Of a DNA stretch of 32,000 bases, positions 1-32,000 are shown piece after piece. Where the stretch lies: the NCBI RefSeq assembly GCF_000189295.2, contig NC_016803.1:2400001-2432000 (forward strand). Reading direction: 5' to 3'. The notes under the pieces are model-generated. The model had not been told where the DNA came from. It did no database searches and saw only the letters and a list, made by a program, of their open reading frames with translations. A program made the position numbers and the translations under genes. The first letter of the stretch is position 1; each line of letters starts with the position of its first letter. The DNA is from Pseudodesulfovibrio mercurii (GTDB taxonomy: Bacteria > Desulfobacterota > Desulfovibrionia > Desulfovibrionales > Desulfovibrionaceae).

Positions 1-1767
1 CACAAGGACGGCGGGACCTTCTGGGCCGAGACCGTGATCAAGCGGCTGCTCGACGACAAGGGCCGCCCGTGCGGGTTCCAGGGCGTGTCCAGGGACGTGA
101 CCATCCGCCGGGAGGCCGGGGAGGCCATCCTGGCCAGCGAGGCCCGCTTCCGCACCCTGTTCGAGGACTCGCCCATCTCCCTGTGGGAGGAGGACCTGAC
201 CAAGCTCAAGTTCTATTTCGACGAGCTCAGGGAGCGGGGCGTCACCGATTTCCGCCGGTTCTTCTACGACAACCCCGAGGGCCTGGCCCGGTGCGCCGCC
301 CTGGTCACCGTGGTGGACGTGAACAAGGCCACCCTGTCCCTGCTCGGGGCGACGAGCAAGGAGGAGCTGTTCGGCAACCTGGACAAGGTCCTGACCGAGT
401 CCTCCATGGCCGCCTTCGCCGAGGAGATGATCCTGCTCGCCTCGGGCGGCCGCGAATACTGCGGCGAGATCACCAACCGCACCCTGGACGGCGAGACCAT
501 CTGGGTCATGGTCCACTTCTTCGTCCCGGACGAGTACAAGGACACCCTGTCCAGGGTCATCGTCTCCCTGCTCGACGTGACCCCCAGGCGGCGGGCCGAA
601 GAGGCCCTCATGGACTCCGAGGAGCGCTACCGCGTGCTGGCCGAAAACTCCCAGGAGGGGGTCATCGTCATGCAGAACGGCACGGCCCGCTACGTCAACG
701 AGTCCATGCTGCGCATCACCGGCTACTCGGCCCGCGAACTCGAGGAGCTGGACTTCACGGACATGGTCCACCCCGGCGACCGGAACGAGCACGCCCCCCA
801 GTTCGCCCGCCTCGACTCCGGGGAGATGAACGAATCGCTCGGTTCCTTCCGCATCCTGACCAGCAGCGGCGGGATCAAGTGGGTGAACATGAGCGTCAAG
901 CCGATCATGTGGGGCGGCCGCGAGGCCCAGATGCTCATCCTGACCAACATCACCCGGTACAAGGCGCTGGAATCCGAACTGCTCATCGCCCACGCCCAGA
1001 TGGAGAACCGGGTGCGCAAGCGGACCGCCGAGCTGTCCAAGGCCAACGTCCGGCTCAAGGCCGAGGCCGAGGAGCGGGGCAAGGCCCAGGAACGCATCCA
1101 GGCCCTGACCCAGCAGCTCATCCGCGTGCAGGAGGACGAGCGCCAGCGCATCTCCCGCGACCTGCACGACAACGTGGCCCAGGACCTGTCGTCCATCATG
1201 CTCAAGATGGAGACCCTGTTCGACGGCCACCCGGACGCGGACCCGGAGCTGGCCCGGCGGGGCGAGGCCGTGGCCAACGTCCTGCGCAACACCATCGCCT
1301 CGGTCCGGGAAATCGCCTACGGCCTGCGCCCCCCGGCCCTGGATCAGCTCGGCCTGGTCCAGGCCCTGACCAACCTGTGCCATGACGCGGGCAGCCGATA
1401 TGGCTTTGACGTTGACTTTTTTTCCACCGGAATCGAGAATATTTCCTTGGACTTCGACGTGGAAATCAACCTCTATCGAATGGTCCAGGAAGCCGTCCGG
1501 AACATCTGCCGCCACGCGGGGGCGACCAAGGCCGTCATCCGCCTGGTCAAGAGCCACCCGGACATCCTCATCCGCATCGAGGACAACGGCCGCGGATTCC
1601 CGGAGGATGGACCGGCCCGGACCGACCCGGGAAAACGCATGGGGTTGCAAAGCATGGAGGAACGAGCCCGCCTCATCGGCGGCTCCCTGGAGATCCAGAC
1701 CCTGACCGGGACCGGAACCCGCATCCTCTTCAAGGTACCGATAGAAAGCGCGAGGAGACATGGCTAG
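1..1767 (+). CDS. PAS-domain sensor histidine kinase, HisKA_3 (NarX/DegS-like) class; 5' end cut by window edge
   Basis: Frame 1 is open from base 1 (HKDGGTFWAET precedes the listed GTG at 34), so the gene starts upstream of the window. It has PAS-like segments, a coiled-coil linker and the H-box ERQRISRDLHDNVAQDLSS typical of HisKA_3. HATPase_c motifs follow (IEDNGRGF, GLQSMEERARLIGGSLEI). Stop TAG at 1765-1767. Confidence 0.9.
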   Translation, partial: HKDGGTFWAETVIKRLLDDKGRPCGFQGVSRDVTIRREAGEAILASEARFRTLFEDSPISLWEEDLTKLKFYFDELRERGVTDFRRFFYDNPEGLARCAALVTVVDVNKATLSLLGATSKEELFGNLDKVLTESSMAAFAEEMILLASGGREYCGEITNRTLDGETIWVMVHFFVPDEYKDTLSRVIVSLLDVTPRRRAEEALMDSEERYRVLAENSQEGVIVMQNGTARYVNESMLRITGYSARELEELDFTDMVHPGDRNEHAPQFARLDSGEMNESLGSFRILTSSGGIKWVNMSVKPIMWGGREAQMLILTNITRYKALESELLIAHAQMENRVRKRTAELSKANVRLKAEAEERGKAQERIQALTQQLIRVQEDERQRISRDLHDNVAQDLSSIMLKMETLFDGHPDADPELARRGEAVANVLRNTIASVREIAYGLRPPALDQLGLVQALTNLCHDAGSRYGFDVDFFSTGIENISLDFDVEINLYRMVQEAVRNICRHAGATKAVIRLVKSHPDILIRIEDNGRGFPEDGPARTDPGKRMGLQSMEERARLIGGSLEIQTLTGTGTRILFKVPIESARRHG

Positions 1768-2449
1768 CATGGGAGCGAACACCTTGGACATCATGATCGT
1801 CGATGACCACCCCCTCTTTCGCGAGGGCCTCAAGACCATCGTCAGCCGGGACGCGAACTTCGCGGTCTGCGCCGAGGCCGGCACCGGCCAGGAGGGGGTC
1901 AACCTGGCCCGGACGCACAAGCCGGACATCGTCCTGGTGGACATCTCCATGCCCGACAAGAGCGGCATCCAGATGATCCGCGAACTCAAGGACGAGCTGC
2001 CCCTGACCCGGTTCGTGATCATCTCCATGCACTCCGAGGCCGACTACATCGTCGAGGCCTTCCGCGCCGGGGCCACCGGCTACATCATCAAGGAATCCGC
2101 CGCCGGACAGCTCCTCAAGGGGCTGAACACCGTGGCCGGCGGCAACCTCTTCCTGGACAGCGCCCTGTCCCAGGAGGTCGTCTTCAAGCTGCTCCAGACC
2201 AAGACCGGCGAGGCCGACGGCCAGGACGACCCCTACGCCACCCTGACCCCGCGCGAGCAGGAGGTCATGCGCATGCTCGCCGAGGGGCTGACAGCCAAGG
2301 CCGTGGCCGAGCAGCTGTTCATCTCCCCCAAGACCGTGGAGAACCACCGCACCAACCTGATGAAGAAGCTCGGCCTCAAGAGCTCCGTGGAGCTCGTCCG
2401 CTACGCCGCCCGCCTCGGCCTCATCGACATCGAGACCTGGGCCATCTAG
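1760..2449 (+). CDS. NarL/FixJ-family response regulator (REC + LuxR/GerE HTH)
   Basis: REC motifs IMIVDDHPLFREGL and DIVLVDISMPDKSG. C-terminal HTH LTPREQEVMRMLAEGLTAKAVAEQLFISPKTVENHRTNLMKKLG. ATG 1760 overlaps the kinase stop (ATGGCTAG); an alternative ATG lies at 1769. Confidence 0.9.
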   Translation: MASMGANTLDIMIVDDHPLFREGLKTIVSRDANFAVCAEAGTGQEGVNLARTHKPDIVLVDISMPDKSGIQMIRELKDELPLTRFVIISMHSEADYIVEAFRAGATGYIIKESAAGQLLKGLNTVAGGNLFLDSALSQEVVFKLLQTKTGEADGQDDPYATLTPREQEVMRMLAEGLTAKAVAEQLFISPKTVENHRTNLMKKLGLKSSVELVRYAARLGLIDIETWAI

Positions 2450-2477
2450 ACGGATGGCGGGACCGTTCCGACCGACG

Positions 2478-2520
2478 AAAAAGAGCCCCCGGCAACGTGG
2501 TTGCCGGGGGCTCTTTCGTT
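2478..2520. terminator. Bidirectional intrinsic terminator between convergent genes
   Basis: A 13-bp perfect stem, GAGCCCCCGGCAA (2483-2495) with TTGCCGGGGGCTC (2501-2513), and loop CGTGG. It is flanked by an A-run upstream and TTTCGTT downstream. Confidence 0.8.
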
Positions 2521-2538
2521 ATGGAATCACTGGGGAAA

Positions 2539-2907
2539 CTATTGCGCTTCGATGGTGATCCGCTTGGGCTGGATCTTCTCCACCTTGGGCAGGAACAGTT
2601 CCAGGACGCCGTTTTCCAGGGAGGCCTTGATGCGCTCCCGGTCCACGATGTCGGAGATGGAGATGGCGCGCACGTACTCGCACTCGCCGAACTGCGCCTC
2701 CACGTACTTCTCGCCCGGGGCCGGGCACTGGCTCGAACGGCCCGTGACGGTCAGTTCGTCCTCTTCCAGGTCGATGGACATGTCGCCCTTGCTCACGCCG
2801 GGCATGTCCATGAAGATGTGAAAGCCGTCCTCACGCTCCAGGATGTCCGTGGCCGGACGGAAGCGGCTCAATTCCTTGCCTTCCTCTTTCTTCGCGACTT
2901 CGCTCAT
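2539..2907 (-). CDS. HSP20/alpha-crystallin small heat-shock protein
   Basis: Alpha-crystallin pattern (DILEREDGFHIFMDMPGVSKGDMSIDLEEDELTV, NGVLELFLPK). Start set at MSEVAKKE because AGGAGG lies 5 nt upstream (TAAGGAGGGTGTCATG). The listed ORF start at 2925 falls inside the upstream gene. Confidence 0.9.
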   Translation of the reverse strand: MSEVAKKEEGKELSRFRPATDILEREDGFHIFMDMPGVSKGDMSIDLEEDELTVTGRSSQCPAPGEKYVEAQFGECEYVRAISISDIVDRERIKASLENGVLELFLPKVEKIQPKRITIEAQ

Positions 2908-2917
2908 GACACCCTCC

Positions 2918-3331
2918 TTAGGCAACGTCGATGCTGATCGTGCGCGGCTTGATCTCTTCGGACTTGGGCAGGGTCACGGTCAGGATACCGTCCTTCATGG
3001 AAGCGGTAACCTTCTCCCGGTTGACCGGCACGCCGATGTTGATAACTCTGTGGAAAACGCCACTCGGGCGCTCCTGCCGATAGAATTTGCCTTCCGGGGC
3101 GGTGCGCTCGCCCTTGATGACCAGCGTCTTGTCGGTCAACGTCAGTTCCACGTCTTCGATGGTCACTCCGGGCACTTCCGCGCGGACGTAAATATTCTCG
3201 TCGTCGTTGCTCAGATTGAGCGGGGGGTAAGCCAAACGCCGGTCGTCGCCCATGGGCGATCGCAGCATCTGCTCGAAGACACGGTCCAACCTGGACGGGA
3301 AATTATAGAGCGTATTGAAATCGATAACCAT
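2918..3331 (-). CDS. HSP20/alpha-crystallin small heat-shock protein
   Basis: Motifs NIYVRAEVPGVTIEDVELTLTDKTLVIKGER and DGILTVTLPK. Start set at MVIDF (AAGGAGGTGCCGTTCATG). The listed GTG at 3340 lies inside the SD. Confidence 0.9.
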   Translation of the reverse strand: MVIDFNTLYNFPSRLDRVFEQMLRSPMGDDRRLAYPPLNLSNDDENIYVRAEVPGVTIEDVELTLTDKTLVIKGERTAPEGKFYRQERPSGVFHRVINIGVPVNREKVTASMKDGILTVTLPKSEEIKPRTISIDVA

Positions 3332-3365
3332 GAACGGCACCTCCTTATTCGTTCGTTCGCAATGA

Positions 3366-3393
3366 AGATAGCCACCCTTTTTCGATCGTCAAG
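3366..3393 (-). promoter_or_regulatory. Candidate heat-shock (sigma32-like) or sigma70 promoter of the sHSP operon
   Basis: The minus strand reads CTTGACG-N13-GGCTATCT, compared with my recollection of CTTGAAA-N13-15-CCCCATnT. It can also be read as TTGACG-N16-TATCTT. It lies about 35-60 nt upstream of ATG 3331. Confidence 0.3.
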
Positions 3394-3458
3394 ACCGCCT
3401 GTGGAAAAAAATTCGCGTCGTCTGTTTTCCGCCCGGAACGGACGGCTGGGAGCGGGGC

Positions 3459-4823
3459 CTAGGGGCGGCCCCGGAGGATGTCGCGCAGGATGACCAGCCC
3501 TTCGCGCAGCCGCTCAGGCGATTCCGCGCCGGTCAGGGAGACGCGGGCGGCGCGGGGCGCGGGGCTCTGGCCCACGGTGAACTTCTCGGCCCCGAACACG
3601 CTCACCCCCCGGCCGGCGGCGGCCTGCTCCAGGGCGCGGCCGGTCCACGGCTCCGGGAGTTCGAGCCAGAGGAAGAAGCCCGAGCGCTTGCCCCGGAAGC
3701 GCAGGCCGTCGAGCACGTCGCAGGCGAGCATGTAGCGGCGGGCGGCCTCGGCCCGCTTGGCCTCCACCACGCGGTCGGCGGTGCCGTCGTGAATCCACAT
3801 GGCGGCCAGCTCCACATTGAGGGGCGGGGCCATCCAGACGGTGTTCAGCACGGCCTGGGCCAGGGGCTTGACCAGGTGCTGGGGGGCGACCACAAAGGCC
3901 ACGCGCAGCCCTGCGGCCAGGGACTTGGACATGCCCGCGATGTAGACGCGGCGGTGCGGCGCGCGGTTGCCCACCGGGGCCATGCGGCCGGGGTCCGTCA
4001 GGTCGTAGGCGTCGTCCTCGATGAGGATCAGGTCGTGGCGGTCGGCCAGGCGGGCGATCTCGTTGCGCCGCGCCTCGGACAGGGTGGCGGTGGTGGGATT
4101 GTGCACGCCGGGCATGAGGTAGAGGGCCTTGATCTCGTCCCGGCGGCAGGCCGCGTCCAGGCCCGCCGGGTCCATGCCGTGCTCGTCCATGGGGATGGGC
4201 ACCAGGCGCAGGCCGAGCATGGCGGCCAGGGTCTTGAGGCCGGGGTAGGTCAGCTCGTCCACGGCCAGCCGGTCGCCGGGACGCAGCAGGCCTCCCAGGG
4301 CGCAGGTCAGGGCGTGCTGGGACCCGGCGCAGACCACGACGTCCTCGGCCTGGGCCGGGACCCCGAAGCGCTCGGCCCAGAGCGCGCCCGCCCGCCGATG
4401 TTCGGCCTGGCCGCGCGGGTCGGAGTAACGCAGCAGCGAGGCCGGGTCCCTGCGCCGGGCGATGCGCCGGAAGGCCTCGGTGATCTCCGGGTCCAGGTGG
4501 TCCAGGGGCGCGATGAGCCCGAGTTCGAGCATGCCGGGGGCGCACGGCTCGAAGGAGACCATGGAGGAGTTGGTCACCGCGTCCGAGGTGACGAAGGTTC
4601 CGCGCCCCACCGTGGCCGAGATCAGGCCGCGCTTCTCGGCCTCGCGGTAGCCGCGCGTCACCGTGGACACGTTGACGCCCAGGGCGTCGGCCAGGTCGCG
4701 GTGGGTGGGCAGCCGCTCGCCGGGCGCGAGCGTCCCGGCCTCGATGTCCCGTTCGATGGCGTCCGCCAATTCCACGTACAGGGGGCCCTGGCCCCGGACC
4801 AGTGCGGGTGCGTATATTGTCAT
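3459..4823 (-). CDS. MocR/GabR-type regulator (GntR wHTH fused to fold-type I aminotransferase-like domain)
   Basis: N-terminal wHTH LPTHRDLADALGVNVSTVTRGYREAEKRGLI. The long C-terminal domain has a PLP-lysine context (YIAGMSKSLAAGLRVAF). Start set at MTIYAP (ATG 4823). Confidence 0.85.
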   Translation of the reverse strand: MTIYAPALVRGQGPLYVELADAIERDIEAGTLAPGERLPTHRDLADALGVNVSTVTRGYREAEKRGLISATVGRGTFVTSDAVTNSSMVSFEPCAPGMLELGLIAPLDHLDPEITEAFRRIARRRDPASLLRYSDPRGQAEHRRAGALWAERFGVPAQAEDVVVCAGSQHALTCALGGLLRPGDRLAVDELTYPGLKTLAAMLGLRLVPIPMDEHGMDPAGLDAACRRDEIKALYLMPGVHNPTTATLSEARRNEIARLADRHDLILIEDDAYDLTDPGRMAPVGNRAPHRRVYIAGMSKSLAAGLRVAFVVAPQHLVKPLAQAVLNTVWMAPPLNVELAAMWIHDGTADRVVEAKRAEAARRYMLACDVLDGLRFRGKRSGFFLWLELPEPWTGRALEQAAAGRGVSVFGAEKFTVGQSPAPRAARVSLTGAESPERLREGLVILRDILRGRP

Positions 4824-4839
4824 GCGGACAATATATTCA

Positions 4840-4859
4840 TTGACGCCACACAAAGTCAA
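4840..4859. promoter_or_regulatory. Inverted repeat TTGAC-N10-GTCAA in the MocR/LysE divergent region
   Basis: TTGAC at 4840-4844 and GTCAA at 4855-4859, read directly. They sit in the 107-nt spacer between the two divergent starts. Confidence 0.3.
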
Positions 4860-4930
4860 CCGTAGGCATCGAAGGACGAAAAATCGCAACGGGACCGCCA
4901 GCCTGGGCGGCGGTCCGGGGAGTCATCGCC

Positions 4931-5520
4931 ATGAGCCTGGAAACATACGCCGCCTTCGTCCTCTTCGTCATCGTCATGACCGGCACGCCCGGCGCGGGCA
5001 ACCTGACCATGATGGGCATCGGCCAGACCACGGGCTTCCGGTCCGCCGTCCCCTTCCTCATCGGGACCACGGTGGGCATGGTCTCCCTGAACACCCTGGT
5101 CTGCTTCGGCCTGGGCGGCCTGTTCATGGCCTCTCCCAACCTCGCGCTGGCCATGAAGGTGGTCGGGATGTCCTACATCCTGTATCTCGGCTGGAAGCTG
5201 CTTTCGATGACGCTGTCCGCCCGGACCGTGGACCGGCGGTTCTCCTTTGCCGAGGGGGTCGTCCTGCACCCGCTCAATCCCAAGAGCTGGGCCATGTCCG
5301 TGGTCGGGTTCAGCATGCTGGCCGACCCGGCCGTAGCCCTGTGGCGCGAGGTCGCGGTCTTCGTGCCCACCTTCCTGTTCTTCCAGGTGCTCTTCCACTC
5401 CACCTGGGGGCTGGCCGGGGCCGTGATCCTGCGCACCCTCAAGTCCGGCGGCGTGCTCGTCGCGGTCAACTGCGTGCTCGTGGCCGTCATGGTCGGGGCC
5501 ACGGCCTACGCCCTGTTCAT

Positions 5521-5524
<4 letters not shown>
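4931..5524 (+). CDS. LysE/RhtB-family amino-acid exporter
   Basis: About 197 aa and multi-TM. The N-terminus [25 protein letters not shown] is typical of LysE translocators. It is divergent from a MocR regulator. Confidence 0.8.
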
Positions 5525-6909
<1,385 letters not shown>

Positions 6910-7046
6910 GCGACCTCCGATGTCTGTTTTATTGCCCACCATAGCCCATCCGCCACGCCCGCTCAACAGCGGGGCGCGACAACGCGCGCGTCTCGGGGAC
7001 GGCCGGGGGCGTCCCGACGGGTTCTCGGAAAGGGGCGCGGGGCCCG

Positions 7047-7808
7047 CTATCCCAGCCGCCGGGCGAATTCCGAGACGATGATGGCCCCGGCCTGGGCCAC
7101 GTTGAGGGAGTCGAACTCCCGCAGGAAGGGGATGTGCAGGCTGTGCTGGGCGAACTTGGCCACGCCGGGCCGGATGCCCTTTTCCTCGTTGCCCAGGATG
7201 AGCACGGCCGGGGTTTGCAGGTCGGCGGTGTAGACGTTGTCCGAATCCGGGGCCAGGCGGGCGCAGTACAGGGTGTAGTCGTAGTTGACGCAGTCCTTCA
7301 TGGCGTTGGCCAGGTTGCCGACCTTGGCCACCGGGAGCTTGTTCAGGGCACCGGCCGAGGAGCGCACGGCCCCGGCCCCGATGTAGGCCCCGTGGTGCTG
7401 GCAGACGATGAGGCCCGCGCCGCCCAGGGCGTAAACCGTGCGGGCGAGCACGCCCACGTTGCCGGTGTCCTGGACCTGGTCCAGGGCGACGATGAGCGGC
7501 AGGGGGGCCTGGAGAGCCTCCTCCAGGAGTTGTTCGAGGGGCGTGTAGTCCAGGGCGGCGCAGCGGGCGGCCACGCCCTGGTGGTTGCCCCGGAACATGT
7601 AGTCCAATTCCTTGGCGGAAACAGACTTGTAGGGCACCTGGGCGGTCCGGCAGAGGTCGAGGATTTCCTCCATGGCCTGGTCGCGCCGCCCCTTGCGGAA
7701 GGCGACGAAATCCACCTTTTGTGGAGAATCCAGCAAAAGTTCCTTGACCGGCTTATTACCAACTACGTAGATTTTCGAATCTTTTTTGTCCCGGTCATGT
7801 TCTTGCAT
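7047..7808 (-). CDS. rlmB: SpoU/TrmH-family RNA 2'-O-methyltransferase, RlmB-like
   Basis: An N-terminal substrate-binding segment precedes SpoU motifs ([46 protein letters not shown]). Confidence 0.75.
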
Positions 7809-8011
7809 TATCGCATCCTTATGATAAACACGGAAAAATGTTGCACATGGTTGCCTTCGACAAGGGGGTCTAGTAGGCGTTTATGGCTCCTATTGCAATC
7901 CATGGCAAGGTGGGCTAGCTGGAAGCCTCGCGCATCCGGCACTCATGATTTTTTCTAGACTTTTCAAAGCCGGACTTATCTGATAATGGTGTGCCGAAGT
8001 CGGAGGATCGC

Positions 8012-9664
8012 TTGAGAGTTTTCAACTATGCATATTTACTGGCGGTGGGTCTGCTCATCGCGAGCCTGGCCGCCGGTTGCGCCCCCAAGGCGCCCCAGGA
8101 GACGGCCCCTCCCGTGGAGGAACAGGTCACCGAGAACCTCGTGCCGGAAGACGCCGAGGCCCTCGAGCCCGAGATCGAGGCCGCTCCGGAGGTCACTCCG
8201 GGCGAGGACCTGACCCAGACCGAACAGGCCGTGCTCAACCAGCGCTTCGGCCTGCTGTTCGACCTCGAGTCCCACGAGAACGAGGAGGTCGAGCTCTTCT
8301 TCACCTACTACAACCACAAGGCGCGCAAGACCATGGAGCGCTGGCTGGAACGTTCCCAGCCCTACCTGCCCTACGTGCGCCGCGTGTTCACCAAGTACGG
8401 GCTGCCCCAGGACCTGGTCCTGCTCCCGTTCGTGGAGTCCGGCTACAACGTCCGGGCCTATTCCTGGGCCGGAGCGGGCGGCATGTGGCAGTTCATGCGC
8501 GGCACGGGCAAGCTCTACGGGCTGACGTCCGACTGGTGGATCGACGAGCGCCGCGACCCCTACAAGGCCACGGACGCGGCCGCCCGGCACCTGAGGGACC
8601 TGTACGACAAGTTCGGCGACTGGTACCTGGCCCTGGCCGCGTACAACGCGGGTGAGGGCAAGATCGCCCGGGCCCTGAAACAGGCCAACTGCGACGACTT
8701 CTTCGAACTGACCGAACAGAACCGCAAGCTCTCCCGGCGCAACCGGCTCAAACTGGAAACGCGCCACTACGTGCCCAAGTTCATCGCCATTTCCAAGATC
8801 TTCCAGAACCTCGACACCCTGGGCTTCGAGCCCGTGTCCTGGGACATGGAGTACGAACTGACCGAGGTCAAGGTGCCCGGCGGCACCGACCTCCTCGCCC
8901 TGGCCCGGGCCGGGGGCATGACCTGGTCGGACTTCCACGACCTGAACCCCGCCTTCCGCCGCCAGGTCAGCCCGCCGCACATGGAGGCCACCGCCTACCT
9001 GCCCGCGGACAAGGCGGACAAGATGATCGCCTACCTGGCCCAGCCCGGCGCGCAGCCCTATGCGGGCTACACCCGCCACCGCGTGCGCTCCGGCGACTCC
9101 TGGTGGGTCATCTCCCGGCGCTACAACGTGCCCATCAACGTGCTCAAGAGCGTGAACAACACCCGCTCCAACACCCTGCGCCCCGGCCAGTACGTCATGG
9201 TCCCGGGCAACGGCTCGAGCCGGACCGCCGTGGTCTCTGCGGGCGACTCCCCGTCGGCCTCCCCGGCGTCCTCGGCCTCCTCGTCCACGGCCCAGACCCG
9301 GGCCATCGCCGCCAAGCGCGGCAACTACGTGGTCCGCTCCGGCGACACCCTGTGGTCCATCGCCCAGTCCTTCAACACCACGGTGGCCACCCTCAAGAAG
9401 TCCAACGGATTGCGCTCCAACCGCCTCAAGGTCGGCCAGAAGCTGTACATCCCCAACAGCACGGACGCGGCCACCAAGCAGGCCGTCAAGGACGCCGAAA
9501 AGGTCAAGACCCAGGTGGTCAACTACAAGGTCCGCCGCGGCGACAACCTCTACTCCATCTCCCGCAAGTTCGGCGTCAAGGTCTCCGACCTCTGCCACTG
9601 GAACGCCATCAGCACCAAGACCACCATCTACGCGGGCCAGCAGCTCAAGGTCCACGTCCAGTAA
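8012..9664 (+). CDS. Membrane-bound lytic murein transglycosylase (SLT domain) with three LysM repeats, MltD-like lipoprotein
   Basis: SLT motif VESGYNVRAYSWAGAGGMWQFM. Three LysM repeats (HRVRSGDSWWVISRRYNV, YVVRSGDTLWSIAQSFN, YKVRRGDNLYSISRKFGV). Signal peptide ends LAAGC. Start set at TTG 8012 (GGAGGATCGCTTG); an alternative GTG lies at 7991. Confidence 0.85.
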   Translation: MRVFNYAYLLAVGLLIASLAAGCAPKAPQETAPPVEEQVTENLVPEDAEALEPEIEAAPEVTPGEDLTQTEQAVLNQRFGLLFDLESHENEEVELFFTYYNHKARKTMERWLERSQPYLPYVRRVFTKYGLPQDLVLLPFVESGYNVRAYSWAGAGGMWQFMRGTGKLYGLTSDWWIDERRDPYKATDAAARHLRDLYDKFGDWYLALAAYNAGEGKIARALKQANCDDFFELTEQNRKLSRRNRLKLETRHYVPKFIAISKIFQNLDTLGFEPVSWDMEYELTEVKVPGGTDLLALARAGGMTWSDFHDLNPAFRRQVSPPHMEATAYLPADKADKMIAYLAQPGAQPYAGYTRHRVRSGDSWWVISRRYNVPINVLKSVNNTRSNTLRPGQYVMVPGNGSSRTAVVSAGDSPSASPASSASSSTAQTRAIAAKRGNYVVRSGDTLWSIAQSFNTTVATLKKSNGLRSNRLKVGQKLYIPNSTDAATKQAVKDAEKVKTQVVNYKVRRGDNLYSISRKFGVKVSDLCHWNAISTKTTIYAGQQLKVHVQ

Positions 9665-9683
9665 CCGGTCCTCAACGCACCCC

Positions 9684-9723
9684 AAAAGGTCCCGCTCGGC
9701 TCCGCCGAACGGGACCTTTTTTT
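9684..9723 (+). terminator. Intrinsic terminator of the transglycosylase gene
   Basis: GGTCCCG (9688-9694) pairs with CGGGACC (9710-9716). An inner TCGGC/GCCGA stem extends it, and a run of 7 T follows (9717-9723). Confidence 0.85.
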
Positions 9724-9736
9724 GCCTCCGGCGGCC

Positions 9737-9802
9737 GGGGGAAGGGGAGGAAAACCCTTTGAAAGGTCTTCTCCCTTCCCCGGACCCCCATCCCCTCCTT
9801 TT
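9737..9802. repeat. Homopurine/homopyrimidine tract with hairpin and mirror symmetry
   Basis: GGGGGAAGGGGAGGAAAA (9737-9754) pairs with CTTCTCCCTTCCCC (9768-9781). That pyrimidine tract is mirrored about GGA (9782-9784) by CCCCCATCCCCTCCTTTT (9785-9802). Confidence 0.4.
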
Positions 9803-9841
9803 CCCAAACTTTTTATCGCCGCTCCGCGGGGTGGGCCACAC

Positions 9842-9878
9842 AAAAAAGGCCGCCGACTCAACAAGAGTCGAAGGCCTT
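9842..9878 (-). terminator. Intrinsic terminator oriented for minus-strand transcripts
   Basis: Minus-strand RNA reads AAGGCCUUCGACUC-UUGUU-GAGUCGGCGGCCUU followed by UUUUUUG. That gives 13 of 14 positions paired on the minus strand (one G-U), against 12 of 14 with two mismatches on the plus strand. Confidence 0.7.
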
Positions 9879-9960
9879 CCATTCTCAATCTTTGGAGCGA
9901 TTTGGCTGCGCAGCACCCGACAGCGGCTCTCTCCCCTGCCGCCCTGCCGCCCTCGGAATA

Positions 9961-10133
9961 GGCTTTCGAGAGTGGGTCAGCTGTGCATTTTCTTCCGGCC
10001 GCGACAACCGCAGCGTGCATCATCTCTTAGGCCGAGCTTGCTCGGTCTTAGAGATGACGACAGCAGCGATAGCCCTCTACGTGAGGATTGGCGCGGCCGG
10101 GAAAAATGTGCAGATGGCCCGCTATCGGAAGCC
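9961..10133 (+). ncRNA. Candidate structured RNA (6S-like rod) or transcribed palindromic repeat
   Basis: 9961-10003 pairs with 10092-10133: 34 Watson-Crick pairs, 6 G-U pairs, 2 mismatches and 1 bulge. An apical hairpin at 10021-10056 has a GCUUGC loop. Every G-U pair exists only on the plus strand. No ORF with protein-like composition is present. Confidence 0.4.
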
Positions 10134-10141
10134 GCCCCCCG

Positions 10142-11122
10142 CTAAATGATCTCAGCTCCGCTGAGAACAGCGACGAACCGCTTGAAGACGTTCATGTCCA
10201 CGTTCTCGCGCATTTCGTTTCTGATGAGGGAGAGGGCCTCGTAGGGCTCCATGGCCTCGGCGTAGGGACGGTCCGTGGTCAGGGCGTCGTAGATGTCGGA
10301 CAGGGAGATGATGCGCACGGGCATGGGCACGTTGTCGCCCTTGATGCCCGCCGGATAGCCCGAGCCGTCCATGGTCTCGTGGTGGAACAGGATACAGTTG
10401 ATCGTGTTCTGGGTCATGGGCAGGTGCGCGCACATGGACACCCCGTGCACCGGGTGCTCCTTGATGATCTCGCGCTCCGCCGTGGTCAGCGGGCCGCGCT
10501 TGTTCAGGATGCGCTTGGGAATCTTGGCCTTGCCCACGTCGTGCAGCAGCGCGCCCAGCCCGTACTCGAAGACCTCGCTCTCGGTCATGTTGTAGGTCTG
10601 GAACAGGGCCACGGAGTACACGAACACGTGCATGCAGTGGGTGTAGGTCTTGTAGTCGTGAGAGATGAACGGCGCCACCGCGGACAGGGAGTTGTCCTTG
10701 GCCAGAAACTTGATGGAGTTGCGCACGATCTCGGTGATGCGGTCGAAATGCCGGGCCCGCAGCGCGCTCGGCAGCCTGCGGTCGAACACGTCCTGCAGGA
10801 CCACCGTGGTGGCCTCGAAGAATATCCGCGAACGCGCCTCGATGGGCAGGGTCTCGTCCAGCAGGATCCGGCCCAGGTTGCGCTCGATGTATTTCTCGTA
10901 CTCCGCCCGCTCCGAGCCCTGGACGTACACTTCCTTGACCCCGTTCTTGTGCAGGGTCTGGCGGTGGCGGGTGGTGAATTTCTGGCCGGAAGAGGTATAA
11001 AGGACAAAGTCCCCACCCTGCCAGAGGTAGACGGAGAAGTTCCCAAGGGCTTCCGGAAACAGCATTACCGGAGAGACGGGAAAGTAGGATACCGGCCGAG
11101 CGGCGCGAGGATTCGTATCCAT
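10142..11122 (-). CDS. HD-GYP domain c-di-GMP phosphodiesterase-type protein
   Basis: Motifs LLHDVGKAKIP and FHHETMDGSGYPAG. Start set at MDTNPRAA (ATG 11122). The upstream part of the listed ORF is not protein-like. Confidence 0.85.
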   Translation of the reverse strand: MDTNPRAARPVSYFPVSPVMLFPEALGNFSVYLWQGGDFVLYTSSGQKFTTRHRQTLHKNGVKEVYVQGSERAEYEKYIERNLGRILLDETLPIEARSRIFFEATTVVLQDVFDRRLPSALRARHFDRITEIVRNSIKFLAKDNSLSAVAPFISHDYKTYTHCMHVFVYSVALFQTYNMTESEVFEYGLGALLHDVGKAKIPKRILNKRGPLTTAEREIIKEHPVHGVSMCAHLPMTQNTINCILFHHETMDGSGYPAGIKGDNVPMPVRIISLSDIYDALTTDRPYAEAMEPYEALSLIRNEMRENVDMNVFKRFVAVLSGAEII

Positions 11123-11327
11123 TTCACGGTTCCATATAATATTACCCGGACGATTGCTAGTAAAAATCCGGAGAATGTCTAGAATATAAAGTATAAACGA
11201 AGTGACGCTGTTGCGGTCGTTGCGCGTTTGGTTCCGGCACGAGACCGGGATCGGTTCGGGGCCGTTCTTGTGCAAACGGCCGCAACGGGTTAGTGTCGCG
11301 CATATCCCTACCCCGGAGAATCCCCGC

Positions 11328-12089
11328 ATGAAAACAATCCTGACCGTCTGCCTGCTGCTCCTTTTCGCCGCCACCGCCGGGGCCGCCGGGCCCCTCCACT
11401 TCGTGGCGGACGCGGACCTTCCGCCCTATTCCATGGTCACCGACGGCGCTCCGAGCGGCATCGACGTGGACGTCTTCAGCGAGGCCGCACGCCGGGCCGG
11501 GCTCGAGGTCGAGATCAAGACCTACCCCCTGGAAACCGTGCTGGCCATGGTCCGGGACGGCAAGTGCGACGGGGCGCTGGGCCTGTTCCGCACGCCCGAG
11601 CGCGAGCGCTACGCCCTGTTCCTGGACGCCACCCCGATCCACTACAGCGACTACGTGCTCTTCACCAAGGTGGGCAACCGCTTCGCCTTCAACGGCTATC
11701 CCGACTTGGCGGGCAAGGTCATCGGCATGGCCGCCGGGCTGGACCTCGGCCCGGACTTTGCCGCCGCCCGCGCCAAGGGGGACATGATCGTCAAGGAATA
11801 TCCCGACATGCGGGCCATCATCGCCGGGCTGCTCGGCGGGGAGATCGACGCCTTTGCCGGGAACATCGACGTCACCTACTACCGCCTCAAGGACATGGGG
11901 CTGACCAGCTCCATCGTCTACCTCGACCGCAAGCTCCTGACCGACAAGCCGTCCTACGCCGTGTTTTCCAGGGCGGCGAACCTGCCCGACCGGGACGGCA
12001 CGGTCCAGGCCCTGGAAAGGGCCCTGGACCAGATGGCCAAGGACGGAACCTACAAGACCATCGCCCGGCGCTACCTGCTGCGCTTCTAG
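11328..12089 (+). CDS. Periplasmic solute-binding protein, family 3 (amino-acid ABC type), orphan
   Basis: Sec signal MKTILTVCLLLLFAATAGAAG. PBPb-like pattern (PPYSM, GIDVDVFSEAARRAGLEVE, IDAFAGNIDVTYY). RBS GGAGA. No permease or ATPase gene is adjacent. Confidence 0.75.
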   Translation: MKTILTVCLLLLFAATAGAAGPLHFVADADLPPYSMVTDGAPSGIDVDVFSEAARRAGLEVEIKTYPLETVLAMVRDGKCDGALGLFRTPERERYALFLDATPIHYSDYVLFTKVGNRFAFNGYPDLAGKVIGMAAGLDLGPDFAAARAKGDMIVKEYPDMRAIIAGLLGGEIDAFAGNIDVTYYRLKDMGLTSSIVYLDRKLLTDKPSYAVFSRAANLPDRDGTVQALERALDQMAKDGTYKTIARRYLLRF

Positions 12090-12194
12090 CCCGCGCACGG
12101 GAAGCCGAGGATGCCGGAGGCGTGTCCCGCGATCTTGCGCGGTGCGGCGGGGCAGGGTAGGCTTACCGGCAAACCGTGAAGCCAAGGAGTCGCG

Positions 12195-12986
12195 ATGGCC
12201 GCCTTTCCACCCGTCACCCTGCTGGTCCGAAACATCGGCAAGTCCGCCCGGTTCTACAAGAGCGCCCTGGGGTTCGACCTGGCCTGGAACGGCCTGCTGG
12301 TCGGTCCCTACGGCCAGTCCCTGCGCCTGGTGGAGGGCCGTGACGCCACGGCCGGTGGGTGCGTGATCGTCACCCTGGAGGTCCCGGACGTGGGCCGGGC
12401 CGTGGAGGCCATCCTGGACAACGGCGGCGGCCGGGCCGAGAAGCTGATGGGCGACGAGCCGCTGTACCTGGGGCCTGACGGTGAGATGCTCGCCCTGACC
12501 GGGCGCGGCCTGTCGGGCGCGGAGCGCATCCGGCTGGTGGTCTACGACTTCGACGGGGTCATGACGGACAACCAGGTGACCACCGACCAGAACGGGCACG
12601 AGTCCATCCGGGCCAACCGCAGCGACGGCCTGGGCGTGGGACTCATCCAGCGGCTCGGCATCCGCCAGGTCATCCTGTCCACCGAGGCCAACCCCGTGGT
12701 CAAGGCCCGGGCCGGCAAGATCGGCCTGGAGGCGCTCCACGGCATCCGCGACAAGGGGTCGGCCCTGCTCAACCTGGCCGCGAAATATCAGCTCTCCATG
12801 AACGCCATCCTGTACGTGGGCAACGACATCAACGACGCCAACGCCATGGGGCTGGCCGGATTCCGGGTCGCTCCCGCCGACGCCCACCCGTCCATCCTGG
12901 CCCTGGCCGACTACGTGACCGAGGCCAGGGGCGGCCACGGCGTGGTCCGCGAGCTGGCCGACGTGCTGGCGGCGGGCCGGGCCTAG
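12195..12986 (+). CDS. Fusion protein: N-terminal VOC/glyoxalase-like domain + KdsC-type HAD-IIIA phosphatase
   Basis: The first ~100 residues match the VOC pattern (VTLLVRNIGKSARFYKSALGFDL, GPDGEMLAL). The C-terminal half has KdsC motifs VVYDFDGVMTDNQV, SDGLGVGLIQRLGI and YVGNDINDANAM. RBS AAGGAG. Confidence 0.75.
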   Translation: MAAFPPVTLLVRNIGKSARFYKSALGFDLAWNGLLVGPYGQSLRLVEGRDATAGGCVIVTLEVPDVGRAVEAILDNGGGRAEKLMGDEPLYLGPDGEMLALTGRGLSGAERIRLVVYDFDGVMTDNQVTTDQNGHESIRANRSDGLGVGLIQRLGIRQVILSTEANPVVKARAGKIGLEALHGIRDKGSALLNLAAKYQLSMNAILYVGNDINDANAMGLAGFRVAPADAHPSILALADYVTEARGGHGVVRELADVLAAGRA

Positions 12987-13514
12987 CTATTTCCTGGGGT
13001 GCGACCTGCGCCACTGGGCGGGGGTCATGTCCAGGCCGCCCTTGCTCCAGAAGCCGCGCCGCGCCTGCCGGGCCTCGGCCTCGGCCTGCCGGATGCGCTC
13101 GGCATGGCGGACGTTGGGTTTGACCACCAGGGGGACGGCCAGCCCGGCGCGGACGAGCGCCTCGTTGAGCATGACGCCGTCGGCGTAGACATAGGCCAGG
13201 GTCCGGCCGTAGCGGTCGCGGGGGTCCTTGTCGAACTCCAGGCGCAACCCCTTGCCCTGGCAGAAATCACGGGTGAAGTCGCGGGCCTTGCGGCTGTATT
13301 CCTGCCGATATTCCGGGGCGTCCACGCCGATGAGCCGGACCTCCAGGGTACTTCCCCGGTACGTCACGCGAAAGGAGTCGCCGTCCAGGACCTTGACCAG
13401 CCGGGCCGTGTCGTCGGCGGCCGGGGCGCAGGCGGGCAGGAGCCCGGCGCCGAGACAGACGCAGAAGATGGCGAGAACGAACAGGCGCGGGAAAAGGGTG
13501 TTGCGGTGGTGCAT
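12987..13514 (-). CDS. Secreted/lipoprotein staphylococcal-nuclease (SNase/thermonuclease) homologue
   Basis: Signal peptide ends LLPAC. SNase motifs VRLIGVDAPE and DRYGRTLAYVY. Confidence 0.85.
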   Translation of the reverse strand: MHHRNTLFPRLFVLAIFCVCLGAGLLPACAPAADDTARLVKVLDGDSFRVTYRGSTLEVRLIGVDAPEYRQEYSRKARDFTRDFCQGKGLRLEFDKDPRDRYGRTLAYVYADGVMLNEALVRAGLAVPLVVKPNVRHAERIRQAEAEARQARRGFWSKGGLDMTPAQWRRSHPRK

Positions 13515-13576
13515 GCATGGAGCATAGACTCTTTTCCCGAACCGTTCCAGTGAATCCCAACCGCCCGGAGGCCCTG

Positions 13577-14407
13577 ATGAAACTGACTTTTCTGGTAGAC
13601 AATAACGCGCTGGTGGGCAGCCAGTACCTGGCCGAGGCCGGGCTGTCCATGTTCATCGAGGCGGACGGACAACGGGTGCTGTTCGACACCGGGTATTCGG
13701 ACGCGTTCCTGGTCAATGCCCGGCGCAAGGGCGTGGACCTGCTGCGCCTGGATTGGATCGCCCTGTCCCACGGCCACTTCGACCACACCTGGGGGCTGGG
13801 CATGTTGCTGCGCCAATATTGCGAATCCGGCCTCCGGGACCTGCCCCGGGCGAACCTGCTGGCCCACCCCAAGGCCGTGGAGACCAAGCGGCACCGAGGC
13901 ATCATGGAATTCGGCCCCCTGCTGTCCAGGGACAAGCTGGCGAGCTATTTCGACCTGAAGCTCACGACCGAGCCCACCTGGCTGACCGACTCCCTGGTCG
14001 GCCTGGGCGAGATCGAGCGGACCATGGACTTCGAGACGCCCGCAACCCTGGGCGAACGGCTGGAAAACGGCGAATTCGTGCCGGACGACCTCCCGGACGA
14101 CACGGCCCTGACCTACGTCACGGACACGGGGCTGGTGGTCATCGCGGGCTGCGCCCACACGGGCATCTGCAACACCGTGGAGCAGGCGAAAAAGGTGACG
14201 GGGGTGGACAGGGTGCGCGCGGTCCTGGGCGGTTTCCACCTGCAAAAGGCCGGACCCGAGCGGCTCGGCCCCACTGCGGACTACCTGGCCGCGCTCGATC
14301 TGGAGGGGCTGTGGTGCTGCCACTGCACGGATCTTGCCGCCAAGATCGCCCTGGCCGCCCAGTGCCCGGTCAGGGAAGTGGGCTCCGGCCTGAGCCTGGA
14401 GTTCTAG
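13577..14407 (+). CDS. MBL-fold metallo-hydrolase (COG1237-like)
   Basis: Motifs MKLTFLVDNN and LSHGHFDHTWG. Start set at ATG 13577 (GGAGGCCCTGATG). Confidence 0.85.
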   Translation: MKLTFLVDNNALVGSQYLAEAGLSMFIEADGQRVLFDTGYSDAFLVNARRKGVDLLRLDWIALSHGHFDHTWGLGMLLRQYCESGLRDLPRANLLAHPKAVETKRHRGIMEFGPLLSRDKLASYFDLKLTTEPTWLTDSLVGLGEIERTMDFETPATLGERLENGEFVPDDLPDDTALTYVTDTGLVVIAGCAHTGICNTVEQAKKVTGVDRVRAVLGGFHLQKAGPERLGPTADYLAALDLEGLWCCHCTDLAAKIALAAQCPVREVGSGLSLEF

Positions 14408-14463
14408 GCGGAATCAATGCACCGCGCCGGATCAGGCGCGGACGAACTGGGACGCCCCCGGTC

Positions 14464-14646
14464 CTAGGCCACCGCCGACAGCGCCCACCCCCCGTCCAAC
14501 ACGCCCACCCGGCAGGCATAGTCCGCCAGCACCCACCGCCCGTACGCCGGGCCCCGGACCCAATAGAGATTATTGAGGAGAAAGGGGATGACCGCGATCA
14601 GGTAGAGCATCCACTTGTTGCCGCGTGCGTTCATTTTGTCCTGCAT
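14464..14646 (-). CDS. Possible small membrane protein or gene fragment
   Basis: A 60-aa ORF with one hydrophobic helix (WMLYLIAVIPFLLNNLYWV). The SD is weak, and an internal ATG (MNARG) has AGGA upstream. It could be a truncated remnant. Confidence 0.25.
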   Translation of the reverse strand: MQDKMNARGNKWMLYLIAVIPFLLNNLYWVRGPAYGRWVLADYACRVGVLDGGWALSAVA

Positions 14647-14717
14647 CGTTACTGCCGTCTCGGTTCACGCTGCGGAATCCATATGACAACAGATATCGTC
14701 CAGACAAAGGAGGAGAT

Positions 14718-15152
14718 ATGCCGATCCGATACGAATTCATGGGGCGCGCCAAACTTATCAAGGGCTATTCCTATCCGGTCAAGAGAAGCGAACTCGACGC
14801 CGCGCTCGAACAGGCCGGAATTCATGAACCAGGCCGGATTTTTTATTCCTCCCGCTACGACGATTCCGACATGAAGGTACTGAGCGTGTTTCTCATGGGG
14901 GAGTCGCAGCAAGGTTACCGAATCAGGAACACGCCCGTGATCAGCGCGTACTCGGTTCCTGCGAACCAACGCCCCGAGATACGACGCCTCCTGGAACGGC
15001 AGGACATCCTGCCGCGCATTGCCGCCTGGCTGAAACGGCTGGAGGACGCCACCAATGTCATCCGGGGCGTCAATCAGGAAATCATCGTTTTCTTCACCGA
15101 CGCAGCATTGTCTTTCAAAGACCGACACAATAAAACAGTGGAGTTGCCTTGA
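14718..15152 (+). CDS. Hypothetical protein (144 aa), no recognisable domain
   Basis: Strong RBS AAGGAGGAGATATG. An ORF in a low-GC stretch is unlikely to be open by chance. Its stop TGA sits in the loop of the shared terminator hairpin. Confidence 0.65.
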   Translation: MPIRYEFMGRAKLIKGYSYPVKRSELDAALEQAGIHEPGRIFYSSRYDDSDMKVLSVFLMGESQQGYRIRNTPVISAYSVPANQRPEIRRLLERQDILPRIAAWLKRLEDATNVIRGVNQEIIVFFTDAALSFKDRHNKTVELP

Positions 15153-15170
15153 GGCAACTCCACTGTTTTA
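15131..15170. terminator. Bidirectional intrinsic terminator shared by convergent island genes
   Basis: A 13-bp perfect stem, CAGTGGAGTTGCC (15136-15148) with GGCAACTCCACTG (15153-15165), and loop TTGA. AATAAAA lies upstream and TTTTA downstream. Confidence 0.8.
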
Positions 15171-16007
15171 CGTCACCGGGCTTTCCGGGTCATACCCTCG
15201 TATGAGTTTCCTCAATTGGTCCTCGTTAAAAGGTGTGATCAAAGGTACTTTCATAAAAAATCGGTCCATAAGCTTGATCGCTCCCTTGATTGCATCCTTT
15301 CTCCTCAACAGATTCTGCCGTTCCTTGGGGGTTTGAGCTTCCTTGGCCTGCTTGCTCAAGGTATCAAGTTCATGCTTCGCTGCCGCTTTGAACCCTGATC
15401 GGTCCCCACCGTGCTCTTCCAACAATTTCCGAACGGCAGGATCTTGCGATACCAGCTTCCCTTTGCCGTGCTGGCCGTTGGACTGAACCATTCCGCCCAA
15501 AGCCCCAGCAGGGGCAGCGGCTTCTTTGCCTGAAGAACTCCCACTATCCCTTGAAACCGACTGAGGATTGCCGAAAGCCTCCGGCTTATCCCCTGGTTGG
15601 CGGGCCGGAGACGGTCCTTCGCCTCCTGCCACTTTGGCCGCCCCGCTCTCCTTCGCCGCCCGCCCGCCCATGGCGAGCAGGGTGCGGGGCGCGGGCTGGT
15701 TCCCGGCGGGCGCGGGCCGGTTCGTCGGCACGTTCGTCTGTTTGCTCGCGGTCCCGCCCGGGCGGCCGTAGTCGTGATTCAGGGAGACCGTCTTCCCCTC
15801 CTCGGCCGGGTCCCGGTCGAGCGGCTTGTCCACGGTCCACCAGTCCAGGGAGCGCTCGTTGCCGTGGAACTTCCTGCCCAGGCTGCCCTCCTTGCGGACC
15901 GGCTCCATCACGCCGTCCGCGTATTCGAGCCACTGCCGTTTGGGTTCGCCGGTGAACGTATCCATCCTAGTACGGGTAAATGCGTCGCTTTCCAACAGAT
16001 CGTTCAT
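15168..16007 (-). CDS. Hypothetical protein (279 aa) with long Gly/Pro/Ala/Ser-rich low-complexity centre
   Basis: RBS GAGAGGAGAACCGATATG. The ends look ordered, including a helical C-terminal part (KHELDTLSKQAKEAQTPKERQNLLRRKDAIKGAIKLMDRFF). They flank a low-complexity segment of about 110 residues. Confidence 0.65.
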   Translation of the reverse strand: MNDLLESDAFTRTRMDTFTGEPKRQWLEYADGVMEPVRKEGSLGRKFHGNERSLDWWTVDKPLDRDPAEEGKTVSLNHDYGRPGGTASKQTNVPTNRPAPAGNQPAPRTLLAMGGRAAKESGAAKVAGGEGPSPARQPGDKPEAFGNPQSVSRDSGSSSGKEAAAPAGALGGMVQSNGQHGKGKLVSQDPAVRKLLEEHGGDRSGFKAAAKHELDTLSKQAKEAQTPKERQNLLRRKDAIKGAIKLMDRFFMKVPLITPFNEDQLRKLIRGYDPESPVT

Positions 16008-16040
16008 ATCGGTTCTCCTCTCGTATTTGCTTGTTTCCTG

Positions 16041-16068
16041 GAAAAGGGCCTCCCGGAGGAGGCCCTTG
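16041..16068 (-). terminator. Intrinsic terminator/attenuator inside the island operon
   Basis: The minus strand reads AAGGGCCUCC-UCCG-GGAGGCCCUUUUC. It lies between the 81-aa gene and the 279-aa gene. Confidence 0.6.
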
Positions 16069-16119
16069 GGGCGGGGGGAGGAAGAGGCCCCCCCTAGGTT
16101 TGTCGCGGATCGACGGCGG

Positions 16120-16365
16120 TTAGGCGGGGATCACGGTGACCGTGCCGTCGGCGTTGGCGGCGACCATCAGGTCGATGGCCGAGGCCATGCCCGCGCCGGT
16201 GCAGGCGATGACGATGTCGCCGGTTTCGAGGTTGTAGTCCTCCACCGCCTGGTCGAAGTAGCCCGACCCGGCCACGGTGGCCGCGTCGTCCTCGGAACGA
16301 TAGATGAACAGCTGCTGGCCGGGCACTCCGCCCATGAGCCGCATGTCTTCGCTGGTATATGCCAT
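16120..16365 (-). CDS. Small hypothetical protein (81 aa) following the capsid-like gene
   Basis: RBS AAAGGAGAA 8 nt before the ATG. The pattern [36 protein letters not shown] recalls small proteins that I remember following capsid genes in some phages. This is not verifiable here. Confidence 0.7.
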
Positions 16366-16380
16366 GGTTGCGTTCTCCTT

Positions 16381-16408
16381 TTGCGGTTGGTTGCGGTTGG
16401 TTGCGGTC
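16381..16408 (-). repeat. 2.7 copies of a 10-nt tandem repeat (coding strand CCAACCGCAA) filling the capsid/81-aa spacer
   Basis: TTGCGGTTGG occurs at 16381-16390 and 16391-16400. A partial copy TTGCGGTCCT at 16401-16410 runs into the capsid-gene stop codon. Confidence 0.8.
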
Positions 16409-17242
16409 CTAGTCGATGGCGGCGTCGTCGTCGCACTGGATCTGGACCACGCCGTCCGGGTCGATGAGGCAGGCCCCGGCCGAGAGCATGTGGTCCACCA
16501 GGTGGGCGGCCTTTTCCGGGACCCAGTCCACGAAGGCCTGGACCTTCTGGCCCTCGGCCAGGCCCGCGGCGTTGCGGTGGTAGATGTAGCACTTGCGCAT
16601 GCCCGCCTCGTCGAGGGGCAGGCCGGTGTGGAACATCCAGGTGATGCCCAGCCAGGTGCGGGACTCGGTACCCTTGAGCCAGGCGTACTGCTCGCCCGCG
16701 TAGTCGCTGGACTTGAACTCCTGGATGTTCAGCAGCTCGTTCCACTGGTGCGGGCCGACCACGGCGAAGCGGTGGCCGTCGTCGGGCACGTCGTTGGCGT
16801 TGAGCGTGCCGAAGGCCTGGAGGATCTTGTCCTTGGTCAGGCCGGTGGCCGCCTCGCCGACCACGTTGGTGGCCCCGTCGAGCTCGGTGATGAGCAGTTC
16901 GTCGATCTTGCGGCCCAGCGCCCAGGCGCCCGCATTGGCGGCCACCTGCTTCTCGTCGCTCTTGTCCTTGAGCTCGTCGAGCTTGTCGATGTACTCGGCG
17001 GCGTACCAGTCGGACAGGGTGCAGGACACGTTGGAGTGGTTGAGGTTCATGAGCGGCACGTTGCCGTGGCGGGTCTTCTTCCCGGCCGCGCCCTTGCCGA
17101 TCTTCTGGAAGACGCACTTGGAGCCTTCCACCTCGGTCTGGAGGCGCACGGTCTGGCGCATCTTGGAGCCCTGGGCCTGGTAGGCCTGGTGCACCATCTC
17201 GACGTACTGGGTGACAAAGGCGTTGCTGACGGTCGTGGACAT
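16409..17242 (-). CDS. Phage-type (HK97-fold, podovirus/T7-like pattern) major-capsid-like protein, 277 aa
   Basis: Start at MSTTVSNAF with RBS AAGGAGAAACCAATG. The N-terminal pattern [41 protein letters not shown] and the segment [16 protein letters not shown]...[13 protein letters not shown] parallel the T7 gp10 layout as I recall it. The remainder of the listed 829-aa ORF is an antisense artefact. Confidence 0.6.
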
Positions 17243-17321
17243 TGGTTTCTCCTTGTCCGTTGCGGGTTGCTTCAGACCGGGTATCCGAGCAGCGTCCTTT
17301 CGCGGGTGTCCGGGGTCGGCG

Positions 17322-17336
17322 GGCGAACCGTTCGCC
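17322..17336. promoter_or_regulatory. Perfect 7-1-7 palindrome GGCGAAC-C-GTTCGCC upstream of the capsid-like gene
   Basis: Read directly from the sequence. It lies 80-94 nt upstream of ATG 17242, in the 207-nt divergent region. Confidence 0.35.
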
Positions 17337-17341
17337 TGCCG

Positions 17342-17376
17342 CCTCCGGGCCGGGTGCGAGACCTCCGGGCCGGGTG
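17342..17376. repeat. Two perfect 15-bp direct repeats CCTCCGGGCCGGGTG with a 20-bp period
   Basis: Copies at 17342-17356 and 17362-17376. They lie between the capsid-like gene and the dus-like gene. Confidence 0.8.
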
Positions 17377-17449
17377 AGCAGACCGTACCACGGGTTTTTG
17401 GCCAACCCCGGTTTTGTCGAAGAATGTCAGGGAAAAACAGTCGAGAGGT

Positions 17450-18544
17450 ATGAAAAAGCAACTTGACAGGGTGGCGAATCCAGGCAGATTCGGCGGGATG
17501 CAGCTGATCGAAGACACGCTTGAGGGCGAACTGGCCGAACGTCTGAACCGGCCCCTGACCGTCGGCGGCCGGACCGTGGCCAACCGCCTGTGGCTCGCGC
17601 CCCTGGCCGGGCTCAGCCACGTGGCCTTCCGCGAGGTCCTGGACGGCTACGGCGGGTGCGGGCTGACGTTCACCGAGATGTGCGGGGCCAAGAGCCTGCC
17701 CACCGAGAGCCCGCTGGTCTCGCCGGTCTTCCGCTGGCGCGCGGCCGAGCTTCCCCGCCTGGTCTGCCAGGTGGCCGGGGCCACCCCGGAGCAGATGATC
17801 CCGGCCGCCCGGCGCGTGCAGGAGTGCGGGTTCTTCGGCTTCGACATCAACATGGGCTGCTCGGTCTCGGGCATCATCAAGAAGAACGCGGGCGCGGCCC
17901 TGCTCAGGGACCCGGACGCGGCCCTGCGCGTGGTCGAGGGCGTGCGCCGGGCCATCTCCATCCCCCTGTTCGTCAAGTTCCGCACGGGCTGGACCCCGGA
18001 CATCGGGCCCGCCGTGGCGCTGGCCCGCCGTTTCGAGGACGCGGGCGTGGACTGCCTGGTCTTCCACCCGCGCGTGGCCCCGGACAAGCGCACCCGGCCG
18101 CCGGTGCGCGAGCACATCAGGGCCGTGGTGGACGCGGTGTCCATCCCGGTCTTCGGCAACGGCGACGTGGTCTCGCCCGAAGACTGCCTGGACATGCTCC
18201 GGACCACGGGCTGCGCCGGGGTCTCGGTGGGCCGCACGGCCATCGCCCGGCCCTGGCTGTTCGCCCAGTGGACCACGGGCCAGACCCCGCCCGCGACCTG
18301 TTTCCGCGACTACGCCCTGAACCTGGCCGACGCGCTCTCCCGCCACTTCGACCCGGTGCGGGCCCTCAAGCGGTATCGGATGTTCACCATCTACTTCGCG
18401 GCCAACTTCACCTTCGGCCACGCCCTGCAATCCCGGTTCCTCAAGGCCAAGACCATGGATGAAATACGTTCCGTGGCGCAAAACCACATACCGCCCGACC
18501 TGCAACTGGTCAGACGGCCCAATTTCAGTCTCTACAACATCTGA
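17450..18544 (+). CDS. tRNA-dihydrouridine synthase (Dus) family flavoenzyme
   Basis: Motifs LAPLAGLSHVAFREV, TEMCGAKSL, FDINMGCSVSGIIKKNAGAALL, VKFRTGW and GNGDV. The start is uncertain: ATG 17450, TTG 17414 or a later ATG. Confidence 0.8.
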   Translation: MKKQLDRVANPGRFGGMQLIEDTLEGELAERLNRPLTVGGRTVANRLWLAPLAGLSHVAFREVLDGYGGCGLTFTEMCGAKSLPTESPLVSPVFRWRAAELPRLVCQVAGATPEQMIPAARRVQECGFFGFDINMGCSVSGIIKKNAGAALLRDPDAALRVVEGVRRAISIPLFVKFRTGWTPDIGPAVALARRFEDAGVDCLVFHPRVAPDKRTRPPVREHIRAVVDAVSIPVFGNGDVVSPEDCLDMLRTTGCAGVSVGRTAIARPWLFAQWTTGQTPPATCFRDYALNLADALSRHFDPVRALKRYRMFTIYFAANFTFGHALQSRFLKAKTMDEIRSVAQNHIPPDLQLVRRPNFSLYNI

Positions 18545-18557
18545 CGGAGGGGAAGCC

Positions 18558-19193
18558 ATGCAGACCATCGACCTGAGCCACGTCATCCGCACCGGCATGC
18601 CGGTCTTTCCCGGCGACGAGACGCCCAACGTGCGGCGCACCCACTTCATCAACAAGCACGGCTTCGCCCAGACCGCCCTGGACCTGACCAGCCACGCCGG
18701 GACCCACGTGGACGCGGCCGCGCACCTGTTCGCGGACGCGCCCGGGCTGGACTGGCTCGGGCCGGACAACTTCACGGGCTGGGGCGCGGTGGTCGACTTG
18801 ACCGCCCTGTCGGCCCCGGTCATCGGCCAGGCCGACCTGGCGCACCTGGCCGACGTGGAGGGGCTGGACTTCGCCCTGCTGCGCACGGGCTGGGACAAAC
18901 ACTGGGGGACGGAGCGGTATTACCGGGATTTCCCGGCCCTGGACGAGACCGGGGCGCGCTTCCTGGGCGGACTGGGGCTCAAGGGGGTCGGCCTGGACAC
19001 CCCCTCGCCCGACCCCGTGGACTCCCGCGAGCTGCCCGCCCACCGCATCCTCTTCGACCACGGCCTGGTCATCGTCGAGAACCTGACCCGCCTGGGCGAC
19101 CTGCCCGCCGAGAGCTTCCTGTTCTGCTGCCTGCCGCTCAGGATCGCGGACGGCGAAGCCTCCCCCTGCCGCGCGGTGGGGATCGCCCTGTAA
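18558..19193 (+). CDS. Putative cyclase / kynurenine-formamidase-family protein
   Basis: Motifs MQTIDLSHVIRTGMPVFPGD and SHAGTHVDAAAHL. RBS GGAGGGGAAGCCATG. Confidence 0.8.
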   Translation: MQTIDLSHVIRTGMPVFPGDETPNVRRTHFINKHGFAQTALDLTSHAGTHVDAAAHLFADAPGLDWLGPDNFTGWGAVVDLTALSAPVIGQADLAHLADVEGLDFALLRTGWDKHWGTERYYRDFPALDETGARFLGGLGLKGVGLDTPSPDPVDSRELPAHRILFDHGLVIVENLTRLGDLPAESFLFCCLPLRIADGEASPCRAVGIAL

Positions 19194-19221
19194 CGATTCG
19201 GGGGACCGGGAGCGCCCCGGC

Positions 19222-20526
19222 CTACTTTCCCTTGAGCACCGGCAGGGTGAAGAGGAACGTGCTGCCGTGTCCGGGGCGGCTCTCGGCCCAGATGTGGCCG
19301 CCGTGCCCCTCGACGATGTGCTTGCAGATGGTCAGGCCCAGGCCCGTGCCCGCCGGGCGGTCGGACAGGTGTTCGCCGACCTGGGTGAATTCCTCGAAGA
19401 TGGCCTGGAGGAGTTCGGGCCGGATGCCCACGCCCGTGTCGGTCACGCCCACGCGCACGGTCCCGTCCACGACGTGGGCCGCGCAGGTGATGACGCCCTG
19501 CGGGGTGAACTTCACGGCGTTGGAGATGAGGTTGACCATGACCTGCATGAGCCGGTCCGCGTCGCCGTTGACCAGGGGCAGGTCCGGTTCGAGGTCGAGG
19601 CGCAGGGTCAGGTCCGTGTCCTCGAACAGGGCGGAGGTGACCTCCACGCTCTTGCGGATGAAGGCCTCGGGGCTGACCGGGGCCATGACGTATTCAACGC
19701 GGTGGGCCTCCATCTTGGCCAGGTCCAGGACGTCGTTGATGAGCAGGGTCAGCCTTTGCCCTTCCCCGGCGATGATCTCGAGGTTCCGGCGGACGACCTC
19801 CATGTCCTTCCTGAGGTTCGGGTCCGCGAGCCGCTCCACGGCCGGAAAGATGGAGTTGACCAGTTTCCGGCTGGTCACCTTGGCGAAGCCGAGCACCGCG
19901 GTCAGGGGGGTGCGCAGCTCGTGGGACACGGTGGACAGGAACTCGGACTTGGCCCGGTTGGCGCGGTCCAACTCGCGGGTCCGCTCGCGCACGCGCAGCT
20001 CCAGCTGGTCGTGGCTGCGCTTGAGGGCGCGCTCGTTGCGTTTGCGCTCGCTGATGTCGCGGGCCACGATGATGGCCTGGCGCTCGTTCCGGAAGGAGAC
20101 CAGGCTGAGGGTCAGATCCACGGGCACCGGGGGCTTGCCCTGGCACAGGGGGCAGGAGAACTCCGTCTCCATGCGCACGGTCTTGGTCTCGTTGTGAAAG
20201 AGGTTGTCGGCGTGGCGGCGGATGTGCGGCGGCAGGATGTCCGCGAAGCGCAACCCCCGGAGCCGGTCCGCGTCGCACCCCAGGAGGACGTCGGCCGCGC
20301 CCGAGACGTCCAGGATCCGGCCGGAGTCCGCATCGACCACGAAGATGGCGTCGTTGACCCTGTCGAGCAGGGCGCGAAAGTGCTCCAGCTCGTCGAGACG
20401 GCTCTTGAGTTCCGGGTAATAGCTCTTGCTGATGGACCGCCTGCCCAGGCCGATGAGCTTTTCGCGCTCGCCGGTCTGTTCGCGGCCGGAATCAGCAGCT
20501 TTTCCTGAATATTTCGATGAGGTCAT
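19222..20526 (-). CDS. PAS-domain sensor histidine kinase (HisKA + HATPase_c), cytoplasmic
   Basis: A PAS segment (LLDRVNDAIFVVDADSGRILD), H-box SHELRTPLTAVLGF, and N/G boxes (NLISNAVKFT, DTGVGI, GTGLGLTICK). The only in-frame ATG lies inside the upstream ADH gene. Confidence 0.85.
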   Translation of the reverse strand: MTSSKYSGKAADSGREQTGEREKLIGLGRRSISKSYYPELKSRLDELEHFRALLDRVNDAIFVVDADSGRILDVSGAADVLLGCDADRLRGLRFADILPPHIRRHADNLFHNETKTVRMETEFSCPLCQGKPPVPVDLTLSLVSFRNERQAIIVARDISERKRNERALKRSHDQLELRVRERTRELDRANRAKSEFLSTVSHELRTPLTAVLGFAKVTSRKLVNSIFPAVERLADPNLRKDMEVVRRNLEIIAGEGQRLTLLINDVLDLAKMEAHRVEYVMAPVSPEAFIRKSVEVTSALFEDTDLTLRLDLEPDLPLVNGDADRLMQVMVNLISNAVKFTPQGVITCAAHVVDGTVRVGVTDTGVGIRPELLQAIFEEFTQVGEHLSDRPAGTGLGLTICKHIVEGHGGHIWAESRPGHGSTFLFTLPVLKGK

Positions 20527-21661
20527 CGGCTGTCGGTTGTTTGGGGTTGGTCAGCATGCAGGCGTCCGCCAGGGCCTTTTCCGCCAGCAGGGGCATGTCC
20601 TCCTCGGTCATGCCCAGTTCGCACAGGGTGCCGGTCACGCCCACGCTCCGCTTCAGGTCGCGGACGGCCTTGAGGGTTTTTTCCCTGGCCTCGTCGTCCG
20701 GGGCGTCCGGGGGGATGTCCGCGCCCAGGGCCACGCCCAGGCGGCGGTATTTCTCGGGTTCCGCGTCGAAATTGTAGTCGATGACGTGGTCCAGGAGGAT
20801 GGCGTTGCACAACCCGTGGGGCAGGTCCAGGAGACCGCCCAGGCTGTGGGCCATGGCGTGGACCGCGCCCAGGATGGCGTTGGAGAAGGCCAGGCCCGCG
20901 TAGGTGGAGGCGAGCATCATGCCGGTGCGCGCCTCCATGTCGCCGGGGTACTCCACGGCGCGCAGGAGGTGCCGGCGGATGAGGCGCATGGCCTCCAGGG
21001 CGTTCAGGTCTGTGATGGCCGAGGCCGCATTGGAGGCGAAGGCCTCGGCCGCGTGGGTCAGGGCGTCCAGGCCGGTGTGGGCGGTCAGCTCCGCGTCCAT
21101 GGTCAGGGTCAGCCGGGGGTCGATGAGGGCCACATCCGGGACCATGGTCTTGGAGACGATGGCGATCTTGACCTTCCGGTTGGTGTCGTTGATGATGCAG
21201 AATTGGGAGATGTCCGCGGCGGTCCCGGCCGTGGTCGGGATGCAGATGAGCGGCGGACCGGGGCGTTCCACGTTGTCCACGCCCTCGAACTCGAGCACGT
21301 GGCGGTTGTTGGTGCAGACGATGCCGATGGCCTTGGCGCAGTCCATGGGCGTGCCGCCGCCCACGGCCACCATGGCGTCGCACCCCTCGCGGCGGAAGAC
21401 CTCGGCCCCGGCCATGACCTCGTCGTGGCGGGGGTTGGGGGTCACGTCCGAGAACACGGTGCAGGCCACCCCCTCGCGGGTCAGGGTGTCCACCACCGCG
21501 CCGGTGCAGCCGAGGGACTCCAGGGCCGGCGCCGTCACCACCAGGGCCTTCTTGATGGACAGGTTGGCGGCGTACTGTCCTGCCAGCATGGCCGCTCCCG
21601 GACCGAAGACGAATTCCGGGGCCACGAACTTCCGTAACTCTGCAAACTCCTCGCCGGACAT
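20492..21661 (-). CDS. Iron-containing (group III) alcohol dehydrogenase
   Basis: Motifs AMVAVGGGTPMDCAKAIG, GLDALTHAAEAF and AVHAMAHSLGG. RBS GGGAGAAAGCCATG. Confidence 0.9.
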   Translation of the reverse strand: MSGEEFAELRKFVAPEFVFGPGAAMLAGQYAANLSIKKALVVTAPALESLGCTGAVVDTLTREGVACTVFSDVTPNPRHDEVMAGAEVFRREGCDAMVAVGGGTPMDCAKAIGIVCTNNRHVLEFEGVDNVERPGPPLICIPTTAGTAADISQFCIINDTNRKVKIAIVSKTMVPDVALIDPRLTLTMDAELTAHTGLDALTHAAEAFASNAASAITDLNALEAMRLIRRHLLRAVEYPGDMEARTGMMLASTYAGLAFSNAILGAVHAMAHSLGGLLDLPHGLCNAILLDHVIDYNFDAEPEKYRRLGVALGADIPPDAPDDEAREKTLKAVRDLKRSVGVTGTLCELGMTEEDMPLLAEKALADACMLTNPKQPTADDLIEIFRKSC

Positions 21662-21752
21662 GGCTTTCTCCCTTTTCGGAAAATGGATGCTCCCGACGCC
21701 GACACCCCCCTATTCCGCTCATCTAATCAACAGGATAGGGTCCCACCAAACA

Positions 21753-24700
21753 TTAGTCCATGATTTTCATGACCTCGCGCACCTCCTCGCGGAAGCGGTC
21801 GAGCAGGCCGTCCGCGCCGCCCTCGCCCCGGCAGGCCGAGGCCAGGGAGCCCGCGGCCAGGGCCGCACCGTTGGCCCCGATGGCCGTGCACACGGACCGG
21901 GCCGTGACCGCCAGTTCCTCGGCCTTGGCCGCGTGGCCCGCGCCGAGCGCCTGCCCCAGCTCATCGAGCAGCAGCGCCAGTTCGGTCCGGGCCGTGACCA
22001 GGAAGTCGGCAAAGATGGCCTCGTCCACGCCGAGGTGCTCCATGGCCGCGTCCGGGGTCCAGGGTGGCAGGGCGTCCAGGGACGCGGGCGCGGGCCCATC
22101 CGCCTTCGCGTTCGGCGGCGCGGACGCGGGCGCGGCCCCGATGAGGCGGTTGATGATCACTGCCAGCTCGTGGAAGTCCACGGGCTTGGCCACGTAGTCG
22201 TCCATGCCCGCGTCCAGGCTCTTGTCCCGGAACTCCTTCAGGGCGTGGGCCGTGACCCCGATGATCGGGATGTCCGGGTCCGGGATGGGCCCGCCCGGCA
22301 CGGCCGAGCGGATGGCCTTGGTGGTGGAGATGCCGTCCAGCACGGGCATCTCGATGTCCATGAGGATGAGGTCGAAGGGCTCGCGCTTGAGCAGGTCCAG
22401 GACCTCCAGGCCGGTCTTGGCCACGGCGTAGGTATAGCCCATGTCCTCAAGCTTGAGGGTGGTGACCATGATGTTGACGTCGTTGTCCTCGGCCACGAGC
22501 ACGCGCACGGGCCGGGTGGGGCCTTCGGGCCGCCGCTCCTCGGTCTCCACGGGCATGGGGCAGGAGAAGCCGGGCTCGAACCAGACCGTGAAGGAAAAGG
22601 TGCTGCCCTTGCCCACGGTGGACTCGACCACGATGTCCCCGCCCATGAGGGAGATGAGCTGCTTGCAGATGGCCAGTCCCAGGCCCGTGCCGCCGAAGGC
22701 GCGGGTGGTCTGGGAAAAGCTCTGGAAGATGGAGTCCAGAAACTCGCGCGGGATGCCGATGCCCGTGTCCTCCACGGCAAAGGCCACGCCCACGGTGCGG
22801 GCCTCGTCCGGGGCCGGGCCTTGTCCGGGTCCGACGCGGATGGCGATGGTCCCCCGGTGGGTGAACTTGATGGCGTTGCCCGCCAGGTTGACGAGCACCT
22901 GCCTCAGCGACAGGGGGTCGCCCTTGACGCAGTTGGGCGCGGCCTCGTCGATCTCCAGGACCATGTCCAGCCCCTTCTGGCGGGCCTGGACCTCAAGCCC
23001 CTTGATGGTCGTGCGCACGTGGAAGGGCAGGTCGAAGTCCACGTGGTCCAGCTCAAGCTTGCGCGCCTCGATCTTGGACAGGTCCAGGATGTCGTTGATG
23101 ATGGACAGGAGGTGCTGGGCCGAGTCCTTGACGGTCTTGAGGTAATCGCGCTGGTCGTCGGTCAGGTCCGTCTGCAGGGTGATCTCGGTCATGCCGACGA
23201 TGGCGTTCATGGGGGTGCGGATCTCGTGGCTCATGGCGGCCAGGAACTCGGACTTGGCCCGGTTGGCGGCCTCGGCGTCCTCGCGGGTGCGCAGCAGGTC
23301 CTCCTGGGCCTTGCGGTTCTCGGTGACGTCGTCCCAGGCCCAGATGACGCCCCGGGTCAGGTCGCCGGGGTCCACGGTCTTGGCGTACATGCGGCACCAG
23401 ACCGTGGAGCCGTTCTTGCTCCGGAAGGCCTGCTCGGTATTGAACTCGCCGCGCTCGGCCAGGGCGGCCTTGGCCGCCAGGACGAATTCGTCCTGGGTCT
23501 GGTAGTGGCCGAGGAGCAGGTTCAGGGTGTTGTCCTGCATCTCCTCCGGGCTGTAGCCGAAGATCTCCGCGCCCCGCCGGTTGATGGTCACGATCCGGCG
23601 GCCCACGGTCATGGCGATGCCCATGAGGGAATTCTCCAGGATGGCCTCGAACTTGACCAGGTTCTGGCGGATGGAGTTCTCCGACTCCTTGCGCACCGAG
23701 ATGTCGCGGACGTTGGCCAGGATGGCCTCCTCGCCCCGGTAGGTGATCCGGGTCAGGTGGACCTCCACGTCGAACTCCCGGCTGTCCCGGTAACGGCGCA
23801 CGCGCCATTCCAGATGATGGGGCCTGCCGTCCAGGACCTCGCGCATGATCCCGGCCATGGCGTGCAGGGGGTTGTCCGGACTGGACAGGTCCTGGGCCAG
23901 GGACACGCCCGAGGGGTCCATGCCCTCCAGGCCGAACATCTCGATCATGCGCTGGTTCACCTCCAGGATGCGGCCCTGGCCGTCGTGGATGATGATGGCG
24001 TCGTAGGCGAAGTCGAAGACGGTCCGCAGGACCTCCTCGGACTCGCGCAGCTTGCTGGTCCGCTCCTTGACCCGCTCCTCCAGGGTGCGGTGGGCCGTGC
24101 GCAGTTCCTTTTCGGCCCGCCGCCTGCGGGTGATGTTCAGGACCAGAGCCAGGATGATCAGGAATTGCAGGGCGCCGAACCCGAGCACGGCCAGGAGCAC
24201 GGCCGAGTGCTCGCGGTAGAAGGAGTTGGGCCGGTTGATGATGGCGCTGTCCGCCGGAAGCCCGGCCAGGTTGACGCCGAACCGCCGGAGCTGGACGTAG
24301 TCGAACTTGGGGGCGTAGACGCTGCCCTGGATGACCGGAATCTCGTCGGGACTGCGCCCGGCCAGGACGTGCAGGGCGAGCTGGGCCATGGCCTGGCCCT
24401 GGTCGTGGCCGTTGGAGAGCATGCCGCCGACGATGCCGTGGCCCAGGTCCGCGTCGAGGATGCCGTAGACCGGCACCTGGGCGCGGGCCGAGACCGCCTC
24501 GGCCACCTCGTTCTTGTCGTAGAACCGGCCCGTCACGTCCCGGTTGAAGACGCCGAGCAGGATCACGGCATCGCCCGACAGCCCGGCCGTACGCTCCAGG
24601 ACGTGGGTCAGGTCCGTGTTCTCGCTGAAGATCACGCTGACCGCCGGGTCCAGGCCGACGAGCTGTTCGCGGATGGACTTGCACACGGCCCGACCCGTGC

Positions 24701-25250
24701 AGGAATAGTCGTTGACCACGTACACGGTCCGGGTGCCGGGGTGGAGCTTCAGGGCGCAGTCGATGGTCTGCCGGGCGTCCAGGACCTCGGCCACGCCCGT
24801 GAACAGGGGGTAGTGCTCGATCTGGTCGGGCCGGAAGAAATTCACTCCGCCGAAGATCACCGGGATGCCCGAAAACAGCTCGTCGTGATGGCGGCGCAGG
24901 AACTCGTAGGCCGCATTGTCCGTGGCCAGGATCAGGTCGAGCTTCACGCCCATGTACTTGTGGGCGTAGACGTTCTTGAGCTGCTCCTCGTAGTGGTCGT
25001 TGAACTCCACCCGCTTGGTGTCCATGTACTCCACGTGCAGCACGATGCCCGTCTCGCGGGGCCGGAGCACGTCCGTCAGGCCCCGGCAGACCTCGTCGGT
25101 CCAGGTGAAGCCCTGGTGATAGGAGTTGAGCAGGAGGATCTGTTTGCGTTCCGAGGCCTGCCCCCCGACGGGCGCGAGCAGAAGCGCGAGCGCCAGGACG
25201 GCGAGCAGGACGGGGCTCAGGGCCCGGGAGGAGCGAACCGGTTGTAGCAT
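21753..25250 (-). CDS. Hybrid sensor kinase: periplasmic ABC-substrate-binding-like domain, TM, 2 PAS, HisKA, HATPase_c, REC, HPt
   Basis: Signal/TM region followed by KQILLLNSYHQGFTWTDEV. H-box SHEIRTPMNAIVGM and G-box GGTGLGLAICK. REC motifs VLVAEDNDVNIMV and DLILMDIEMPVLDG. The C-terminus is a helical HPt-like tail. Confidence 0.9.
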   Translation of the reverse strand: MLQPVRSSRALSPVLLAVLALALLLAPVGGQASERKQILLLNSYHQGFTWTDEVCRGLTDVLRPRETGIVLHVEYMDTKRVEFNDHYEEQLKNVYAHKYMGVKLDLILATDNAAYEFLRRHHDELFSGIPVIFGGVNFFRPDQIEHYPLFTGVAEVLDARQTIDCALKLHPGTRTVYVVNDYSCTGRAVCKSIREQLVGLDPAVSVIFSENTDLTHVLERTAGLSGDAVILLGVFNRDVTGRFYDKNEVAEAVSARAQVPVYGILDADLGHGIVGGMLSNGHDQGQAMAQLALHVLAGRSPDEIPVIQGSVYAPKFDYVQLRRFGVNLAGLPADSAIINRPNSFYREHSAVLLAVLGFGALQFLIILALVLNITRRRRAEKELRTAHRTLEERVKERTSKLRESEEVLRTVFDFAYDAIIIHDGQGRILEVNQRMIEMFGLEGMDPSGVSLAQDLSSPDNPLHAMAGIMREVLDGRPHHLEWRVRRYRDSREFDVEVHLTRITYRGEEAILANVRDISVRKESENSIRQNLVKFEAILENSLMGIAMTVGRRIVTINRRGAEIFGYSPEEMQDNTLNLLLGHYQTQDEFVLAAKAALAERGEFNTEQAFRSKNGSTVWCRMYAKTVDPGDLTRGVIWAWDDVTENRKAQEDLLRTREDAEAANRAKSEFLAAMSHEIRTPMNAIVGMTEITLQTDLTDDQRDYLKTVKDSAQHLLSIINDILDLSKIEARKLELDHVDFDLPFHVRTTIKGLEVQARQKGLDMVLEIDEAAPNCVKGDPLSLRQVLVNLAGNAIKFTHRGTIAIRVGPGQGPAPDEARTVGVAFAVEDTGIGIPREFLDSIFQSFSQTTRAFGGTGLGLAICKQLISLMGGDIVVESTVGKGSTFSFTVWFEPGFSCPMPVETEERRPEGPTRPVRVLVAEDNDVNIMVTTLKLEDMGYTYAVAKTGLEVLDLLKREPFDLILMDIEMPVLDGISTTKAIRSAVPGGPIPDPDIPIIGVTAHALKEFRDKSLDAGMDDYVAKPVDFHELAVIINRLIGAAPASAPPNAKADGPAPASLDALPPWTPDAAMEHLGVDEAIFADFLVTARTELALLLDELGQALGAGHAAKAEELAVTARSVCTAIGANGAALAAGSLASACRGEGGADGLLDRFREEVREVMKIMD

Positions 25251-25322
25251 GACGACCCCTGCGGCAAGGCGAATCGTCCGTTCTCTATCAAATGCGCGGA
25301 AATAAATAAAGTCGTCGCGCGA

Positions 25323-26009
25323 CTAGCCCCGACGCGACGGACAGCCGCACCGGCCGGGCAGGGTCTCCAGCAGCCGGACGCCCTCCGGGGTGTCGATGCG
25401 CGCGGCCATGCGCGGCAGCTCCAGGGGCGGCAGCGGATGCACCTCGACCATGTCCACCGGGCCCACAGCGTCCAGGATGGCCCCCAGCCACTCGGGGTAG
25501 GGGTGGTAGATGTCCAGGCCGAGCAGCCGGCAGTTCAGGTCGGGCATGGCCAGGGCCGGATGGGCCTCGGTCTGCCACTGGATGGCGTAGGGCAGCATGC
25601 CCCCGGCCAGCAGCCGCCCGTCCGAGGGCAGGGCGAACCGCCAGTTCAGCTCCCCCCGGCTGACCGGCGTGGCCTTGCCGAAGGACACCGTGGCCGCGCC
25701 CAGGAAGGCGTCCAGGTCGTCGGTGTTGGCCACCCAGGCCAGGAAGGCGGGCGACCGGTCCAGCCGCTCGCGCACCGCCGGGTCGTCCAGGCCGAACCAG
25801 CGCGGCTTGGCCGGGACCGGCCCGTCCGGGTTGATGGCGATGATCTCCAGGAACATCTCCTCGCCGATGCGCATGACGTGGTTGCGCGTGCCCATGGTCT
25901 CGTGCACCCCGCCGCGCGGCACGCGAACGCCCAGCGCCCGCTCGGCCCAACTCACGCCCCGCTCCATGTCCGTGGCCGCGATGACGATGTGATCCAGTCT
26001 GGTCCGCAT
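25323..26009 (-). CDS. Glyoxalase-like (VOC superfamily) domain protein
   Basis: Motifs RLDHIVIAATDMERGVSWAERALGV and FLEIIAINPDG. RBS GAGG 8 nt upstream. Confidence 0.75.
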   Translation of the reverse strand: MRTRLDHIVIAATDMERGVSWAERALGVRVPRGGVHETMGTRNHVMRIGEEMFLEIIAINPDGPVPAKPRWFGLDDPAVRERLDRSPAFLAWVANTDDLDAFLGAATVSFGKATPVSRGELNWRFALPSDGRLLAGGMLPYAIQWQTEAHPALAMPDLNCRLLGLDIYHPYPEWLGAILDAVGPVDMVEVHPLPPLELPRMAARIDTPEGVRLLETLPGRCGCPSRRG

Positions 26010-26026
26010 GCAATGCCTCGCTTGTA

Positions 26027-26968
26027 TTACAGGATATGTGCGGCAAGTCTGCCGTCATTGTCGGAAAGTTCGATCTCCATGCGCCCCGCCTCCACGGCCG
26101 TGCCGCCCACCTGCACCTTGTACGGGCCTTTTTCGTCACGGGTCACGGTGACCTCGATGAGGCCCTCCCGGCCCATGGCCACGCCCTGGCGCCCCAGGTA
26201 GCCGAAGACCGGCCGGTCGGGCAGGACGCCGTACCGGGAGAGGTAGGCCCCGCACGGGCCGTTGCCGTTGCCCGTGACCGGGTCCTCGTCGATGCCCACG
26301 GCCGGGGCGAACATCCGTCCGCTGGTCAGGCAGTCGTCGCCCGCGTCGTTCAGGACAAAGACGAAATAGCCGTTGCAGCCGATCTCGCGGCTGAGCGCCC
26401 TGAGGGCGGCCATGTCCGGTTCGAGCCGGTCCAGCACGGCCACGGACCGGATGGGGACCATGACCTTGGAGTGGCCGGTGGAGACCTCCTGCACGGGCAA
26501 CCCCTCCGCCGGGTCGTCCGGCCCCAGGCCCAGGGCGGCCAGGATGGCCTCGCGCGTCCGTGCGCCGTAGGGCGGAGTGAAGGTGACCGCGCCCTGGGTC
26601 ATGGTTACCTTGAGCGCGCCGTCCACGGTCTCGATGTCTATGGGCAGCACGCCCGCACCGGTCCGGATGCGCACCCGGCCGTGGGTCATGCCCAAGGTCC
26701 GGGCGCGTACGAAGTGCGACCCGATGGTGGCGTGTCCGCAGGTGGGCACCTCCACCTCGGGCGTAAAATAGCGCTGCACCAGGTCGAAGTCCGCGCCATC
26801 GGGCGCGGGGGACAGGAATGCGGTCTCGGACACGCCGACCAGGGCGGCCACGGCCTGCATGGCCTCGTCGGACAGTCCCGACGCGTTCAGGACCACGCCC
26901 GCGCGGTTGCCCCTGCCGGGCTGCGTGGTGAAGGCGTCCGCCAGGCATACGGTGATTGTTCGCGTCAT
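26027..26968 (-). CDS. PhzF-family isomerase-like protein
   Basis: Motifs CLADAFTTQPGRGNRAGVV, SETAFL and VPTCGHATIGSHFV. Length 313 aa. The SD is weak. Confidence 0.8.
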   Translation of the reverse strand: MTRTITVCLADAFTTQPGRGNRAGVVLNASGLSDEAMQAVAALVGVSETAFLSPAPDGADFDLVQRYFTPEVEVPTCGHATIGSHFVRARTLGMTHGRVRIRTGAGVLPIDIETVDGALKVTMTQGAVTFTPPYGARTREAILAALGLGPDDPAEGLPVQEVSTGHSKVMVPIRSVAVLDRLEPDMAALRALSREIGCNGYFVFVLNDAGDDCLTSGRMFAPAVGIDEDPVTGNGNGPCGAYLSRYGVLPDRPVFGYLGRQGVAMGREGLIEVTVTRDEKGPYKVQVGGTAVEAGRMEIELSDNDGRLAAHIL

Positions 26969-27057
26969 GCCGGGAAGGTAGCCCTTTCACGCCCGTTCCA
27001 CAACCCGGCGTGCGGGGGCGGGGATGGCGGTTCTTTTTTCGATTTTTCTTCCCGTTT

Positions 27058-27071
27058 TTGACTCAAGTCAT
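27058..27071. promoter_or_regulatory. FNR/CRP-family (HcpR-type) box TTGAC-TCAA-GTCAT upstream of hcp
   Basis: The core palindrome TGACT-CA-AGTCA was read directly. Its centre lies about 78 nt upstream of ATG 27143. Confidence 0.45.
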
Positions 27072-27142
27072 ACCGCCGCCCCGTCATCCGGCCTACACCT
27101 GGACCCAGCGAAAGCAACCAACCGAAACCAAGGAGCCAACCC

Positions 27143-28750
27143 ATGTTTTGTTACCAATGCGAACAAGCCGCCAACGGCGGTTGTACCAAGATCGGCGTGT
27201 GCGGCAAGACCGATTCCACCGCGACCCTCCAGGACCTCCTCCTCCACCTGACCAAAGGTCTCTCCCAGGTGGCCTGCGCCGCCCGCGAACAGGGCATCGA
27301 GGACCCCGAGGTCAACCGCTTCACGGTCAAGGCGGTCTTCTCCACCCTGACCAACGTGAATTTCGACGACGCCCGGTTCGTCGCCCTGATCAACGAATGC
27401 GTGGTCCTGCGCGAAGCGCTCAAGGCACGGCTCTCCGGCGTCGCCTTCGACGGCCCGGCCGCGCTGGTCCCCGCCCTCAACACCCTGGGCCTGATCGAGC
27501 AGGGCCGCCGGGTCGGCATCGAGCACGACCCCGAGCCCGACCCGGACATCAAGTCCCTCAAGCACACCCTGACCTACGGCCTCAAGGGCGTGGCCGCCTA
27601 CGCCGACCACGCGGCCATCCTCGGCAGGGAGGACAACGAACTCTACGCCAAGATCCAGTCCCTGCTGGCCGCCACCCTGGCCACGGACCTGACCCTGGAA
27701 CAGGCCGTGGAGGCCGGGCTCGAGTGCGGGCGCATCAACATCCGGGCCATGGAGCTGCTGGACGACGCCAACACCTCCACCTACGGCCACCCCGTGCCGA
27801 CCGAGGTCAAGCTCGGCCCCACCGCGGGCAAGGCCATCCTGGTCTCGGGCCACGACCTCAAGGACCTCGAAACCCTGCTCAAGCAGACCCAGGGCACGGG
27901 CATCAACGTCTACACCCACGGCGAGATGTTGCCCTGCCACGGCTATCCCGAGCTGCACAAGTACCCGCACCTGGCCGGGCACTACGGCACCGCCTGGCAG
28001 AACCAGCGCAAGGAGTTCGCCGCCTTCCCCGGGGCCATCCTGATGACCACCAACTGCATCCAGGACCCCAAACACTACATCGAGAACATCTTCACCACCG
28101 GCCTGGTGGGCTGGCCCGGCGCGGTCCACGTCAAGAACGACGACTTCACCCCGGTCATCGAGCGCGCCCTGGCCATGCCCGGCTTCGCCGGGGACGAGGA
28201 CAAGGGGTCGGTCCTGACCGGCTTCGCCCGCAACGCGGTCCTGTCCGTGGCCGACAAGGTCATCGACGCGGTCAAGTCCGGCGACATCCGCCACTTCTTC
28301 CTGGTGGGCGGCTGCGACGGGGCCAAGCCCGGCCGCAACTACTACACCGAGTTCGTGGAGCAGGCCCCGGCCGACACGGTCATCCTGACGCTCGCCTGCG
28401 GCAAGTTCCGCTTCTTCGACAAGCAGCTCGGCGACATCGGCGGCATCCCGCGCCTGCTCGACATCGGCCAGTGCAACGACGCCTACTCCGCCGTGCAGAT
28501 CGCCCTGGCCCTGGCCAAGGCCTTCGACTGCGGGGTCAACGACCTGCCTCTCTCCCTGGTCCTGTCCTGGTACGAGCAGAAGGCCGTGGCCATCCTCCTG
28601 TCCCTGCTGGCGCTGGGCATCAGGAACATCAAGCTCGGCCCTTCCCTGCCGTCCTTCATCACCCCCAACGTCCTCCACTACCTGGTGGACAACTACAACA
28701 TCGCCCCCATCTCCACCCCCGAGGCCGACCTGGCCGAACTCCTGGGCTAG
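27143..28750 (+). CDS. hcp: Hybrid cluster protein (hydroxylamine reductase)
   Basis: N-terminal Cys motif MFCYQCEQAANGGCTKIGVCGK. Length 535 aa. Downstream Cys motifs include GGCDG and LACGKF. RBS AAGGAG. Confidence 0.95.
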   Translation: MFCYQCEQAANGGCTKIGVCGKTDSTATLQDLLLHLTKGLSQVACAAREQGIEDPEVNRFTVKAVFSTLTNVNFDDARFVALINECVVLREALKARLSGVAFDGPAALVPALNTLGLIEQGRRVGIEHDPEPDPDIKSLKHTLTYGLKGVAAYADHAAILGREDNELYAKIQSLLAATLATDLTLEQAVEAGLECGRINIRAMELLDDANTSTYGHPVPTEVKLGPTAGKAILVSGHDLKDLETLLKQTQGTGINVYTHGEMLPCHGYPELHKYPHLAGHYGTAWQNQRKEFAAFPGAILMTTNCIQDPKHYIENIFTTGLVGWPGAVHVKNDDFTPVIERALAMPGFAGDEDKGSVLTGFARNAVLSVADKVIDAVKSGDIRHFFLVGGCDGAKPGRNYYTEFVEQAPADTVILTLACGKFRFFDKQLGDIGGIPRLLDIGQCNDAYSAVQIALALAKAFDCGVNDLPLSLVLSWYEQKAVAILLSLLALGIRNIKLGPSLPSFITPNVLHYLVDNYNIAPISTPEADLAELLG

Positions 28751-28759
28751 ACGAAACGC

Positions 28760-28790
28760 GGCCCGCCGGTACCGACCGGCGGGCCGTTTT
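28760..28790 (+). terminator. Intrinsic terminator of hcp
   Basis: GGCCCGCCGGT (28760-28770) pairs with ACCGGCGGGCC (28775-28785), loop ACCG, then TTTT. Confidence 0.8.
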
Positions 28791-28796
28791 CCACGG

Positions 28797-28888
28797 CCGT
28801 CCGCCATTTCGCCCGATCTCCCGTCCGACCGTCCGTCCCGTTTTCCGTCCCACCCGCCGTCCGACTTCCGCCTCCCGGCCATCCGTCG
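28797..28888 (+). repeat. C-rich tract with five CCGTCC copies plus one CCGTCG
   Basis: CCGTCC starts at 28797, 28821, 28829, 28845 and 28857; CCGTCG starts at 28883. All copies are on the same strand. Confidence 0.7.
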
Positions 28889-28993
28889 GCCGGCCGTGCG
28901 CGCGGCTGGCGTCCGCATCCCCGGTGTGCTAGCCTGGATCGGCCGCGCCCGGTTTCCGGGCCAGGCCGAACCCCAACCCTACAGGAGCAGACA

Positions 28994-29341
28994 ATGAAGG
29001 TTATCCGCTATACCGACGTGGACCCCGTGGAACTGAAGGTGGCCGGACCGGGCGTGACCGGCCGGGTGGTCATCGGCAAGGCAGACGACGACGTGAACTT
29101 CTGCATGCGGGTCATCGAGCTCGAACCCGGTGCGCAGATCCCGCCCCATGCCCACCCGTGGGAGCACCAGCAGTTCTACCACGCGGGCACCGGCTACGTG
29201 GTCAGGGACGGCGAGAAGCTGCCCCTCGGCCCCGGCAGCGTGGTCTACGTGGCCCCGGACGAGGTCCACCACGTGGTCAACACCGGCGACACCCCCATGG
29301 TCCTGGTCTGCCTCATCCCCAAGGGCGTGCCCGAAATCTAG
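28994..29341 (+). CDS. Cupin-domain protein
   Basis: Cupin motifs IPPHAHPWEHQQFYHAGTG and VYVAPDEVHHVVNTG. RBS AGGAG 5 nt upstream. Confidence 0.85.
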   Translation: MKVIRYTDVDPVELKVAGPGVTGRVVIGKADDDVNFCMRVIELEPGAQIPPHAHPWEHQQFYHAGTGYVVRDGEKLPLGPGSVVYVAPDEVHHVVNTGDTPMVLVCLIPKGVPEI

Positions 29342-29461
29342 GACGCCGCCCCGAGTGATCCGAGGGGCCGGTCCGGACGGGATGCCCGGTCCGGCCCAGG
29401 GATCATTTGATTTTCCTCCGGGAATGGGGAATATCTCAAGAAGCATCAACGCAGAGAGGAC

Positions 29462-30700
29462 ATGGACATGGAACGACTGGCGGGGCGCGACGACGCGGTC
29501 CTGACGATTCTCAAGATCACGGACGAGGTCAACCAGCTCAAGGACGTGGACACCATCCTGGACAAGATTCTCTACGAGTCCAGGCAGTTCTCCGGGGCCG
29601 ACGCCGGGTCCATCTACCTGGTGGAGGACGACCGGCTGATCTTCAGCTACGTCCAGAACGACACCCTGTTCAAGGCCGAGGCCGCCAACGCCGCCCTGTA
29701 CCAGAACTTCGGCATCCCCATCGGCGACCAGTCCATCGTGGGCTACGTGGCCAAGACCCGGCGGAGCCTGGCCATCGACGACGCCTACGAGCTCGACCCG
29801 ACCCTGCCCTTCTCCTTCAACAAGTCCTTTGACGAGAAGTCCGGCTTCCGGACCACCAGCATGCTGACCATCCCGCTCATCGCCCAGGAGAGCCGCCTGG
29901 TCGGGGTCATGCAGCTGATCAACGCCAAGAACGAGTCCGGCGCGGTGGTGCCCTTCTCCGACGCGGCCAGGACCTACATCCCGCTGTTCTGCAACAACGC
30001 GGCCGTGGCCATCGAACGCGGCATCATGAACCGCGAGCTCATCCTGCGCATGATGCAGATGGCCGAGCTGCGCGACCCCTCGGAGACCGGGGCCCACGTC
30101 CAGCGGGTGGGCGCGTACTGCGCCGAGATCTACGGCACCTGGGCCGCCCGCCGGGGCCATTCGGCAAAGGAGATCAAGCGGACCCGCGACAACCTGCGCC
30201 TGGCCGCCATGCTCCACGACGTGGGCAAGGTCGGCATCTCCGACGCCATCCTCAAAAAGCCCGCCAAGCTGACCGCCGAGGAATACGACATCATGAAATG
30301 GCACACGGTCTACGGGGCCCGGCTCTTCCGGAACCAGACCTCGGAGCTGGACCGCATGTCCATGGAGATCGCCCTGTGCCACCACGAAAAATGGGCGGCA
30401 CCCGGCTACCCCTCCATCCCCCTGGACCAGGTCTGGCACGAGTCCCCGGACCTGGGCGGCGCCGTCCTCAACGGCGAGGACATCCCCCTGTCCGCGCGCA
30501 TCTGCGCCGTGGCCGACGTGTACGACGCCCTGGCCTCGCCCCGGTCCTACAAGGACCCCTTCCCGGACGAGAAGTGCCTGGACATACTGGAGAAGGACGC
30601 GGGCACCCACTTCGACCCCGAGGTCGTGGAAATCTTCCTGGAGATCTTCGACGTGATCAAGGCCATCCGCGACAAGTGGGTGGAGGTCCGGGAAAAGTAG
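29462..30700 (+). CDS. GAF-domain + HD-GYP-type phosphohydrolase (variant motif)
   Basis: The GAF-like N-terminal half contains ILYESRQFSGADAGSIYLVEDDRLIF. It is followed by AMLHDVGKVGISDAIL and HHEKWAAPGYP. An alternative ATG lies at 29468. Confidence 0.85.
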   Translation: MDMERLAGRDDAVLTILKITDEVNQLKDVDTILDKILYESRQFSGADAGSIYLVEDDRLIFSYVQNDTLFKAEAANAALYQNFGIPIGDQSIVGYVAKTRRSLAIDDAYELDPTLPFSFNKSFDEKSGFRTTSMLTIPLIAQESRLVGVMQLINAKNESGAVVPFSDAARTYIPLFCNNAAVAIERGIMNRELILRMMQMAELRDPSETGAHVQRVGAYCAEIYGTWAARRGHSAKEIKRTRDNLRLAAMLHDVGKVGISDAILKKPAKLTAEEYDIMKWHTVYGARLFRNQTSELDRMSMEIALCHHEKWAAPGYPSIPLDQVWHESPDLGGAVLNGEDIPLSARICAVADVYDALASPRSYKDPFPDEKCLDILEKDAGTHFDPEVVEIFLEIFDVIKAIRDKWVEVREK

Positions 30701-30704
30701 GCCC

Positions 30705-31616
30705 ATGACCATATCCGACATGAAACTGTACGACTTCGTCGATCCGGTGGACGCCGAGTGCGTCCGGCGGGAGACCGAGGACCTCATGCGGGCGCTCTTT
30801 CCCGACTGCGACGCCACCCTGTTCCGCACCGCCTTCGCCGACGTGGAGGACCTGTTCGCGGGCCGCTACCCCGGCTACCGGGCGAGCAACACCCGCTACC
30901 ACAACTTCGAGCACACCTGCTCCGTGGTCCTGGCCTCGGCCCGCCTGCTCTACGGGGCCATGGTCCAGGGCGAGCCCCTGACCGAGGCCGACTGCCTCAA
31001 GGGACTGCTGGCCTCGCTCTTCCACGACGTGGGCCTCATCCAGGACGTGGACGACACCCGGGGCACCGGGGCCAAGCACACCGTGGGCCACGAGGAGCGG
31101 TCCATCCTGTTCATGCGCGGCTACCTGGACAACGTCCTGTCCGAACAGGACATCGAGGACATCGCCGACTGCATCCGCTGCACCATCCTGGCCATGCCGC
31201 CCTCCAGGATCGCCTTCCGCACCGAGACCATGCGCCTGATGGGCTACTTCACCGGCACCGCCGACCTGCTGGCCCAGATCGCGGACCGCTACTACCTGGA
31301 AAAGCTCCTCCTGCTCTTCGAGGAATTCAAGGAGGCCAGGCTGCCCGGCTACGACAGCGCCTTCGACCTGGTGATCAAGACCCGCTCCTTCTACAAGGAC
31401 GTGGCCCGCCCGCGGCTGGACCGCGAATTCAAGGGCGTGGACCGCCACATGCTCGCCTACTTCCGGTCCTGGCGCAACGTGGACAAGGACCTCTACCGGG
31501 AGGCCATCGACCGCAACCTGGCCTACCTGGACAAGATACTGGCCGAATGCAATGCGAACCTGGACGAATTCGTGGCCAGACTCCGCCGCAGCAACAACCA
31601 GGAACCGCTCTGCTGA
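30705..31616 (+). CDS. HD-superfamily phosphohydrolase with class-I-PDE-like motif series
   Basis: Motifs YHNFEH (aa 65-70), FHDVG (106-110), GHEE (128-131) and TADL (184-187). It starts 4 nt after the upstream stop. Confidence 0.7.
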   Translation: MTISDMKLYDFVDPVDAECVRRETEDLMRALFPDCDATLFRTAFADVEDLFAGRYPGYRASNTRYHNFEHTCSVVLASARLLYGAMVQGEPLTEADCLKGLLASLFHDVGLIQDVDDTRGTGAKHTVGHEERSILFMRGYLDNVLSEQDIEDIADCIRCTILAMPPSRIAFRTETMRLMGYFTGTADLLAQIADRYYLEKLLLLFEEFKEARLPGYDSAFDLVIKTRSFYKDVARPRLDREFKGVDRHMLAYFRSWRNVDKDLYREAIDRNLAYLDKILAECNANLDEFVARLRRSNNQEPLC

Positions 31617-31671
31617 CGGCCGCCGTCCGGCCGCCCCTGTTCCGCCGGGCCACCAAGGGAGACGACAACGC

Positions 31672-32000
31672 ATGAACCGCGACACCCAGGCCTTCGAATC
31701 CATGTTCATCGCCCGCCAGCCGGTCTTCACGCCCGACGAGTCCGTGTGGGGATACGAACTGCTCTTCCGCACCGGCCGCGACAACGTGGCCGTGATCGGC
31801 GACGAGTCCCAGGCCACGGCCTCGGTCATCGCCGACGGCCTGACCCTGGCCACCGATGGCATGGACCAGGCCGCCCGCATCCTCATCAACTTCCCGGAAA
31901 AACTGCTCGTGGAAGACGCCGGGTTCGCCCTGCCCAAGGACCGCTGCGTGGTCGAGATCCTGGAGAACGTCCGGCCGAGCAGGGCCGCCCTGGCCGCCAC
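31672..32000 (+). CDS. EAL-like / HDOD-type signalling protein (YuxH-like), 3' end cut by window edge
   Basis: This ORF is not in the supplied track because no stop is reached. ATG 31672 opens a frame that stays open to base 32000. The N-terminus is MNRDTQAFESMFIARQPVFTPDESVWGYELLFR. RBS AAGGGAG. Confidence 0.65.
   Translation, partial: MNRDTQAFESMFIARQPVFTPDESVWGYELLFRTGRDNVAVIGDESQATASVIADGLTLATDGMDQAARILINFPEKLLVEDAGFALPKDRCVVEILENVRPSRAALAA

Follow-up and report, generated by a model that had tools for sequence, protein, structure and literature searches.

A capsid gene cassette in Pseudodesulfovibrio mercurii as the likely head-shell module of a scattered, domesticated podovirus

The window, meaning the whole 32-kb stretch of Pseudodesulfovibrio mercurii DNA that was analyzed, contains three minus-strand ORFs at positions 15168-17242 that encode proteins of 277, 81 and 279 aa, exactly as an earlier note on this DNA had placed them. 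An AGGAGAA motif precedes all three genes, in keeping with the strong and similar Shine-Dalgarno contexts described there. The flanking synteny of the capsid site is dus/cyclase/MBL/SNase. The features of the locus are as follows.

16409..17242, minus strand: gene for the predicted 277-aa major capsid protein (MCP), from the ORF and from Pfam, PHROG and PDB homology
17247..17254, minus strand: Shine-Dalgarno sequence of the capsid gene, AAGGAGAA, as read from the sequence
16120..16365, minus strand: gene for a putative 81-aa head decoration or cement protein consisting of the capsid-binding base only, from its position, phrog_18004 and a profile match to 9EG4_H
16042..16065, minus strand: GC-rich hairpin followed by UUUU, terminator- or attenuator-like, between the 81-aa and 279-aa genes
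15168..16007, minus strand: gene for a 279-aa polymorphic "C-family" protein with an N-domain, a disordered linker and a helical C-terminal cassette
15753-16007: N-domain of the 279-aa protein (aa 1-85)
15171-15497: C-terminal cassette of the 279-aa protein (aa ~171-279)
15123..15171, no strand assigned: bidirectional terminator hairpin common to the convergent 279-aa gene and ORF D
14715..15152, plus strand: ORF D, 145 aa, low in GC and without a family match, in the variable island that separates the 81-aa and MBL genes

The start of the capsid gene at 17242 was set by its Shine-Dalgarno sequence and by alignment of homologues; an 829-aa ORF that overlaps the gene was rejected as a high-GC artefact. 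A consensus scan of positions 14400-17500 returned no sigma-70 promoter. The hairpin at 16042-16065 folds at -24 kcal/mol (z=-3.5), and none of 200 shuffled sequences folded equally well. Because this hairpin intervenes, the capsid and 81-aa genes appear to form a tight unit of which the 279-aa gene is at most a read-through member, so that the three-gene operon proposed earlier holds for its first two genes and needs this qualification for the third. In its place behind the capsid genes the hairpin resembles the T-phi terminator of phage T7, which sits after gene 10; the comparison is an analogy only. The hairpin at 15123-15171 folds at -33.8 kcal/mol (z=-8.9).

A Pfam scan of all other credible ORFs in the window turned up no gene for a portal, a terminase, a tail protein, an integrase or a lysis protein. 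The ORFs with a Pfam match belong to housekeeping or regulatory families only, and those lacking one lie at 14715-15152 (ORF D), 30705-31616 and 31552-31998. A tblastn search of the window with phage-module proteins from related loci was likewise without a match, and the claim that no other phage gene occurs in these 32 kb is upheld by both searches. ORF D has a strong Shine-Dalgarno sequence (AAAGGAGGAGATATG), a GC content of 0.55 and a GC3 of 0.68, and matched no family in Pfam, PHROG, PADLOC or NCBIfam. Its homologue in the related locus L001 (69% identical) occupies the same place but beside a different neighbour. ORF D was considered as an immunity gene for the 279-aa gene, a role left unsupported by its convergent orientation and by the unrelated membrane protein that it adjoins in L001; the 279-aa gene has no co-directional immunity gene beside it, ORF D being its only neighbour. 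For the four genes from MCP to ORF D, PADLOC gave no defence-system match and NCBIfam only a sub-threshold N4-type capsid match.

The 277-aa protein matches Pfam family PF19821 (Phage_capsid_2) at E=1e-72, scoring 245.3 bits where the gathering cutoff is 25; the match spans nearly the full length of the protein, with residues 5-271 covering positions 1-292 of the 293-position profile. It also matches PHROG 3437 ("major head protein") at 3e-67. When a profile of the MCP alignment was compared with the PDB, residues 1-268 aligned to positions 1-284 of 9EG4 chain A, the MCP of Legionella podophage LME-1 (E=2.4e-31), whose T=7 capsid was solved by cryo-EM (PMC12407071). In total, 1248 homologues were found, with 97-98% identity across Pseudodesulfovibrio species. 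An AlphaFold2 (AF2) model of the capsid protein from a 17-sequence alignment reached a pLDDT of 40 and was too poor for use or for Foldseek, so the HK97-fold assignment rests on homology to 9EG4. Judged from this homology, the protein is an HK97-fold MCP of the LME-1/pelagiphage-type podovirus lineage and is predicted to assemble into particles, which substantiates the podovirus-type HK97 capsid protein that had been proposed. The remark that it is unlike the linocin-type encapsulins also stands, as the sole significant Pfam match is a phage capsid family. The nearest cultured phages are podoviruses of 31-37 kb, including Methylophilales phage MEP301.

In the window, in phage MEP301 and at essentially all of 66 related loci, the 81-aa gene directly follows the capsid gene on its 3' side. 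Its product matches phrog_18004 at 3e-12, and the top PDB match of a family profile built from 21 sequences is 9EG4_H, a modest hit (E=6e-4, residues 16-82) to the expected partner chain of the MCP, namely the LME-1 head decoration protein orf16. This decoration protein has been described (PMC12407071), and its accession, ALK43931.1, directly follows that of the LME-1 MCP, ALK43930.1. Only the base region of the 269-aa orf16 aligns, and the distal, outward-projecting domain is absent from the 81-aa protein. The 81-aa protein thus matches a minimal head decoration or cement protein of the orf16 type, which would comprise the capsid-binding base only.

The capsid gene is domesticated, vertically inherited and under strong purifying selection. 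Across Pseudodesulfovibrio species with MCPs of 97-98% identity, the flanking housekeeping genes are 65-85% identical; where the MCP is 98% identical, Dus, the cyclase, MBL and SNase are 81, 84, 77 and 65% identical, respectively. The dN of the MCP gene is 0.009-0.011 compared with 0.09-0.27 for the flanks, approximately 10-fold lower, and its GC3 is 0.98 as against 0.88-0.91. A dN/dS calculation, which the earlier note had suggested as a check, gave an omega of 0.05-0.08 for the MCP against its relatives and 0.23-0.31 for the 81-aa gene. The underlying NG86 dS values are squeezed by the very strong codon bias, and gene conversion or interspecies exchange may likewise lie behind the unusually low dS of the MCP. 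The MCP tree tracks host clades, each of which has its own fixed flanks (mbl-SNase; udpgp). Within the genus the capsid genes stay at one chromosomal site, and the capsid-81aa pair persists in several genera (67-98% identity); all copies are full length. Together with host-optimal codon usage, these data favour domestication over decay. That the locus is instead a decaying prophage remnant, intact by chance or through recent acquisition, is extremely improbable: the lack of other phage genes around the capsid genes of the window and the foreign composition of the adjoining island (GC 0.52-0.55 in the C-terminal cassette of the third gene and in ORF D) would suit the last fragment of a decayed prophage, one of the two origins first offered for the locus, but the low omega and dN, the GC3, the fixed site and the full-length copies speak against it, and a very recent horizontal sweep of a mobile cassette is unsupported, there being no mobility genes.

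Particle genes that are missing from the window occur elsewhere in the chromosomes of close relatives. In P. methanolicus, the MCP, 81-aa and C-family genes are found at 446 kb, where the dus/cyclase/MBL/SNase synteny of the window is repeated, and portal, Bbp19 and scaffold genes are found at 640 kb, surrounded by deo/TusA/RlmN genes. The large terminase gene (TerL) of P. thermohalotolerans is situated among housekeeping genes, and scaffold and TerL orthologues are present in P. karagichevae, indicus, cashew, sediminis, pelocollis and others. A gp11-like tail gene is found 4.4 kb from the MCP gene in P. pelocollis, and gp12-like and fibre genes sit together in an island of their own on contigs of 188-227 kb in relatives. 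The islands consist of two to five genes and are up to ~190 kb apart. In other Desulfovibrionaceae, the whole module is contiguous and in T7 order, which is taken as the ancestral arrangement, with TerL, portal (PF12236), scaffold, MCP, 81-aa gene, tail (phrog_394/376), internal virion protein and fibre. The islands examined in relatives and in the window showed neither an integrase nor a repressor nor any replication gene, and a small terminase (TerS) was not identified among the module genes of relatives. Because close relatives keep the other particle genes at other loci, the capsid genes of the window are best seen as one locus of a dispersed gene set for a whole particle. The description of an orphan shell is therefore correct within 32 kb and misleading beyond it, given that relatives hold TerL, portal, Bbp19-like, scaffold, tail tubular A/B and fibre genes elsewhere. 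Extrapolating from relatives with 95-98% identical MCPs, P. mercurii would be expected to possess terminase, portal and tail genes too.

We consider it likely that this locus is the head-shell module of a scattered, domesticated podovirus that encodes a particle resembling a gene transfer agent (GTA), a function predicted from the genes. It is hypothesized that an ancient podovirus-derived particle system became fixed in the Desulfovibrionaceae chromosome and was then broken into several small islands. The first gene of the locus would supply the HK97-fold MCP, and the second a minimal cement protein binding between capsomers. TerL, the portal, a Bbp19-like protein, a T7-gp9-like scaffold, tail tubular proteins A and B and a fibre, which were seen in close relatives, would be provided from elsewhere in P. 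mercurii. The assembled parts would yield a short-tailed, DNA-packaging particle under host control. The third gene would contribute an accessory, recombining effector, with an N-domain that may attach it to the head or bring it inside and a C-terminal cassette that is exchangeable.

As in the known GTAs (RcGTA, BaGTA, VSH-1 and VTA), the phage-derived structural genes are chromosomally fixed, vertically inherited and under purifying selection; no lysogeny or replication genes were seen at the islands examined, and several loci are involved, as in RcGTA. Unlike in those systems, the genes here descend from a podovirus module of T7 order and LME-1/pelagiphage type that has no relationship to the sequenced GTA modules, the fragmentation is more extreme, and the element is known from genes alone. 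Compared with LME-1 (9EG4), MEP301 and the HTVC019P-type pelagiphages, the MCP is homologous (35-42% identical to those of MEP301 and pelagiphage) and is likewise followed by a small gene, and the gene order (portal, small ORFs, scaffold, MCP, small ORF, tail A, tail B, internal proteins, fibre) is shared, whereas those phages are autonomous with contiguous genomes of 31-37 kb and the genes here are chromosomal, scattered and host-adapted. Dd1 of Desulfovibrio desulfuricans, a GTA from the same bacterial family as P. mercurii, is reportedly short-tailed, with a head of ~43 nm and 13.6 kb of DNA. A link between Dd1 and the scattered particle genes is hypothetical; the capsid family was not seen in D. 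desulfuricans among the matches listed.

The third gene is of a different nature. AF2 modelled residues ~10-80 of the 279-aa protein as an ordered N-domain (pLDDT >90), residues 83-170 as a linker of low confidence and residues 185-250 as an ordered, helical C-domain; these boundaries agree with the layout that had been read from the sequence, two ordered ends and a linker of ~100-110 aa. The protein had no match in Pfam, PHROG, PADLOC or NCBIfam, and residues 171-279 contained no toxin domain recognizable by the same four. When PDB and BFVD were searched with the model by Foldseek, no hit had E<0.1; matches of the helical domain to encapsulated ferritins (E~0.6) were set aside as non-significant hits to generic helical hairpins. 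The N-domain has neither a signal peptide nor a known secretion-system domain and was unrelated to the gp11-like tail protein family by hhalign, at a match probability of 0.1%. The 52 representative relatives, designated the C family, share only this N-domain (residues ~1-85), and their C-termini are shuffled among at least five types of cassette, with stand-alone cassettes also present (P0371, P0409, P0411). In the 279-aa gene, the cassette has a GC of 0.52 and a GC3 of 0.60 compared with a GC3 of 0.87 for the N-domain.

Toxin or lytic domains were recognized in several C-family members: an RHS/YD shell with Ntox44 in P0400 (Rhs_assc_core, TIGR03696, 68 bits), Ntox44 in P0407, RHS in P0403-5, Peptidase_M15/VanY in the member at L024 and a weak CHAP match in P0395. 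Small ORFs lie directly downstream of the toxin-bearing members. A C-family gene adjoins the MCP-81aa pair in the window and in L006, L008, L019, L023, L024, L062, L068 and L160, and the scaffold gene in L067 and L161. The pair occurs with no C-family gene in L002, L003, L005, L007, L011, L018 and the whole udpgp clade; the 279-aa gene is accessory. The C family belongs with polymorphic effectors, having a conserved N-domain and exchangeable C-termini, and is tied genomically to head genes; gene neighbourhood suggests that the N-domain associates with the head. The earlier idea of a cargo partner with a disordered linker thus survives insofar as the third gene is part of an effector family tied to head genes, and fails as a fixed partnership, given its absence from many relatives.

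These features allow a more specific reading, in which particles carry C-family effectors (RHS/Ntox44, peptidoglycan hydrolases) packaged in the head into competitors, and DNA merely pressurizes or completes the head. A precedent exists in the MuF-domain polymorphic toxins of temperate phages, in which a conserved N-domain is joined to variable C-terminal toxins (Jamet et al. 2017, PMC5576092). The C family is alike in having an N-terminal domain that is linked by neighbourhood to head genes and fused to variable C-terminal domains. It differs in that its N-domain is unrelated (no Pfam or PHROG match and no significant fold match), its genes reside in chromosomes rather than prophages, some members have an RHS shell, and its association with the head is a prediction. 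Features typical of polymorphic toxins (a common N-domain, an RHS core, Ntox44, M15 peptidase, a weak CHAP match, stand-alone cassettes and small downstream ORFs), the lack of a signal peptide or secretion-system domain and the repeated adjacency to head genes all fit delivery by the particle. However, the RHS/Ntox44 members examined do not adjoin head genes, the window member has no toxin domain, and many genomes with the capsid genes have no C-family gene nearby. We regard this weapon-like role as doubtful; it is compatible with a GTA role and the two are not mutually exclusive. We also put forward, tentatively and as a rather unlikely extension, that a scattered, podovirus-derived particle factory loads heads with exchangeable effectors, such as RHS/Ntox44 toxins and cell-wall hydrolases, through the ~85-aa N-domain, a domain not described before, forming a protein-delivery or competition system that might be the genetic basis of Dd1.

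An autonomous, encapsulin-like nanocompartment, in which the capsid and 81-aa proteins would form a closed shell around the 279-aa protein, held by a targeting region and independent of phage machinery, is improbable. Encapsulins comprise Linocin_M18 (family 1) and families 2-4. They resemble the present system in their HK97-fold shell protein, encoded in the chromosome away from prophages and beside a candidate partner with a disordered region, and 32 kb devoid of other phage genes, strong purifying selection on the capsid gene and the ferritin-like Foldseek hits (E=0.6) would accord with such a shell. Yet those hits are below significance, the shell protein falls in a true phage-capsid family, PF19821, which was its only significant Pfam match and is not known as an encapsulin family, and relatives conserve terminase, portal, scaffold and tail genes at other loci, which would be useless to a closed protein shell. 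The partner is also dispensable, the capsid-81aa pair being conserved without the 279-aa gene in many relatives. As a candidate for dedicated cargo of the encapsulin type, a C-family gene adjoins ~9 MCP loci and is missing from many others. The nanocompartment reading given earlier is therefore disfavoured.

There is also a slim chance that the capsid genes are kept for an anti-phage or satellite function, either as a decoy that interferes with related podoviruses or as a capsid-forming island that hijacks a helper. Some MAGs contain both related, genuinely prophage-like contiguous modules and split copies (L040/L043, L041/L046), so interaction with incoming related phages is conceivable. Against this, PADLOC matches none of the genes, the islands are fixed and immobile with no integrase or replication genes, and interference requires no full set with tail and terminase. 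A capsid-forming satellite (cf-PICI) was rejected, as the islands are without mobility genes and at fixed sites.

The preferred reading, a scattered and domesticated podovirus with a GTA-like particle, would add to a small group. No description of this element was found in the literature on Pseudodesulfovibrio/Desulfovibrio GTAs or T7-like conserved prophages. To our knowledge, sequence-defined GTAs are few and none is known from a T7-order podovirus, and Dd1 (1987), the sole GTA reported from the Desulfovibrionaceae, was never tied to genes. A capsid gene that is more conserved than its housekeeping neighbours, together with scattered terminase, portal, scaffold and tail islands, provides a concrete and testable GTA candidate, and shows how far a domesticated virus can fragment while under selection. 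If the C family is truly packaged, it would extend the MuF-toxin idea to a particle owned by the host and would represent a new trafficking domain for polymorphic toxins of sulfate reducers, organisms that matter in corrosion, in sediments and in the gut.

Three intact ORFs encoding proteins of 277, 81 and 279 aa lie on the minus strand of 15168-17242, each with AGGAGAA 6-9 nt 5' of its ATG. The genes considered here are as follows.

16409-17242, minus strand: major capsid protein (MCP) gene, 277 aa
16120-16365, minus strand: 81-aa protein gene, putative cement
15168-16007, minus strand: 279-aa protein gene, a member of the C family
14715-15152, plus strand: ORF D, 145 aa, without a family match, with a strong Shine-Dalgarno (SD) sequence and GC 0.55, convergent with the 279-aa gene
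12987-13514, minus strand: secreted-type staphylococcal nuclease (SNase) homologue adjoining the MBL gene

An 829-aa ORF call for the first gene was discarded as a high-GC artefact; its true start is 17242, since the SD motif and the N-termini of all homologues fix it. A Pfam scan placed the other credible ORFs of the 32 kb in housekeeping or regulatory families only (histidine kinases, HSP20, aspartase/fumarase-type lyase, SpoU, SLT-LysM, HD, SBP, HAD, SNase, MBL, Dus, cyclase, Fe-ADH, PhzF, prismane and cupin), bar three without a match (ORF D, 30705-31616 and 31552-31998). A tblastn search of the window with phage-module proteins of related loci gave no match. The factual points of the earlier note (three ORFs, their SD sequences and no other phage gene) were all correct.

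Over its whole length the 277-aa protein fits Pfam PF19821 (Phage_capsid_2; E=1e-72), and in PHROG it matches family 3437, 'major head protein'. Its profile matches chain A of PDB 9EG4 (E=2.4e-31), in which the T=7 capsid of LME-1, a short-tailed Legionella phage, was solved by cryo-EM at 2.1 Å (PMC12407071). By homology it is the podovirus-type capsid protein that the earlier note had proposed. Homologues in the database numbered 1248, and the best 120 matches of each protein searched were examined. The nearest relatives in GenBank phages are podoviruses of 31-37 kb (a pelagiphage, Methylophilales phage MEP301 and Vibrio phages), at no more than 42% identity except for an unannotated 5-kb faecal fragment. 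Among the matches listed, MCP identity is 95-99% for named species of Pseudodesulfovibrio and ~70% for other Desulfovibrionaceae, Humidesulfovibrio and Desulfocurvus among them.

The 81-aa gene directly follows the MCP gene in essentially every locus, also in true phages, and its product falls in a PHROG without assigned function. The best PDB match of a 21-sequence profile was 9EG4 chain H (LME-1 orf16), at a modest E=6e-4, with residues 16-82 aligned around a common GYF...GD(I/L)I core. The LME-1 head decoration protein, whose accession (ALK43931.1) directly follows that of the MCP (ALK43930.1), has a trimeric base bridging capsomers and a distal part projecting outward (PMC12407071). The 81-aa protein is the counterpart of the base only, and we read it as a minimal cement protein. 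Just 5' of its SD, the MCP-81aa spacer (16366-16408, minus strand) holds a direct repeat, CCGCAACCAA, in ~2.5 copies.

A GC stem of 10 bp with UUUU after it (-24 kcal/mol, z=-3.5) separates the 81-aa gene from the 279-aa gene. Because it sits before the 279-aa gene, the core bicistron consists of the capsid and cement genes; the 279-aa gene would be reached via read-through or its own promoter. T7 likewise carries a terminator after gene 10, which may be the analogue of this hairpin. A 19-bp hairpin (-33.8 kcal/mol, z=-8.9) at the boundary with ORF D is a single terminator common to the two convergent genes.

Sixty-six genomic loci of relatives were retrieved, and their genes were called, clustered and identified. 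A contiguous T7-order module with the MCP occurs in Desulfovibrionaceae loci L025, L037, L043, L044 and L046 and in a Rhodospirillaceae clade: large terminase (TerL), portal (PF12236), a gp9-like scaffold (~290 aa; some members match PF05396), MCP, 81-aa gene, tail tubular A (phrog_394), tail tubular B (phrog_376), internal virion protein and tail fibre. The cultured phage MEP301 shows this order too. Intermediate states were also found: the module broken up by host genes (L025), portal-scaffold-(1-2 genes)-MCP-81aa without tail genes (L016, L019, L023), and MCP-81aa followed by UDP-glucose pyrophosphorylase (~15 Humidesulfovibrio/Desulfocurvus loci). The Pseudodesulfovibrio state, that of the window, is MCP-81aa-(variable)-MBL-SNase, and arrangements cluster by host clade in the MCP tree.

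In the window's own clade the remaining structural genes lie elsewhere. P. methanolicus, whose MCP is 97% identical, carries MCP-81aa-C at 446 kb with dus, cyclase, MBL and SNase genes around it as in the window, and a second island at 640 kb, 89aa-portal(583 aa)-Bbp19-like(76 aa)-scaffold(280 aa)-112aa, flanked by deo genes on one side and TusA/RlmN on the other. Among the matches listed, scaffold orthologues occur in P. karagichevae, indicus, thermohalotolerans, cashew, JC047, sediminis, pelocollis and senegalensis (21 locus tags from the MCP in P. cashew and 41 in JC047), and TerL orthologues in P. thermohalotolerans (surrounded by CBS, thioredoxin and acetyl-CoA-synthetase genes), indicus, portus, piezophilus, tunisiensis, senegalensis and others. 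In P. pelocollis a gp11-like (tail tubular A) gene and the MCP are 4.4 kb apart. The gp12-like (tail tubular B) and fibre genes form a separate island on metagenomic contigs of 188-227 kb; on one of these (L078) the genes next to the island share 70-80% identity with Pseudodesulfovibrio genes. Integrase, repressor and replication genes are absent from every island of the clade. The capsid gene is thus no orphan: some relatives carry contiguous phage modules, and it has scaffold, portal, TerL, tail and fibre at other loci in its own clade. Because these islands hold the remaining structural genes without integrase, repressor or replication genes, the window appears to be one island of a scattered, complete particle gene set, as read in close relatives.

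Several further observations concern these loci. Rhodospirillaceae MAGs (L048, L050, L053, L054, L059, L060, L065) have the full contiguous module in a common internal order, several with the same flanking non-phage clusters (c7, c13, c19, c25), which suggests either a shared integration site or a further copy that is inherited vertically and possibly domesticated. Two MAGs have two capsid paralogues each (L040/L043 and L041/L046), one in a split or reduced context and the other in a full module with terminase and portal, so domesticated and prophage-like copies coexist. A conserved group, DUF5675 (phrog_1501)-HTH_17-NlpC/P60 cell-wall hydrolase-flavin reductase-~350-aa protein (L069 757-2795, L076 1810-5139), lies near TerL in P. 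thermohalotolerans and, in another genome, adjoins a gp11-like tail gene and a C-family toxin of RHS type. Possibly this group is one more island of the element, for lysis or regulation. A TPR-repeat protein of ~320 aa (cluster c15), encoded on the opposite strand (L069 9028-9987, minus; L014, L017, L019, L023, L037), lies directly upstream of the MCP in L017 and L019, is separated from it by small ORFs in L014 and L023, and adjoins TerL in P. thermohalotolerans. A part in regulating or assembling the element is conceivable. The SNase homologue of the window matches the PADLOC candidate-defence model PDLC01096 (SNc+LTD; E=5e-20) and is syntenic with the capsid locus throughout Pseudodesulfovibrio.

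We propose that the islands' genes would direct the host to make short-tailed particles. These would package DNA, since terminase and portal are conserved, and probably host DNA, as no contiguous element genome exists to package, which would make the system like a gene transfer agent (GTA). We consider this reading as a whole probable.

The 279-aa protein adds a second component. Only 52 relatives emerged when 1.84 billion representatives were scanned in full with HMMER; they are alike in residues ~1-85 (W-x-Y-x-D-G-x-x-E-P-V-R...D-W-W...K-P-x-x-W-x-P...N-H-D-Y-G). Beyond ~85 there are at least five unrelated C-terminal cassette types, some also found as stand-alone ORFs. Longer members carry an RHS/YD shell with RHS-associated core (TIGR03696, 68 bits) and C-terminal Ntox44 toxin (P0400), Ntox44 alone (P0407), RHS (P0403-P0405) or a weak CHAP match (P0395), and a member at L024 has a VanY/M15 peptidase. 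Small ORFs lie directly 3' of toxin-bearing members. In polymorphic toxin systems the N-terminal domain sets the delivery route, and the layout of the C family is of this architecture. Its N-domain gave no family or fold match, and inspection of the N-terminus revealed no signal-peptide-like hydrophobic stretch. A C-family gene directly follows MCP-81aa in the window, L006, L008, L019, L023, L024 (two copies), L062, L068 and L160, directly follows the scaffold in L067 and L161, lies 7.5 kb from a gp11-like gene in L076, and has no phage gene within 10 kb in L070. Of seven members chosen irrespective of capsid genes, two adjoined head genes, one lay close to a tail gene and two lay elsewhere; for the other two the contigs were too short to tell. 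Gene context thus points to a head-linked polymorphic effector family, whose proteins would ride in or on the head via the N-domain; MuF toxins have been proposed to do likewise in phages (PMC5576092). C-family genes or bare N-domains (L067 11017-11355, L161 5001-5810, L068 11225-11845) follow both the scaffold and MCP-81aa, the two sides of the broken ancestral scaffold-MCP junction, and the module may have been scattered by recombination between C-family paralogues, of which some are 'rearrangement hot spot' (RHS) proteins.

In the window's own member, AF2 predicts a beta-rich N-domain, a disordered linker of ~90 aa and a confident helical hairpin, in agreement with the two ordered ends and linker described earlier. 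The N-domain has host-like GC3 (0.87) and the C-terminal cassette GC 0.52 and GC3 0.60; this cassette and ORF D look recently imported. We call the protein a putative effector, not a toxin, because it has no toxin domain and the window holds no co-directional immunity gene. The interval from the 81-aa gene to the MBL gene is a variable island. D. caledoniensis (L001 12134-12568) has a 69% identical copy of ORF D at the same site, beside an unrelated low-GC 334-aa ORF in place of a C-family gene; that ORF has no family match and by eye resembles a multi-pass membrane protein. Many relatives have no C-family gene at the capsid site, so the 279-aa gene is accessory. Effector delivery as the main function seems unlikely to us.

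A nanocompartment, the domesticated shell of the earlier note, is improbable beside the conserved terminase and portal, and we give as little credence to a defence or satellite role. The last fragment of a decayed prophage, the other earlier suggestion, is rejected on the conservation of the MCP, its low dN and omega and its high GC3. Identity to D. caledoniensis L001 is 98% for MCP, 90% for the 81-aa protein, and 81, 84, 77, 65 and 84% for Dus, cyclase, MBL, SNase and HAD; for L002 the values are 89, 76, 74, 78, 65 and 52%, with no HAD match among the flanking genes compared. By the Nei-Gojobori method (window against L001, L062 and L068), whose dS values are distorted by codon bias, dN and omega are 0.009-0.011 and 0.05-0.08 for MCP, 0.06-0.08 and 0.23-0.31 for the 81-aa gene, and 0.09-0.27 and 0.20-0.53 for five flanking genes. 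GC3 is 0.98 in MCP and 0.88-0.91 in its neighbours, the mark of a host-adapted, probably highly expressed gene, and accounts for part of the low dS of MCP. The locus is vertically inherited under purifying selection. For the same genome pairs, dS is 0.14-0.18 in MCP and about twice as high, 0.26-0.57, in adjacent genes. The simplest cause of the low MCP value is extreme codon bias; alternatively, the capsid gene could have undergone conversion or exchange between species.

The closest known kind of system is the GTA. Sequenced GTAs have other ancestry and are less fragmented, whereas this set derives from a T7-order podovirus of LME-1/pelagiphage type and has only 2-5 genes per island. Dd1 of Desulfovibrio desulfuricans is short-tailed, and we know of no gene assignment for it. 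It is one of five listed GTA types, with only cursory characterisation (PMC11841831, PMC11409702). The scattered gene set is a natural candidate for the Dd1 genes. Full-text literature searches found no description of such a scattered podovirus element, and a second new feature is the N-terminal domain of a polymorphic effector family that gene context links to the head.
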